64,000 bases of DNA from assembly GCA_965200245.1 (NCBI GenBank), contig CBDATS010000004.1:480001-544000 (forward strand), in the 5' to 3' direction. The position numbers and the translations under genes are program-made. Positions 1 through 64,000 of the stretch are shown here, piece by piece (position 1 is the stretch's first letter; every line of letters starts with the position of its first letter). The notes beneath the pieces were generated by a model. The model was given only the letters and a program-made list of their open reading frames with translations, was not told the DNA's origin and did no database searches. Source of the stretch: a bacterium (GTDB lineage Bacteria; UBA8248).

Positions 1-89
1 AACGAGATGAAAGAAATCCCCTATTCGGGGTCTACGAAAGCGCGGAGTCTAGCAGAATAGCGCGAATAAGTCTCACAATTCCGGGAACC

Positions 90-860
90 CTACCAATCCC
101 AGAACAGGGTATACGCCCTGCCAGTGACGGGCGCGGTTTCACGCCATTCCAGACAGGTCTGACCGGTCTCGTTCAAAATGCGGGGGTAGACGCGGCGTTT
201 GTTAAAACTGTTCGACGCCCCCTGAGATTCCTCGCGTCGCACGCCCACGATCTTGCGGCCGGAAGGTATCAGCACTTCCAAATGAAACTCGTCTGTGGGG
301 TATTCGACTACGAGGGTGACCCACTCATTTCGCGAGGTGAACGAATCGCGCAGGTGCAGTTCGTGATGAAGCTCGAAGGTCGCGCCCTCGGGAATCGGCT
401 CGGTCAAGGGCAGGTGCGCGGAATAATCCGCCCCCCTCTCACTATTGATGCGATACTCCAAGAGTGTCCAAGGCACCTCGGCAGCACCCTCTTCGATGAG
501 GCGGTAGGAATAGGCCGCCTCCCGGTCGCCGCTGCCCGTATGATAGCGCGTGCGGATGCACGGCATCTCCCTGTTCGCGAGACAGTGGCGTACGCTCTCC
601 ATGCGCGCGGCGCGGCCCACGATGTCTTCAATCGTATAGGTGCGGGCATGGAGCAGGACACGGTAGTCGAACTCATCGTTTCCTTCACGCGCAGACTGAG
701 GTGCGGTGACACTGGCACGGGTTGTATACTCCAGACGCCGCAAGTTCGCCTCAAGCGTATCAAGCCTTTTGGCAAACTCCTCAAGACGCCTCGAAACTAT
801 AGAATCACCACTGGCCGGCTCTTCGGGCGGGCCGCCGGTTTCGGGGTGTTCAGCCACCAT
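90..860 (-). CDS. hypothetical protein (short coiled coil plus beta-rich C-terminal domain)
   Basis: ORF 90..1055; ATG at 860 preceded by a GAGGG RBS; protein-like composition from MVAEH onward; family not recognised. Confidence 0.65.
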   Translation of the reverse strand: MVAEHPETGGPPEEPASGDSIVSRRLEEFAKRLDTLEANLRRLEYTTRASVTAPQSAREGNDEFDYRVLLHARTYTIEDIVGRAARMESVRHCLANREMPCIRTRYHTGSGDREAAYSYRLIEEGAAEVPWTLLEYRINSERGADYSAHLPLTEPIPEGATFELHHELHLRDSFTSRNEWVTLVVEYPTDEFHLEVLIPSGRKIVGVRREESQGASNSFNKRRVYPRILNETGQTCLEWRETAPVTGRAYTLFWDW

Positions 861-1209
861 GTTCGTGCATCCCTCGCGTCGCGCCGATGCGGCGCATTTT
901 CCCGCATTTGCTACGCTTCCAAGAAATGGAACCAAAAGTATACCAACATACCGGGCGCATGGGCAAGGAGCACCCTGCGATGTCTGATCAGCAGTCGATT
1001 GCGATCTTTTCCCTGGCCGGAACAGGTCGTTGACCTCGCGTGACGCAACCGGCACGGACCGATTCCTTGTCGAGCGTCATCAACCTCATGAACGGACAGC
1101 TACGCCGTTCGCATCTCGTTTCACCCGCTGGCCAAAACTGAACAAACCGATAAATGTCGATAGATTCACGATGTATTCGAAGAAAGAAATGGAGATTTAA
1201 ATTGCTGTA

Positions 1210-2364
1210 TCATACGGAATTAAGCCGTTGGCGGGAGTTTTCGACGGTCAGTCGGCGGGGGTCGGCCAACTGCCCGCACGCTGCCAGGATGTCGCTCCCC
1301 TTGCTGATGCGCGTGGTGGCCACCAGACCTGCAGCGAGAAGTATGCGACGGAATTCCTCGACACCCTCATCGTCTGGCCGCTCGAAGGCGACACCGGAGA
1401 AAGGATTCCAGGGAATGAGGTTCACCTTGCACTTGAGGCCCTCCAGGAGCCGCGAGAGAGCCCTTGCATCCCCTGTTGAATCGTTCACTCCTCGCAACAT
1501 GACGTATTCAAAGGTGATGCGACGGCGTTCGCCGATGGGCAGATTCCGGCATTCATCGACCAGTGCCCCGAGATTCCATTTACGGTTCACGGGCACGAGT
1601 TTCTCTCTGGTCGCATCGTTCGCCGCATGGAGCGATACCGCCAGACCCACGCCCGGAGCGGCGGAGACGAAATCCTTTAACCTCGAAACGACCCCGACAG
1701 TCGATACAGTAAGCCTCCTGGGACTGACACAGTTCGCCTGCGGGTGCGTGAGGATTCTCACAGCCTTCACGGTGGCGTCGAAATTATCGAGCGGCTCTCC
1801 CATGCCCATGAACACGATATTATGAAAGCGTTCTCCTTCGGCAAGGAGTCTTCTCGCTGCGAGAAACTGGCTGACGATTTCACTGACTTTCAACTGCCTG
1901 ACGAAACCCATTTTTGCCGTCAGGCAGAACGAACATCCCATAGCGCATCCCACCTGCGTGGAGATGCAAAGAGACCACCGCATGGCACCGTTTACGTATC
2001 TCATGGGTATCCGGACGCTTTCGATACGTGAGCCGTCGCGAAGCCGCCACACGTATTTCTCCGTCCCGTCTGCGCTTTTGCTCTCCTGGTCAAGCGTGAG
2101 GACTTCCAGGTGAACCGTTTCTGCCAGTTTCACCCTGAAATCCTTGGGGATGTTGGTCATCTGGGAGAATTCGCTCACGCCTTGATCGTAGAGCCAGGAG
2201 AATAACTGCCGGCCTCTGTATGGGGGCTCCCCCAACTCCTCGCACAGCGAAGCGAGTTCCTCATCATCCATGCCGACTAGATCGATAGGCTCGGAGTTCG
2301 GCAGCCAATCTGCCGGAGTTGCCACAAATTTTGATTTCACATCCTGTTTCATCAATGGACTCAT
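1210..2364 (-). CDS. rlmN: 23S rRNA/tRNA m2A methyltransferase RlmN (radical SAM)
   Basis: CISTQVGCAMGCSFC radical SAM motif, MGMGEP, C-terminal AACGQL. Confidence 0.95.
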   Translation of the reverse strand: MSPLMKQDVKSKFVATPADWLPNSEPIDLVGMDDEELASLCEELGEPPYRGRQLFSWLYDQGVSEFSQMTNIPKDFRVKLAETVHLEVLTLDQESKSADGTEKYVWRLRDGSRIESVRIPMRYVNGAMRWSLCISTQVGCAMGCSFCLTAKMGFVRQLKVSEIVSQFLAARRLLAEGERFHNIVFMGMGEPLDNFDATVKAVRILTHPQANCVSPRRLTVSTVGVVSRLKDFVSAAPGVGLAVSLHAANDATREKLVPVNRKWNLGALVDECRNLPIGERRRITFEYVMLRGVNDSTGDARALSRLLEGLKCKVNLIPWNPFSGVAFERPDDEGVEEFRRILLAAGLVATTRISKGSDILAACGQLADPRRLTVENSRQRLNSV

Positions 2365-2440
2365 GGTGTTATGGTTTGCCCGTTTTGCTTCCAGTTTGAA
2401 TCATATCATGGTTATTCATGCTTGGATGGAGAGCACCCAT

Positions 2441-3076
2441 ATGGCCATACGCGCGCTACTTTTAGACCATGACGGCACACTTGTCGACAGCTACGAGGGC
2501 ATCGCCAAATGCATGCGTCTCATGTGCCACGACATGGGCATGCCCGAAATGAGCGATTCGGAGATACTCGCGTCTATTGGCCCTACGCTCGAGCAAAGAT
2601 TCACCGAACTATGGGGAGAAGGCATGGCCGATGAGGCGGTTCGCATCTACCGTTCCCACTACAAGGTGCACAACCTCGGCGGCACACAAATCATACCCGG
2701 TGTGAAGAAAACCCTCGAAACCCTCGCGGGGCGGGGGATTCGGATGGCATGTGTTTCGAACAAGGCGTGGTTTTTCTGCAAGGAACAACTAGCGCACGTC
2801 GGGATCCTGCCCTACATGCAAGCGGTATTCGGCCACCGTCAGGGATATGCACCGAAACCGGACCCTGAAATGCTGTTCGCCGCCGTTGAATCGCTTGAAG
2901 TGAAACCGGAAGAAGTCGTGATGGTCGGAGATACGACGACGGATATTCAAGCCGCCAGAAACGCATCCATCCCGGCATGGATCATCAAGGGGAAATACTC
3001 CCGACATGATGAGATATTGCGATTAAACCCGGACAAATATCTGGACAGGATTGAAGAGGTGCTGGATTTCATATAA
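2441..3076 (+). CDS. HAD-superfamily hydrolase (phosphoglycolate phosphatase-like)
   Basis: DHDGTL motif I, SNK, KPDP, GDxxxD; ATG at 2441 after GGAG. Confidence 0.88.
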   Translation: MAIRALLLDHDGTLVDSYEGIAKCMRLMCHDMGMPEMSDSEILASIGPTLEQRFTELWGEGMADEAVRIYRSHYKVHNLGGTQIIPGVKKTLETLAGRGIRMACVSNKAWFFCKEQLAHVGILPYMQAVFGHRQGYAPKPDPEMLFAAVESLEVKPEEVVMVGDTTTDIQAARNASIPAWIIKGKYSRHDEILRLNPDKYLDRIEEVLDFI

Positions 3077-3698
3077 CCCGGAATCTTCCCGCTTGCGCTC
3101 TTGATGATGGTTGCCTGCCTTCAGCTTCGTTTGGCGAAAAGAGGCAAGTTTTGGGGCCACGCCGAGTCTTCCCGAATCGCATCATTTGCAGAAAAGATAT
3201 TTGTCCAGCCGGACCGTCACATGGTCTGAATGGATCTGGAAACATGCAACGGACGCCTGTTTCAACACGAGTTCCTTTCAGTTCTGGTGTAAGGGCCAAA
3301 TGGAAGAGGGCGGGACATTGTTCCTGGGATGGGGTTGCCGGAAGCCCGGTGATTCGGCAGAGAGGAGATGCGCCCCCATGGGAGTAGACACGATATTTTT
3401 TACGAATCAAGCCTTTCGGGACGAAGCGAGCGCAGCGAGAAGACGGCGCCGAGTCTCGGGCATTCACCCGCCAAGGGTGCCGAAAAACGATGGGGCTGCC
3501 CTAGCGGCTTGCATCGTCCGGCAAACGTGGCCGCCGATGCAAGGGGCATCAATGGAGTGGACGAAAAACAAGCGCGAACGAGGCTCACTGGATTCAGGGC
3601 GCTTGTACACCAGATTTGACTGCACTCTTCATCCTGAAATCACATTGCCAAACCAGACATGACTTCTATATTTTATCTAACAAAGATGCGCTCTGACC

Positions 3699-4475
3699 AT
3701 GACACATCGGAAACCCAACCAGACCGGATATGGAATGCCGACGAGAACTGCCTCACCCACGACCCAGAAGCGGAAAATCCTCAAGCTAGCGGATAGACTA
3801 TTATCCCGCTTCGGGCTGCCAAAGCGCATAAAGCAAGGAAATCTTCTGGACGCGCTGGTTGAAACCCTGCTCTCACAAAGCACGACCGATCATAACCGCG
3901 ATCTCGCGTTTGATTCCTTGAAAAAAACTTTCACCGACTGGGATGAAATCGCCGACGCTCCCCAAGAATCGCTTGCCCGTGCAATTCGTTCGGCTGGTTT
4001 GGGGAATCAAAAAGCCGGGAGAATCCGGGATTTCCTAAGATGGCTTCACGAGGATCGTGATGAACTGTGCCTGGAATTCCTGCATCATGAAACAGATGAT
4101 TTCGCCGTGCACTACCTTACCCAGCACAAAGGCATCGGTGTCAAAACCGCTTATGTCACCTTGATGCTGGCTTCAAACCGGGATTTGTTTCCCATTGATG
4201 TCCATATACACCGAATCATGATTCGCCTCGGTATCATTCCCGAGAAAATCACGCCCGAAAAGTCTCATTCCGTTCTTTCGCCACTCATTCCCAAAGGCCG
4301 TGCTCATGAATTACACATGAACATGCTGAGCTTTGGTCGAACCATATGCACCGCCAGAAACCCGAAATGCTCCATCTGCGACTTGAGGCGAATGTGCCTC
4401 TACTATAAAGACAATAAACTGGGCAAATCCAAAGACGGAGAAACTCATCTTTCGCAAAAGCAAGCCAGCCCATGA
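3699..4475 (+). CDS. endonuclease III-family HhH-GPD DNA glycosylase
   Basis: LSQSTTD, GIGVKTA HhH motif, PIDVH, CxxxxxxCxxCxxxxxC 4Fe-4S motif; start may be 3735. Confidence 0.88.
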   Translation: MTHRKPNQTGYGMPTRTASPTTQKRKILKLADRLLSRFGLPKRIKQGNLLDALVETLLSQSTTDHNRDLAFDSLKKTFTDWDEIADAPQESLARAIRSAGLGNQKAGRIRDFLRWLHEDRDELCLEFLHHETDDFAVHYLTQHKGIGVKTAYVTLMLASNRDLFPIDVHIHRIMIRLGIIPEKITPEKSHSVLSPLIPKGRAHELHMNMLSFGRTICTARNPKCSICDLRRMCLYYKDNKLGKSKDGETHLSQKQASP

Positions 4476-5368
4476 ATTGGATCCAATGGATTGGCCCGGG
4501 CGAACTCCTGGCCATCGCATCCTCTATCACATTTTCCGTAGCGCAAACTTTTCTCAGACAGGGAATGAGAAGCGTATCACCACTGGCCACCGCTCTCATC
4601 ATCAATGGAATCGTAAGCCTGGGGGGTCTTACGATATCCCTCCTGAACGGCGCGCTTCTTGCGTCGAAGGCAGAAGCAATTTTCTGGTACGCCGCCGTAG
4701 GCGCGACGGGTCCAACCATCGGAAGATATTGCTACCTGGTGGGCGTCTCTCGGATAGGGCTCAGCCGTACCGTGCCCATATCATCCGCGGCTCCTATTTG
4801 GGGAACCCTTTTCGCAATCCTGCTTTTGGGGGAAACGCCGACGGCCCTCGTCGTCATCGGTACCCTCGGGATCGTCATCGGCGTATCCATTCTCGGCATA
4901 CAGGACGATAAATCACAATCTTTCAAAAGCTGGTTTCATGGCGCGCTGATATTTCCGCTTACAGCATCACTTGCCTATGCGGCTGCGCCCATTTTCGCGA
5001 AACTCGCCTATGCGCATCAAATGACACCCAGTGTCGGCATGGCCGTATCTTTCGCCACGGCCAATTGCCTTCTTCTTGTTTCCCGGCCGATTCTACCTGG
5101 TCAAACCGATATCCGTGGAGAGAAAAGAGGCCTCATATGGGTAGGGGGTGCAGGAATCATCGGTATTTCCAGTTCCTACATGCTTTGGACGGCCTTCACG
5201 ATGGCGAGCGTATCCACTGCTCTGCCCCTGAGTCGAATCGCCCCGATTTGGGTATTGATACTGAGCTATTTTTTCCTGGGAAAACTCGAAACGATCAACC
5301 GCAAAACAGTTTTGGCGACGTTTTGCGTCGTCGCAGGCGGAGTGTTGATCACTGCCTTCAGAAACTAA
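4472..5368 (+). CDS. EamA/DMT-family transporter
   Basis: about ten hydrophobic segments in two repeats, LLGE motif; ATGA overlap with the upstream gene. Confidence 0.85.
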   Translation: MNWIQWIGPGELLAIASSITFSVAQTFLRQGMRSVSPLATALIINGIVSLGGLTISLLNGALLASKAEAIFWYAAVGATGPTIGRYCYLVGVSRIGLSRTVPISSAAPIWGTLFAILLLGETPTALVVIGTLGIVIGVSILGIQDDKSQSFKSWFHGALIFPLTASLAYAAAPIFAKLAYAHQMTPSVGMAVSFATANCLLLVSRPILPGQTDIRGEKRGLIWVGGAGIIGISSSYMLWTAFTMASVSTALPLSRIAPIWVLILSYFFLGKLETINRKTVLATFCVVAGGVLITAFRN

Positions 5369-5428
5369 CCCGCAAAAAGCGCGCCAAATTCCGAATTCCC
5401 CGGCCGGGTTTTCCTCTTGCGCAAGCCG

Positions 5429-6676
5429 CTATCTTCCCGCCGCCGCCTCGGCGACACGAGGGGAATAAATGAGATCATCCACCTGGGGCGGATCCTCGAG
5501 GAAACCTGCCGCTTTCAGTGTCAAAACATCGTTCGTGCCGTCTGAGTGCAGGAAGCTCAGGGCATCACGCATGAGTTTCTCGATGGGATTTTTCCGCATG
5601 TACCCCGCCGCTCCCCAAAGTTCCATCGCCTCCTGGCAAACCTGTACGGCGGACTCGGATGCGAACACCTTGCTCAGCATCGCATTTTTCCGGTCCATCT
5701 CCTCAAGTTGGGTGGACCATGCCGTACGCCACAAATAAGCACGAGAGGCTTCTATTTTCATGGCCATCCGTGCAAGTCTGATTTGCTGAAGCTGATGATC
5801 GAGTAAAGGCACGCTGCCCTGGATTCTGGCATGCGCATATTGCAAGGAAAGGTCATATGCACGTTGGGCTACCCCCAGAACGGTGGCACCCGCCTGGATG
5901 TTGCTCCCGTGCCTGATGAACAAATTCGCCAAAGCCGGCAGAGCTTGCCCCACTTCCCCGATTTGATCTTCCGCCGGAACTTCCACGTCGTGAAACTCCA
6001 GCGTGCCGTTCTGAACACATCGCTGGCCGAGTTTGTCCCAAACTTCCGTTACTGCAAAACCCTTGGCGTCTGAGGGAACCAAAAAGGCCGTAAGACTGTT
6101 CATCATCGGATTGTCCTTATCCGTCCTCGCAGCGATTTGATAGACTTTGGCGAGACCTCCATTGGAGATATACCGTTTCGCTCCGTTCAACACCCAGCGG
6201 TCTCCCTTTTTTTCCGCATACGTCTGTATTCCGGCCCCAGGCTGCTGATTCGGCCAGACGTTGTCGCTTCCCGCCATGGGCTCTGTCCAGGCCGTCGCCA
6301 GAATACACTCGTCATCATCCATTATTTTGGGAAGCCATCGGCTTTTCTGATCATCGTTCGCTATGTTCGCAATCGACGTCATGATCTTCCACGTCTGATC
6401 AAACGCGACGGCGAGCCCCAGATCCCCATATGCCAGTGTCTCACCCACGATGGCGCAAGAAAGCACATTGGCACCTTCGCCGCCATATTCCTTCGGGACG
6501 GTAAGCGTCCTGAGGCCACGCCTCGATCCTTCCCTGATGACTTCCCAGTTAAAGGACTCTTCGGGATTCTCAATGCGATCCGCGACCTCCGCGGCGGGGA
6601 TCATGACTTCGGTAGCAAATCTTTTCGCAATATCTCTGAGTTCCATTTGCCGGGGGGTGAGCTGGAAATCGACCAT
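5429..6676 (-). CDS. acyl-CoA dehydrogenase family protein
   Basis: TEPxAGSD, LNGAKRYISNG, KLGQR, GAAGY...EKLMRDA. Confidence 0.92.
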   Translation of the reverse strand: MVDFQLTPRQMELRDIAKRFATEVMIPAAEVADRIENPEESFNWEVIREGSRRGLRTLTVPKEYGGEGANVLSCAIVGETLAYGDLGLAVAFDQTWKIMTSIANIANDDQKSRWLPKIMDDDECILATAWTEPMAGSDNVWPNQQPGAGIQTYAEKKGDRWVLNGAKRYISNGGLAKVYQIAARTDKDNPMMNSLTAFLVPSDAKGFAVTEVWDKLGQRCVQNGTLEFHDVEVPAEDQIGEVGQALPALANLFIRHGSNIQAGATVLGVAQRAYDLSLQYAHARIQGSVPLLDHQLQQIRLARMAMKIEASRAYLWRTAWSTQLEEMDRKNAMLSKVFASESAVQVCQEAMELWGAAGYMRKNPIEKLMRDALSFLHSDGTNDVLTLKAAGFLEDPPQVDDLIYSPRVAEAAAGR

Positions 6677-6802
6677 CTGCTTTATCCTCCAAGAGAAGAA
6701 TCGTCATGGCGATTCTGACGCTATGAATTCATGGCAAACATCATGCCAGAAAGTCCCGCAGTTGCTGCTTCGCTCTTCCAGTTCCCAGGATATGAGCGCA
6801 TT

Positions 6803-7201
6803 TTAATTGGCGGACGGATTCTCGCACAACTCGATGCGGATATTTCCAGGTCCCCGGACGTAGGCGATCATCCGTCCGCCAATGCCGCGGCGCACGGGCT
6901 CGACCATAATCTCCGCGCCTCTTTCTCTCAGCCATTCAACGGCGGCTTCTACATCCGGCACACCGAATCCAAAATGATCCAAACCCTGAACCAGTTCCGG
7001 CTCTACGGAATCGGGCATCTCTTCCGGCCTGATACCGCGTGCGAATATCATCAAGCGGCCAATCCGAATCGCTGCATTGGGCGAACCCTTGAAGTCTTCG
7101 TCGTAGCGGACGATTTCCGCGTCGAAGATGTCTCGAAAATAATCGGCAAACGCCTTCACATCCCTACACACATAGTGAATATGATCAAAACCGAATTCCA
7201 T
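6803..7201 (-). CDS. VOC/glyoxalase family protein
   Basis: FDHIHY, LDHFGFGV, GPGNIRIEL motifs. Confidence 0.85.
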   Translation of the reverse strand: MEFGFDHIHYVCRDVKAFADYFRDIFDAEIVRYDEDFKGSPNAAIRIGRLMIFARGIRPEEMPDSVEPELVQGLDHFGFGVPDVEAAVEWLRERGAEIMVEPVRRGIGGRMIAYVRGPGNIRIELCENPSAN

Positions 7202-7221
7202 GACACTCCTCAACAATGAGA

Positions 7222-8931
7222 TTACGGTGTGATGATGATCGGCGAATCCTCAGAATCGGTTTCTTCTGAAACACCGCCATCCTCGATATCATTTTCTCGT
7301 ATTTCCCCATCCTCACCCTGCGATTCGCGGATTTGGCGAATCACCCTTTCCAGCATCACGTTGATGGAATACTGAACCATTTCGAGAAATAACGTGGCAG
7401 GTTCATTCGAATCCACCTGTACTTCATCAGCCAACGTCACACATTCACGGGCCATGGCTTCATCGCCCGCTCGATAAAAAATATATCCGTTGTCCTCCAG
7501 TTGGCCCGCAATACGTTCCCGCAGTGCCGTATCCCGAAATATATCTTTCGCGCCGTTTTCCACGATTTGCAAGAGACGCTCTTTTTTCTGTCTTTCATCC
7601 AGAGCCACCTGACTTTCCATGGACTCGAAAAATTCCTGAAAATACGGCGCCACGCGCTCTTCATCCATCACCCAACCCCAAAAAGGCCGATGCGCGAACA
7701 TCGTACGCACCTCCAACCTGCTCTCGCCTTCCTCAAGAGGATTCACAATCGCGCGGACGGGATGTGGCCCCTCCAAGGGAAACGCATCGACCTCCGCCAA
7801 GGGATCGAGCATGAGTTTCGCATGCGTATAACCACGTGGCAGAGGCGTTTCCGCCTCCTCGTTTTCGCGCTGACCGCGTTCAAGAAGCCAAATGGCATAC
7901 CCGGCGGGCACCTCATACGAAGCCAAGCTGGGAATTTCCTCAATCCGCCGGAAAACATCGCGTAATTCCTTTGCGCTCATTTCCATATCGTTGAACTCGA
8001 CAATGCCCCGGCCCCGATGCAACCGCGCCTGTACTAGATACCTTCCCCGGGGAACCCGGGAACGAGCGAGCCACAAAAGCATCTGTCCACGACCATCCAC
8101 GGCGCTCGCCACTGCATGAACATAATCAGGATAACCGGCCCTCTGGGCAGTGCGAACCCCCGTATCAGGCGATTTTTCAATTTCCACGCCTTTGTTTTTC
8201 AGCCGAAACAGCGCTTTGCGAATTCGTGACGATGTATCTTTGTCTTTCGTGGATTCCGAGAGTTTTCGAAGCGCAATCGCGGCATCTTGCGTAGCCACCT
8301 CCGCGAGGAACTGAATGAAAAATGCAGGCGGCGACGAGCCTTCCCGGAACATCGCTTCAGCCAAGAGGAGCGAGTTTTTTTTCGAGACCCCATCCGTACC
8401 ATCCAAACCGTCACGCAAAACGACTTCCTGCAAAAAAGAAGGTAGGTCATTCAATGACGATACGATAGACTTCGCGGTATCAACCGCGAGAAGGGCATTC
8501 CCGCTGAGTTGCCCGGCAACATCCCGGGCCCGGCGTAAATTTTCCCCATCGAAACCCGCTGGCAATTCTACTTGCGAATCCAACGTCCGAAGCGTCTCGA
8601 AGAGCACCGTGAGCCCCGGTATCGACCAACGCATCGTCCGAACAAGAGAAACAAGCCTCTGAACGACGTATGGATCGTTCAGTTCGCGCAGAGCAAGAAG
8701 CGTGGGAATACGCCCCTCCGGCGTAGTGGAGGAGAGGTGATGCAATACACCAGCGAGCCCGACCTCCCGCATTTCCCTGATTTCATCCAGAAGAGGGGCA
8801 GGCGCCATGGCTCCCGGCGGAGGCGGCACGGTGAACGACGCTTCAAGGCCTGCCGCTATGGCGACAGCCCGGTTTAAATCTTCCTTAAAAAAAGTTTTTT
8901 TCGAGGCCTTTACCCTCGTTTTCTTCGCCAA
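7222..8931 (-). CDS. conserved hypothetical protein (helical, HEAT-like N-terminal region, acidic tail)
   Basis: 569-aa ORF, TTG start after an AGGAG RBS; no recognisable catalytic motif. Confidence 0.7.
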   Translation of the reverse strand: MAKKTRVKASKKTFFKEDLNRAVAIAAGLEASFTVPPPPGAMAPAPLLDEIREMREVGLAGVLHHLSSTTPEGRIPTLLALRELNDPYVVQRLVSLVRTMRWSIPGLTVLFETLRTLDSQVELPAGFDGENLRRARDVAGQLSGNALLAVDTAKSIVSSLNDLPSFLQEVVLRDGLDGTDGVSKKNSLLLAEAMFREGSSPPAFFIQFLAEVATQDAAIALRKLSESTKDKDTSSRIRKALFRLKNKGVEIEKSPDTGVRTAQRAGYPDYVHAVASAVDGRGQMLLWLARSRVPRGRYLVQARLHRGRGIVEFNDMEMSAKELRDVFRRIEEIPSLASYEVPAGYAIWLLERGQRENEEAETPLPRGYTHAKLMLDPLAEVDAFPLEGPHPVRAIVNPLEEGESRLEVRTMFAHRPFWGWVMDEERVAPYFQEFFESMESQVALDERQKKERLLQIVENGAKDIFRDTALRERIAGQLEDNGYIFYRAGDEAMARECVTLADEVQVDSNEPATLFLEMVQYSINVMLERVIRQIRESQGEDGEIRENDIEDGGVSEETDSEDSPIIITP

Positions 8932-9091
8932 AACGGTTTCTCCTGAAAAGATGTCTCAAATCACGGATCATCAGCGGGCACGATACTTACTGTCAAGACG
9001 AAGGAAGAAAGCGCCCTTTTTGTCCTGTCGCTTTTGCCAATCGCTACGCACACATGCCACAATCACCGGAATTTCGCCTCCAGGAGATAAT

Positions 9092-10099
9092 GTGACTTTT
9101 CGGTTCGCCCATTGTGGTGATTTTCATCTCGGCTATGACTTCGGCTACCTACCGCCTCGCAAAGCCGCGGCGCGACAAGCCGATATCCGCATAGCGTTTT
9201 TCCGATCCGTTCGAGAAGCTCTGAAATGGGGCGCGCAGGTTTTCCTCATTTCAGGGGATCTGTTCGATTCCCCGCATCCAAGCAACCGTGACGTCGAAAT
9301 CGTCTCGAAAAACCTCTCGCATCTGTCCAAAAAAGGGGTGCATTGTTTCGCCATTCCCGGCAATCATGATCCAATGCAATCAAATTCCGTGTGGAACCAG
9401 CCTGAAATTCTGAATAACATCCATCTTTTCCATAGCGCCCCCGATGCCGGGCTGGCGCAGGCGAAGATCGCCGAACTCAATCTTACGATCGCTGGAATCC
9501 CGTGGGACACCAAAGACGCCTTCAAACCACCTTTACAGGAAATCCTCACGCGCAAACTCCAATTGCTCGACAGATCCATCCTGCTTTTGCATGGCTCGGA
9601 AAACGCTCTCGCCTCGGAACACCCTGCATTCAAGGAACATCCGTTCGCAGCCAATGATTTGAAGCGCCTGCCCTTCGGGTATGTGGCCATCGGCCACTAC
9701 CACAAGCCCATGGACGTCGCAAAATGGAGCGGCGGGGGCGCATGCTACTGTGGTTCGCCTGAAGGATTGCGTTTCAGCGATCACAATCTGGGGGATCGCT
9801 CCATCGTTTTGGGAGAAATGAACGAGCGAGGCTCTCTGACTCAACTCAGGCGGAAAACCATCAACGCGCGTACCATGAAAACGCTTTCTTATTCCACAGG
9901 CGATGGAACTACGGCAGACGACTGGTTTCGGGCTATTGACGACATGAGAGATCCGAATACCCTGTTGCGCGTGCGCGTCCCCAAACAAAACGGCGACAAG
10001 CAAAGACGGGCGGAAATTCTCTTGTCCGCCCTAAGTCATGATTTTTTCTATCTGGAAATCATTTGGGAATCCCCTGGTGAGCAAGAACACCTGGTGTGA
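9092..10099 (+). CDS. SbcD/Mre11-like metallophosphoesterase (DNA repair exonuclease)
   Basis: DFHLG, GDLFD, GNHD, GHYH, GSPE motifs; GTG at 9092 after CAGGAG. Confidence 0.88.
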   Translation: MTFRFAHCGDFHLGYDFGYLPPRKAAARQADIRIAFFRSVREALKWGAQVFLISGDLFDSPHPSNRDVEIVSKNLSHLSKKGVHCFAIPGNHDPMQSNSVWNQPEILNNIHLFHSAPDAGLAQAKIAELNLTIAGIPWDTKDAFKPPLQEILTRKLQLLDRSILLLHGSENALASEHPAFKEHPFAANDLKRLPFGYVAIGHYHKPMDVAKWSGGGACYCGSPEGLRFSDHNLGDRSIVLGEMNERGSLTQLRRKTINARTMKTLSYSTGDGTTADDWFRAIDDMRDPNTLLRVRVPKQNGDKQRRAEILLSALSHDFFYLEIIWESPGEQEHLV

Positions 10100-10865
10100 C
10101 GTCGCTTTCTCTCATCCGGAAATCCCCGTCAGACTCAGGGACGCATATCGGGCGCAAGCCGTTAATGCACAAGACATCGTGTGCGTCGTGATTGATGTCC
10201 TGAGAGCCACGACGAACATCGCCACCATCCTTGAGAATGGATGTCACGCGATTCATCCGTGCGCCTCTCCTGAAACGGCGCTTTTGTTGGCTCAAAAGCT
10301 GCGGTTTCGCCACGGTTCCGAAAAAATCATCCTGGGCGGAGAGCAAGACGGCAAACCCATTGAAGGATTTGACGGGGGAAACTCTCCACTCGAATACACG
10401 CGGCGAAGAATCAGCGGTAAAACCCTGATACTCTCAACAAGCAACGGCACCAAAACACTCGCTGCCGTAAAAAACTGCGGGGAAATTTTCACCGCCGCTT
10501 TCGTGAACATCACCGCAACCGCCGAGCGCATTGCTTCTACTCTGGATACAAATCCGAACAAATCACTCCTGATCGCCTGCTCGGGTCGCGAGGGCGCGTA
10601 TTGCGAAGAAGACACCGTAGGAGCGGGCATGCTCCTGCATATTTTGTCCAAAAATGCAGGGAAGCTGGAATTGTCCGACACTGCTCGTGCGACCTTGCAC
10701 ATCGCTCACGGGGCTGCAGAAAACCTGGAGAAGATGCTTTTTCACACTTTGTGGGGCAGACACTTATCGTCTCTGGGGCTTGATGAGGACATATCTTTCT
10801 GTGCCCGGAAAGACATCACAAGGGTCGTCCCGAAACTGGAGGACGGAGTAATCAGGATTCCTTAA
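10077..10865 (+). CDS. comB: 2-phosphosulfolactate phosphatase (ComB family)
   Basis: VIDVLRATT, GNSP, STSNGT, EEDxxGAG; start uncertain. Confidence 0.85.
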   Translation: MSKNTWCDVAFSHPEIPVRLRDAYRAQAVNAQDIVCVVIDVLRATTNIATILENGCHAIHPCASPETALLLAQKLRFRHGSEKIILGGEQDGKPIEGFDGGNSPLEYTRRRISGKTLILSTSNGTKTLAAVKNCGEIFTAAFVNITATAERIASTLDTNPNKSLLIACSGREGAYCEEDTVGAGMLLHILSKNAGKLELSDTARATLHIAHGAAENLEKMLFHTLWGRHLSSLGLDEDISFCARKDITRVVPKLEDGVIRIP

Positions 10866-11674
10866 GTCATTACCTCTTTATCGAATACCTCTCCCACTAC
10901 GTCGTGTGAATTCGGAGAACAGGCGCCGGGTTGCAAATGGAGGAAGAATTCCCGGTTCCCCTTCGCACCCAGAATCTTGCTCAAGGCGATGCCTTGGGGA
11001 GACAATCTCATCTGAAGCGTTTTATCCCAGATACGGAGGAGCACTTCGCGGTGATGTTCAGGGTCGCGAACTATCCCTCCCTTGCCGACACGTCCCTTCC
11101 CCACCTCGAATTGCGGTTTGATGAGCACGAGCATCTCACCATCGTCGTCGAGCAAACCATGAATCGGTCCGAGCACCTTTGCGACGGAGATGAACGAAAC
11201 ATCCACGACGCATAACCTCGGGCGTTCCTCTCCGGCCAACTTCTGAAACATTTCCGGCGTCAGATGCCTGGCGTTGACACCCTCCAGAAGGGTAACCCGC
11301 GGATCATTCCTCAGTTTCCAGTCAATCAAGCCCTTGCCTACGTCCACCGACGCAACGCGGCGGGCTCCACGGGCAAGCAGCATATCGGTGAATCCACCCG
11401 TCGACGCGCCAACGTCCATGCAATACTTCTCCAAGGGGTCGACGCCAAAGACATCCAGCGCACCAACGAGTTTCAGGCTTCCCCGGCTCACATAGGGGCA
11501 AGGATCTTTTTTGAGGGTGATAGATGCTTCTAGCGGAAATGAAGAACCCGCCTTTGAAGCGGGTTCGCCATCGACACTGACCAGACCGGCCAAAATCAGG
11601 CTGCGCGCACGCTCCCGACTCGGGGCGAGCGCGCGTTCAACGAGTAATTTATCGAGCCTCTGTTTCTGTGCCAT
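10862..11674 (-). CDS. tlyA: TlyA-family RNA methyltransferase
   Basis: N-terminal S4 domain (RLDKLL), YVSRG, DVGASTGGFTD, DVSFIS, KPQFE, GNREF. Confidence 0.93.
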   Translation of the reverse strand: MAQKQRLDKLLVERALAPSRERARSLILAGLVSVDGEPASKAGSSFPLEASITLKKDPCPYVSRGSLKLVGALDVFGVDPLEKYCMDVGASTGGFTDMLLARGARRVASVDVGKGLIDWKLRNDPRVTLLEGVNARHLTPEMFQKLAGEERPRLCVVDVSFISVAKVLGPIHGLLDDDGEMLVLIKPQFEVGKGRVGKGGIVRDPEHHREVLLRIWDKTLQMRLSPQGIALSKILGAKGNREFFLHLQPGACSPNSHDVVGEVFDKEVMT

Positions 11675-13586
11675 GCGCCTCCAGATCGGCAGAATCAGCC
11701 TCGTCTTGCATCAAGACACGAGCCGCCTGGGTGATATCACCCGGCGTCAGTCCACAATCCTCGAGCTGGAGTTGAGGCGCCCCGTGCTCAATAAACCGAT
11801 CGGGAATACCCAGAACCGTGGTAGAAACGTCCTGGATGCCATTCTCTGCCAAGAGTTCCAGAACGCCAGCCCCCATCCCACCGACGCGCGTACCCTCCTC
11901 AATCGTCACGACGCGCTTACACCGCCTGGCGAGTCCTAAAACTTTCTCATCATCCATCGGTTTGACAAAGCGAAGATTCAAGACCGATGCCCGTATTCCG
12001 AGTTCTTGCAATTGCGCAGCAGACTCCATCGCGAGACCAACCATGGGACCCAAGGCGATGAGAGCGACATCTTCGCCATCGCGAAGCAGTTCCGCCTCTC
12101 CGACAGGAATCGTCTCGATATCCTCATCCAACGGCACCCCAACGCCTGAGCCACGCGCAAAGCGCACTGCTGCAGGACCCGGATATTCAATCGCGGTTAA
12201 GACCATTTTCTGAAGTTCGTTTTCGTCTTTAGGCGACATGATGACCATGTTCGGCAGACACCGAAGATAGGCCAGGTCATAAGCCCCTTGATGGGTGGGG
12301 CCGTCATCACCGACAAGTCCGGCCCGATCCAGCGCAAAGGTAACGGGCACATTCGTGAGGCAAACGTCATGGATGATCTGATCGTAGGCGCGCTGCAAGA
12401 AAGTGCTGTAAATGGCGACGACCGGCTTCATGTCCTCAAGCGCGAGCCCTGTAGCAAAAGTTACCGCATGCTGTTCGCACATCCCTACGTCAAAGCAGCG
12501 ATCCGGCAAGGCTTTTTGATAGTTGACGAGCGCCGTACCCTCAAGCATAGCTGCCGAGATGGCGACAACCTTTTCATCCTTTTTGCTGAGCTTGATCATG
12601 GTATCGGTAAAAACTTTTGAATAACCGGGAGGTCCAGGTGCTTTTTTGTGGAATTTGCCGGATTCGGGGTCGAATTTCGTCACACCGTGATAAGTGATAG
12701 GTTCTGCCTCGCTGTGGGGATACCCATATCCTTTGCGCGTAACGACGTGAACGAGATTGGGACCATCCATATTTTTCACGTTTTTAAGTGTGGGAATCAG
12801 CAAATCGAGCCTGTGCCCATCTACCGGGCCGATGTACCGAAAACCCAGTTCTTCAAACAAAATGCCCGGTACGATGATATTTTTCAGAGATTCTTCCACC
12901 CTGTCCATGAGCGTAACGGCATGATTGCCCACCAAGGGGAGGTGACTGATTATTTTCTGAACTTCGCCGCGCACCTTGCGGATCCGATTCGACCACTCAC
13001 CCGTCATAATTCGCGCCAAGTAGGAACACATCGCACCCACGTTATGCGAAATTCCCATTTTATTGTCGTTGAGAATGACGGTGAGATTTCTCTTTGCATC
13101 GCCAGCGTTGTTGAGCCCTTCCATCGCCAAGCCGGCTGTCAAGCTCCCGTCTCCAATAATGGCGACGACCTGATAATCCTCACCCGAAAGGTCCCGCGCC
13201 GTGGCCATGCCCAATGCCGCCGATATGGAGGTACCTCCATGCGCCACATTCAGATGGTCATATTCACTCTCGCGCCTGTCCGGAAAACCGGCGATTCCCT
13301 TCCACTGCCTCAGCGTATGGAAACTATCCCGTCGCCCCGTCAATATCTTGTGGGTATAGGCCTGATGGCCGACGTCCCAAATCAACTTGTCCTTCGGCGT
13401 GTCATAGAGATAGTGAAGCGCTACAATGAGTTCCGCCGCTCCCAAGGAAGCGCCGAGATGCCCACCCGTGTTGGAGGTTACCTGAATAACCATATCGCGG
13501 AGTTCATCCACGACCTGAGGCAACTCCTTCGCTGACAGTCGCTTCAAATCCGCCGGGCTATCTATACGTTCGAGCAATTCACCCAT
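11649..13586 (-). CDS. dxs: 1-deoxy-D-xylulose-5-phosphate synthase
   Basis: GGHLG, WDVGHQAY, GDG...NDN TPP motif, DRAGLVGDDGPTHQG. Confidence 0.97.
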   Translation of the reverse strand: MGELLERIDSPADLKRLSAKELPQVVDELRDMVIQVTSNTGGHLGASLGAAELIVALHYLYDTPKDKLIWDVGHQAYTHKILTGRRDSFHTLRQWKGIAGFPDRRESEYDHLNVAHGGTSISAALGMATARDLSGEDYQVVAIIGDGSLTAGLAMEGLNNAGDAKRNLTVILNDNKMGISHNVGAMCSYLARIMTGEWSNRIRKVRGEVQKIISHLPLVGNHAVTLMDRVEESLKNIIVPGILFEELGFRYIGPVDGHRLDLLIPTLKNVKNMDGPNLVHVVTRKGYGYPHSEAEPITYHGVTKFDPESGKFHKKAPGPPGYSKVFTDTMIKLSKKDEKVVAISAAMLEGTALVNYQKALPDRCFDVGMCEQHAVTFATGLALEDMKPVVAIYSTFLQRAYDQIIHDVCLTNVPVTFALDRAGLVGDDGPTHQGAYDLAYLRCLPNMVIMSPKDENELQKMVLTAIEYPGPAAVRFARGSGVGVPLDEDIETIPVGEAELLRDGEDVALIALGPMVGLAMESAAQLQELGIRASVLNLRFVKPMDDEKVLGLARRCKRVVTIEEGTRVGGMGAGVLELLAENGIQDVSTTVLGIPDRFIEHGAPQLQLEDCGLTPGDITQAARVLMQDEADSADLEAHGTETEAR

Positions 13587-13699
13587 AACGCCCCCCTACT
13601 GACACTCGCTTCGACACAGAGTCTGCGTCATCATGGAAATGCCACCCTTCCCGACATTTCCGTTTTGGTTCAAAGTCAATCAAGAAATATAGTAGATTG

Positions 13700-14617
13700 T
13701 CAGAACCGACGCAAGATAATAAATTGCGCCAAAGATTCGAGTTCCGGCGCATTATTCGGGAAAATTTCCAACGCTTGCAATGCTTCCTCGCAAGCGGAGC
13801 GCGCCAGTTTTTTCGACGTCTCCATACCATACAAGGCGGGATAGGTTGCTTTGTTCAGCCCCTCATCCGAACCCGTGGGCTTTCCCATGAGGGCTTCATC
13901 GCCTTCCACATCCAAAATATCGTCCACAATTTGAAACGCCAGTCCAATCCTCTCTCCATAAACGTGCAACGCTTCCAGCTGCGCTTCATCACCGCCACCG
14001 AGTAGGCCCCCCAAACAAACGGAAACCCTCAAGAGCGCACCCGTTTTTCTCCTATGGATTTCCTCCAAATGTGCCACATCACTCACCAGGCCATCGGCCC
14101 GAATGTCCAAAAGCTGTCCCCCTACCATACCCGTCGCACCCACCGCCTCCGCGACCATTCGAATCGCTTGCACATGGCGTTCAGGCGAAATTTTCGCCGC
14201 CATTCGTTCGTTCGCCATCAACTCGAAGGCCAAGGCCTGCAACCCATCACCTGCGAGAATCGCCGCCGCCTGGCCATATACCTTGTGACTCGTAGGCATC
14301 CCGCGTCTGAGGTTGTCATCGTCCATGGCGGGCAAATCATCATGGATCAAGGAATAGGAGTGAATACACTCCAGGGCACAGGCGGCAGGCAGGATGAATT
14401 CGGGGTTTGCGCCTACGGCTTCGCATCCAGCCAAGCAAAGCACGGGGCGCAGGCGCTTCCCTCCCGCGAAAAGGCTGTAGCGCATGATCTCGAAAATCTC
14501 GGGTGGTTCGGAGGATTCTGGCACAAGGCGACCCAACTCATCTTCCACGCGTTTCGCCCATCGATCCAGGTAAGCTGCGGCATCAATACCGCCTGTGGGT
14601 TCGACCTCAGACATCAT
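13700..14617 (-). CDS. ispA: farnesyl/geranyl diphosphate synthase
   Basis: GGKRLRP, DDLPAMDDD, FQIVDDILD; lies between xseB and dxs. Confidence 0.92.
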   Translation of the reverse strand: MMSEVEPTGGIDAAAYLDRWAKRVEDELGRLVPESSEPPEIFEIMRYSLFAGGKRLRPVLCLAGCEAVGANPEFILPAACALECIHSYSLIHDDLPAMDDDNLRRGMPTSHKVYGQAAAILAGDGLQALAFELMANERMAAKISPERHVQAIRMVAEAVGATGMVGGQLLDIRADGLVSDVAHLEEIHRRKTGALLRVSVCLGGLLGGGDEAQLEALHVYGERIGLAFQIVDDILDVEGDEALMGKPTGSDEGLNKATYPALYGMETSKKLARSACEEALQALEIFPNNAPELESLAQFIILRRF

Positions 14618-14876
14618 CTTCACCATTTTCAAACGGATGCAACGAAAACGTTTCTTCCGATCCTCCGACGAGTTCTTCCACTTTCTTTTGCGCTGCGTTC
14701 AACTGCTCCCGGCTATAGCGGAAGAGCTTCACACCCTCTTCATACAACAAAACCGCCTTCTCCAGGGAAGGTTCACCCCCTTCAAGTTCTTCGACGACAG
14801 CTTCCAGGCGCTCCAGCGCAGCCTCGAAACTTTTTGGTTCCGCATCAGAGTTCACGGACACATTCTCCGTATTCAT
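14607..14876 (-). CDS. xseB: exodeoxyribonuclease VII small subunit
   Basis: SFEAALERLEAVVEELE...LYEEGVKL; synteny with xseA. Confidence 0.92.
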   Translation of the reverse strand: MNTENVSVNSDAEPKSFEAALERLEAVVEELEGGEPSLEKAVLLYEEGVKLFRYSREQLNAAQKKVEELVGGSEETFSLHPFENGEDDV

Positions 14877-16273
14877 GGCCCCTCTCCCTCGGGCAGTACT
14901 TCTTCGACTCGGCACCTCAAACCACCTTGCGATAAACGAATCCGCACGAATTCCTGTTTTCTCACGTTTTCGACCTTTTTCACCAATGCGCCATCCAGTT
15001 CCTTGTACACCAAGCTGTATCCCCGCGCCAAAACGGCCAGCGGCGACACCAACTCAAGGCGTCCAGCAGTAGTCTTTAACACACCCGCCCTGTTTTTCAA
15101 CAACAATCCTTGCGCCGTATGCAAGTGTTTCAAATTGTCTTCGAGTCTTGATATCAATACACCTATTTTCACTTTGGGTGAGAGCATCCGCAACCTCGGA
15201 CCCATCCCCTCCAAATACATCCGCCCCATCTGCTCTCTTTGCCTGGCGGCCGTGCTCATTCGCTCATAGAGGGCATCCAGACGCTGCGCCAACGATTCGA
15301 GCGGGGCTTCTGGCCTTCTGAATACAGGTTCTCTCAGAAAACGGGACAATCTCTCATCGAAAGAGGCCAGGAGAGTTTCCACCGCCCGGCGCGCATCCTG
15401 GATCAAGTCGGAAACGTCTCTGGCGACATTCTGCCAGTTCCTGGCCACTCGCTCGGCCGCCGCCGTGGGCGTGAGTGCCGATTCATCGGCTGCCAAATCG
15501 CCAAGCGAGGTATCGACCTCATGCCCCACCGCCGACATGATGGGCGTTCTGCAATCAGCGATTGCCCGAACCACCTCCTCTTCGTTGAACGCCCATAAAT
15601 CCTCCCGGCTTCCTCCACCGCGACCCGTGATGATGAGGTCTACGGGACGCCCCATCGCTGCGAGATTCTCATCCGCTCTTCGAATCGCCGCCGCGATAGA
15701 AGAAGCGGCGCTCTCTCCCTGCACCTGGGTGTGAACGATGACGATTTCCACAATCGGTGCGCGTTCCTTGAAAACCCGCAACATATCCTGCAAGGCGGCG
15801 CCTTCACGGCTCGTCACCAATGCCACGCATCGAGGACGTTGGGGGATATCCATTTTCCGCAACGGATCGAACAGACCTTCTTTTTCCAGTCGTTCATGCA
15901 ACTGTCGAAAGGCGACCTCAAGCGCGCCTTCTCCCAAGGGCTCCATCGAAAGTGCCGATAACTGGAAGTTTCCTTCCTTCTCATAAAGGGTCACACGACA
16001 ACGGATCATTACGCGTATGCCCACTTCGGGCTCGAAGCGCAAAAAACGCCTCCGGCCCGAAAACATCACCGCGCTTACCCTGGATGCGGCGTCTTTCAGA
16101 GCGAAATAGGAATGTCCGGATATGTGGTTGTTCAAGGATGAGATTTCACCCTCGACCAATATCTCGCCTAATTCACCTTCCAGCAATTCTTTCACGCGCG
16201 CGTTGAGTTGTGAGACGGTGAACACCGCCGGGGCTGCACGAGGCGTATCGTTACCCAGAAGGTCTACATTCAT
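14873..16273 (-). CDS. xseA: exodeoxyribonuclease VII large subunit
   Basis: SGHSYFALKD, RGGGSREDLWAFNEE, VGHEVD, TPTAAAE, LARGY. Confidence 0.95.
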   Translation of the reverse strand: MNVDLLGNDTPRAAPAVFTVSQLNARVKELLEGELGEILVEGEISSLNNHISGHSYFALKDAASRVSAVMFSGRRRFLRFEPEVGIRVMIRCRVTLYEKEGNFQLSALSMEPLGEGALEVAFRQLHERLEKEGLFDPLRKMDIPQRPRCVALVTSREGAALQDMLRVFKERAPIVEIVIVHTQVQGESAASSIAAAIRRADENLAAMGRPVDLIITGRGGGSREDLWAFNEEEVVRAIADCRTPIMSAVGHEVDTSLGDLAADESALTPTAAAERVARNWQNVARDVSDLIQDARRAVETLLASFDERLSRFLREPVFRRPEAPLESLAQRLDALYERMSTAARQREQMGRMYLEGMGPRLRMLSPKVKIGVLISRLEDNLKHLHTAQGLLLKNRAGVLKTTAGRLELVSPLAVLARGYSLVYKELDGALVKKVENVRKQEFVRIRLSQGGLRCRVEEVLPEGEGP

Positions 16274-16292
16274 TCGGGAACCTTTATCAGTT

Positions 16293-17159
16293 CTATGCCC
16301 CCACTTCTTGCGACTGGAGAGAGTATGCACGAACCGTGTTCATCATCAGCATGGCGACCGTCATCGGTCCCACACCACCCGGCACAGGCGTGATAGCGGA
16401 AACCTTCTCAATCAAAGGTTCGAAATCACAATCGCCGACCAGTTCCCCATCCACCCGGTTAATGCCGACATCGACCACTATGGCCCCTTGCCGAACCATA
16501 TCCTCGGTCAGGAATTTCGCCCTCCCCAAGGCTGCCACTACGATATCGGCTTCTCTCGTGATGGCGGGAATGTCGCGTGTCCGGGAGTGGCACACTGTCA
16601 CCGTCGCATTCTCGTGCAGCATCAATATCGACAGAGGAAGCCCCACAATCTTGCTACGCCCGATGATGACCGTTTTCTTCCCTTCCAAGCCGATGTCGTA
16701 GAACTTCAAAATCTCGAGGACTCCGGCAGGCGTACAGGGTTTGAGTTCTCCCTGTTTTAGCGCCAGCTTTCCGAAATTCTCCGGATGAAAGACGTCGGCG
16801 TCTTTGCGGGGAGATACCTTGCGCAGCACTTCATCCTCATTCAAATGTCCGGGGATCGGCAGCTGCACCAATATCCCATCCACCTTGTCATCGTGGTTCA
16901 ATTCTTCGATCAGCGAAACGATATCCTCTTGCCTCGCATTCTCGTCGAGATGGTGATCGAAGGTCTGGATGCCGAGCTTCTTGGCGGAACGTCCCTTGAT
17001 GCGGACGTATACCTGAGAGGCCGGGTCCTCTCCCACCAGCACGACGGCGAGCCCCGGAGGCCTGCCGACCTTGGGAGTCAGGGTATCGATGGAAGTCTTG
17101 AGTTCCTCCATCACCTTGTCAGCCACGGGTTTACCTTCCAGGAGCAGGGCTTGTGGCAT
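16293..17159 (-). CDS. folD: methylenetetrahydrofolate dehydrogenase/cyclohydrolase
   Basis: GILVQLP, PCTPAG, GRSKIVG, TPVPGGVGPMT. Confidence 0.96.
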   Translation of the reverse strand: MPQALLLEGKPVADKVMEELKTSIDTLTPKVGRPPGLAVVLVGEDPASQVYVRIKGRSAKKLGIQTFDHHLDENARQEDIVSLIEELNHDDKVDGILVQLPIPGHLNEDEVLRKVSPRKDADVFHPENFGKLALKQGELKPCTPAGVLEILKFYDIGLEGKKTVIIGRSKIVGLPLSILMLHENATVTVCHSRTRDIPAITREADIVVAALGRAKFLTEDMVRQGAIVVDVGINRVDGELVGDCDFEPLIEKVSAITPVPGGVGPMTVAMLMMNTVRAYSLQSQEVGA

Positions 17160-17213
17160 TCTACATCCTTTATCTCGGGCGCGGCGGATACGAAATTTCG
17201 TCTCGAACAGGCA

Positions 17214-18185
17214 CTACACCAGAATTTTTCCGTCCTGGATGATCATCTGCTCATCAGCCCATACGGTGGGATGGTCGAAAATCATGTCGATGTGGAGCGG
17301 GGCTTCGATGTTGCCCCCGATGCTGCCGCTATCACCCACCGCCATGTGACAAGTGCCCCACGTCTTTTTTGCTTCCCGCATCGTCTCACGGGGCCTGCAC
17401 GCAGGATTCGTGCCGATGGCGAATTCAGCCACGTTCTTCGCCAGATCTCCGTTTTCATCGAGCAATTTCCAGAAACGATCCGCGGCGGCGCTTCCCGTAA
17501 TGGATGCGACTTTCCCTTCCTTAATCTCGATGCGCATTGGCTCGGTAACGAAACCCAAATCCTTTCGCTCAATAGAGAAGGGATTCACCATCACGCCGTT
17601 CGACGTGCCCTCCAGGGGACTCATGGCCGCTTCTCCGTCGGGACACGCCGCGAATTCTCCGGATTTTCTCGCCACGCCAATGAGGGGGAAACAGGTCCTG
17701 CCCTCAAGCGAGAACTCCATGTCACATCCGTCCGGCGTCGTGAACCGGCCCGTTATGGCCTCGGTGTAAATATCGGAAATCACTTGAGTGACACGGGCCA
17801 CCTCGTCGTAATCGGCCAAGGCACCTCCTGCGACCATCATATCCTCGCGCCATCCCCACATATCCAGAACGCGAGCACCCTGTTTGAGCGCGTTTCTGGC
17901 CGTCTCGGTATGGATAGTGGCGAAGCTGGTCTGGAGTATCACCACGTCGGAAGCCGCCATCGCCGCCCCCACTTGGGGCAGCGGGTCGATCCCCCCGTTC
18001 ATATGCGGGGGCATGTGCATGACAGAAAGCTTCGCTCCCGCGGCGCTTAAGGCATGCGCCAACGCTTCGGTGATCGAAGCGGGACGATCCGAATCCGTTA
18101 CAAGAAGCACCAGTTCGCGTTCTTTCACATCAAGAACCTGCTCGACGATACGCCTGGCAGTAGGTGCCATATTGAACTTTACCAT
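17214..18185 (-). CDS. thermophilic metalloprotease (M29/AmpT-like) fold protein
   Basis: PDGE, AEFAIGTNP, GTCHMAVG, HID motifs; ATG at 18185. Confidence 0.75.
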   Translation of the reverse strand: MVKFNMAPTARRIVEQVLDVKERELVLLVTDSDRPASITEALAHALSAAGAKLSVMHMPPHMNGGIDPLPQVGAAMAASDVVILQTSFATIHTETARNALKQGARVLDMWGWREDMMVAGGALADYDEVARVTQVISDIYTEAITGRFTTPDGCDMEFSLEGRTCFPLIGVARKSGEFAACPDGEAAMSPLEGTSNGVMVNPFSIERKDLGFVTEPMRIEIKEGKVASITGSAAADRFWKLLDENGDLAKNVAEFAIGTNPACRPRETMREAKKTWGTCHMAVGDSGSIGGNIEAPLHIDMIFDHPTVWADEQMIIQDGKILV

Positions 18186-19031
18186 TTCATCACCCCTGTG
18201 GGCTGGAAACCAAGAATTGATGACGCCTCGACAAAATGAATTGTCTCCCGGCGGAACTGTCTTTTGAATCGCAGCATTATATGGGCCTGGGAAATATAGT
18301 CGCAAGAGCACGATCCGGTATGCGAAGAAACGTTGGCATCCGAGAGTATTTTTCCATACTCAGCCCATACACAGCGAACACACAGGTAAAAAATTCCAGA
18401 AATCCTTGCCTTCCAGCAAACTTCATCATCAAAATCAAGAACAAAAGTGACGATCCATGCGTTATGATGATCGAGTGGAAAAGTCCACCGGCAGTGCTTG
18501 GATCTGAAAAATTCCACCGCTGATTGTGCTTCCTTTCCCTGCAATCAGGTTGTACGGTTTTGTTTATTTTCCACACGAATTTCCAAACGGGGGAAATGGA
18601 ACAGCGGGAAATGATATTATGTCCAAAGGCCCACAAGACAAAAAAGGCCAAGCGATGTCACATGTTGCGCTGGATGAGTCGCCAAGGTCGCTACAGGCGA
18701 ACTCGGAGACGTGCAACAAAGAGCAGGAAGGTAGGTCCAATAGCGATCTATCTTACACCTGAGCGCAGGAAAGAAACCACACAAAACGGTGCGGCGGTGT
18801 GCAGCAGCTTGCAAGAAATTCCGATGATTTCCTCTCTTGACTACAAATTCCTCGTTGAAGTCGGCGCGGGTCGTGTTCCCGCCAAAGACCCCTGGCACCT
18901 GTACCCGATCCTAGTATCAGGCAATTCGATATGTTTCCAAGCACCGACACTGGTCTTGGACTGGCAGGCGTCGTTTCGCCGCGCTGGTGGCGATAGCACC
19001 TATCCGTACCCCACACTATTCTGGGCATCCC

Positions 19032-19541
19032 TCACCTGTGATGCCAAATCTCTGGCTCAGGCGGCCGAAGTTCCATTAACTGAAGCAACTTTCTCCTGAG
19101 CCTCTTTACTTGGCTTCGCGTCCATGTCTCTTGGTTTTTCAACCGTGCCAGCGCGTGTGCGATATTTTCGGGGCCTGCGTCATCGACTACACATACCTCC
19201 TGCGACTTTCCGCGGGTCCGAAGTTCACGCACATCTCTTGCGACAACGATGGCAATCCCCCGATACATATTTGTGGGCTTCCTCGCCTCGAATGTCCGAC
19301 CTCGTTCATCGATCTCCTGCAGACAAACGCAATTCAACCTCGTGAAAGAGAGCCCGTGGCGCGATGAATCTTGTGAAGGAATGACTGTCGGTGACAAGAA
19401 CCCGTCGTCATTGACGTAATCTTCGAGGTAAATGAAACGAGCGGGCGTTTCTTCATCCAACACAATGCCCGGTGAACCTTCAGATTGTGGTTCGCACTCT
19501 TCCGGGCAAGTTGTCTGTTCACCGTCGCCGCTGGCGACCAT
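19032..19541 (-). CDS. hypothetical protein of mobile-island type (R...GLS...AHA pattern)
   Basis: intact 169-aa ORF overlapping the 3' end of an upstream degraded gene. Confidence 0.55.
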   Translation of the reverse strand: MVASGDGEQTTCPEECEPQSEGSPGIVLDEETPARFIYLEDYVNDDGFLSPTVIPSQDSSRHGLSFTRLNCVCLQEIDERGRTFEARKPTNMYRGIAIVVARDVRELRTRGKSQEVCVVDDAGPENIAHALARLKNQETWTRSQVKRLRRKLLQLMELRPPEPEIWHHR

Positions 19542-19863
19542 TCGAGACCGTCAGAATCGCATCGAGTAGTGCGCGTGGTATGGAGCGACCAGTGAATTCG
19601 ACTGAATCATCGATATCAATCGCTTTTTGTTTCACTTCAGCGAAAAAATGAAGCATGCCATCACCAACAAAGCCGACATCAAACAAAACATCATCGCTTC
19701 GTCAATAAATGCAATTTTCTCCATCCTCAGCGACGGCAACGCTTGGGAGTTTGACATTTCACGGAAGCGAATTGATGAACCTCGTCGCGGCATCGACCGC
19801 CTCCCTCGTTGGAACTACACTCGTTTCGTCCACAAAGCCACCCTCAATTCGCCAGTTGCTCAC
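19519..19863 (-). pseudogene. degraded hypothetical partner gene with two in-frame TGA stops
   Basis: manual translation of one frame: VVPTREAVDAATRFINSLP*NVKLPSVAVAEDGENCIY*RSDDVLFDVGFVGDGMLHFF...RRR*. Confidence 0.55.
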
Positions 19864-20394
19864 CTAGAGAGGAGCGACGTCAGCCAAGCCGCTCGTTGAG
19901 AACTCAAAACCTTCATCGGTTGCACCCATGGCAGGCGGGTTTACGACATATGGTTTGGAACTCATATACAATGCTACCCACGGTAGTATCGCATACATTT
20001 CCACGTTTCCTGGGCTAAGTAACTTCGCCACCTCCACGTGCCTTAACCCCTACCCAGCGGCCATGCAGAATATCCGCCCTAATTGACTTGGATTTATATG
20101 TCCCAAGAACGTCACACTACCCTTATGGAAACACAAAGTTAAGGCTTTGGGTAATTCTGTATCGTCTTGACAAACTGCTTCGATGTCGCCTCCCGATAGT
20201 CGGCTTTTCATGGAGTTTTCTTTGTCTATGCTGGTCTGGAGTTCTTGTTGTCACTCGCTAAACATGACATTCTGATCTCGTGCCGTTGTCATATTATGCA
20301 GTGATCGAAGGCTGGCCAGAGAGGGAGCGACCAAACTCGCCGGATGTGCGACCATTCCATATCTTTTGATCGGAATACCTCATTGGGTCATCTC

Positions 20395-20694
20395 TATGGG
20401 TTGTTGTTGAAACTTGGTCTCGATCTTTGCATTCCCATTGAGACCCGGACTGTTGCCGGCAAATCTGTGCACTCTGTCGGTGCCGGTACGCTCCTCGCTT
20501 GTCTCGGCAAAGCGATCTCCCGCGATGATGTGGAGGCGCTGGCGTCCGGGATCGCTGACTGGCATGACACGCTCGCGCCAGCCAGCGAAACCACTATCGT
20601 GTTTCGCGACAGCGCCTTTGCCGACGATGTCGCCAAGACAAACCTCGCGGCCATTCTTGAACAGCGTGGCCTCGGGAACGTCCGAAGCCTGTGA
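20395..20694 (+). pseudogene. 3' fragment of a type III restriction-modification methyltransferase (Mod)
   Basis: LLKLGLDL..PIE...VFRDSAFADDVAKTNLAAILEQ...VRSL matches the typical Mod C-terminus; the catalytic region is absent. Confidence 0.8.
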
Positions 20695-20717
20695 TACCGA
20701 CGGGGGAAGAAGAGTCC

Positions 20718-20979
20718 ATGAACCGGCATGAGTGGCTGCTGCAGACCATTCTCCACGGACGGTCGGATGCGAACATCCGCTTTGCCGACTTGCGTGCCCT
20801 GTTGCAGTATCTGGGATTCGCGGAGCGCGTTCGCGGAAGCCACCACGTCTATCGGAAAGCTGGTGTGGTCGAAAAACTCAACCTGCAGACTGCAGAGCAG
20901 TGGCGGACAGGCCAAACCTTATCAGGTGAGACAGGTTCGACAGTTGATCCTGAGATACCAACTGGGAGAAAACGACTGA
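20718..20979 (+). pseudogene. hicA: HicA-family toxin, frameshifted
   Basis: RVRGSHHVY...NLQ/…AKPYQVRQVR; a tandem CTGCAGA duplication at 20883-20896 breaks the frame. Confidence 0.82.
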
Positions 20980-21191
20980 TGCTCAAGTACGAGATCATCA
21001 TTTACTGGAGCAACGAAGATCGGGTGTTCATTGCCGAGGTGCCCGAGTTGCCTGGGTGCATGGGGCACGGCGACGATCAAGAGTCTGCGTTACGGAACAT
21101 CAACGACGCGATGCAACTCTGGATTGATACCACACGGGAATTCGGCGATCCCGTGCCTGAACCCAAGGGTGAACGCCTGATGTTCGCTTGA
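20979..21191 (+). CDS. hicB: HicB-family antitoxin
   Basis: YEIIIYWSNED..FIAEVPELPGC..HG...PVPEP; TGATG coupling to hicA. Confidence 0.88.
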   Translation: MLKYEIIIYWSNEDRVFIAEVPELPGCMGHGDDQESALRNINDAMQLWIDTTREFGDPVPEPKGERLMFA

Positions 21192-21222
21192 CAGAACTCT
21201 CCCAAAGGAACCCGCCCCAGCC

Positions 21223-21420
21223 ATGATGAAGCCTCGTTTCGAGTCCAATCTTGATTTTCAGTTGCAGGTGATGGATGTCGTCTGCAACTGGCTGTGCAAC
21301 CCAAGATTCTACTGGACGGAGCCCACAACCACGCGAGAGCAGATATACCCGAAACACAGGTTTGCCTTTTTCTGGGAGGGTTTCTGTAAGAACAACCGAC
21401 TAACACTGTTCGACGACAAG
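21223..21420 (+). pseudogene. 5' fragment of a type III restriction endonuclease (Res), copy 1
   Basis: MKPRFESNLDFQLQ...NRLTLFDD resembles Res N-termini; follows mod and hicAB. Confidence 0.7.
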
Positions 21421-21491
21421 AGTCCCGAAAGCATGAGCTGCCTCACTGGAGCAATGGCAGGGACGTTTCGAGTTCTCGAAGGTTCTACACC

Positions 21492-22139
21492 ATGAGCTGG
21501 TCTGAACACATGGTCCGGGCAGGACCCTATCAAGCGTGTATAGATAACAAACCCGACCCCGAGAAACACCGGGATCATGTTGAGCCCTGGCTGTCGGCGT
21601 TGTTTCAGGCCGAGCACTTGAATGTCTTGCTCGGTAGTGGCCTTACGACAGCCGTCGCCTGTGCCGCGGGCGCTTCAATTGTCGACATGAGCCCGACTAC
21701 GTTTGATTGCGACTACGCTGACACTGTGACGCAGGCAGCACGGGAAAGCGCGCAGCGACTTGAACGCAAGAAACTCAACCTCGAACGCCCTTCCGAAGTG
21801 TCTCCAACCGTGCTCTCACAATTCAACACCTTTCCCCTCTATCGATTTGTCAACGGCTGCGATCAGGAGCTGGTGAAGCGTCTCGTGCCGGACGGACTCG
21901 GTCCGCTCTTGCGAGAGTTTCCGAGCCTTCCCACCCGACGCGTGATATTATTCGGCTGGGCGGCACCGGCCCCGATTCTCGTCGAGGTTCAGGAGGGCAC
22001 TGGAGAACATCGGTCCCACTCCCCGGATCCACTTTCTGGGACATGTGGGTCGCCAACCAAGAGTGCCATGTCAACTGGAAGAGCATCGCGCAAACTTGGC
22101 AAGGCAGCGACCCGCCCGACCCTTCGGGTTAGAAGATGA
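21492..22139 (+). pseudogene. chimera of a SIR2-family N-terminus and a HerA/DUF87 ATPase C-terminus (deleted Sir2-HerA system)
   Basis: EPWLSALFQAEHLNVLLGSG, then an abrupt switch near 21785 to RPSEVSPTVLSQ...DQELVKRLVPD...LPTR..GWA. Confidence 0.68.
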
Positions 22140-23562
22140 TGGTCGAGGGTCAGAATCTCGAATGGAAATCGTCTTGGCGGGACGAGTATCTTAAGTGGAT
22201 CTGCGGGTTCGCCAACGCCCAAGGCGGTGTCCTCATGATTGGCAAGAACGACCTCGGCGAGATTGTCGGCGTAAGGAACCCGCTACAACTGCTGGAGGAG
22301 ATACCCGGCAAGACGCAATCTCTGCTGGGCATCGTCGTGGACGTGAACCTCAAGTCCGAGACAGGCGGGGAATACCTGGAGATTACGGTCGAGCCCAGCC
22401 CCAATCCAATCAGCTATCGGGGCGAATACCATTACCGCAGCGGTAGCACCAGGCAGGTGCTGAGAGGCACTGCGCTGAACCAGTTCTTGCTCCGCAGACA
22501 TGGCCGCAACTGGGATGATGCACCAGTGCCGGGTGTTGGACTGAGCGAACTGGACCAAAGGACGTTGGTCGAGTTTCGTCGTCGCGACATCGCCAGCGGC
22601 CGACTGCAGCCTGATGTGCTAAACGAGTCCGACGACGACCTGATCGAGATGTTGCGTTTGCGCGAGGGCGAGTATCTGCGCCGCGCCGCGGTGTTGCTGT
22701 TTCATCCCGACCCGGTGCACTTCTTCGCCGGTGCTTTCGTAAAGATTGGCTACTTCCGGACGGAAACCGATCTCGTATACCAGGACGTCATTGAAGGCAA
22801 CCTGTTCACGCAGGTGGACCGCACCTTAGACCTGCTACGCACGAAGTACTCAAGGGCCGAAGTCTTCTACGACGGCATCTACCGACGTGAACCCCCCCCC
22901 AAGCACCCGGCGAGGCGCTGCGAGAAGCGGTACTCAACGCCGTCGCACACCGAGATTACGGCCATTCGGCACCAATCCAGATTCGCGTGTACGACGACCG
23001 CATCGTTTTGTGGAACCCGGGGATGCTGCCTCACGACTGGACGCTCGAAAAGCTCATGAGAGCGCATGCTTCCGCACCACAAAATCCAGGTATTGCCAAT
23101 GCGCTCTTCCGCGCCGGTTTGATCGAGGCATGGGGGCGCGGCATCGGCAACATCATCAAGGCATGTCGAGCCACGGGGACAGCCGAGCCACGATGGGAGG
23201 TAGAACCGAATGAGATGCGGCTAGAGTTCGTGTTCACCGAACCCGGTCACGGACCTCATCATCAAGACATGACGCACGAAACTTTGCGTCACGACCGATC
23301 ACGGCCAGAGTCGCTGAAAACGAGAATACTCCGGCAATTGGCAACCGGGCCAATGTCGAAAGCCGAACTCTCCAGGAACTTGGGGCAGAGACGGATCTCC
23401 GGTCAACTCAACACAGTGATTCGGCAACTCATTACCGACGGAAACATCGAATACACGATTCCCGAAAACCCCCGCAGCCGAGTTCAGCAATATCGCCTGA
23501 CGGACAAGGGGCGGAGCGTTGTCGATGGATTTTCGGACAGGACCACCGGGGCCAGGACATAA
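22136..23562 (+). pseudogene. AlbA_2 (Schlafen-like) / RecG-like ATP-binding protein with C-terminal wHTH, frameshifted at a C9 tract
   Basis: EGQNLEWK, CGFANAQGG; after the C run at 22892-22900 another frame gives ALREAVLNAVAHRDY...IEAWGRG...PRSRVQQYRLT. Confidence 0.8.
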
Positions 23563-23586
23563 CATACATAAGGGTACGGGAAGAAC

Positions 23587-23636
23587 ATGAAACTCCGTTT
23601 CGAACCCGAATCAATTTTCAATTGCAAGCAGTAGAC
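23587..23636 (+). pseudogene. 5' stub of a type III Res gene, copy 2
   Basis: ATGAAACTCCGTTTCGAACCC...TTTTCAATTGCAAG aligns by eye with 21226 ATGAAGCCTCGTTTCGAGTCC...TTTTCAGTTGCAGG. Confidence 0.6.
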
Positions 23637-24240
23637 ACCGGTAAACCCTTCGCGCAACTGCAGCAAGCGGCCATGAAGATAGCCGTGATGGGCAATATCC
23701 TGCGCCAGCACGATCCGGGCTTGAAAGCTGCTGTTAAGGCGAGCCTCGTGGGCGATGTGAAGCGCGCCTTCGAAAAACTGGGGCCCAACGTGGTCGAAAT
23801 CAGTCCGAGTCACAAACTGCGCCAGTAGCTCAACGCATATATCCGCGAACGCCTCGCACAGGAGGGATGTATCCACGGAACCGCAACGAAAAGGAATTGA
23901 ATCTGGTCAACAGCCGTACCGCCGAGGTGACGGGCGTGACCGGAGAGCGCGTGAGTTTTAAACTTGAGGATGTGCATAGGCTCGAACCGCAACCGCGCCA
24001 TCTCGACCATGCCTAGGGCATCTACCGTCCACATCTTCCAGGGCCGGGCGGTGGATGGCGTCATCGCCGCCATGGAGGCGAATCACCCCCACCTCACCAC
24101 GCAGAAAACTTCTACGTCGAGAGCAGACATGCGCGTGACCGGGCCGAATTCGTCACTGACGACGCGAAGGCCCTGTGCAAGCGGTTCGAAGCCGTCATCG
24201 GGGAGCGGATCCCGGCTTTGGAAGCACTCGGAGCAAACAG
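23630..24240 (+). mobile_element. fragments of the helicase domain of a MobF/TrwC-type conjugative relaxase
   Basis: AVDTGKPFAQLQ...ILRQHDP.LKAAV, STVHIFQGRAVD..IAAMEANHPHLTTQK, RARDRAE.VTDD; with stops, frameshifts and deletions. Confidence 0.72.
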
Positions 24241-24663
24241 GGCCAAAGAGACGGAACCGAAACAACTTCGACACCCGGGAGTATGCTGTACGGGCTGGAT
24301 ATATTGACAACCGGTCGCAGCCGTGCAGTTCATCCCCGACCATAGAACTTCATTAGAAACCCGGCGATCAATGAAAGATCCCATCCATCTCTTCCACGGT
24401 TCTGCCCGCGATGAGGCCGGTGCCCGGGTACGAGCAGAATGAGACAGGTATTCCTATGAGAAAGATGATTCCCCATGGAAATCATGTCTGGTCTGCGCCT
24501 GTCGTTTTACAGAAGTGCAGTTGATTTGTCAGACAAATATAATTCCATGGTGCACATCTTCCCTCCCTCGCTCTTTATTGAAGCACACTGTGCTATAATG
24601 GATGTGCAACGCGGGGGAACACGTCTGTTTCCCCGATTTTTCTTTGAACAGGACCTGCAAGCC

Positions 24664-25371
24664 ATGAACAGATTCCTCAGAGGTTTAGGGCGCGGATTCG
24701 AATGGATTCAAAAGGACATCGCTGCCGTCATGGAACGCGACCCTGCCTGCAGATCGAAAGCGGAAGTGATTTTCTGCTATCCGGGTTTTCACGCAGTCTG
24801 CCTGCACCGCATGGCCCATTACTTCTGGAAAAGGAAATTTCTGCTCGTCGCGCGATGGCTGAGTCACTGGAACCGATTCATAACGGGTATCGAAATTCAC
24901 CCTGGCGCGCGGATCGGCGAAGGGCTATTCATAGACCATGGGATGGGCGTCGTCATCGGAGAAACGACGGAAATCGGGAAAAACTGCACCATCTACCAGG
25001 GAGTGACGCTCGGCGGCGTGAGCCTCAAGAAAGAAAAAAGGCATCCTACTTTAGAGGACAATGTCGTCGTAGGAGTTGGCGCCCAGTTGTTGGGTCCGCA
25101 TATTATCGGCGCAGGCAGTTGCATCGGTGCAAGTTCAGTCGTCATCTCGGATGTTCCACCCGGCTGCACGGTCGTCGGCGTGCCTGCGCGCATCGTCTAC
25201 CGGGAGGGAAAAGGCAAAACGGATGTTCTGCTCCCTGTTTCTTTCGAACATCACGAGTTGCCAGACCCGGTGGAGGCGGCCATTCAGGTCCTGAACCAGC
25301 GCATTGCAACCCTTGAAAAAGAACTGTCCCATCTGCGGGCACCGATACAGGAAAAACAAGAGTCCCTATGA
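24664..25371 (+). CDS. cysE: serine O-acetyltransferase
   Basis: [37 protein letters not shown]. Confidence 0.95.
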
Positions 25372-26537
25372 AAACCATCTACATGGACCACAACGCAACC
25401 ACCCCGATGCGTTCTGAGGTCTTGGCCGCAATGCAACCCTATCTCGGCGAGAAGTTCGGAAACCCGAACAGCATTCACCGATACGGTCGCGAAACCAGAA
25501 TCGCGATTGAAAACGCCCGCGACCATGCGGCGGCCCTCATCGGTGCCACGGACAGTGATGAAATCTTCTTCACCTCCGGCGGAACGGAAAGCGACAACTG
25601 GGTGCTTCGGGGCGTCATCTCCGCCGCCCAGGGAACAAGTCATATCGTCACCACGGCTATCGAGCACGAGGCCGTACTCGCGACTTGCCAAATCCTAGAA
25701 ACGGAAGGGGTGTCGATCACCTACGTGAAGCCGAACCGGCAAGGGCGCGTTCTACCCGAGCACGTGGCCTCTGCGATTCGGCCGAATACGAAAATCGTGT
25801 CCGTCATGTGGGGCAACAACGAGGTCGGTACCCTTCAGCCGATTCATGAAATCGGCGCGATTTGCCGGGAACACGGGATATTGTTTCACACCGACGCCGT
25901 GCAGGTACTGGGCAAGGAGGAAATCGACGTAGAACGAGCCTGCGTGTCTCTGCTTTCTGCCAGCGGGCACAAAATCAACGCCTCCAAGGGCACGGGTTTT
26001 TTGTACGTCAAAAAGGGAACCAAGCTCGACCCCTTTATCACCGGAGGCGGACAGGAGCAAAAGCTACGCTCGGGCACTGAAAATGTGGCCGGCATCGTGG
26101 CGATGGGAGAAGCCTGCCGCCTTGCGAAAAAAGAAGGCCCGCAACTCGCAAAGAATATTTCCACCCTGAGAGATCGGCTCGAAAGCGAAATCTGCGAACA
26201 CATTCCCGACGTATTGGTCAACGGTGATACGGAGCACAGGCTTCCCGGCACTTCGAACCTTGGTTTTATCGGCGCGGAAGGGGAAACGCTCCTGATTCGC
26301 CTCGACCTGGAGGGCTTCGCCGTGAGCACGGGCGCAGCTTGCAGTTCGGGATCTCCCGAACCCAGCCACGTTCTGCTGGCGATGGATCTGCCCAAGGAAA
26401 CCGTGCAAGGTTCACTGAGGTTCAGTCTTGGCTTCGGCAACTCGGATACGGATATCGACAGGCTGCTCGATGTGTTGCCGGAGGCCGTGAGCAAGGTGCG
26501 TGAAATGGCCCCCCGCCAGAAATCAACAAAAACATGA
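25368..26537 (+). CDS. iscS: cysteine desulfurase (IscS/NifS group I)
   Basis: [31 protein letters not shown]. Confidence 0.93.
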
Positions 26538-26546
26538 GAAGAACCT

Positions 26547-26930
26547 GTGGCTCCAAGAGATGATTATCACTATAATGAGACCGTGCTCGCCCACATTGCG
26601 GATCCCCACAACATCGGTGTCATCGAAGACGCGGACGCCGAGGGAAGCGGAACGAATCCCGCCTGCGGCGATGAAGTGACGCTTTATCTCAAATTCGAAG
26701 GCGAGGCGGTCTCGGATGCCAAGATTCGAATTCTCGGTTGCGGGGCAATTACCGCCGCCATGAGTTCCCTGACAGATTTGGTGCGCGGAAAAACCGCGGA
26801 GGAACTTGGAGAAATTACAGCCGAGGAAATCGCGCAAAGCGTCGGCGGCCTTCCCACCCACAAACGCCACTGCGCCACGCTCGCCCGACGTGTGCTACAA
26901 AATGCCTTAAAATCGAAAAGGGCAAACTGA
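26547..26930 (+). CDS. iscU: Fe-S cluster scaffold (IscU/NifU N-terminal domain)
   Basis: NPACGDE, GCGA, KRHCA: the three conserved Cys. Confidence 0.9.
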   Translation: MAPRDDYHYNETVLAHIADPHNIGVIEDADAEGSGTNPACGDEVTLYLKFEGEAVSDAKIRILGCGAITAAMSSLTDLVRGKTAEELGEITAEEIAQSVGGLPTHKRHCATLARRVLQNALKSKRAN

Positions 26931-26937
26931 CACGCAG

Positions 26938-27399
26938 ATGAGGACTTCGCAGCCCGCCCAAATATTCGAACTAGACGCCTTCAAGGGTTGGGCGCTTCGT
27001 ACCGGAGCCGCTGCCAGCCCCGAGATCATCGGTCTCACCCAGGCCCGCTTGCTCAAGATATGCGCGAACCTCCCCGGAATCGGCCCCGCTTGTGGATTCG
27101 ACCATGGAGAAGGGGGATATGAAGCCTGCCGGCAAGCACTTACGGATCTACCTATGCCCGAAGAACTCCACGAGACGAACTTTCCGGGCGGATGGCACGC
27201 GGCAGGAACGCACATCGGGGGATACGATACACTGGCCATCACATTGGAAGAAATGCTGAACCAGTGGCTGCCGCATAGCGGATTCAAGAGAAGAGAAGGC
27301 CCGGTGATGTACCGATACTTGACCGACCCGCGCGAGACGGCGGAAGCCGAAATCAGAACTGAAATTTGCGTGCCCGTTCAGCCCGACCCGATCGAGTGA
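26938..27399 (+). CDS. GyrI-like effector-binding domain protein (possibly truncated)
   Basis: PGG...HIGGYDTL...WLPHSG...YLTDP...RTEICVPV. Confidence 0.65.
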   Translation: MRTSQPAQIFELDAFKGWALRTGAAASPEIIGLTQARLLKICANLPGIGPACGFDHGEGGYEACRQALTDLPMPEELHETNFPGGWHAAGTHIGGYDTLAITLEEMLNQWLPHSGFKRREGPVMYRYLTDPRETAEAEIRTEICVPVQPDPIE

Positions 27400-27820
27400 G
27401 TGGCTCTGGCAAGACACATTTTTGTATTATCAGGGACCTCGCGCAGGCACAGGGCCTGTCCCACTACGGGCCCCATATGATTCGGAGCGAACTCGCAGGG
27501 TCGATCGCCTGTACCCCGTGATCGACCTGTCTCACGAACTCCCTCCCCTTCGAGATGGACCGTTCACGAGCCAAGCAACTCTCCATTCCCCATATTATGG
27601 GAATTACCCAAGACCGGTGTGAACAAAACAAGTGCAACGGTAGTCGACGATACCACTCAAGAAACACTGCATCGTTTGTCAAGGAACGGGCGAACAAGGA
27701 AGCCATGGTTAGCCTGCCAGGCGATCCTTTGTTCGTTGAACCCTCTGATTTTTTTTGTGCTTGATTGCGCGTTTATGCACATTTTTGTATCGGCAAATAA
27801 ACCGAAATCAACAAAAATAT

Positions 27821-28257
27821 CTATTTTCCTTCATTTTCTGCAGGGGTCGTGGAGGACAAGTATTTCATAAGCGCCCCGGTTAATACCCTGATATCAGCTT
27901 TGATTTCCTTTCCTAACTCTCCGATTTTTGCGTCGATCTTCGCATCCAACTCATCGATCTTCGTGTCGATCTTCGCATTCAACTCATTGATTTTTCTATC
28001 GATTTTCGTATCCAACCTGTCGATCTTTCCGCTTACTTTTCCCAAGAAAGAATTGAGGTTTGCAATATCACCGTCAATTCTTTTCATCTCCGTGGATAGA
28101 CTAGCTGTAACTGCTGTAAATCGAGCTATTGTTTCTCGTCATGTTCTGCGAGCGCCCATCCACCCACGCCACCCAGCAAACCGAGCACCGCAATGAGCAG
28201 AATACCAATATCCCGCCATGCAGATTGTTCCTTGATCCATTTGAACCGCTCGCTCAT
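27821..28257 (-). pseudogene. membrane-anchored coiled-coil protein with KID-type repeats, one-base frameshift near 28135
   Basis: ATG at 28257 gives a hydrophobic helix (IGILLIAVLGLLGGVGGW) then TAG; the shifted frame reads ETIARFTAV...MKRIDG into the repeat ORF. Confidence 0.6.
27900..28032 (-). repeat. about four imperfect 33-bp (11-aa) tandem repeats
   Basis: GKIDRLDTKID / RKINELNAKID / TKIDELDAKID / AKIGELGKEIK. Confidence 0.75.
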
Positions 28258-28586
28258 CAGGTTATCCCCCCATTTCAGATAAAAATATCGGGCTTTTTAA
28301 GGAGGGTGTCAAATATCTTCAAAACCAAGTCCTCATACTCAAGCGTGAAGCTATTATTATGCCACCAATTCCTGCAAGTAACCCTTCGCCCGTCCATACC
28401 TTTGTCCAATGATTTATGCGATCCATCGTTTCAATCTCACAATGAACTCATTCAGCCAGAACGTAACATGAATCACTGAAAAAATCAAGAAATTTTGTTT
28501 TATATACTCTTTTTATTCGTCATTATGCGATAATATCCATGCCATTTTCTGCAAAATTACAAATGTAATTCCCTGTTATCGATAGT

Positions 28587-31538
28587 TCACGTCTTGGAGA
28601 TTCGACATAATAGACTTTTCAGATTCGTCTGGTCCGAGGCCGGATCACGCTGCGTGATATCCGTCAGGAAATTTACCGACCGCCATGGATGGTAAGGCTG
28701 ACGCTCCCCCCAGCCGATGGGAACGAATACCGAGTCCTCCCTGATGCCCGCATTCACCCAGGCCATCGCCTCAATGGCGCCGTGCGCGGTTTCCACCCGG
28801 ACTTTCTCTCCATCTTCGATTTTCAATTCCTGCGCTTTTTGAGGATGGATCTGGCAGTAGAGGTCGGGCCACATCTCCTGCGCCTGCCAGAAATAATGCG
28901 TCCAGCTATGAAAATGCGGAGCGGGCGGGCGACCCGTTATCAGCGTCGTTTCATAGCCTTTCCGGCGAAGCGCATCACCCAGGTTTTGCTCGTCCGGCTG
29001 GACGATTCTGGCGACGCGAGAACCCGTAGGCGTCTTGCTAAAGGGAGAGATGATTTCCAGATCATCATCGCCATGTTCATATTCGAGATACGGCAAACCC
29101 AGGAGATTCTCTTTCTCGCTGTAAAACTCCGGCAGCGCGGAAAGTCCTACTTTAGAGAATTTTTCCTCCAACGCTTCCGTCCAGAACTCAAGCCGCCCGC
29201 TCGGCGTGGGAAAGCGCTTGCCCTCGGGTTGCCCGGTGGCGGTCGTTCCTTCGAGATACAGGGTTTCCTGCTCGGGGGCATCCTCGCTCGCGACGGGAAA
29301 GCGCACCCACCGATAGGGAACCGAGTGGAGCCGTTTCTGCGTCACACCCCGCAAAAAATCGTTGTCGATGCACATCTCGTCCCAAAACGTCCCAGGATCC
29401 TTGTATTCCTCTTTCATGACATCACCGAACCCGAGGCGCTTGCCGAGTTCTATCCATATCCAGCCATCGGGCTTCGCCTCTCCCGGCGGATCGATCATCC
29501 TGTCTATCCATACGATTCTTCTATCGTCATTCGTACGGCCCAGTTCCCCTTTTTCGATTCCGCCCGCCGCAGGAAGCACATAATCCGCAAACGCAGAGGT
29601 TTCATTCGCGAACAATTCGATGTGGACGATGAGATCGAGTGCATGAAAGGCCGCTCGCGCGTCATCCTGGCCCGGCCATTGCGCCAGTGGATTGTTGCAC
29701 GTAATAAGGCCCTTGATGTGATACGGCTTGCCCTCGCGCATGGCACTCAACCAACCAGCCGGGCTTCTGCGGACCATCGGCTTCCCAATTTCCGCCCTCC
29801 TGTGCTTCGGTGCGTTGGCGGCGATTGGCGGGCCCGCAGTCATGTTCACATAGGCACCGCCCTTGCGGCCCCAATTTCCCGTTATCGCGGCAACGAACAT
29901 GAACGCCCGGTTCGTTTGCACCGAGTTGGTGTGCTGATTGATTCCCCGGCTCCCGAAAATAACGCAGCCATCTGCCTTCGCCACGCCTGCAGAGAGCGCG
30001 CGAATATCTCCCGCGGTTATGCCCGTGACGGCCTCCGCCCATTCGGGGGTATATCCCCTGGAAAATATGAAGTCGCGCCAGCGCTCCCAGCCGAGCACCC
30101 ATTCATCACAAAAACGCTCATCGTGCATGTCTTCGGAGAGAATATGGTGCGCCATGGCGAGAGCGAGAGCCATGTCGGTTCCCGGGCGGATGGCAAGCCA
30201 TTGATCCGCCTTACTCGCCGTGGCGGTATACCTCGGGTCCACCACCACCATCCTTGTCTTGTGCTTTATGCGCCAGTCGTTCACCTTGCCGAAGTAGACT
30301 GGCCGCGTCTCCGCCTGGTTGTCTCCGACATAGAGATACATTCCGGCACTTCCGATATCTTCAGGCGTGTAGCTGTTTCCATTGCCGTTCAACCCGTGCG
30401 TCACCTCGTAGGCGACTACCTTGCCCGCCGCACAAAAGGGATCTGTCCCCTGCAAATTGGGCGTGCCCCACATCTGGCTGAACAGTCGCACATAGCCTTT
30501 CTGCGTAATCAAACCCGTACGGGTTCCCACGAAAAGCGCCAGCGCCTCAGGACCCCAGCGATCCTTGAGAACTTCGAGTTTCGCGGCGATTTCATCGAGT
30601 GCCTGCTTCCAGGAGATGCGCTCGAATTCACCATCGCCCCGGCGGCCGACACGCTTGAGAGGATATTTCAGGCGGTGTTCGTTGTGATGAAGTTGAAGCG
30701 TGAACTGCGCCTTGGGGCAGAGTTTTCCGTCCAGAACGGGATCCTCGTCGTTCCCTGTCACGTTGATGAGCCTGTCACCCTGAAAATGGAACTTGGCGCT
30801 GCAGCAGTTGAAACAGAAATTACATCCACCGGGCACGACGCGGTCCGCCTGAAGGGACTTTTTGTCATGCAGGCAGGGGAAATCGGGGCCTTTTTCCTCG
30901 AAAACGTCCCTTGCTTCCGGGAGTTCCACGAATCGAGGACGACTCGGGTTTTCATGCGAACCGGAACCATCCTTTCCGTTCAAGCAACTGTTCTCTCTGG
31001 CGACTTTCTCCAGATATATCGTCTGCGGTTTCAAGAGAAAATGATCGTGATCACGAAGATGCCGACCTTCTTCCTCTGCCTTTTCGAGGAGGTTTTCCCT
31101 CTCGCCGAACGAGATGGCATAGCCCGGACAAATTTCCGTGCAGGCGGGTTCCAGACCCTTTTCCCGCCTGTCCGGGCAAAGATCGCATTTCACCGAATGA
31201 TGGCCTTGCGCATCATAACCCATCGCGCTGTAGGGACACGCCATGACACACTCCCCACAACCTGTGCAAAGCGCCTCATGAACTTCCACCACGCCGGTGT
31301 CGGGGTCTTTCGTTATCGCCTTGGGGTGGACAGGACAGGCTCTCAGGCAAGCGGGCCGCTCGCAATGCTGGCACGTCAGTGTGAGGAAATCGGGCGCACC
31401 CGTGGAGGCGTTCCCCAGCCAGACCACCTTGTTCCGGTATTGGCCAGGGCCGAGTCTGTGCTCCTGCTTGCAGGCCGCCTCACAACTCTTGCAGCCGAAG
31501 CATCGTTCCAAGTCTATCATCAAGGCTAGCCGGCCCAA
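28587..31538 (-). CDS. Mo/W-bisPGD oxidoreductase with a fused N-terminal four-cluster ferredoxin (DmsB-like) domain
   Basis: four Cys groups in the first ~140 aa; then CNFCFNCC...CPK, KYPLKR, VVVDPR, RPGTD, ADYVLPA and a C-terminal molydop-binding domain. Confidence 0.9.
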   Translation of the reverse strand: MGRLALMIDLERCFGCKSCEAACKQEHRLGPGQYRNKVVWLGNASTGAPDFLTLTCQHCERPACLRACPVHPKAITKDPDTGVVEVHEALCTGCGECVMACPYSAMGYDAQGHHSVKCDLCPDRREKGLEPACTEICPGYAISFGERENLLEKAEEEGRHLRDHDHFLLKPQTIYLEKVARENSCLNGKDGSGSHENPSRPRFVELPEARDVFEEKGPDFPCLHDKKSLQADRVVPGGCNFCFNCCSAKFHFQGDRLINVTGNDEDPVLDGKLCPKAQFTLQLHHNEHRLKYPLKRVGRRGDGEFERISWKQALDEIAAKLEVLKDRWGPEALALFVGTRTGLITQKGYVRLFSQMWGTPNLQGTDPFCAAGKVVAYEVTHGLNGNGNSYTPEDIGSAGMYLYVGDNQAETRPVYFGKVNDWRIKHKTRMVVVDPRYTATASKADQWLAIRPGTDMALALAMAHHILSEDMHDERFCDEWVLGWERWRDFIFSRGYTPEWAEAVTGITAGDIRALSAGVAKADGCVIFGSRGINQHTNSVQTNRAFMFVAAITGNWGRKGGAYVNMTAGPPIAANAPKHRRAEIGKPMVRRSPAGWLSAMREGKPYHIKGLITCNNPLAQWPGQDDARAAFHALDLIVHIELFANETSAFADYVLPAAGGIEKGELGRTNDDRRIVWIDRMIDPPGEAKPDGWIWIELGKRLGFGDVMKEEYKDPGTFWDEMCIDNDFLRGVTQKRLHSVPYRWVRFPVASEDAPEQETLYLEGTTATGQPEGKRFPTPSGRLEFWTEALEEKFSKVGLSALPEFYSEKENLLGLPYLEYEHGDDDLEIISPFSKTPTGSRVARIVQPDEQNLGDALRRKGYETTLITGRPPAPHFHSWTHYFWQAQEMWPDLYCQIHPQKAQELKIEDGEKVRVETAHGAIEAMAWVNAGIREDSVFVPIGWGERQPYHPWRSVNFLTDITQRDPASDQTNLKSLLCRISKT

Positions 31539-31563
31539 GGTTCGCTCCTTGAAGATGTGCGGG

Positions 31564-32337
31564 CTACCATTTCGTCAGGTGCCACCAGTATATTTCTCCC
31601 CCACCCGAGACATAACCGGCAAAAAACGTAACGGTGATGACATGCCCCAGAATACCAAGAAGAAAAACGAACGCCAAAACGATGTGAATCATCCGCCAAT
31701 ACGCCTGCGCGTAAGATACACCGGAGCGCGCCATCAGTATATTGTGTTCCCGGCCGACAAGCCGGGCGTAGGCGAACGCAAGCCCGGGTCTGGTGAACCA
31801 GTGCCTGAGTCCCAGCGAAAAGACGCCTTCCTCGGCTCCCGGCTCAAGCCTTGACAATATGGACTCTTTTTCTTTGATGATTCGGGCAAGACGCTCGCGG
31901 TTCCCGGAACTGAGCGGAGAGAAGGATTGTTCCCTGGAGGCGAACGTGGCCGCCATACTCCTGGAGAGGCGAACGCGCGCCCAGACACCCAGAATCACCA
32001 AGAGCAACAGGGCGACAAGCAACAGCGCAGGCGCATAGCGAAGGAATCCGGCCGAGTGGATGGTCACCAGCACGCCACCCAAGGTGGATGTCACCACATG
32101 GGCAGAGAACCAGCTTGGCGGGGAACCACCCAGGCCCGTTCGCTTCGTGATTACGAACACTAGGGACACGCACAGGAAGAGCGTCCCCGCGACGCCGAAA
32201 AGGTACAGCGTCGGGGAGCCGGGCAGGTGCCATTCGCCCGATAGTTCGTGCTGAAACGCGAAGAAGGTGACCAGGACGACCGCCGCCGCGAAAACGAGGT
32301 ATGCGAGCAGTCTGTCTCCGATATCGAGTCGTCTCAT
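31564..32337 (-). CDS. multi-pass membrane protein, putative di-haem cytochrome b anchor
   Basis: 5-6 hydrophobic helices with two H-x13-H pairs; 25 bp upstream of the molybdoenzyme gene. Confidence 0.65.
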   Translation of the reverse strand: MRRLDIGDRLLAYLVFAAAVVLVTFFAFQHELSGEWHLPGSPTLYLFGVAGTLFLCVSLVFVITKRTGLGGSPPSWFSAHVVTSTLGGVLVTIHSAGFLRYAPALLLVALLLLVILGVWARVRLSRSMAATFASREQSFSPLSSGNRERLARIIKEKESILSRLEPGAEEGVFSLGLRHWFTRPGLAFAYARLVGREHNILMARSGVSYAQAYWRMIHIVLAFVFLLGILGHVITVTFFAGYVSGGGEIYWWHLTKW

Positions 32338-32342
32338 GGAAA

Positions 32343-32822
32343 TCAGGGAAATTCGATCTTCTCTACGTCCACGATCTCGAAATTTCTTACGCCGCCGGGC
32401 AACTGAACCGATACCTCGTCGCCCGGCTCTTTCTGCATGATGCCGCGCGAGAGCGGCGCGCTGAAGGAAATGATTCCGTTTGCGAGATCACTTTCCTCTT
32501 CGCCCAATATCTTGTAAGTGAGTTCCTCGTTCTTGTCCAGATCGAATAACGTGACCTGCGTGCCGATGGTGACTTTCTCGCCGGAGATGGGGAGTTCCTC
32601 TATCACGCTCGCCTCCCGGATCTTGTCCATAATGCGGCTCACCTCGTTCTTGAGGTTGCCCTGCAACTCGATGGCCGCTTCCCACTCGGCGTTCTCGCTC
32701 AAATCGCCCAGACTCGCTGCCTTGCCGATTTCCTTCGACACCTCATGCTTCAGGCGGTACTGAATTTTCTCGACTTTTTGCCTCAACCCCTCGAGACTCG
32801 CTTTGGTGATGTAGTACGGCAT
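32343..32822 (-). CDS. greA: transcription elongation factor GreA
   Basis: GDLSENAEW, ILGEEESD...IISF.APL. Confidence 0.93.
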   Translation of the reverse strand: MPYYITKASLEGLRQKVEKIQYRLKHEVSKEIGKAASLGDLSENAEWEAAIELQGNLKNEVSRIMDKIREASVIEELPISGEKVTIGTQVTLFDLDKNEELTYKILGEEESDLANGIISFSAPLSRGIMQKEPGDEVSVQLPGGVRNFEIVDVEKIEFP

Positions 32823-32864
32823 CTCGCCCTCATCCGGCCTTTGAAATGAAATCGGAAACGCGCC

Positions 32865-33782
32865 TCAGGCGCCTTCCGTTATCTTCTCCTTCACCTGCTC
32901 GCGAAAATCATAATCCGTATCTTCGACGAACGCCTCGATCAGGCGTTTCGTGACGGGTCCCGGAACCTTGGCACTCGGCTGAAAACTGTCGATCTCACGC
33001 ACCGGCATGGCGCATATCGCGCTCGAGGTGATGAAATACTCTTCCGCCTGTGCCAGATCGTACGTCGTCAGGTCTCTTTCCTCAACGGCGATCCCCAGAC
33101 GCGCGGCGAGCTCGAACACCGCCAGTCGGGTCACTCCCTGCAATATATTACTCTCAAGTGGCGTCCATAGCGCGCCGTCTTTCACCATAAAGAAATTGGC
33201 ACTCGAATTTTCAGCCACGTTCCCGGAAATATCGAGCATCAAGGACAAGGAACCCGACGCGGCGGCATCGAGTTCCGCCAGAATCTGGTTCATCTTGCTC
33301 GTCACCTTCGCTCTTGTCTCGATGCATTCGGGCGGATTGCGTCTCGTGGGCGTTATCGCCAGACGCACGCCGTTCAGATACCGCTCGGCGAAAGACGCGA
33401 CGTTCACAGACCGCCAGAAGATGAACACAGAAGCCGGTCCCGCCGCGTGCGCCGCCATGGAGGGGTCGTCGAGGCCACGGGTCACCCAATGGCCGACACG
33501 GTACATGCCTCCCTTCTCAAGACGACACAGGTTCGCCTCGAAAGTGGCCAGCGTGGCCTGCTTCATATCCGCCCGACTCAGGCCCAAGTCGATACGAACG
33601 TACTTCAGCGAGCGGTAAAGGCGGTCGATATGATCATCGAGCCGATAGAGCTTTCCATCAAAGCACGGGGTAACCTCGTACACCCCGTCGCCCCAGAGGA
33701 AGCCACGATCGAAGGGCGATATCCTGGCGCTCTTCTCTTCCATAATCTCACCATTGAGATAGACGAATCGCTCCCCGGGCAT
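32865..33782 (-). CDS. class IV PLP aminotransferase (BCAT/D-amino acid aminotransferase-like)
   Basis: DRGFLWGDGVYE, HIDRL, ILQGVTR, PGPVT. Confidence 0.88.
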   Translation of the reverse strand: MPGERFVYLNGEIMEEKSARISPFDRGFLWGDGVYEVTPCFDGKLYRLDDHIDRLYRSLKYVRIDLGLSRADMKQATLATFEANLCRLEKGGMYRVGHWVTRGLDDPSMAAHAAGPASVFIFWRSVNVASFAERYLNGVRLAITPTRRNPPECIETRAKVTSKMNQILAELDAAASGSLSLMLDISGNVAENSSANFFMVKDGALWTPLESNILQGVTRLAVFELAARLGIAVEERDLTTYDLAQAEEYFITSSAICAMPVREIDSFQPSAKVPGPVTKRLIEAFVEDTDYDFREQVKEKITEGA

Positions 33783-34133
33783 CAAGTGCTCCTCCCATGC
33801 GCATCAACAAAGAAAGGCCGGCCCGCGAAGACGGACGCAGCCACATGAAAAATGAACATCACTGCATGTAGCATCATCTTGCAAGAGAACGCAACGCAGT
33901 TATCTCTTATTGGCAGGTAACGCCAGTTTCGTAGATTTTGTAACATATTTGCATGGTCGATAGCGAATACCAGGCATACCCGTACACCCTTGAAGTGCAT
34001 AGAGGCTAGCCCGCGCAACCACAGGAGAGAGGTGGTTCCATCCATACACAAGGCGAGTTCAGCGGCCATAATACTCTTTTCACTCCATCTCTCAAGAAAA
34101 CACCCGAAAACATCTTCCCAGGAAGGAGAACCG

Positions 34134-34610
34134 ATGCCGCGCAAGACTGAAGAGACCAAAAAGCAGGTCGTCGTCAACCCGTGGGGCGACAGCAGGAAGT
34201 ACCTGATGGCCACATCAGAGTACACCGGTGTCGTGGTGGGCAAGGAGGCGACGGACGGGGAATATATCATCAGCGACGGGATCATCGAGCCCGGAGGGCA
34301 CATCCCGGAGCATTACCACAAGTGGGAGGACCAGACCTTCCACGTCATCGAGGGCGTGCTGTCGGCCCGGATCGGCGGCGAGACATACCGTCTGGGCAGC
34401 GGGGACACGATCCACTGCCCCCGCGGCGTATCCCACTACGTGGAGAACACCGGCACCACGACGGCAAGGATGATCAGCTACATCTTCCCCGGCCACTGGG
34501 CCGAGGAGTTCATGGCCGAGACGTCGCGCCAGAACAGGAGTGGCCGTCCCGACCCCGGGTTGATCGAGGAGAAGTTCGGTGTCGTCTACCCCCTACAGGA
34601 TGAGGCATGA
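34134..34610 (+). CDS. cupin-domain protein
   Basis: PEHYH...VIEG...GDTIHCPRGVSH; ATG after AAGGAG. Confidence 0.82.
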   Translation: MPRKTEETKKQVVVNPWGDSRKYLMATSEYTGVVVGKEATDGEYIISDGIIEPGGHIPEHYHKWEDQTFHVIEGVLSARIGGETYRLGSGDTIHCPRGVSHYVENTGTTTARMISYIFPGHWAEEFMAETSRQNRSGRPDPGLIEEKFGVVYPLQDEA

Positions 34611-34961
34611 AGTGGCATCAGCCTCGCACAGGCCGCCCCGCCCGGTGAACAGGAGATTCTCCGGGTGTCGATCGGCGCCCTGATGCAGTTCCGGAACAAC
34701 GGAGCCTGGCTGGGGGGGCACCCTGCTCGCCGTCGCCACATTCCTGTTCGGTGCCGCGGCGTTGCGCCGGTCGGGACCGTTCCCGCGCTGGAGCGCGTAC
34801 ATCGCCGCCGGCAGGTTTCCCGGCATCGCGGGAAGCCTGACGCCGTTCTTTCCCGCGTCGGTCCGGTGCACCAGTTCGGACTGACCGCATTCAGCGTCCG
34901 GGCACTGGCCGTCGGCTTCCTGCTGCTGCGCGGCGCACGCGCAAGTCGGCCGGAGGGTTGA
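34607..34961 (+). pseudogene. degraded membrane protein gene
   Basis: hydrophobic stretches spread across frames (AVATFLFGAAALRR..PRWSAY; ALAVGFLLLRG). Confidence 0.35.
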
Positions 34962-35247
34962 CCGCCGGATAGCCAGTTGAATCGTGTCTTCCCTTGATCG
35001 ACACAATCCATACACACTCTTACACCCGGGCTGTCAAAAAGGGATAGTTGCAAAAAGATGAAAAGGAAAAATCGTTCCGAGGCACGCTCCGGAAGGGTTA
35101 AGACAAAGTCCTCTGATATCGCGCAGTTTCTCAACGGAGTGCCTGTCGCTGGATAGCTTTGTTTGAGGGTACGTAGCAGATGAGGCCTGAGTTAGTGGAC
35201 ATTCCAGATGCGCTGAATGTTAGTGTGGCTCACCTCGAGGTGCCTGG

Positions 35248-35593
35248 TCATAGTACAGGTCGACCAACGCGTGGCCTGCTCGGACGTGCGATGCACGTGT
35301 CATCGGTGATACGTGCTATGGTTGCTCGCCCGTAGTGCGGTTTTCGTCCTCGCTCCGGTCGGCCAAGGAGACCCACCAGACGCTGTTGGGCGAAGCGCCT
35401 CCTCCATTTCGACACCGTGTCCTGGCCCTGGTGCCCAACTACTCGGTGATGTCGCATCTCGACATGCCCTCAACGGCAAGGGCACGATGCGTGCCCTGAA
35501 TATCTCGCGCACGCCAGAACGACTCGAATATCCCATCCGATGCAAGGCCGTATGCGCCCAGCCACTGAGTTCAATGGATGGGGCGCCACGCAT
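35248..35593 (-). mobile_element. IS630-family transposase N-terminal remnant
   Basis: IELS...RARIV...DTVSKWRRRFAQQRLVGL..RPERGRKP HTH region across two frames; no DDE domain. Confidence 0.75.
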
Positions 35594-36085
35594 GTGACTT
35601 CTCTCCCGGGTGGTGAGAGTGAAAAATATAATCTTGTCTTATTGCGTGACAACACACCAGCGCGAGTAATTATGTATTTGACAAGAATGTATCCTTGGAT
35701 ATGCAGGATGAGAAGTCCGTCGGGATTGAAGAAGAATGAGGTCCGGGGACACTCGCTTTCGAAGAATGTGCTTGTTCTTCCTTGCATCCTAAACACCTCC
35801 TGCTGCGGCGAGGTTAAACCATGCACAGGTCTGGACGTTGTCTTTGGACACGCGCTCGATCCAGTATATCAAGACTGGTTCTCGCAGGTATGGATGTGGT
35901 TCAAATGTGCAGTGACGCAGCCTGGCCTCAGCGGCAACTACACCGACATCGATCTCGTCGCGAGGAATGCAATTGTGGATATGGCGCCCAGCACAAATGC
36001 TATGCGCCGGGCACGAGAATGTCGAAAGCACATCCCAACCCGTTCATCGCCGCCGCGGCCACTCGGTGGTAGAGAGAAGCAGTTT

Positions 36086-36442
36086 TCATTTCCCCGGCAC
36101 CCCAAGCCCGGCCAGTAACGCCTGTACGGTTTCGCGCAGCTGCGTAAGATGGGTTTCGACATAGTCCCAGACAAGTCCGGGTACTACATGGCCGTAGCCA
36201 TGGACGAGCACGTTACGGAAATCGATTATCTCGCGCAGCCGGGGAATCCCTTGGGCAAGCTCGGGGTGGTCCTTGCGCAGACGGTTCAATGCTTCGCCGA
36301 TGACCCCGAACTTGCGCTCGACCGCTGCCTGCATCATCGCGTCTTCAAGGTAGGCACCGATTTCGATGCCTTCGGTGAAGCGCTCTATATCGGCGCCCGC
36401 CTACTGGATATCTGTCAACAAGACACGAGGATCACGATGCAT
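36086..36442 (-). pseudogene. HEPN/DUF86 (HepT-like) toxin with an in-frame TAG
   Basis: MHRDPRVLLTDIQ*...AVERKFGVIGEAL...FRNVLVHGY (RxxxxH); TAG at 36401-36403. Confidence 0.8.
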
Positions 36443-36743
36443 AGACAAGCTCGCGTGAACTATCGATGGCGGCGCGCAGATACGGGTTGCGGAATTCGTG
36501 ATTTTCGACAAGGTCGACAGGGCGGCCGAGGATATGACGCAACTCCTCGACCAGACCAAAAAACCGATCAAAAGACGACCGGTCACTGTCGGGGAGGAAT
36601 TCCACCAGGAAGTCGGCGTCGCTGGTCTCCGGATCGAAGTCCGGTGCTGCGGGCTGCGGAGCCGAAGACCTCAAGCCGCGCCACATCGTAGCGCTGACAT
36701 ATCTCGGCCAGTTCCTCCGTCCGGTCAGCGATGACGCGTGCAT
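36432..36743 (-). pseudogene. minimal nucleotidyltransferase (MNT) antitoxin with compensating frameshifts
   Basis: the LEVFGSAAR motif lies in a different frame from the ATG and from SDADFLVEF...RPVDLV...NPYL. Confidence 0.78.
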
Positions 36744-37756
36744 ATCCACCCCTCCCGCTGTCGCGGCAAACAATGCGCTTCTCCGGTGTCATCGCAACAT
36801 CGCCTCCTTCAACCGGTCACGTTGCGAGCATTCCCGCCGCTTCTGCGCTTGGGATGCCTTGGCGTGCCAGCTTGCTTAGGCCGCCTGTATTCCTCCACAG
36901 AGAGCACCACGGTGCCTGGTCGCCCATGCTCGGTCGCGGTTGGGCGAGGACAAGGTCGCCTAGTCGGCCAAAGCCGTATTTGGCATCCTTAGCGCACAGC
37001 GCCAGTATAGCACCCCCGTTGTCGGCGCCGCCGATTTTGGTCAAACTGGTCCAAAATGCAAGAGGCGCACTCTCCCATTTGAGATGTCCCAATCCAGCGA
37101 TGCGGAGTGTGCTCGGGAACAAGCGCCTAACGAGAACATTGGATATGTCCTGCTTCACTTTCTCAGGAATCAGGTTCGAGGAGAATATTATGTGGTACGA
37201 CGCAAACGCATAGTCCACACACGTCGAAAGTTGCTGGTGTTTCAAACATGGAATTTGGTGTCCTCCTCTCCGGTTCCGTAACCAGCCAATCCCATTCCGG
37301 AGCCATCTCCCTTTACCTCAAAGGAGACGGCCCCTGTTTTGTCTCCTCATCCGTCTGTAGCGGAAAAGCATGAGATGCAGGTAAGTGAGGATTATAGCGA
37401 GAAAACACGGGAATCATTCAACATGTTGGACATTGATTTGAAAGCATACAAAGATTGCGGTTTTACGTTTGAATGGCTGATTTCCCAAAGATGCCGAGAA
37501 ACCTGCCGCAGCTTTCGAGGGGACCCATATCCTTGACTACGCAAATCGCTATAAATGCTGTCGAATGGACAGGAGTTCTGACTATGTGCCGTGGGATTAG
37601 AGTTAAGTCAACAAACTTCCTGCATAAAGCAGAAAACGCAAAAAGAGTTCCGGAAAATCCTCCCTATCCGGCAACATGTCCGGATCCGAGATTCATCCTG
37701 TGTGGCGATGGGTAAGTACTTGAGTCGAATTTCTCTTCCAAACTGGAAGAATCCAC

Positions 37757-39349
37757 TCAAGTCTTCCTTCCCCAACCGCCCCCGCCAGGCGTTTCCAGAC
37801 GTATCCTGTCTCCACGCTTCGCCCTGAGACGGGCCTTGCCAGAGAACTGGCGTTCCTCGTCTGTGCTAATGAGCAGATTCCTGCCCTTCATGCCCGGGTC
37901 TCCGCCGTTCAGCGGCCAGGGGGCCTTCTCCCGCCTTTCCGTCATAAACGAAACGGTGGCATCACCGAGGAGTTCGATCTCGCGGATGATACCGTCGCCG
38001 CCTCGGTGTTTTCCACCGCCGCCGCTGCCGCGTCGAACGGTGTAGCGACTTACCCGGAACGGATAAGCATGTTCGAGCGCCTCGATCGGGGTGTTCAGGG
38101 TGTTGGTGAGATGGGTATGGATGGCATCTTCCCCGTCACCCCACGGTCCTCCGCCCATGCCGCCACCCGTGGTTTCATAATAGGCATATGGACGACCCTG
38201 CCTTGGGCCGGGGCGGTGGTCCATTCCTCCCACCGTGAGGTTGTTCATCGTGCCGCAGGAAGCGGCGGGTATCTTGTCGGGACAGGCTCTGGCGAGCGCT
38301 CCGAGAATCACATCCACCATCCTCTGGCTCGTCTCCACGTTTCCACCCGCCACGGCGGCGGGGAATTCGGCGTTCACCACCGTACCCGAGGGCGCTATAA
38401 CCTCAATGGGGTTCATACAGCCTGAATTGTTCGGGATATCATATGGCACCAGACAGCGCAGGGCGTAATAGGCCGCCGTGCGTGCAATGGATTCCACTGC
38501 GTTCACGCTGCCATGCGTCTGTGGGGCCGAGCCTGTGTAATCGACACGCATATTCGAGCCCCGTATGGTGATTTCCACCCGTATCGGCACGAAACCGCTG
38601 CCGAAGCCGTCATCATCCATAAAATCCTCGAACAGGTATCGCCCGTCGGGAATATCGCGAATCACGGCTTTCGTCAGACGCTCGGAATATCTTTGAAGTT
38701 CGACCGTGTAGCGCAACGTCTCGGCCAAACCGTGACGCTCGACAATCTCCAGGATTCTCCGCTCGCCCACACGGTTCGCCGCGATTTGCGCGGCGATATC
38801 CCCCCGGCGTTCCTCGGCCGTGCGCACGTTCGCAAGGATGAGCGCGAAGACATCTTCCTGCATCACGCCTGCGCGCACGAGTTTCACCGGCGGAATCACC
38901 ACACCGTCCTGGAATATCTCCGTCGTGATGCTCATCGAGCCAGGCGCGATTCCGCCCACATCGGCATGGTGCGCCCGATTGGCCACGTAATAGATAAGCT
39001 TTTCCTGTCCCCTCTCCGTGCCGTATACGGGCGAAATCATCGTGATGTCCGGCAGATGGTTCCCCCCATGGAAAGGGTCGTTCAGCACAACCACGTCGCC
39101 CGGTTCCAGTACCATGCGATCGATGACGTATTCCACCGACATCGGCATGGATCCCAGATGGGCGGGCAGATGCGCCGCCTGCGCCGCCATCTGCCCCTTC
39201 GCATCGAAAATGGCGCAGGAATAGTCCTTGCGTTCCTTGATGTTCGGGGAGAAAGAGGAGCGGCACAGCGCCACGCCCATCTCTTCGGAGGCCGCAAACA
39301 ACAGGTTACGAAAGACTTCCAGCAGTATCGGATCGTATGTTTCCGCCAT
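37757..39349 (-). CDS. hydantoinase B/oxoprolinase family protein
   Basis: SPNIKERKDYSC, NDPFHGGNHLPD, HHADVGG, NTPIEALE, TPGGGGWG. Confidence 0.93.
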   Translation of the reverse strand: MAETYDPILLEVFRNLLFAASEEMGVALCRSSFSPNIKERKDYSCAIFDAKGQMAAQAAHLPAHLGSMPMSVEYVIDRMVLEPGDVVVLNDPFHGGNHLPDITMISPVYGTERGQEKLIYYVANRAHHADVGGIAPGSMSITTEIFQDGVVIPPVKLVRAGVMQEDVFALILANVRTAEERRGDIAAQIAANRVGERRILEIVERHGLAETLRYTVELQRYSERLTKAVIRDIPDGRYLFEDFMDDDGFGSGFVPIRVEITIRGSNMRVDYTGSAPQTHGSVNAVESIARTAAYYALRCLVPYDIPNNSGCMNPIEVIAPSGTVVNAEFPAAVAGGNVETSQRMVDVILGALARACPDKIPAASCGTMNNLTVGGMDHRPGPRQGRPYAYYETTGGGMGGGPWGDGEDAIHTHLTNTLNTPIEALEHAYPFRVSRYTVRRGSGGGGKHRGGDGIIREIELLGDATVSFMTERREKAPWPLNGGDPGMKGRNLLISTDEERQFSGKARLRAKRGDRIRLETPGGGGWGRKT

Positions 39350-39358
39350 GGCCCCTTC

Positions 39359-41377
39359 TCAGGTCAGGTTCTTCAATACGAGATTGCCCCGTTCATCCAC
39401 CCGGCATTCCCAGCCCGGAGGTACGACCGTCGTGGCGCTGAACTCACACACCAGCGCAGGCCCCTTGAAACGATTCCCGCGAGAAAACCTGTTCCGCGCA
39501 TATACGGAACCCTTGATACGCTTTCCCGCAAAAACCATGTTCCGGCTCCCCTTGAGCGCATGGGAAACGTCTTTCCGCGCTTTCGGAAGCCGTCTCGCGG
39601 GCGGACGATCCACCTCCCCGATACCCCGTACCCTGAGCGTCACGATCTCGATGGGGCTCTCGGGGCTGGAAGTTCCGAAGCGCTGATCGTGCAACGCATC
39701 GAACGCAGCCCGGAGGCTCTTGCGCAAATCGACACCCGTCTCGGACAGGTAAGGAAGCGTCAATTCATACGATTGCCCGAGGTAGCGCATATCGATGAAG
39801 AGCGAGAAAGCCGGTTTCGCGAAACCCTCGAACTTCAAATCCCCGCGTCCTTTTTTCAGCAAGGGCGAAAAATGACTCGCGAGCGTTCTCTTGCTCAATC
39901 CATCGAGCGGCAGAAGCACGGTCCGGGCGTAGTCTTTCACCACGTCCGCCGTCAGCATGCCCCGTGCAGAGAGAATGCCCGGATCGTTGGGTACGATGAC
40001 GTGCGGAATTCCGAGTATCTCGGCCAAGGAGCAGGCGTGCATCGCTCCTGCACCGCCAAAGGCAATGAGAGCGAACTGGCGCGGATCGTGGCCCCGTTCC
40101 ACGCCGATTAGGCGAATCGCGCGCGCCATGTGCTGGTTGGCAACGCGAATGACGCCCTCCGCCGCCTGGAGAGCGCTCAGACGCAGGGACTTTGCCAGAC
40201 GCTCGATACCGACCTTCACCGGTTCCATATCGAGAGCCATCCTGCCGCCCAGGAATTGTTCGGGATCGAGGCGTCCCAAGAACAGGTTCGCATCCGTGAC
40301 GGTCACCTGATCTCCCTTGCCGTAGCATATCGGACCCGGATCGGCACCCGCGCTCTGGGGGCCGACGGCCAAGGCACCCCCCGGATCGACCCGGGCGATG
40401 GAACCTCCGCCTGCGCCTACCGTGTGAATATCGATGAGGGGAACCCGAATCGGGCAACCGGCCACTTCGGTCTCCGCCGTGAAACCGATGCCGCCGTGCA
40501 GCAAGGAGACGTCCGTACTCGTACCGCCCATATCGAATGCGATCGCGTTTTCAAACCCCGCGCTTCTCGCCACCTCATGGGCACCTACAACGCCGCCGGC
40601 CGGGCCGGACAGGATCGTCCGTACGGCCTCCTCTCCCGCCATCGCGCTCGAGATGACGCCGCCGTTGCTCTGCATGATACGCAAACGACCGGAATCCAAG
40701 CGCAATTTCAAGTCCTTCAGGTACCTGTTCATCATGGGGGACACATAGGCGTTCACGCACGTCGTGCTCATGCGCTCGTATTCCCGGAATTCAGGAAGCA
40801 CCTGGCTGGACATCGACACGTGGACACCGCTCCGGCGAACCGCCTCCGCCACTTTCTCTTCATGAGAGGAATTCGCATAAGAGTGCAGCAGGCAGATGGC
40901 GACGGACTCGACGCCCGCTTTCCTGAGTTTCCGGTTCAGCGCCTTCAGGTCCGACACCTTGACGCGCAGGAGTTCGCCGCCTTTTTCGTCCAGACGCTCC
41001 GCCACGCCTATCCTGAGATCCCTGGGCACCAGCGCCGGTGGTTTGCGGTATGCGAGATTGTAGAGTTCTTTCCGGTTCTGACGGCCGATTTCGATCAGGT
41101 CCTCGAAACCGGCCGTCGTCACGAGAGCGGTTTTCGCGCCGCTGCGGGTGAGAAGGGCGTTCGTCGCCACGGTGGAACCATGGGTGATGTCGATATCCAC
41201 ACCGTGGCCTTCCAGTATTTCATCCAGCCCCTGCAAAATGGCGCGCTCGGGCGCATCGGGCGTGGAGGGTACCTTATGAACGCGCACCCCGGTGCCATCG
41301 AACGAGATGAAATCCGTAAAGGTTCCTCCCGTGTCGACGCCAATCCGCAGCGTCTTCGTCTTGCGAGCGGGCATCAC
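39359..41377 (-). CDS. hydantoinase A/oxoprolinase family protein (ATP-dependent)
   Basis: DTGGTFTD, SGPAGG, DMGGTSTD, GAGGGS, TVTDAN. Confidence 0.93.
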   Translation of the reverse strand: MMPARKTKTLRIGVDTGGTFTDFISFDGTGVRVHKVPSTPDAPERAILQGLDEILEGHGVDIDITHGSTVATNALLTRSGAKTALVTTAGFEDLIEIGRQNRKELYNLAYRKPPALVPRDLRIGVAERLDEKGGELLRVKVSDLKALNRKLRKAGVESVAICLLHSYANSSHEEKVAEAVRRSGVHVSMSSQVLPEFREYERMSTTCVNAYVSPMMNRYLKDLKLRLDSGRLRIMQSNGGVISSAMAGEEAVRTILSGPAGGVVGAHEVARSAGFENAIAFDMGGTSTDVSLLHGGIGFTAETEVAGCPIRVPLIDIHTVGAGGGSIARVDPGGALAVGPQSAGADPGPICYGKGDQVTVTDANLFLGRLDPEQFLGGRMALDMEPVKVGIERLAKSLRLSALQAAEGVIRVANQHMARAIRLIGVERGHDPRQFALIAFGGAGAMHACSLAEILGIPHVIVPNDPGILSARGMLTADVVKDYARTVLLPLDGLSKRTLASHFSPLLKKGRGDLKFEGFAKPAFSLFIDMRYLGQSYELTLPYLSETGVDLRKSLRAAFDALHDQRFGTSSPESPIEIVTLRVRGIGEVDRPPARRLPKARKDVSHALKGSRNMVFAGKRIKGSVYARNRFSRGNRFKGPALVCEFSATTVVPPGWECRVDERGNLVLKNLT

Positions 41378-42384
41378 CTCCTCCTGTGCGGCCAGGCTTC
41401 GGGGTTCAGCAGATCAGGAGGACGCTTCCCGAGAAGACAGGCCTTTACGTTTCTCTCCACACGCCTTGAAACCGCATCCCGGCCCAAATCGGTGTTCGTG
41501 CCCAGATGCGGCATCATGACGACGTTCTTCATGCGCAGGAGCCTCGGGTGCGGGTCGGGTTCCTGCTCGAATACATCCAGCCCCGCTCCGCCGATCTGAC
41601 CCGAGCGAAGAGCTTCGACCAGGGCCTTTTCGTCCAGAATCGGCCCCCGGGCGGTGTTGATTATCACGGCCCCTTTTTTCATACGGGCGAACTCCGCCGC
41701 GCCGATGAGATGGCGCGTCTCCTCGTTCAGGGCAAGGTGCACGCTCAGGAAATCGGATTCGCGCAGAAGCCTGTAGAAAGCACGGTAGGAAACGCCCGTT
41801 TCCTTTTCCGTCTCGGGGCCTTTCCTGTTCCGGCTCCAGTAGCGGACCTTCATGGCGAAGGCGCGCGCCATACGCGCCACGGCGCAGCCGATACGCCCCA
41901 AACCGATGATACCGAGCACCCGGCCGTTCAGTCCCCGGCCTTCGAGCAACGTGGGCGTCCAGCCCTTCCATTTCCCGGTTCTGATATACGAATCCGCCTC
42001 CGTCACCCGCCTGCTTACCGCGAGCAGAAGCGCCATTGCGCATTCCGCCGTAGGCTCCGTGACGACGCCGGGCGTGTTCGTGGCCAGGATTCCCCGCCCG
42101 GTCACCTCTGCCAGATCGATATTATTGAAGCCGACCCCGCAGTTGGCAACCAGTTTGAGACGAGGTGCCGCATCGAGGAATCTGGCGTCTATCTCGTCTC
42201 CGACCATCGAGATGAGAACATCCGACTGGCGCACGGCGCGTCTGTATGCGACGGGGCTCGGCCGCACGTCCCTTGCGTGCATGACGAATTCGGAGATTCG
42301 TTTCAATTCCTCGAAATGATGCGGCGGAAACCTTCGGGAGAGGAATACGCGCGCAAGACCCTTGGAGGGCACCTTTTCGCCCAT
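41374..42384 (-). CDS. D-2-hydroxyacid dehydrogenase (glyoxylate reductase/D-glycerate dehydrogenase-like)
   Basis: GVGFNNID, GLGRIG, NTARG, LDVFEQEP, PHLG. Confidence 0.9.
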   Translation of the reverse strand: MGEKVPSKGLARVFLSRRFPPHHFEELKRISEFVMHARDVRPSPVAYRRAVRQSDVLISMVGDEIDARFLDAAPRLKLVANCGVGFNNIDLAEVTGRGILATNTPGVVTEPTAECAMALLLAVSRRVTEADSYIRTGKWKGWTPTLLEGRGLNGRVLGIIGLGRIGCAVARMARAFAMKVRYWSRNRKGPETEKETGVSYRAFYRLLRESDFLSVHLALNEETRHLIGAAEFARMKKGAVIINTARGPILDEKALVEALRSGQIGGAGLDVFEQEPDPHPRLLRMKNVVMMPHLGTNTDLGRDAVSRRVERNVKACLLGKRPPDLLNPEAWPHRRR

Positions 42385-42386
42385 GC

Positions 42387-43550
42387 CTACAACCGCTTCA
42401 CGGCATCCGCGATCCGGTCCACGGCCCGTTCCAGATTCTCCACGCTGTTGGCGAAACACATTCTCAGGTGCCTGTCCGCATGAACCCCGAAGGCCGAACC
42501 GGGCAGAGTCGCCACCCCGACCTCGGCGAGCAGATAATCAGCGAAATCATCGGCACTCATGGGGATGCGGCTCACATTGGGGAAGGCGTAGAAAGCGCCG
42601 CCGGGGTATTGGCAGGATATGCCTTCCACCTCGTTGAGACCCGAGATGAAAATATCGCGCCTGCGCCTGAAATCGTCCATCATGGCACGGCTCTCGGACT
42701 GATCCTCCAATAGCCCCTTCGCCCCCGCCAGTTGAATGAAGGGAGGCACGCAACTGACCGAGTTGGTGATGAGTTGGGCGAGTGGCTCAGCAAGCGGCGC
42801 GGGGGCGGCAATGAAACCCAGACGCCAGCCCGTCATGGCGTATGTCTTGGAGAACGTCTCGAGCATGATGGTGCGCTCGCGCATCCCCGCAAGCGTACCC
42901 AGGGAGATATGCTCTCCCTCGAAGAGCATGTGGGCGTACACTTCGTCGGACAGGACGATGATGTCGTTCTCCACGGCGATTTCCGCGATGGCCTCGAGTT
43001 CGCTCCTCGTCAACGTTCCGCCGGTGGGGTTGTGCGGATAATTGAGGATGAGGAGGCGGGTCTTCTCGGTGACGCGCGCGCGCAGATCGTCCGGCGTGAA
43101 ACGAAAATTGTTTTCCTCGAGTATCGGCAGCGCCACGGGCTTCGCTCCCGCATAGAGTGCCACGGACTCATAGACCGGAAAGCCCGGGTCCGGATAAATC
43201 ACCTCGTCGCCCGGCCCGGCAGTGGCCATGATGGTGTAATACAGAAACGGCTTGCCTCCCGGACCGACCACGATCTCATCCGGTGAATAATTCCCGCGTC
43301 CATCGCGCCTGAGCCATTCACAAGCCGCTTCGCGCAACTCCAGCACACCGGCGGAGGGGCAATAGTGCGTCTTGCCCGCCTTCAACTGCGCATACGCTTC
43401 CTCGACGATACTCGGGGGCGTGTCGAAATCGGTATCGCCAATCTCGAGATGGATGATGTCCCGTCCCCGGCGTTCCATTTCACTCGCCTTGGCAAGAACC
43501 ACGAACGCGCTTTCTGTCTTGAGCAGTTTCATCCGATCAGCCAGACGCAT
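42387..43550 (-). CDS. class I/II PLP aminotransferase (aspartate aminotransferase-like)
   Basis: PHNPTG, SDEVY, FSKTYAMTGWRLG. Confidence 0.92.
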   Translation of the reverse strand: MRLADRMKLLKTESAFVVLAKASEMERRGRDIIHLEIGDTDFDTPPSIVEEAYAQLKAGKTHYCPSAGVLELREAACEWLRRDGRGNYSPDEIVVGPGGKPFLYYTIMATAGPGDEVIYPDPGFPVYESVALYAGAKPVALPILEENNFRFTPDDLRARVTEKTRLLILNYPHNPTGGTLTRSELEAIAEIAVENDIIVLSDEVYAHMLFEGEHISLGTLAGMRERTIMLETFSKTYAMTGWRLGFIAAPAPLAEPLAQLITNSVSCVPPFIQLAGAKGLLEDQSESRAMMDDFRRRRDIFISGLNEVEGISCQYPGGAFYAFPNVSRIPMSADDFADYLLAEVGVATLPGSAFGVHADRHLRMCFANSVENLERAVDRIADAVKRL

Positions 43551-43564
43551 TTTTCATCCCCGTT

Positions 43565-44170
43565 TCATATCGCCGAGTGAAGAGGCACGCCCGTCACGAC
43601 GCCACACCTCATGAGCACGTTCAACACTTCCGCAACAGGCAACCCTACGACGTTGGTGTAGCTTCCCTCCACCCTGTCCACGAGGCTCCCGCCCATACCC
43701 TGAATGGCGTATGCGCCCGCCTTGTCCATGGGTTCGCCGCTTTCGACGTAGCGTTCGATGGTTTCCCCGTCAATCTCCCGGAAGGATACCTTCGTCGATA
43801 TCGCCTCCTCATGGCGGGAATCCGCTCCCAGAAGGGTGAACGCGGTGATGACCTCATGCGTCCTCCCCGAAAGCAGCCCGAGCATGCGCGAGGCGTCGCC
43901 CCGGCTTGACGGCTTGCCCAGGATTTCTCCATCTAGGACGACCACCGTATCGGCTCCGAACACATGAGTGCCCTGGTTCATTTTCGCCACGAAGTTCGCC
44001 TTCGCCCCGGCGCGGCGCATGGCTTCGGCTTCGGGCCCGGGCAACGGCGCGCCGTCCTCCTCCACGTCCGGGGGTGCCCGGACAACGTCAAAAGCAAGGC
44101 CTGCATCCTGCAGGAGCCGTTTCCTTCGCGGTGAGCCGGAAGCCAGAATGAAATGCCGAAGCTGTCGCAA
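43565..44170 (-). CDS. maf: Maf-family nucleoside triphosphate pyrophosphatase
   Basis: LASGSPRR, GADTVV, DKAGAYAIQG, NVVGLP; start (TTG) approximate. Confidence 0.9.
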   Translation of the reverse strand: MRQLRHFILASGSPRRKRLLQDAGLAFDVVRAPPDVEEDGAPLPGPEAEAMRRAGAKANFVAKMNQGTHVFGADTVVVLDGEILGKPSSRGDASRMLGLLSGRTHEVITAFTLLGADSRHEEAISTKVSFREIDGETIERYVESGEPMDKAGAYAIQGMGGSLVDRVEGSYTNVVGLPVAEVLNVLMRCGVVTGVPLHSAI

Positions 44171-44189
44171 GAACCGGCCCTGCAGAGGG

Positions 44190-45167
44190 CTAATTATCCC
44201 GATCGACAATATAGTCGGCGACGTCGCGCAACACTTCGACATGGCCGGAATCCGGCAAAATGGACAGGGCCGCCTTTCCCGCCTCCACGTATCCTCGCGC
44301 CCTGTCCAGGGTGTAGTCCACCGCGCCGTATTTCTGCATCATCTCGAGAACGTCATCCAGATCTTCCGCGTGAATTTCATCTGCGTGAACCACCAGATGA
44401 TTCAACCGCTCGAACTCCGCTTCCGTGGCCTGGGCGCAAACCCGGAGCAACGGAAGCGTCACGTTCCCCTCGCGCAGGTCCTCACCCACGGATTTTCCGA
44501 TTCTCTGCGAATCCCCCATATAGTCGAGGGCGTCGTCGACGAGTTGAAAGGCGTAGCCGATCTGCACGCCGAACTGATAGAGCGCGTTCACGATCGTGGG
44601 CGGGCTGTCGGGAATCAGGGCACCGACGCGGCAACTCGCGGCGATGAGGGTCGCCGTCTTGCGGTAGATGACATCGAGATATTCCTCTTCGCTGAGTTTG
44701 AGGTTGTACATGTTGACCAACTGGAGGACTTCTCCCTCGGAGAGCAGGGAGCAGGCCTCGCTCATGGTCTTGATGATTCGCAAGTCGGCGTCTTCGGCCA
44801 TGAGCGAGAAACTCTTGGCGAAGAGGAAATCACCCACCAACACGCTCGTCTCGTTGTTCCATTTCGCGTTGGCGGACAGGGTGCCGCGCCTCATCTGCGC
44901 ATCGTCCACCACGTCATCGTGCAGGAGCGTGGCCGTGTGAATGTATTCCACCACGCAACCCAGTGTCGCGGCGCGAGGTCCCCGGTAGCCGCAAGCCCTG
45001 GCGACGAGCACCAGGAGCATCGGGCGAATCCGCTTGCCTCCCGAACCAATGAGATAATCACTCACATCGGGAATCAAGACGACGTCTGAATGAAAATTCG
45101 CCTGAATCGCTTCTTCCACTTCCTCCATCTCGGAAGCGATTGAATCCGTAATCTCAGAAAATTTCAT
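44190..45167 (-). CDS. ispB: long-chain polyprenyl diphosphate synthase (IspB-like)
   Basis: GGKRIRP, HDDVVD, VLVGDFLF, FQLVDDALD, EGNVTLP. Confidence 0.88.
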   Translation of the reverse strand: MKFSEITDSIASEMEEVEEAIQANFHSDVVLIPDVSDYLIGSGGKRIRPMLLVLVARACGYRGPRAATLGCVVEYIHTATLLHDDVVDDAQMRRGTLSANAKWNNETSVLVGDFLFAKSFSLMAEDADLRIIKTMSEACSLLSEGEVLQLVNMYNLKLSEEEYLDVIYRKTATLIAASCRVGALIPDSPPTIVNALYQFGVQIGYAFQLVDDALDYMGDSQRIGKSVGEDLREGNVTLPLLRVCAQATEAEFERLNHLVVHADEIHAEDLDDVLEMMQKYGAVDYTLDRARGYVEAGKAALSILPDSGHVEVLRDVADYIVDRDN

Positions 45168-45373
45168 CCTACCTCCGACCTGCGAGAGATACGCTGACGC
45201 GGGTTTTCCGTTCTCTTTGGCATTGTCCCCGACGGCCGAACCCGAAAGCAACTCCATTTACCGAGGGAGGTCCATGAGCGTCAAGGCGATGAAATACCCC
45301 TTTTCCTCAAGACGATGTTCGGCTATGTTGCCAGAAACAAGGCGATTATCCAATCATCGGGAGAGTTCTTGAT

Positions 45374-45751
45374 TTGAGCAGAAAAATTCGAATCGCCGCC
45401 GGTAACGTAAACATGGAAGCGGAACTTACGGAGAGTGAGACCGCAAGCGCTCTGTGGGAGGCCTTGCCAATCACGGGCGCGGCGAACGTCTGGGGCGAGG
45501 AAATCTATTTTCAGGTCCCGGTAGAGACGCCTCTGGAAACCTCCGCGCGCGAAGAGATGGAAGTCGGAGATATCGCCTACTGGCCTCCAGGCAACGCATT
45601 TTGCATCTTTTTCGGCAAAACGCCGGCAAGCGTGGACGATACACCTCGCGCGGCCAGCGCCGTGAATCCGTTGGGCAAGGTGAACGGAAACCCGAAAGAT
45701 TTTCTGAGCGTCCGACCGGGGGAGGAGGTTCTGCTGGAGAGAGCACCGTGA
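45374..45751 (+). CDS. cyclophilin-like fold protein
   Basis: WGEEIYF, GDIAYWPPGNAFCIFFGKTP, ASAVN. Confidence 0.85.
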   Translation: MSRKIRIAAGNVNMEAELTESETASALWEALPITGAANVWGEEIYFQVPVETPLETSAREEMEVGDIAYWPPGNAFCIFFGKTPASVDDTPRAASAVNPLGKVNGNPKDFLSVRPGEEVLLERAP

Positions 45752-47001
45752 ACCCCAGGGATTCGAAAGACTTCTCCGTCCTCATTCATTACGATGAAAT
45801 CGGTCTCAAGGGAAAAAACCGCCCGCTTTTCATCGAGCGTCTTTCCAGAAGAATCGAACGTGCAGCGTCCCTGTTTTGCGAGGCGAGAATCAAAAAACGT
45901 ACGGGGCGGCTGATCCTCCAAACGAGAGGCCTCAAAGACAGCGACGCCCTGATTGAGGCGATCGGCAAGGTATTCGGCATTGCTTATTTTGCACGTGCCC
46001 AAAGGGTTCCACTCGACCTCGATGCGGTGGCGCAAACGGCACTCGAGATGATCGCTCCCCTCAAAACCGAAAGTTTCCGGGTGCGAACACGAAAATCGTT
46101 TCCGACTACGCCCGTCAGTACAAGGGAGTGGGACAGGACCATCGGCGCCAGGATTCAGGCCAGAAGACACCTGCCCGTCGATCTGGAACATCCGGGGCTT
46201 ACGGTTCACATTGAGGTCATTCCGAAAGAAGCCTGGGTGTACGTGGAGAAAATTCCGGGTCCTGGCGGCCTGCCTGTCGGCTCGCTCGGCAGGGTGGCAG
46301 CACTCCTCTCGGGCGGCATCGACTCACCCCTGGCCGCCTGGCGCATCATGAAGCGCGGCTGCGAAGTGGTGTTCATCCATTTTCATGGCGCGCCCTATCT
46401 CAGCCGCGCATCCGCCGACAAGGCGAAGGATTTGACCCACGTTCTGAACAGTTACCAATTGGGCAGCAGATTCTATCTGGTTCCGTTCGGAAACCTGCAA
46501 AAGGAGATCGTTCTCGCCACGCAGCCCGAATACCGCGTCGTTCTCTACCGCCGGTTCATGGCGCGCATCGGCGAGCATATCGCCGGGTTCGAAAACGCCC
46601 GCGCCCTCGTCTCGGGAGAAAGCCTAGGCCAAGTGGCGAGCCAGACGCTTCAGAATCTCGCCGCCATCGAAGATGCCATCCGGATACCGATTCTGCGGCC
46701 CCTGATCGGCATGGATAAAGACGAGATAATCGAAGGGGCGAAAAGGCTCGGCACGTTCGAGATTTCCATCGAGCCCGACCAGGATTGCTGCTCGCTGTTC
46801 GTTCCCAAGCACCCCGCCATTCGCTCCCACGCGAGACACCTGCGCGGGATAGAAGCCCGCCTGCCCGTTCCGGAAATGATCGACAAGGTAATCCAGGAAA
46901 CCGAAATCATCGATTTCGACGCAGGAGGCCGAACCAGGAAATGTTCTTTCGCCGAAATTCATCCCGCCCCCGACGAGATGGCCATATCGCCGAATGCGTA
47001 G
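45748..47001 (+). CDS. thiI: tRNA 4-thiouridine synthase ThiI (no rhodanese domain)
   Basis: EIGLKGKNR, THUMP region, LSGGIDS PP-loop, GQVASQT, RPLIG; GTG at 45748. Confidence 0.93.
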   Translation: MNPRDSKDFSVLIHYDEIGLKGKNRPLFIERLSRRIERAASLFCEARIKKRTGRLILQTRGLKDSDALIEAIGKVFGIAYFARAQRVPLDLDAVAQTALEMIAPLKTESFRVRTRKSFPTTPVSTREWDRTIGARIQARRHLPVDLEHPGLTVHIEVIPKEAWVYVEKIPGPGGLPVGSLGRVAALLSGGIDSPLAAWRIMKRGCEVVFIHFHGAPYLSRASADKAKDLTHVLNSYQLGSRFYLVPFGNLQKEIVLATQPEYRVVLYRRFMARIGEHIAGFENARALVSGESLGQVASQTLQNLAAIEDAIRIPILRPLIGMDKDEIIEGAKRLGTFEISIEPDQDCCSLFVPKHPAIRSHARHLRGIEARLPVPEMIDKVIQETEIIDFDAGGRTRKCSFAEIHPAPDEMAISPNA

Positions 47002-47342
47002 ACAATCGGGCGGATACACATCTCTCCGGGCAGGTCGCGATCTGACCCCACCGGAATTGCCGGGCAAATCAGGGAAAACAGGGCACCCCATCACCCGATT
47101 CGGAGAGTGGCAACCCGTGAATGATGCCGCCGACAGCGGCGCAAGTTGCTCGTTTTGGAGAGGTCACGGGTTGTCTGAAAATGTTTTCCAGATCAGCAAT
47201 TCACGCCGAATGAACATGCTATCACGCCATCGGTGAAACGTTTTTCCTCTCATTTTCCAAACCAACGTCTTACCTGGACTCAGGCCTAGAAAGAAAAGTT
47301 GCGGATAATTCCATTTTCCGCCTATGGTGGTATGCAACGACG

Positions 47343-47906
47343 TCAGTCTGTATTCGTGATTCCTTCCAACTCGAGGTTTTCCCCGTTCAGATCGACGGTA
47401 CTCGTGAGCGGAACCGCCGCCTGTACCATCTGTTCTGCGTAGCAGCCTTGTTTCGCAAGCCGAATAATGTTCAGAATTTTCTCTTTCGAATCATTCGATT
47501 CAACCTTGAAATGCGTACGCACATGCCGGCATCCTGAGTTCACGTCGCCCTTCAGGACGGACCCCTTCAGGTAATAATCGAATTCCACACGGCAGGTGGC
47601 TTTCTCGAAGGTTGTTTTCGTCATATGAGCGTACCGCCCAAGCTGTGTCAGGAGTCAGAATCCGACTCCCATGGCGATGTAAGTGAGAGGTTGCGGATAC
47701 CTGTCCTCTCCACCGATGCGAGGCGGCTCGTCGCTGAAAACTTCGAAATGCCGGAATCGCCCGATTTTCAATTGTCCATCGTCCATGGTCTCGGTCTCTG
47801 CGAGCATGGTGATCTCATAACCGTCTTTCGGCAGTTCGGGCTTATCGATTGGCCGTTCGCCAGGCACGGTGCTCTCATGCCAGGGATAATTGACGCTTTC
47901 CACCAT
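47343..47906 (-). CDS. OsmC-family protein, probable selenoprotein (in-frame TGA at 47655-47657)
   Basis: ORFs 47655..47906 and 47343..47624 share one frame and are separated by a single TGA: SDEP..GG....P.PLTY...GVGF*LLTQLGRYA; second Cys in GCYAE. Confidence 0.82.
47626..47640 (-). promoter_or_regulatory. putative bacterial SECIS hairpin
   Basis: mRNA UGGGCG-GUA-CGCUCA (6-bp stem including one G-U); the loop starts with G, 21 nt after the UGA. Confidence 0.6.
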
Positions 47907-47975
47907 GTTTGATTGTCCTCCAGGGTTGGGACGTGAAAGATTCCATTCCCGAAAATGATAGTCAACAGGGATACT

Positions 47976-48647
47976 TTAATCCCATTTCAGTACACGGATG
48001 TAACCCTCCTGTGGAATCTGGACGATCGCCTCCAGGCGTTCCTCTTTTTTGTGCATCTGGATGGTTTTGAGATGCGCATACGCCTCCCAGAGCATGTGGC
48101 GAAATGTGTATTCGAGGTTGAAATGAAACAAATCCTGATCGTCAGAGTCAATCCACACGCCCGTGCGATGGGCCTTGAGGGTGACGTTTTCGCGCCACCT
48201 GCGAACGTCTTCGCTGGTTCCCGGTCGGATCATTCCTCTCGGCACACGCTCTGTGATGTTTCTCCCGTTCCGTATCGACTCAGTCGTCTCAGTCCCCAAC
48301 ACCTCCCAGGCGAGGGCGAACGAATCGCGCATAACGCCGATAAGGTCTTGCACTTTCGGATAATATTTGTCTTTCATCATTCGCCCGTCGAAGCGCTTCA
48401 AGAGTGATTCATCGCGTGGAAGCGTGTCGCCGAATAGAATCGCACCCCAGCGAATCAGTAGCCAGCGGTAGGGCAGCGACGCTACGTGACTTACCTGATC
48501 CTGTATCGACCACAGCCCCCAACTCTTTTCCTCCCTCGTTCTACGCAGCGTCTCCTCTGAGAGATCATTCGTCTCTACCTCATACAAATCAGCGACTTGC
48601 AAGATTTCCGGGAAAAGCGTACGCGCTGCATTTCCTCGCAATTGCAT
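47976..48647 (-). CDS. DinB-superfamily protein
   Basis: WSIxDxVSH near the N-terminus and RHMLWEAYAH near the C-terminus. Confidence 0.65.
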   Translation of the reverse strand: MQLRGNAARTLFPEILQVADLYEVETNDLSEETLRRTREEKSWGLWSIQDQVSHVASLPYRWLLIRWGAILFGDTLPRDESLLKRFDGRMMKDKYYPKVQDLIGVMRDSFALAWEVLGTETTESIRNGRNITERVPRGMIRPGTSEDVRRWRENVTLKAHRTGVWIDSDDQDLFHFNLEYTFRHMLWEAYAHLKTIQMHKKEERLEAIVQIPQEGYIRVLKWD

Positions 48648-48869
48648 GTTCCTGGTTCCTCCGCCTCAATGTGTATTGCGCCTCGTTCCCTAGCGGAACC
48701 CGACTGAAAAATATTTGGAAAAACTCCGTGAATTTCCTGCAATCACTCTTTGTATGAAATGACGGTTCATCATTTTACGCGCCTGCCCACCAAGCGCTTC
48801 ATTCCTCCAGAAAACCTGCCCGGCTTCGCCTGCATCTCCCAGCCTGAGAAGATGTCCCCCGCATCGGAA

Positions 48870-50012
48870 CTATTTTCCCTGAAGAAGACTGACCGTCCGT
48901 TCCAGTTCATCTTCGGTATTGTAAAAATGCGGCGCAAAGCGAAGAGCGTTGTTCCGGGCGCTAGCGATGACTCTGTTTTCCCGCAGGCGTGCCGCCGCCT
49001 TGTGCGGATCCGGAGATTCGATGCTCACAATAGCGGCGCGCTGTTCCCAGGAACGCGGAGTAAGGATCCTTTCTCCCTGCCTCTCCAACAACTCCATCAG
49101 ACAGGTGGTCAACCGTCTCACGCGTTCCTCTATGTGAACAAGCCCCACCCCCGCCAGGAACTCCACCGAACGTCCAAGCATCCAGAGGCCCAGATAGTTG
49201 GGATTTCCGATCTCGAAGCGATGGGCATCCGGGGCGAGTCCGACCTCCATACGGTCGATCATCTCGCGAACCATACTGGCACGGGCGAAGAAAGGAGGCT
49301 TCATCTCGGGAATCAGGTCTTCGCGGCAGTACAGAAAACCCGTACCCGGCAGACTGAGCAATCCCTTGTGTCCGCCGCAGACAACGATGTCCGCTCCGAG
49401 AACCGGCAGCGACGCCGACAGGATACCGATTCCCTGGATGGCGTCGGTCACCAGAATGATGCCACGCTCACGGCAGACCGCGCTCAGTGCGGGCAAATCC
49501 ACCCGGCAACCTGTCCCGAACGTCACGTAGGAGACCGATACGACGCGCGTTCGCTCATCCATCAGTTCGATTAACGCCTCAGCAGGTGGACAGCCTTCGC
49601 CGCTTCGCGCCCATCGCAACTCGACGCCCCTTTCTTCCAGGCGTCTCCAGGCGTACACCTGGTTTGGATGGTCGGTTTCCGCCTGGATTACGTTGTCTCC
49701 CGCCTTGATATCCAACGACTGCGCGGCGATGTTCAATCCTTCCGATGTATTCTTGATGAACGCGATTGTCCGCGGTGAGACGCCCAGAAGCGAAGACAGA
49801 GAAGAACGGATATCCTCCACGCGCACCCTAGAAAAAGCCTCGCGGACGCCGCGTTCGTTCATCTCCAGCAGGAATTCCGGAATGGCGTCCTGAGCACACT
49901 GGGGCAAGGGTGCCTTGTTGGCGATGTCCAGATAGGTCCAGTTCCGGGTAACGGGAAACGCTTCTCGCAGAGCCTTGAAATCAGGAGCAACCACTGCTTT
50001 TGTTTCGTTCAT
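48870..50012 (-). CDS. class V PLP enzyme (C-S lyase/epimerase-like; no desulfurase Cys)
   Basis: NTSEG, DAIQ, GHKGL, RFEIG, RFAPHFYN. Confidence 0.85.
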   Translation of the reverse strand: MNETKAVVAPDFKALREAFPVTRNWTYLDIANKAPLPQCAQDAIPEFLLEMNERGVREAFSRVRVEDIRSSLSSLLGVSPRTIAFIKNTSEGLNIAAQSLDIKAGDNVIQAETDHPNQVYAWRRLEERGVELRWARSGEGCPPAEALIELMDERTRVVSVSYVTFGTGCRVDLPALSAVCRERGIILVTDAIQGIGILSASLPVLGADIVVCGGHKGLLSLPGTGFLYCREDLIPEMKPPFFARASMVREMIDRMEVGLAPDAHRFEIGNPNYLGLWMLGRSVEFLAGVGLVHIEERVRRLTTCLMELLERQGERILTPRSWEQRAAIVSIESPDPHKAAARLRENRVIASARNNALRFAPHFYNTEDELERTVSLLQGK

Positions 50013-50026
50013 CCTGTATTCTCCCG

Positions 50027-50308
50027 TCACGAATATTCAGAATCGCGTTCTGTCGGTGAAGGAAAATCCATCCTGTGGATCACGCTTTGCGTGTGTCCGA
50101 ACGCCGGGATGACGAGGCTGTGCACTCCGCGCAGCTGATCCTCCGGGCGACAAAACGTCCTGTCGGGGTTTGGTTTCGCATCGTCGAGAAAACCGAGGCG
50201 AATGCCATCGAGCTGAGCGGGTCGCGCGGTTGGACAGACCTTCTTCAGAGGAGTGGGTACTTCCGATGGACCGAAAATCACCAGAGTCTGTCCAATCAAA
50301 GACTCCAC
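50027..50308 (-). pseudogene. possible remnant of a UGSC-type thioredoxin-like (seleno)protein
   Basis: RPAQLDGIRLGFLDDAKPN resembles that family's N-terminus from memory; the U/CGSC motif is absent. Confidence 0.35.
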
Positions 50309-50578
50309 TCCGTCGATCGCATGGATTCGGGCTCAACGCGATCCAAACCCTTGATTGGATGTCAGAGCGCATGAGGAAAGATTGAAAAAATCATCATACA
50401 TTCCGACGGATTGTGTCAACAAAGCTTCATCACCCCCCTCTACTCTCTACAGCCTGTCAAAGTTATCCGATGTTCTCCGGCCCTTCGGTCTGTCCGCCGT
50501 GAGCGAGACCTGGAGATTTTCCAGCCAGTTCGCTATGATTTTGTCTCGATTCAGATTTGTAACAGAGAGGAAACTGCG

Positions 50579-51607
50579 ATGCGGGCGATGGTGCTACACG
50601 AATGGGGAGGTCCCCTGACACTCGAAACCGTGCCCGACCCGGTGCCGGGCCACGGGGAAGTCGTGCTACGCGTACATGCCTGCGCGCCGGATCAGTTCGA
50701 CGTCACAATACGTGCAGGCCGTATCGGCGGAAAGCTGCCCCTTATCATGGGACACGAGATAGCTGGCGAGGTGGTCGCGCGGGGGCCGGGCGTCGAGGGC
50801 TGGGCAGAAGGCGAGCGCGCTATCGTCCACGCCTATCTAACCTGCGGTCAGTGCCGGTTTTGTGGTCTCGGCCGGGTGACGCTTTGTGAGAATTTCCGGG
50901 GTTATTTCGGTGTGCACATGGACGGCGGCTACGCCGATTTCGTGCGAGTTCCGGTGGGGAATCTGTGCGCCATTCCCGAAGGAGTGGGCTATGCGGAGGC
51001 CACGACCATCGTGAGCCCGGTGGCGACCCCGCTCAAGGCCATCAAGACGCGCGCAGGCGTGCGCCCGGGAGACGACGTGCTCATCGTCGGCGCTTGCGGA
51101 GGTGTGGGAATTCACGCGGTCCAGATCGCGAAAGCCTTTGGCGCGCGCGTCATCGCGGTGGACATCGATGACGACAAGCTTGTCCAAGCGCGGGATCTTG
51201 GCGCGGATCACGTGGTGAATGGACTGGAGGAAGACTTCGCAGAGATCGTTCTTGCGGTCACCGACTGGAAGGGAGCAGACGCCGTGCTGGAGTTCGTGGG
51301 CACGGAGCAGACCTTGCCGAAGAGCTTTGTCTCGCTTGCCAGGACGGGTGTCCTCGTTGTCGTGGGTTTTCAGCCGGGAGTGGTCTTCGCGAACGACCCC
51401 ACCCGCTTCGTGAATGACGAGATTACGGTAACCGGCTCGCGCTACGTGAACCACGCGGAATTGGCCGAGGCCGCCGCCTGGGTAGGCTCGGGCCGGATAA
51501 AGCCTGTCGTTTCGCGGACATACCCCCTGGCCGAGGTGGAAAAGGCACTCGCAGATATCTCTGAAAACCGGATTATCGGTCGCGCACCGGTTCTGATCGA
51601 TTCCTGA
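50579..51607 (+). CDS. MDR-family zinc-binding alcohol dehydrogenase
   Basis: GHE, CxxCxxCx7C structural Zn site, GACGGVG Rossmann motif. Confidence 0.9.
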   Translation: MRAMVLHEWGGPLTLETVPDPVPGHGEVVLRVHACAPDQFDVTIRAGRIGGKLPLIMGHEIAGEVVARGPGVEGWAEGERAIVHAYLTCGQCRFCGLGRVTLCENFRGYFGVHMDGGYADFVRVPVGNLCAIPEGVGYAEATTIVSPVATPLKAIKTRAGVRPGDDVLIVGACGGVGIHAVQIAKAFGARVIAVDIDDDKLVQARDLGADHVVNGLEEDFAEIVLAVTDWKGADAVLEFVGTEQTLPKSFVSLARTGVLVVVGFQPGVVFANDPTRFVNDEITVTGSRYVNHAELAEAAAWVGSGRIKPVVSRTYPLAEVEKALADISENRIIGRAPVLIDS

Positions 51608-51906
51608 GGCCGCATCCTGTGTGGCTCGACGCAGGGGCGGCTACGTGTCCGCTCTTGCCTTGCCGTCCTGAAGACGCGGGAAGTTGGCAACGCTTGCCGG
51701 CCTCCAGAAGATCAGGGAGTCGTAGGGGGATTGCAAGGTTGGCTTCGCGCCAGCTTGAGCAGAATACCAATAAAGCGTTTTGACGGCTTTTCCCGGTTCC
51801 ATCTTCTCCAGAATCCCGGAACTTTGCTCAGGTGAGCGATAACCCTCCCATAGCCCCTCGCCGACCGGACTGATCGGAGACTTCCCCTGACCGGAAAAGT
51901 GCGACC

Positions 51907-52677
51907 TCACACAAACCGTCTCACACCCGCATACATTTCCTTCCTCCTCAAGTCGGTCTCATCATGCCCGGCGAAGATGAGGTCAGGAGCGTCGGCAAGG
52001 TCCTTCACGATCTCTAGCGCGCGCAGGGCGTCGTCCACGTGCACGTGGGTGCCCGGCGGTATCATGGACTCAAGGCTGCGATAGAGATAGGCCGCGTCCA
52101 CAGCCAGCACCGCCCAGCCCTTCTCAGACCGGAAGCGGATTATCTGGTGGCCCGGCGTGTGGCCGCCCACCCAGTGGACGTGCACGCCGTCGGCGATCTC
52201 CGCCTCTCCGTCCACGAGTTCGAGGCGGCCTTCCTCCTGCAGTCGTTCCGCCTCTTCGAAGTCTCCCAGAAAATGGTTGATGAAATGATATTCCGCCGCA
52301 TCGCTCCGCCAGAAATCGAGTTCGCGCCTCTGGAGATAGAAGCGCGCGGAGGTAAACAGCCTAGGTGACATAAAGTGATCCCAGTGCAGGTGGCTCACGA
52401 TCATCGTCTCGACTTCCGAGGGTTTCAGGCCGAAATGCCCGAGAAGTTCTCGCTGGGAGCGGTAGTCCGCGTAATCGGGGTTTCGCGCCTTTTGAGACTC
52501 TTCACTGAAGCCCGTGTCGATCACGATGGGCTTGCGATCGCCCTCAGGCTTCAGCACCCAGAAAAAATAGGGCAGCGTGCGCGTCCTTCCCGATTCGCTC
52601 AGATACAGGAGCCAGGAGGCATCGCACACGCGCGAACCCTGGCACAGGGCGTAGAGTTGATAGGTCGTCTTGTTCAA
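51907..52677 (-). CDS. N-acyl-homoserine-lactonase-family metallo-beta-lactamase fold hydrolase
   Basis: IDTG, SHLHWDH, GHTPGH, DA, GHD. Confidence 0.85.
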   Translation of the reverse strand: MNKTTYQLYALCQGSRVCDASWLLYLSESGRTRTLPYFFWVLKPEGDRKPIVIDTGFSEESQKARNPDYADYRSQRELLGHFGLKPSEVETMIVSHLHWDHFMSPRLFTSARFYLQRRELDFWRSDAAEYHFINHFLGDFEEAERLQEEGRLELVDGEAEIADGVHVHWVGGHTPGHQIIRFRSEKGWAVLAVDAAYLYRSLESMIPPGTHVHVDDALRALEIVKDLADAPDLIFAGHDETDLRRKEMYAGVRRFV

Positions 52678-52841
52678 GATTTCGTGCCTCCCTGTAGTTC
52701 CGCCGCTCGCGGCGGGCGCTCGAAATATGACGGTGCGGCTCTTCGTTGTCCGATGGATGAGATTATGCCATTATCCCCGAAGCGCAAAACACAGGTTTCG
52801 GTATTCGGTTCGCAGAAAACCACTCCCGAAGGGCGCTCGTT

Positions 52842-55187
52842 TTGGACAACACCTTCATCATCGTATTCTTTCCGTTCGCAGCCGCTCTCATCGTCCCATG
52901 GTTCGCAGAGCGTTTCAGGAAAAACGCCGCGTGGTTCGCCATGGCAGCGCCCATCATCAGCACCTGGGCACTCATCGACCTTTACGGCGAATGGACAGCG
53001 GGCGGCCAGAAGACTTTCACGCGCGCCATAGCCTGGGTACCCGCCGCGAACGTGGAAATCTCCTTCATGGTGGACGGACTGAGCCTCATGTGGGGATTTC
53101 TGGTGGCGGGCATGGGCGCGCTCATCATCCTTTATTCCCACTGGTATCTCCACGAGCACGAGGCGCTGGGACGCTACTACGGTTTTCTGATCGCCTTCAT
53201 GGGTTCGATGCTGGGCGTCGTATTATCGGATCACTTGATTTCCCTGTTCATCTTCTGGGAACTCACGAGCATCACCTCGTTTTTCCTCATCGGCTTCTGG
53301 TCGGACAGGGATGCGTCGAACTACGGCGCCACCAAGGCCATTCTCATCACGGGCAGCGGGGGACTCGCCATGCTGGGGGGATTCCTGCTTCTGGGCGATG
53401 TAGCTGGCGAGTGGCGGCTTTCGCATCTCGTGCTCATGCCGGACATAGCAAGCCAGATATCGCTCGGCATCTTTTTGCTCATCATCCTGGGCGCGGCCAC
53501 CAAGAGTGCGCAGTGGCCCTTCCACATCTGGCTGCCGAACGCGATGGAAGCGCCCACGCCCATCAGCGCGTTCCTGCACTCGGCCACCATGGTGAAGGCG
53601 GGCATCTATCTCCTGTCGCGTTTCTACCCGATTCTGGGCACACACCCCGCCTGGGGCTACGTGGTGACGGGCTTCGGCATGACGACCATGATAGCGGGGG
53701 GTCTACTCTCGCTGAGAGCCTATGACTTAAAGGCGATTCTCGCCTATGGCACCATCAGTCAACTCGGCCTCATCGTCACCTTCCTGGGCTACGGCGGCAA
53801 GGGCGCCATCATCGGTGCCACACTTCATCTGTATAACCACGCGGCGGCCAAGGCGGCGATGTTCATGACGGTGGGCATCATCGACCACGAGGCAGGCACG
53901 CGTGACGTGCGGCTACTCGGCAACCTAAGGAAACTGATGCCAAAGACACACGTGCTGGCCGTCATCGCAGCACTCAGCCTCATCGGCATACCGCCCATGG
54001 GCGGGTTTATCACCAAGGAGATGCTCTACGAAGTGAGCCTCCAACCGGGCGGCCCCGGAAACTGGGCGTGGTTCTGGCCGTATCTCACCGTCTTCGCGGG
54101 CGTGTTTACCGCACTTTATCACTTGAGATTCCTGAGCGAACCCTACTGGCAGGCAGCGGAAGGAGAATCCCCAAAACATCCTCACGACCCGCCGCTCGGA
54201 ATGCTGGCTGCACCTGCCATCCTCGTCCTCCTGGCTTTGGGGCTGGGACTCGCCCCGGGGCTGATCGAGAACACCATTGTAGCACCTGCGGCACAGGCTA
54301 CCCTGGGCGGCAAGGCGCACCTGGAACTTCATCTTGGCCTCTGGCACGGGGTGAACTTGCCCCTGCTCATGTCGATAGTCACGATGGCGCTGGGACTCGC
54401 GCTTTATTTCGGCTTTGCACACGTGAAGACTGTACTGGACGCCGTCGCCGGTTCCTGGGGGAAGGGCCCCGCTCCGGACAGGATATACAACGCCTCTGTC
54501 GACTGGCTGCGAAACGGCACTTGGGGGATTCTCCTCTTGATCCAGGACGGGAACCTGAGACACTACATGCGCTGGATGATGGTGCTGCCCACTGCGGCCG
54601 CCCTCTACCTCGCCTGGCGGATGGACTGGGGAACGGACGTCTTCCCAAAAAGCTTTGCGGGATCTTCGTTCCTGCTCGTCGTGATCGCGGTTATGATCGC
54701 GGCTTCCGCGCTCGCCACAGCGCTTTTCAAGACAAGGGTCGCCGCGATTCTCGCACTCGGCACGATGGGCTACGCCATCTCGGGGCTATACTTGCTCTTG
54801 AAAGCGCCCGACCTGGCGATCACCCAGATCATGGTCGAATCGGCCTCGGTCGTATTGTTCCTGCTGGTGTTCTACTACCTGCCGGAACTCAAGCCCGTGC
54901 CCGCATCGGCAGCGAAGAAGATGCGCGACTGGGGGATCGCCATTGCTCTCGGCGTCTGCACGACGCTCGTCATGGCCGCCGCCATGAACACGCACAAGTT
55001 CCGCACCATCGCGGACTACTTCATGCGCACGAGCAAGCCACTGGCCGGGTTCAAGAACGTGGTCAACGCCATCATCGTTGATTACCGGGGATACGACACG
55101 CTCGGCGAGATCACCGTGCTCGTCATCGCGGGTATCGCCGTCTACGCCCTCTTGCGGCTGGTGGGAGAGATGAAATGCGATCACTGA
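52842..55187 (+). CDS. mrpA: Mrp Na+/H+ antiporter subunit A
   Basis: [50 protein letters not shown]. Confidence 0.95.
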
Positions 55188-55600
55188 TCCTGCGGACGAT
55201 AGCACCGATCGTCCTGCACCTGACGCTGCTCTTCTCCATGTTTCTGCTCATATATGGCCACAACCAGCCGGGAGGCGGCTTCATCGCGGGCCTGATGACG
55301 TCGGTGGGCATCGTGCTGCAGTGGGTAGCGGTGGACGCGGAAGAAGGCCGCAAGCGTTTCAACTGGCCTTATGAGGGAATTTTCCTCGCGGGATTGACGC
55401 TCTCCACTCTCACGGGGGTGTGGGGCTACATCAGGGGAGCGTATCTCAAAAGCTCGATATACCGCTTCGCTCTGCCCTTCATCGGCGACGTGGAACTGTT
55501 CACTGCCTTCCTGTTCGACGTCGGGGTGTACGGCGTGGTGGTCGGGGTGGTGATGTACATCTTCAGCACCCTCTGCGAGAAGGAGACACAGGAATCCTGA
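55175..55600 (+). CDS. mrpB: Mrp antiporter subunit B
   Basis: [19 protein letters not shown]. Confidence 0.93.
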
Positions 55601-55858
55601 GATTGAGCAGTCTCGCGGGAGCGGACGGCGGCATGGTTCGATGCCTGCTCCCCGGATGAAAAGGTAATCACATACACGGAGAGCCGGCGGGATTACAGAT
55701 TCTGGATTCGAAAAGGGAGTGATGTTATCACTCCCCGCTTGAAAGGGAATGAGGAAACGCAGGTATGGGGAATGATTCTGGAGATGGAATCATGGATTCA
55801 ACAGGAAGCGGTCAATCCGAACATATGATTCCCAACGGAAAGACACGCAGGAGATAAA

Positions 55859-56209
55859 ATGCTCTGGATACTGGCGATGATCATCGGCGTGCTGGTGACG
55901 GTGGCGTCCTACCTCATCATGCAGCGCAGGATCATCCAGGTAGTGCTCGGAATGGCGGTGTTGAGCCACGCCGCGAACCTGATGATCGTCGCATCGGGCT
56001 GGGTGGGGGACGGAAAAGCGCCCATCGTACCCAAGAAGGGCGGCCCGCTCGATCCGTTCGCCTACGTCGACCCCCTGCCCCAGGCCATGGTGCTGACGGC
56101 AATCGTTATCAGTCTTGCCATTATGGCGTTTCTGCTCGTGCTCGCGTTCTTCACCTACAAGAAATTCGGCACCGACGACATCGACGAGATCAGGAGGCTC
56201 AAGGGATGA
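55859..56209 (+). CDS. mrpC: Mrp antiporter subunit C
   Basis: DPLPQAMVLTAIVI. Confidence 0.93.
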   Translation: MLWILAMIIGVLVTVASYLIMQRRIIQVVLGMAVLSHAANLMIVASGWVGDGKAPIVPKKGGPLDPFAYVDPLPQAMVLTAIVISLAIMAFLLVLAFFTYKKFGTDDIDEIRRLKG

Positions 56210-57681
56210 ACTCCCTCTTTCCGCTCTTCGTCGTCTGGCCGCTGGCCACGGGCACGTTCCTGTTCCTCGTGCGCAAGAACCAACCAATCCAGGAATCGGT
56301 GAGCATACTGGCACTTCTGGTAAACCTCATCCTCGCGGGCGCCCTCCTGAGCGCAACGTCGGACGGGACGATTTTCGTGCACCGGATGGGCCTGTGGCCT
56401 TTCCCGTACGCCATCGTCCTGGCGGCAGACAGGCTTGCCGCGACACTTTTGTGTCTCTCATCCTCCATCGTGGGAGCGTGTGCCGTTTTCGCGAGGAGCT
56501 ATCTATCTGATGCGCAGCGAAAAGAGGCCTTTCACCCGCTTTTGCATTTTCTCCTGATGGGGATGCAGGGGTGTTTTATCACGGGCGATCTGTTCAACCT
56601 GTTCGTCTTCTTCGAGGTCATGCTCATGGCCACGTACGCACTGTTGGGATTCTACTACAACCTCGACCAGCTCGAGATGGCCTTCAAGTACACCTGCATG
56701 AACCTGATCGCCTCGGCACTGTTCCTGCTGGGCGTTTCTCTCCTGTACGCGCAGGTAGGCACGGTGAACATGGCCGATCTGGCCTTGAAGATAAAGCTCC
56801 TGGGACCCACACCGTTAATCGTGGTGACCGCCCTCCTCTTCGTGTTCGTTTTCAGTGTCAAGGCGGCAATATTTCCGATGCACCTGTGGCTACCTTCTGC
56901 GCACTCGATTTCACCCACGCCCATCAGCGCGATCCTCGCCGGTGTGCTGGTCAAGGTGGGTATCTACGCCATCATTCGCTGTGCGACGCTCATCTTCCCG
57001 GCGGCGTTCCTGATACTCCAGCCGGGTCTGCTCGCCCTGTGCCTTCTGACCATCGCCATGGGCGCACTGGGCACCCTTCCGCAGACGAGTCTCAAGCGCA
57101 TCCTCGCCTACAGCACCATCAACCAGTTGGGTTACATCGCCTTCGGCATCGCACTGCTATCACAAGCCGGACTCGCCGCGGCGGTATTCTACATCGTCGG
57201 CCACGCGTATCTCAAAAGCGCGATGCTCCTGGGTGCCGGGCTGAACCAGAAGCTCACCGGCACGGTGGACCTGGAAGAGATGGGCGGCATGATGGGCAAA
57301 GCGCCCTTCGCGAGCCTGCTGATGCTCGTCGGGTTCCTGTCACTCGCGGGTTTTCCGCCCTTTACGGGTTTTTTCGCCAAGCTCTTCGTGCTTCAGGCGG
57401 GATTCTCCCAAGGCGCGCTGCTCGCCACGGGAATCGCCCTGGGATTCGGTGTGATATCGCTTTATTATAATTTCACGGCTTACCAGCGTTACGCTTGGGG
57501 AACGGGTGGCGGCGAGGTCGGTTCGGCGGGAGCGGGCATCTACGGCTCGGTCGCTTTCCTCTCGGCCTTCGCGGTCATCTTCGGGCTGGGTGCGTTCTGG
57601 CTCTTCGAGTGGGCGCAGCTCGTGGCCGCCCAGATCACGAATCCGGAACTCTACATCGCCGCCATGCGGGACCTGGGATAG
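56206..57681 (+). CDS. mrpD: Mrp antiporter subunit D
   Basis: TGDLFNLFVFFEVML, HLWLP, KVGIYA. Confidence 0.94.
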   Translation: MNSLFPLFVVWPLATGTFLFLVRKNQPIQESVSILALLVNLILAGALLSATSDGTIFVHRMGLWPFPYAIVLAADRLAATLLCLSSSIVGACAVFARSYLSDAQRKEAFHPLLHFLLMGMQGCFITGDLFNLFVFFEVMLMATYALLGFYYNLDQLEMAFKYTCMNLIASALFLLGVSLLYAQVGTVNMADLALKIKLLGPTPLIVVTALLFVFVFSVKAAIFPMHLWLPSAHSISPTPISAILAGVLVKVGIYAIIRCATLIFPAAFLILQPGLLALCLLTIAMGALGTLPQTSLKRILAYSTINQLGYIAFGIALLSQAGLAAAVFYIVGHAYLKSAMLLGAGLNQKLTGTVDLEEMGGMMGKAPFASLLMLVGFLSLAGFPPFTGFFAKLFVLQAGFSQGALLATGIALGFGVISLYYNFTAYQRYAWGTGGGEVGSAGAGIYGSVAFLSAFAVIFGLGAFWLFEWAQLVAAQITNPELYIAAMRDLG

Positions 57682-57693
57682 GAGAGACACCCG

Positions 57694-58167
57694 ATGTCGC
57701 TCGCCACGCTTGCTTTCAGCATCGCCGCCATCTGGATATTCCTCAACGGGAGCGCCACGCCGGGAGATTTCTTCGTCGGGCTGGTCCTGGCAGTCTTCAT
57801 CATCCGCTTCCTGAAGAAATCCTACTACCAGGACAGGGCGTTCTTCCGTATCGGCAGCTACCTCAGATACTTGCGAAGTTTCATCCGGGAACTTTTCATC
57901 GCCAACGTCCAGGTGCTGAAAATCGTGCTCTCCCCCAGGCTATCGATACGCCCGGGCATCATCTCCTACAGGACGATCTGCAAGACACCCCTGGGAGTGA
58001 CAATGCTGGCCAACTCCATCACGCTCACGCCCGGCACGCTTAGCATCGACGTGTCCGACGACGATGAGACGATTTTCGTCCACTCGCTCGACATCGACCA
58101 TCCCGACGAGGTGGCCATGAGCATCCGCAAGGGACTGGAACAACCCATCGTGGGAGCCGTGGAATGA
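57694..58167 (+). CDS. mrpE: Mrp antiporter subunit E
   Basis: ANSITLTPGT. Confidence 0.93.
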   Translation: MSLATLAFSIAAIWIFLNGSATPGDFFVGLVLAVFIIRFLKKSYYQDRAFFRIGSYLRYLRSFIRELFIANVQVLKIVLSPRLSIRPGIISYRTICKTPLGVTMLANSITLTPGTLSIDVSDDDETIFVHSLDIDHPDEVAMSIRKGLEQPIVGAVE

Positions 58168-58433
58168 TAGAGACTATCGTTCAGATAAGCCTGGTAATGC
58201 TGGGCGCGTCGGTGATACTGGCGTTCATCCGCCTCGTCAAGGGACCCACGACTTCGGACCGCGTGGTAGCGGCAGACACCATCGCCACCAACGTGCTGGG
58301 CGTCATCGCGCTCTTTGCCATCCAGACGTACAACAAGCTGTTCATCATCGCCGTGCTCGCCTTGGCCATCCTGAGCTTCGTGGGCACGACGGTGTACGCG
58401 AAGTTTCTCGAAAGGGGGAAGATCATTGAGTGA
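58164..58433 (+). CDS. mrpF: Mrp antiporter subunit F
   Basis: KGPTTSDRVVAAD. Confidence 0.92.
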   Translation: MIETIVQISLVMLGASVILAFIRLVKGPTTSDRVVAADTIATNVLGVIALFAIQTYNKLFIIAVLALAILSFVGTTVYAKFLERGKIIE

Positions 58434-58797
58434 AGCCCTGGCCGCCTTCCTGCTGCTGGGAGGATCGTTCTTCATGCTGGTCGCCAGTATCGGTCTCCTG
58501 CGACTGCCCGATGTCTATTGCCGCATGCACGCCGCCACCAAGTCGACGACCTTCGGCATGGGCGGCATTCTCCTGGGCGCGAGTCTCATCTTCCAGGACG
58601 CCACGGTTACCACGCAGGCACTTCTGGCCGTTTTCTTTCTCTTCCTGACAGCCCCCGTTGCCGCGCACCTGATTTCGAGGGCAGCCTACAAGCGCGGCCC
58701 AGACCTCTGTGCCGAGACCACGCACGATGAATATGGAAAGTACCTGGAGGGGCAAAAAACAGAAGAAAAAACCTCGGACAGGTATGGGGACGCATAG
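58426..58797 (+). CDS. mrpG: Mrp antiporter subunit G
   Basis: RLPDVYCRMHAATK, TAPVAAH. Confidence 0.93.
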   Translation: MSEALAAFLLLGGSFFMLVASIGLLRLPDVYCRMHAATKSTTFGMGGILLGASLIFQDATVTTQALLAVFFLFLTAPVAAHLISRAAYKRGPDLCAETTHDEYGKYLEGQKTEEKTSDRYGDA

Positions 58798-58870
58798 CGA
58801 AACATCGCAAACTCGAGGCAGCTACGTTGTTTATTTCACTTCTATCCATTCATAGGGAGGAACGAGGCTC

Positions 58871-59470
58871 ATGAACCGGTTTGCGAAATATGCCATGATG
58901 CTCATCGCGGTGGCATGGCTGGCAACTCCCGCCCTCTCGAACGCCTCCGAGTGGCGAATCGATCCCTCCCACACGACGGTATCCTTCAAGGTACGTCACT
59001 TGGGAGTCACCTGGGTGCAAGGGGAATTCCGGAAGGTATCGGGAAAGGTCCGCTATGACAGGAAGAACCCCGTAGCCGCGATGGCTGATATCGTCATCGA
59101 AGCCGCCTCGATCGATACAGGGAACACGCGGCGCGACAACCATCTTCGGAGCGATGATTTCCTCCTCTCCGAGAAACATCCCTCTATCACGTTCAGGTCC
59201 AGGGCTGTGAAAAATGCAAAAGCGGACAGCCTCGATCTGATTGGAGACCTGACCATCCGCGGCATCACGAAAGAAGTGGTGTTGAAGGTGGCAGATATCA
59301 GCGGAGAGGTCAAAATGCGGCACGGGACCGTCAAGATCGGCGCGAGCGCCACCACCCGTATCAACCGACAGGACTTCGGGGTGAAGTTCAACAGCCTGCT
59401 CGATACGGGCGGGCTCGTCGTGGGAAATGAGGTACGTATCACCATCGACGTAGAACTGAACAAGCAATAG
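58871..59470 (+). CDS. YceI-family polyisoprenoid-binding periplasmic protein
   Basis: signal peptide, IDPSH...FKVRH, SIDTG...RDNHLRS, GDLTIRG. Confidence 0.92.
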   Translation: MNRFAKYAMMLIAVAWLATPALSNASEWRIDPSHTTVSFKVRHLGVTWVQGEFRKVSGKVRYDRKNPVAAMADIVIEAASIDTGNTRRDNHLRSDDFLLSEKHPSITFRSRAVKNAKADSLDLIGDLTIRGITKEVVLKVADISGEVKMRHGTVKIGASATTRINRQDFGVKFNSLLDTGGLVVGNEVRITIDVELNKQ

Positions 59471-59669
59471 CGCCGAGGCAAGCTGTTTCATTTGATCTCG
59501 CAGCCGGATTGGGCTACATGAATTCCGGGTGGATCGGTGGAGGTTTCACCCCCGAACGAAATCCGACATTCAAAACGACATTCTGGAGCCCGGAGCGAAC
59601 ACCCGAGTTGATACGTTTTTTCATTCAAAGGGGTGTTCGACTTCCAAACGACGAGACGAGGGAGATTCC

Positions 59670-60145
59670 ATGCGCCACATTCTCGGGCCTTGCACGGGCA
59701 ACTCGGCGCGTTCAATACTCGCGGAAGCCGTCCTGAACCGTGACGGCACGGGAAGGGTGCAGGCCTATTCTGCGGGATCGAAACCGACAGGCCGGATCAA
59801 TCCGGGCGCGGTTCGCCTGATGGCGCGCATCGGCTTGACAACGGACAGCTATCGCTCGAAGAGTTGGGACGAGTTCGCCGCCCCGGCGCGCCGCAAATAG
59901 AACTGATCGTCACCGTCTGCGACTCGGCGGCTGGTGAGACATGTCCCGTCTGGCCTGGCGCACCGATCACGGTGCACTGGGGGGTGGACAATCCCGCCGC
60001 CGCACCGGAAGACAAAATCGACGAGGCGTTTCGGTTCGCCTGCCACCGTCCGAGCGCCCGGGTAAACGCCTTTCTGGCCCTGCCTTTCGAAGACATGGAC
60101 TGCGCAACACTCAAGACTCGCCTTGATGCCATCAGCCATATATGA
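59670..60145 (+). pseudogene. arsC: arsenate reductase ArsC (LMW-PTP type), frameshifted near 59883
   Basis: CTGNSARS...SAGS...SKSWDEF in one frame; TVCD..AGETCPVWPG...HWG in the next. Confidence 0.85.
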
Positions 60146-60157
60146 GGATTTGAGCCG

Positions 60158-60810
60158 ATGAGCCGCAAACTCCTTGCCGAAGCCGTTGGAACCGCGTTTC
60201 TGCTCGTGACCATCGCGGGATCGGGCATCATGGGCGAAACTTCGGCGAATGGACAGGTGGGCGTTGCCCTGCTGCCGCATTCGCTGGCGATAGGCGCAAT
60301 TCTGTTATCATGATCACCCTGCTCGGACCGGTTTCGGGTGCACACTTCAACCCGGCGGTCACCATGGTCTTCGCCCTGAAAGGAGACATGGGGCGCCTCG
60401 AGGCCGTCCCCTACGTCGTCGTGCAAATCATCGCAGGCATTATCGGCGTGCTCGCCGCACACCTCATGTTCGATCTCGATTTCGCCCAGATATCCCAGAA
60501 ACAGCGAGCGAGCGTGGGCCAGTGGTCGGCGGAGATCATCGCGACGGCGGGGCTCATCTTCGTCATCCTGGGCGGGCTGCGCACAAACCCCGCCTTCATC
60601 CCCGCGATGGTAGGGCTCTACATCACATCGGCCCTGTGGTTCAAGGCCTCGACCAGCTTTGCCAACCCGGCGGTCACGATCGCGCGCGCCCTCACCAACA
60701 CGTTCTCGGGCATCCAGCCCGTCGATGCGCCGGCCTTCATCGTCTCCCAGTTCGTGGGCGCGCTCGGGGGGTGGGGTCTGGCAAACGCGGTCTGGCCCGA
60801 GAAGCGCTGA
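60158..60810 (+). pseudogene. MIP/aquaglyceroporin (AqpS-like), frameshifted near 60308
   Basis: AEAVGT...GSGIM in one frame, then SGAHFNPA and FANPA; adjacent to arsC. Confidence 0.82.
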
Positions 60811-60922
60811 GCCCTGTTTCCAGAAACATTCCTGATAAAGCGGACGGGCTTGCCATAACCGCGTCGATGGTGGATTCTCCCCCGAAATTCGAAACGGTGT
60901 AATGCAGTCTGGAGTCGGAAGA

Positions 60923-61795
60923 ATGTCGGAACCGAAAAGCGTTTTCATCGAAAGAGACGGCGTGCGGCTTCACGCCCTGGATCACGGGAGCGAGGGGGAA
61001 AATAACCCCGTCATGCTGATGCTGCACGGCGCCGCGGCACACGCGCGCTGGTGGGATCATGTCGCCCCCCGTTACAGGGACATGCTAAGACCCGTCGCGA
61101 CGGATCACCGTGGCCACGGAGACACCGGATGGCGGGACGAATACCCCTTTGAGGAGCTTTTGCACGACGTGGCGGCCTGGGTGGAATGGGCCAGGACAGA
61201 GAGTGGAAAAAAGCCCTGGCTTCTGGCCCACTCGATGGGCGGAGTCATCGCGCTGAACCTTTTCACCCTTGAGCCACCCGACATCGCAGGTCTCATCGTC
61301 GTGGACTCTCCGCTCAGGACAACGGACGCGATTCTCGCCGAGGTACGAGCATTCGGAAACCGCCCCGCCAGACCCTGGGCGTCGCGAGATCTTTTCGTTG
61401 AGAAATTCAGGCTTCTGCCCGCATCGGACAAGGTGAATCCCGAAATCGTCGCCCACATCGCCCGCCACGCCATCCGGCCGAACGACGACGGTACCTGGAC
61501 GGTCAAGGCGGACAGGCGCTTTCACGCCACCCGTCCCGAGACGGATCAGCGCGCGGGCTGGCTGCGTGTCGAGACTCCCGCCTTGCTCGTGGCAGGAGAA
61601 CTCTCCGACCGCCTGAAATCGGACTCTCTCGAATGGGTGCGCGAGAAGGCGCCGCATGTAGAGACCACCGTGATCCCGGGCGCACACCACCACGTCTTTA
61701 TGGACGAACCGGAAGCGTTCATTCGCATCACGCGCGATTTTCTGGAGAGGAAGATTTTCCAAACGGGCCAGCGGAACGTACCCCAAACTGTCTGA
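60923..61795 (+). CDS. alpha/beta-fold hydrolase
   Basis: LHG, DHRGHG, AHSMGG nucleophile elbow, C-terminal HH. Confidence 0.88.
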   Translation: MSEPKSVFIERDGVRLHALDHGSEGENNPVMLMLHGAAAHARWWDHVAPRYRDMLRPVATDHRGHGDTGWRDEYPFEELLHDVAAWVEWARTESGKKPWLLAHSMGGVIALNLFTLEPPDIAGLIVVDSPLRTTDAILAEVRAFGNRPARPWASRDLFVEKFRLLPASDKVNPEIVAHIARHAIRPNDDGTWTVKADRRFHATRPETDQRAGWLRVETPALLVAGELSDRLKSDSLEWVREKAPHVETTVIPGAHHHVFMDEPEAFIRITRDFLERKIFQTGQRNVPQTV

Positions 61796-61968
61796 ATCCC
61801 ATGCGCCCCCTGTTTCCAGCCGTATCTTCACGTGACTACCACGGAACGACAGAGCAAAATCCTGATCCGGTGAATCAAATTTGATTCGCTGAGAAATATC
61901 TCCCAAGGGGTAGTCGACGGTGGGAGCGCGATTCAGTTGTTGTACATGGCGCCGGAACAGACTCATGG

Positions 61969-62002
61969 CACCGTCATTCCGGTAAAAACCGGAATGACGG
62001 TG
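61969..62002. repeat. perfect 15-bp palindrome (REP-like element or bidirectional terminator)
   Basis: CACCGTCATTCCGGT-AAAA-ACCGGAATGACGGTG between convergent genes. Confidence 0.7.
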
Positions 62003-62088
62003 AACATTCTCGGTTGGAAGGGATCAATACCCCTTTTGGGAAGCTTGTTCTGCAACCCGTATGCGCCCTTATAAAACCGCGCGTCTCC

Positions 62089-63768
62089 TTATTCCGTCAC
62101 GGCCAAGGGCGCCATGGCTTCGATGTCGCTCACACAGTCGATAACGACGGGGCAGTTCGCACTGAAAGCCTGATCGAGCGCGCTCCCCAGTTCGCCCGGT
62201 TTTTCCACCCGGATGCCCAGTGCACCCATGGATTCGGCGATTTCGGCGAAATTCACCGCGTTCAGCTTCCATAGTTCATACGCCTGCTCGGTCTGCTGGC
62301 CGCCGTAAGCGCGGTCGAAACCGCGCTTGGACTGGTTACCCGAGGCGTTGTTGTTCACCAGCGTCACGGCGTTTATCTTCCAGCGCACGGCGGTCTCGAT
62401 TTCGGATAGATGATACCAGAATCCCGAATCGCCGTTGAAGGTGAATACCGGCCTGTCGGGAGCGGCACACTTCGCCCCGAGACCCGCCGAGAAGGCCCAG
62501 CCCAGATGGCCCGCGCTGCGCATATAGCTCTGCTCGGGGTGCGAGAGGTCGTACATGCCGCCCATCCACATGCCCGAATGGCCCGTGTCGGCCAGTACAA
62601 TGCAGTCAGACGGCAGGGAATCTGTCAACTCCTGACAGATGCGCTCAGGGCGCATGGGCGCAGCGTCCGATTCGAGATATTCACCAAATTCATCACGCCA
62701 GCCCTGCACGAACGCTTGCGAACGCTCCACCCAGCCCGCGCGCGAGGCTGCGGTTTCTCCGTTCGCCGCATCGACCATCTTCTGCAGGCTCACCTTGGCG
62801 TCGCCTAGAACGGCGACTTGCAAGGGGTAGTTGCGCGCAAGGGCTTCGGGTTCGATGTCCAGTTGTATGGCGGGCGTTCCGATGGGCGGCACTGCCCAGA
62901 AGTGCGTCGTCATGCCGCCCGTCTCGGCACCTGCGAAAAAGACCATATCAGCCGTGTTCACGACACGGTTTGCGCTCTTTCTCGAATAGGTGCCCACCAC
63001 GCCGACCGAGAGCGGGTGATTGCCCGGAATGTTGTCCTTGCCGTTCAAGGATGTCGCCACAGGAATGTTCAGCTTCTCGGCCAAGGCAATGAGTTCCTTC
63101 GAAGCGCCCGATGAGCGCACGCCGCCGCCGGAGACGATGACGGGGCGCTCGGCCTTCTCAAGCAATTCGACCGCTTTTTTTATCCGCGCCATTTCCGGCT
63201 CAGGTCTGTATGGAGGGAGTTCCCTGAAATCTTCTTCGATGATCACCTCCATCTCGGCCTCTTCGATGTCGAGTTGGCCTTCGTTGCCCGCAAACTGGAG
63301 GTGTACCGGCCCCGGACACCCCGATGTGGCGACGCGGAAGGCCTGGCGGAGCATATCCGGGAAACGCGAAACGTCGTCCACCGTGGCGTTGAACTTCGTC
63401 ACGGGCTCGAAGGCGGGCACATCGTCCACCTCCTGGTAGACTTTTCGGAACTTGGTTTGCGGCACGCGCCCGCCCGTGAAGGCGAGCACCGGAGCTTTCG
63501 CCAGATAGGCGTCCCGCAGGCCCGCCGCCAGGTTCAGTGCGCCGATGACCTGCGCCATGCAGACGCCGGGTTTCTTGCCCGCGCGGGCGTAGCCATCCGC
63601 CATGTAGGCGGCAGATTTCTCACCATGCGTCTGAATGCGGGCAATGTTCGTGCGCTCTTCCATCTCGGCCATCGATCGCCTCAGGACGGCGGGAACCAGA
63701 AAAACGTGAGTCACACCATAGCCCTTGAGCATCTCGGCCATGACTTGGGCGCCTGTCATTTTCGGCAT
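62089..63768 (-). CDS. thiamine pyrophosphate-dependent enzyme (acetolactate synthase-like family)
   Basis: HGEKSAAYMADGYAR, PGPVHL, GDSG...NN TPP motif. Confidence 0.88.
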   Translation of the reverse strand: MPKMTGAQVMAEMLKGYGVTHVFLVPAVLRRSMAEMEERTNIARIQTHGEKSAAYMADGYARAGKKPGVCMAQVIGALNLAAGLRDAYLAKAPVLAFTGGRVPQTKFRKVYQEVDDVPAFEPVTKFNATVDDVSRFPDMLRQAFRVATSGCPGPVHLQFAGNEGQLDIEEAEMEVIIEEDFRELPPYRPEPEMARIKKAVELLEKAERPVIVSGGGVRSSGASKELIALAEKLNIPVATSLNGKDNIPGNHPLSVGVVGTYSRKSANRVVNTADMVFFAGAETGGMTTHFWAVPPIGTPAIQLDIEPEALARNYPLQVAVLGDAKVSLQKMVDAANGETAASRAGWVERSQAFVQGWRDEFGEYLESDAAPMRPERICQELTDSLPSDCIVLADTGHSGMWMGGMYDLSHPEQSYMRSAGHLGWAFSAGLGAKCAAPDRPVFTFNGDSGFWYHLSEIETAVRWKINAVTLVNNNASGNQSKRGFDRAYGGQQTEQAYELWKLNAVNFAEIAESMGALGIRVEKPGELGSALDQAFSANCPVVIDCVSDIEAMAPLAVTE

Positions 63769-63887
63769 TCTGAGTTTCTCCTTTTCAAAATTCCTGACGC
63801 AATAACATGACGACAAAGAACAAGTTGCCGCCGATTCGGAAAGTCCGGGGAATACCGGATAGAGTTATCAGCTAAGGGCGAGAAAAT

Positions 63888-64000
63888 CTAGCCGCCCAGC
63901 GCATCGCGCACGGCGTCGGGAATCTCGCGCATATCCTCCACCACAGTGGCGCCCGCTTCCTTCAACAGCGCTTTTTTCCGTGCGGGCGAGCCCTCCCCGC
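63888..64000 (-). CDS. C-terminus of a succinyl-CoA synthetase alpha-like (CoA-binding) protein, partial
   Basis: GEGSPARKKALLKEAGATVVEDMREIPDAV...*; truncated by the window edge. Confidence 0.55.
   Translation of the reverse strand, partial: GEGSPARKKALLKEAGATVVEDMREIPDAVRDALGG

Follow-up and report, generated by a model that had tools for sequence, protein, structure and literature searches.

An OsmC-like selenoprotein gene with an in-frame UGA and a SECIS-type hairpin in a genome of the UBA8248 lineage

Gene content and family assignment of the locus

The window analysed here (the whole stretch of 64,000 nt) carries on its minus strand a gene that appears under translation table 11 as two ORFs, one of 83 aa (47655..47906, minus strand) and one of 93 aa (47343..47624, minus strand). 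When TGA is read as U, both ORFs become part of a single frame of 187 aa that contains one internal TGA (47657..47655), which is the arrangement that an earlier note, made from the letters alone, had proposed for this region. In the read-through protein, U84 occurs in the context PQPLTYIAMGVGF-U-LLTQLGRYAHMTKT and would be covered by the peptide YPQPLTYIAMGVGF-U-LLTQLGR, while the product as a whole reads M1...GVGF-U84-LLTQLGRYAHMTKT...GC155YAE...NTD. The second Cys that had been pointed out in GCYAE is present and corresponds to C155. The features of the locus are as follows.

47343..47906, minus strand: complete OsmC-like selenoprotein gene, 187 aa, with its ATG at 47906..47904, its Sec codon at codon 84 and a terminal TGA stop at 47345..47343
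47655..47657, minus strand: in-frame UGA corresponding to U84, the first residue of ULLT (UxxT), assigned from TGA conservation, Cys homologues and structure alignment
47626..47640, minus strand: SECIS-type hairpin, assigned from RNAalifold, covariation and synonymous entropy
47442..47444, minus strand: codon for Cys155 in GCYAE, a residue that is invariant in 74/74 family sequences, aligns with the second Cys in both 3cje and 2onf and is the candidate for the resolving role
47917..47921, minus strand: GGAGG, a Shine-Dalgarno-like motif that precedes the ATG by 10 nt, apparent from the sequence itself
47976..48647, minus strand: DinB-family gene, 223 aa, 69 nt upstream of the selenoprotein gene

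The data detailed below confirm that the two split ORFs represent one genuine gene, which encodes a small redox enzyme having selenocysteine at the internal "stop".

The product matches the NCBIfam model NF041052 (OsmC_like_Se, "OsmC-related (seleno)protein") with 161.5 bits (E 1.1e-47) for a cut-off of 95, and the match spans the TGA, residues 43-175 being placed on profile positions 12-144 of 144. It also matches the Pfam OsmC family (PF02566) with 46.4 bits when compared to a gathering score of 27.5. Residues U84-L-L-T87 form the UxxT motif, with Sec or Cys at position 84 in 73/74 aligned members and T87 in 71/74. A selenoprotein family of OsmC-like proteins with UxxT occurs in the Sargasso Sea study of Zhang, Fomenko and Gladyshev 2005, in which it is tabulated under COG1765, 'predicted redox protein' (PMC1088965); the motif is also tabulated for OsmC-like selenoproteins in the GOS study of 2008 (PMC2398784) and appears in tables of two reviews (PMC9312934, PMC13188914). 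The family has thus been known since 2005 and has a curated NCBI model, and the gene described here is an ordinary member of it. Overall, the protein very probably belongs to the OsmC superfamily, and more precisely to its OsmC-like / COG1765 (YhfA) branch, with Sec replacing the first active-site Cys and being read via a SECIS hairpin.

Two expectations formulated earlier on the standing of this gene have to be adjusted in this light. The first was that Sec-containing OsmC-like proteins had been predicted in surveys: such surveys do exist, but the family is more than a prediction, as illustrated by the curated model NF041052. The second was that standard pipelines would split the gene or call it a pseudogene. 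Table 11 does split the frame, but NCBI's own pipeline would probably name the gene, since the curated model is available.

The DinB-family gene is found directly upstream of the selenoprotein gene in 22/22 loci of the genus, a count that includes the window's locus, and in 0/8 loci of other genera. Its own Pfam match is to DinB_2 with an E-value of 0.16 only; 11 of 60 database homologues (41-50% identical) carry Pfam DinB_2, one of which is named 'DinB family protein', and the protein atlas gives it a feature score of 0.96 to a DinB cluster. A scan of positions 47000-50300 returned no promoter-like site and 5 terminator-like ones (3.5 expected), none of the latter located between the DinB-family and the selenoprotein genes, and the two are probably co-transcribed. 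Further upstream lies a class-V aminotransferase gene of the SufS/cysteine-desulfurase type, and on the downstream side thiI converges on the selenoprotein gene.

The internal TGA and the hairpin that follows it

The column of the internal TGA was taken from 113 loci (L024-L026, L029-L078 and L089-L148), by counting tblastn matches with E <=1e-8 that span residues 80-100, the window's own gene being counted twice (L026 and L049). The TGA was found at the aligned column in 116/116 matches, down to 34% identity, and L029 gave no tblastn match within these limits. Two other searches agree with this picture. A search of 40 relatives with NF041052 gave exactly one internal TGA in each listed match over the cut-off, and a protein search of 41 genomes of the same family yielded matches in 41/41 genomes, with an internal TGA in 150/150 among the matches listed (3 more are unlisted). 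The terminal stop behaves differently: of 30 orthologous genes, 18 end in TGA, 5 in TAA and 6 in TAG, the remaining one being cut by the end of its locus. Because the terminal stop varies among orthologues, TGA is an ordinary stop in the lineage and only the internal TGA is fixed.

Proteins in which the column is occupied by a standard residue were sought in a collection of 5.8 billion database proteins, where no close full-length relative (above 54% identity) was found. The 13 full-length homologues (44-58% identity) have Cys at the Sec column in 10 cases, with L, W and S occurring once each. In a peptide-pattern scan of the genome collection that allowed C, L or W at the Sec column, and by which Cys-type forms only could be found, 10 loci of 25-49% identity were detected in several phyla. 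The earlier prediction that homologues would show either Cys or TGA in this column is therefore borne out by the relatives (TGA, 116/116) and by most full-length database homologues (Cys, 10/13).

Material from other sources carries the same codon. Contigs from two runs of a second study cover the whole 1.5-kb stretch without any difference, although such near-identical contigs may come from the very source of this DNA. A contig of a metatranscriptome library (47619-47854) bridges the intact TGA, bearing in mind that RNA libraries can contain DNA. The earlier note had made its reading depend on a TGA that is conserved in relatives and supported by reads, and both the 116/116 conservation and the unchanged contigs of the second study and of the RNA library go in that direction. 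RNA-library contigs lie over the selenoprotein gene and are a weak sign of its expression; the upstream gene has none, an absence of cover that is uninformative.

The genome to which the window belongs encodes the complete Sec machinery whose presence had been proposed as a check, with selA, selB, selC and selD all above curated cut-offs. The selA (572.7 bits) and selB (391.9 bits) genes adjoin each other on contig 4 and neither match has an internal stop. The selD match reaches 338.6 bits and itself contains one TGA. Finally, the tRNA-Sec scores 75.9 bits and is called by ARAGORN as tRNA-SeC with anticodon tca.

These data bear on whether the TGA could be a true stop, the locus then being a pseudogene or a pair of small genes encoding 83 aa and 93 aa. 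The splitting of the frame under table 11 would fit such a situation, as would a local hairpin that is not unusually stable (see below), but it is very improbable when set against the TGA and the open frame beyond it being kept in all 116 relatives, a downstream part conserved at the protein level with an invariant C155, the full Sec machinery and the NF041052 match that runs across the TGA from residue 43 to residue 175. A second possibility is that selenocysteine is not involved, UGA being either translated as Trp or Gly under a code altered throughout the genome or passed by leaky read-through. The W found at the column in one database homologue (P0014) could be taken in this sense and itself probably arose when a gene caller translated TGA as Trp. 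This possibility is hardly credible either: the same gene ends in TGA, as do 18/30 orthologous loci, the selA and selB matches are devoid of internal stops, a conserved covarying hairpin lies at the SECIS position and the usual alternative residue is Cys (10/13) rather than Trp or Gly. Judged from these sequence comparisons, selenium would indeed be inserted at U84.

The hairpin described in the earlier note, UGGGCG-GUA-CGCUCA, is present as reported, with a loop starting with G 21 nt after the UGA. Its 5' arm extends over 47640..47635, its GUA loop over 47634..47632 and its 3' arm, CGCUCA, over 47631..47626; one of the pairs is G-U. Counted from the first base after the UGA, the G of the loop is number 21, and counted from the U of the UGA itself, this G and the U next to it are numbers 24 and 25. 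Folding of the single copy gave no support to this structure. With 71 nt, the z-score was +0.54 and 132/200 shuffles folded as well; with 46 nt, the hairpin was the minimum-energy structure (-6.7 kcal/mol) with z 0.00 and 95/200 shuffles as good; and with 26 nt, z was -1.41 with 21/200 shuffles as good. Single-sequence folding was dropped as SECIS evidence because it gave no signal above shuffles.

Comparison with relatives gave a different result. In a gapless alignment of 101 distinct sequences comprising the UGA and the following 45 nt, RNAalifold recovered exactly 6 pairs, joining columns 18-23 with columns 27-32. The covariation score was 0.321 vs a shuffle mean of 0.095 (0/500 shuffles reach it), a control that overstates significance since the sequences are related, and vs 0.099 for the best slid register (8-pair version), a control free of that weakness. 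Double-sided changes amounted to 93 cells for 27.2 expected (8-pair version). The added outer pairs 16-34 and 17-33 were unpaired in 93/101 and 84/101 sequences, respectively, which indicates that the conserved stem consists of six pairs. Three pairs with double-sided changes had the following compositions.

Pair 20-30: CG 55, GC 25, AU 18, GU 2
Pair 19-31: GC 75, AU 17, UA 3
Pair 18-32: UA 56, GC 20, CG 5

Columns 30 and 18 are both wobble positions, the former in an Ala codon and the latter in a Leu/Val codon, so that constraint on the protein cannot account for their covariation with positions that change the amino acid. Within the loop, base U25 never varies, and G24, with which a CGG codon for Arg ends, is conserved in at least 90% of the sequences; the loop is mostly of 3 nt, with 6/101 sequences having a non-pairing closing position and thus a loop of 5 nt. 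In one family member (L127), as judged by eye, the hairpin has to be displaced by one base in order to fit.

The codons themselves point in the same direction. Among 28 orthologues, the synonymous-codon entropy of codons 89-94 was 0.296 bits vs a gene-wide mean of 0.891, and the five lowest-entropy windows of six codons, out of 174, all overlap the hairpin. The GGG, CGG and TAC codons at the hairpin each occur in 28/28 orthologues, while the window's copy has GCU, which forms a G-U pair, where 26/28 orthologues have GCC (G-C). Overall, the check by folding that had been suggested succeeds across relatives, with six pairs and covariation, but fails for the single copy, which is no more stable than shuffles. 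Comparison with relatives thus points to a SECIS-type hairpin clearly beyond what chance would give, and the hairpin model of the family (101 sequences with covarying pairs) is well supported and goes beyond what was known in 2005.

According to the mechanism proposed for this gene, SelB together with Sec-tRNA(Sec) would bind the short hairpin that starts 14 nt after the UGA and that would display the G and U of its apical loop (bases 24 and 25), so that UGA-84 would be read as Sec. At the terminal UGA, which has no such hairpin context, translation would stop.

Fold, active site and putative chemistry

A structural model was computed with AlphaFold2 from the alignment of 74 sequences and had a mean pLDDT of 92.9 and a pTM of 0.87. 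In this model, a long helix of residues 73-95 contains U84, and C155 is found where helix 141-154 meets helix 156-164. The matches listed by Foldseek against the PDB are OsmC/Ohr-type proteins or structural-genomics relatives (2onf, 1lql, 6mjn, 1vla, 6ebc, 1n2f, 1zb9 and others, with E 2e-9 to 4e-6), and the closest solved chain by sequence is 3cje, an 'OsmC-like protein' of 167 aa (family-profile E 9.7e-19). U84 aligns with the first conserved Cys of five solved chains (3cje, 2opl, 9wo1, 1vla and 2onf), meaning that the TGA does fall at the position of the catalytic Cys of OsmC/Ohr proteins, where it had initially been placed by motif.

C155, which follows U84 by 71 residues, belongs to a set of positions that are invariant in 74/74 sequences together with D59, E60, G66, P71, P73, L86, G115 and S116. 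Four others are near-invariant, namely T87 and Q88 (71 of 74 each), R91 (70) and E158 (72). T87, Q88 and R91 occur three, four and seven residues after U84 on its helix and, by this spacing, probably share one helix face with it. C105 was also considered as resolving Cys and was rejected, this position being Cys in just 47/74 sequences.

In the mechanism described for Ohr and OsmC, the peroxidatic Cys is converted to a sulfenic acid and a resolving Cys some 60 residues later then forms an intramolecular disulfide; both proteins require a conserved Arg and a conserved Glu, the latter located ca. 10 residues ahead of the first Cys (PMC5384416). The corresponding Glu was searched for at positions 74 and 75 and is present in 0/74 family sequences, which have L or M at the first of these positions and T/C/S/A/N/G/P/D/H/R at the second; the Glu region of TM0919 (1vla), PLELV, aligns with PLTYI in the selenoprotein. 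The loop before the helix likewise has no conserved Arg, R63 occurring in 42/74 sequences and R69 in 15/74. R91, on the helix seven residues after U84, could stand in for the catalytic loop Arg, and the conserved residues T87, Q88 and R91 of this helix may take over the activating roles.

The protein is a Sec-based two-residue redox enzyme with an OsmC fold. In the proposed cycle, the selenolate of U84, on the long central helix, would most likely attack an oxidised substrate, for which a hydroperoxide is the leading candidate, and would become a selenenic acid. This would be resolved by the invariant Cys155 to give a selenenylsulfide, and some thiol reductant would then regenerate the enzyme. 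Hydroperoxide reduction is the leading guess at the function, with chances that are roughly even. The description of the product as a "Sec-dependent peroxide/thiol reductase" in the earlier note is therefore acceptable for the selenoprotein nature, the OsmC fold and the redox pair, but the term peroxidase exceeds the evidence, given the Glu count of 0/74.

A true selenoprotein could also act in another way than by reducing hydroperoxides, as a thiol/selenol-disulfide oxidoreductase or as a carrier, possibly together with the upstream DinB-family protein. DinB-fold enzymes include thiol-dependent transferases, and the directly adjacent DinB-family gene in all 22 loci of the genus would suit such a partnership, as would the lack of the Ohr/OsmC catalytic Glu in any of the 74 sequences and of a conserved Arg in the usual loop. 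A third, 'Ohr-like' group without these Arg and Glu residues has been described as poorly characterised, with conflicting peroxidase results for one member (PMC5384416), and the COG1765 entry under which the family is tabulated has the neutral name of predicted redox protein (PMC1088965). On the other side, both the redox pair of two residues and a fold of OsmC/Ohr type have been kept, and the DinB-family neighbour is limited to one genus (0/8 loci of other genera) and absent beside the paralogues of the same genome. Replacement of the attacking Cys by Sec is moreover typical of peroxide-reducing enzymes, which also counts against this alternative. It is, on balance, a serious but somewhat doubtful one, and the reading as a Sec-based redox enzyme with hydroperoxide as leading candidate substrate is retained here.

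Occurrence in the phylum and comparison with known systems

Three genes of the window's genome score above the NF041052 cut-off, and a single TGA is present in each. The two paralogues (C5:772119 and C5:487357) have a single TGA at the same column, with a hairpin at the same position, and are 67% and 48% identical to the window's protein. Their stems are GCGCG/CGCGC and UCGCG/CGCGC(A), vs GGGCG/CGCUC in the window's copy. No DinB-family neighbour was found beside either paralogue; by eye, their flanks are unrelated, with flavoprotein-like and 2-hydroxyacid-dehydrogenase-like genes in one case and metallo-beta-lactamase-like and glyoxalase-like genes in the other.

Within this small phylum, a match to NF041052 over the cut-off occurs in 48/51 genomes. 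Among the matches listed, one TGA is present in 150/150 (23 more are unlisted) and no Cys form was found. In the window's genus, represented by 23 genomes, three copies were found in 20, four in 2 and two in 1, the latter being 79% complete. Up to 11 copies per genome were observed in other genera of the phylum, and tandem pairs of selenoprotein genes occur at loci L072, L090, L091 and L114. That this near-universal, multi-copy and Sec-only family would define the lineage as a selenium redox system of its own, with a chemistry unlike that of Ohr/OsmC and with a DinB-fold partner in the genus, is a tentative reading and an unlikely one.

This member of the phylum also appears in sponge metagenome runs. 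A literature search found no relevant paper on selenoproteins of sponge symbionts, as judged by title and abstract, and the words sponge, Nitrospinota and Poribacteria are absent from a 2026 review.

For the biology of the family, these data add little to what was known in 2005. They provide another case in which a genuine selenoprotein gene would be split by gene callers unaware of Sec, and they reveal a gap in the databases, with more than 100 copies in related genomes yet no close full-length relative among 5.8 billion proteins. What remains of interest is the phylum-wide, Sec-only and multi-copy OsmC branch, its missing catalytic Glu and the genus-specific DinB-family neighbour as a candidate partner. 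A phylum that keeps several Sec-only copies per genome would be a good system for testing the uncharacterised COG1765/OsmC-like branch.

The SECIS of E. coli fdhF has a minimal upper stem-loop with G23 and U24 in its loop. The hairpin described here resembles it in being short, in starting ca. 11-14 nt after the UGA and in having G and U in its apical loop (here bases 24 and 25), but differs in its 6-bp stem and its loop of mostly 3 nt, and no conserved bulged U was established.

Compared to the Ohr/OsmC peroxidases (TM0919, 1vla; Xylella Ohr, 1zb9; P. aeruginosa Ohr, 1n2f), the selenoprotein shares the fold, with Foldseek E-values of 6e-8 to 1e-6, and two redox residues located on equivalent elements, which are 71 residues apart here vs 'approximately 60' in these enzymes (PMC5384416). 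It differs by having Sec for the first Cys, Glu in 0/74 sequences, no conserved loop Arg and an N-terminal extension of ca. 40 residues, with a sequence identity of 12-18%. The two Cys of 3cje align with U84 (the one in GC-VMTQ) and with C155 (the one in KKGCF), and this chain differs from the selenoprotein in having Cys where the latter has Sec.

Finally, when compared to the NF041052 family itself, the gene shares the ULLT motif, a UGA at the first active-site Cys, a SECIS hairpin downstream of it and the existence of Cys homologues. It differs in nothing essential, its particular traits being that it is one of three conserved paralogues and that it has a genus-specific DinB-family neighbour.

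Neighbours upstream of the selenoprotein gene

Two genes lying upstream of the gene for the selenocysteine-containing (Sec-containing) OsmC-like protein (window 47343..47906, minus strand) were considered:

Window 47976-48647, minus strand: DinB-family gene, 223 aa, directly upstream of the selenoprotein gene
Window 48870-50030, minus strand: class-V aminotransferase gene, second gene upstream from the selenoprotein gene

The DinB-family gene is found directly upstream of the selenoprotein orthologue at all 22 loci of the genus, including that of the window, versus none of the 8 loci of other genera. A paralogue with 41% identity and a DinB_2 domain (database protein P0072) is encoded on the same contig of this genome. 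The class-V aminotransferase reached no curated cut-off, scoring 146 bits against SufS-type cysteine desulfurases (cut-off 475) and displaying a weaker likeness to the selenocysteine lyase SclA (88 bits, cut-off 525).

Downstream hairpin and sequence variant

Window 47301-47321, minus strand: 5-bp hairpin GCGGA...UCCGC with an 11-nt loop, read from the sequence

This hairpin lies 22 nt past the terminal TGA of the selenoprotein gene and a U-rich run follows it, with which it may form a weak terminator; it is not among the sites returned by a terminator scan of the region because its loop exceeds the limit of that scan. In one contig from an RNA library, a G>A change occurs at window position 47733. 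It is synonymous, falling in the third position of codon 58 of the selenoprotein gene, and is therefore probably a strain variant.

selD and further OsmC-like genes with an in-frame TGA

Contig 8, 72779-73741 (L010): selD match, 338.6 bits
Contig 4, some 55 kb ahead of the window start (L029:1501-1896): fourth OsmC-domain gene with an in-frame TGA

Both loci belong to the genome of the window. The selD match contains one TGA, so this organism's selenophosphate synthetase probably carries selenocysteine too.

Elsewhere in the bacterial family, Sec-containing OsmC-like genes occur as tandem pairs at four loci of other genera (L072, L090, L091 and L114), and up to 11 copies were found in one genome (G051).

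In the fourth OsmC-domain gene, the in-frame TGA occupies the same active-site position as in the selenoprotein gene (AGHAG-U-GLYTLL) and the second Cys is located within NCPIHN. Its product scores 51.2 bits with Pfam OsmC and 60.3 bits with NF041052, the NCBIfam model of OsmC-related (seleno)proteins, which is below the cut-off of 95. This gene may represent a separate Sec-containing OsmC subtype that is devoid of the UxxT motif published for OsmC-like selenoproteins.
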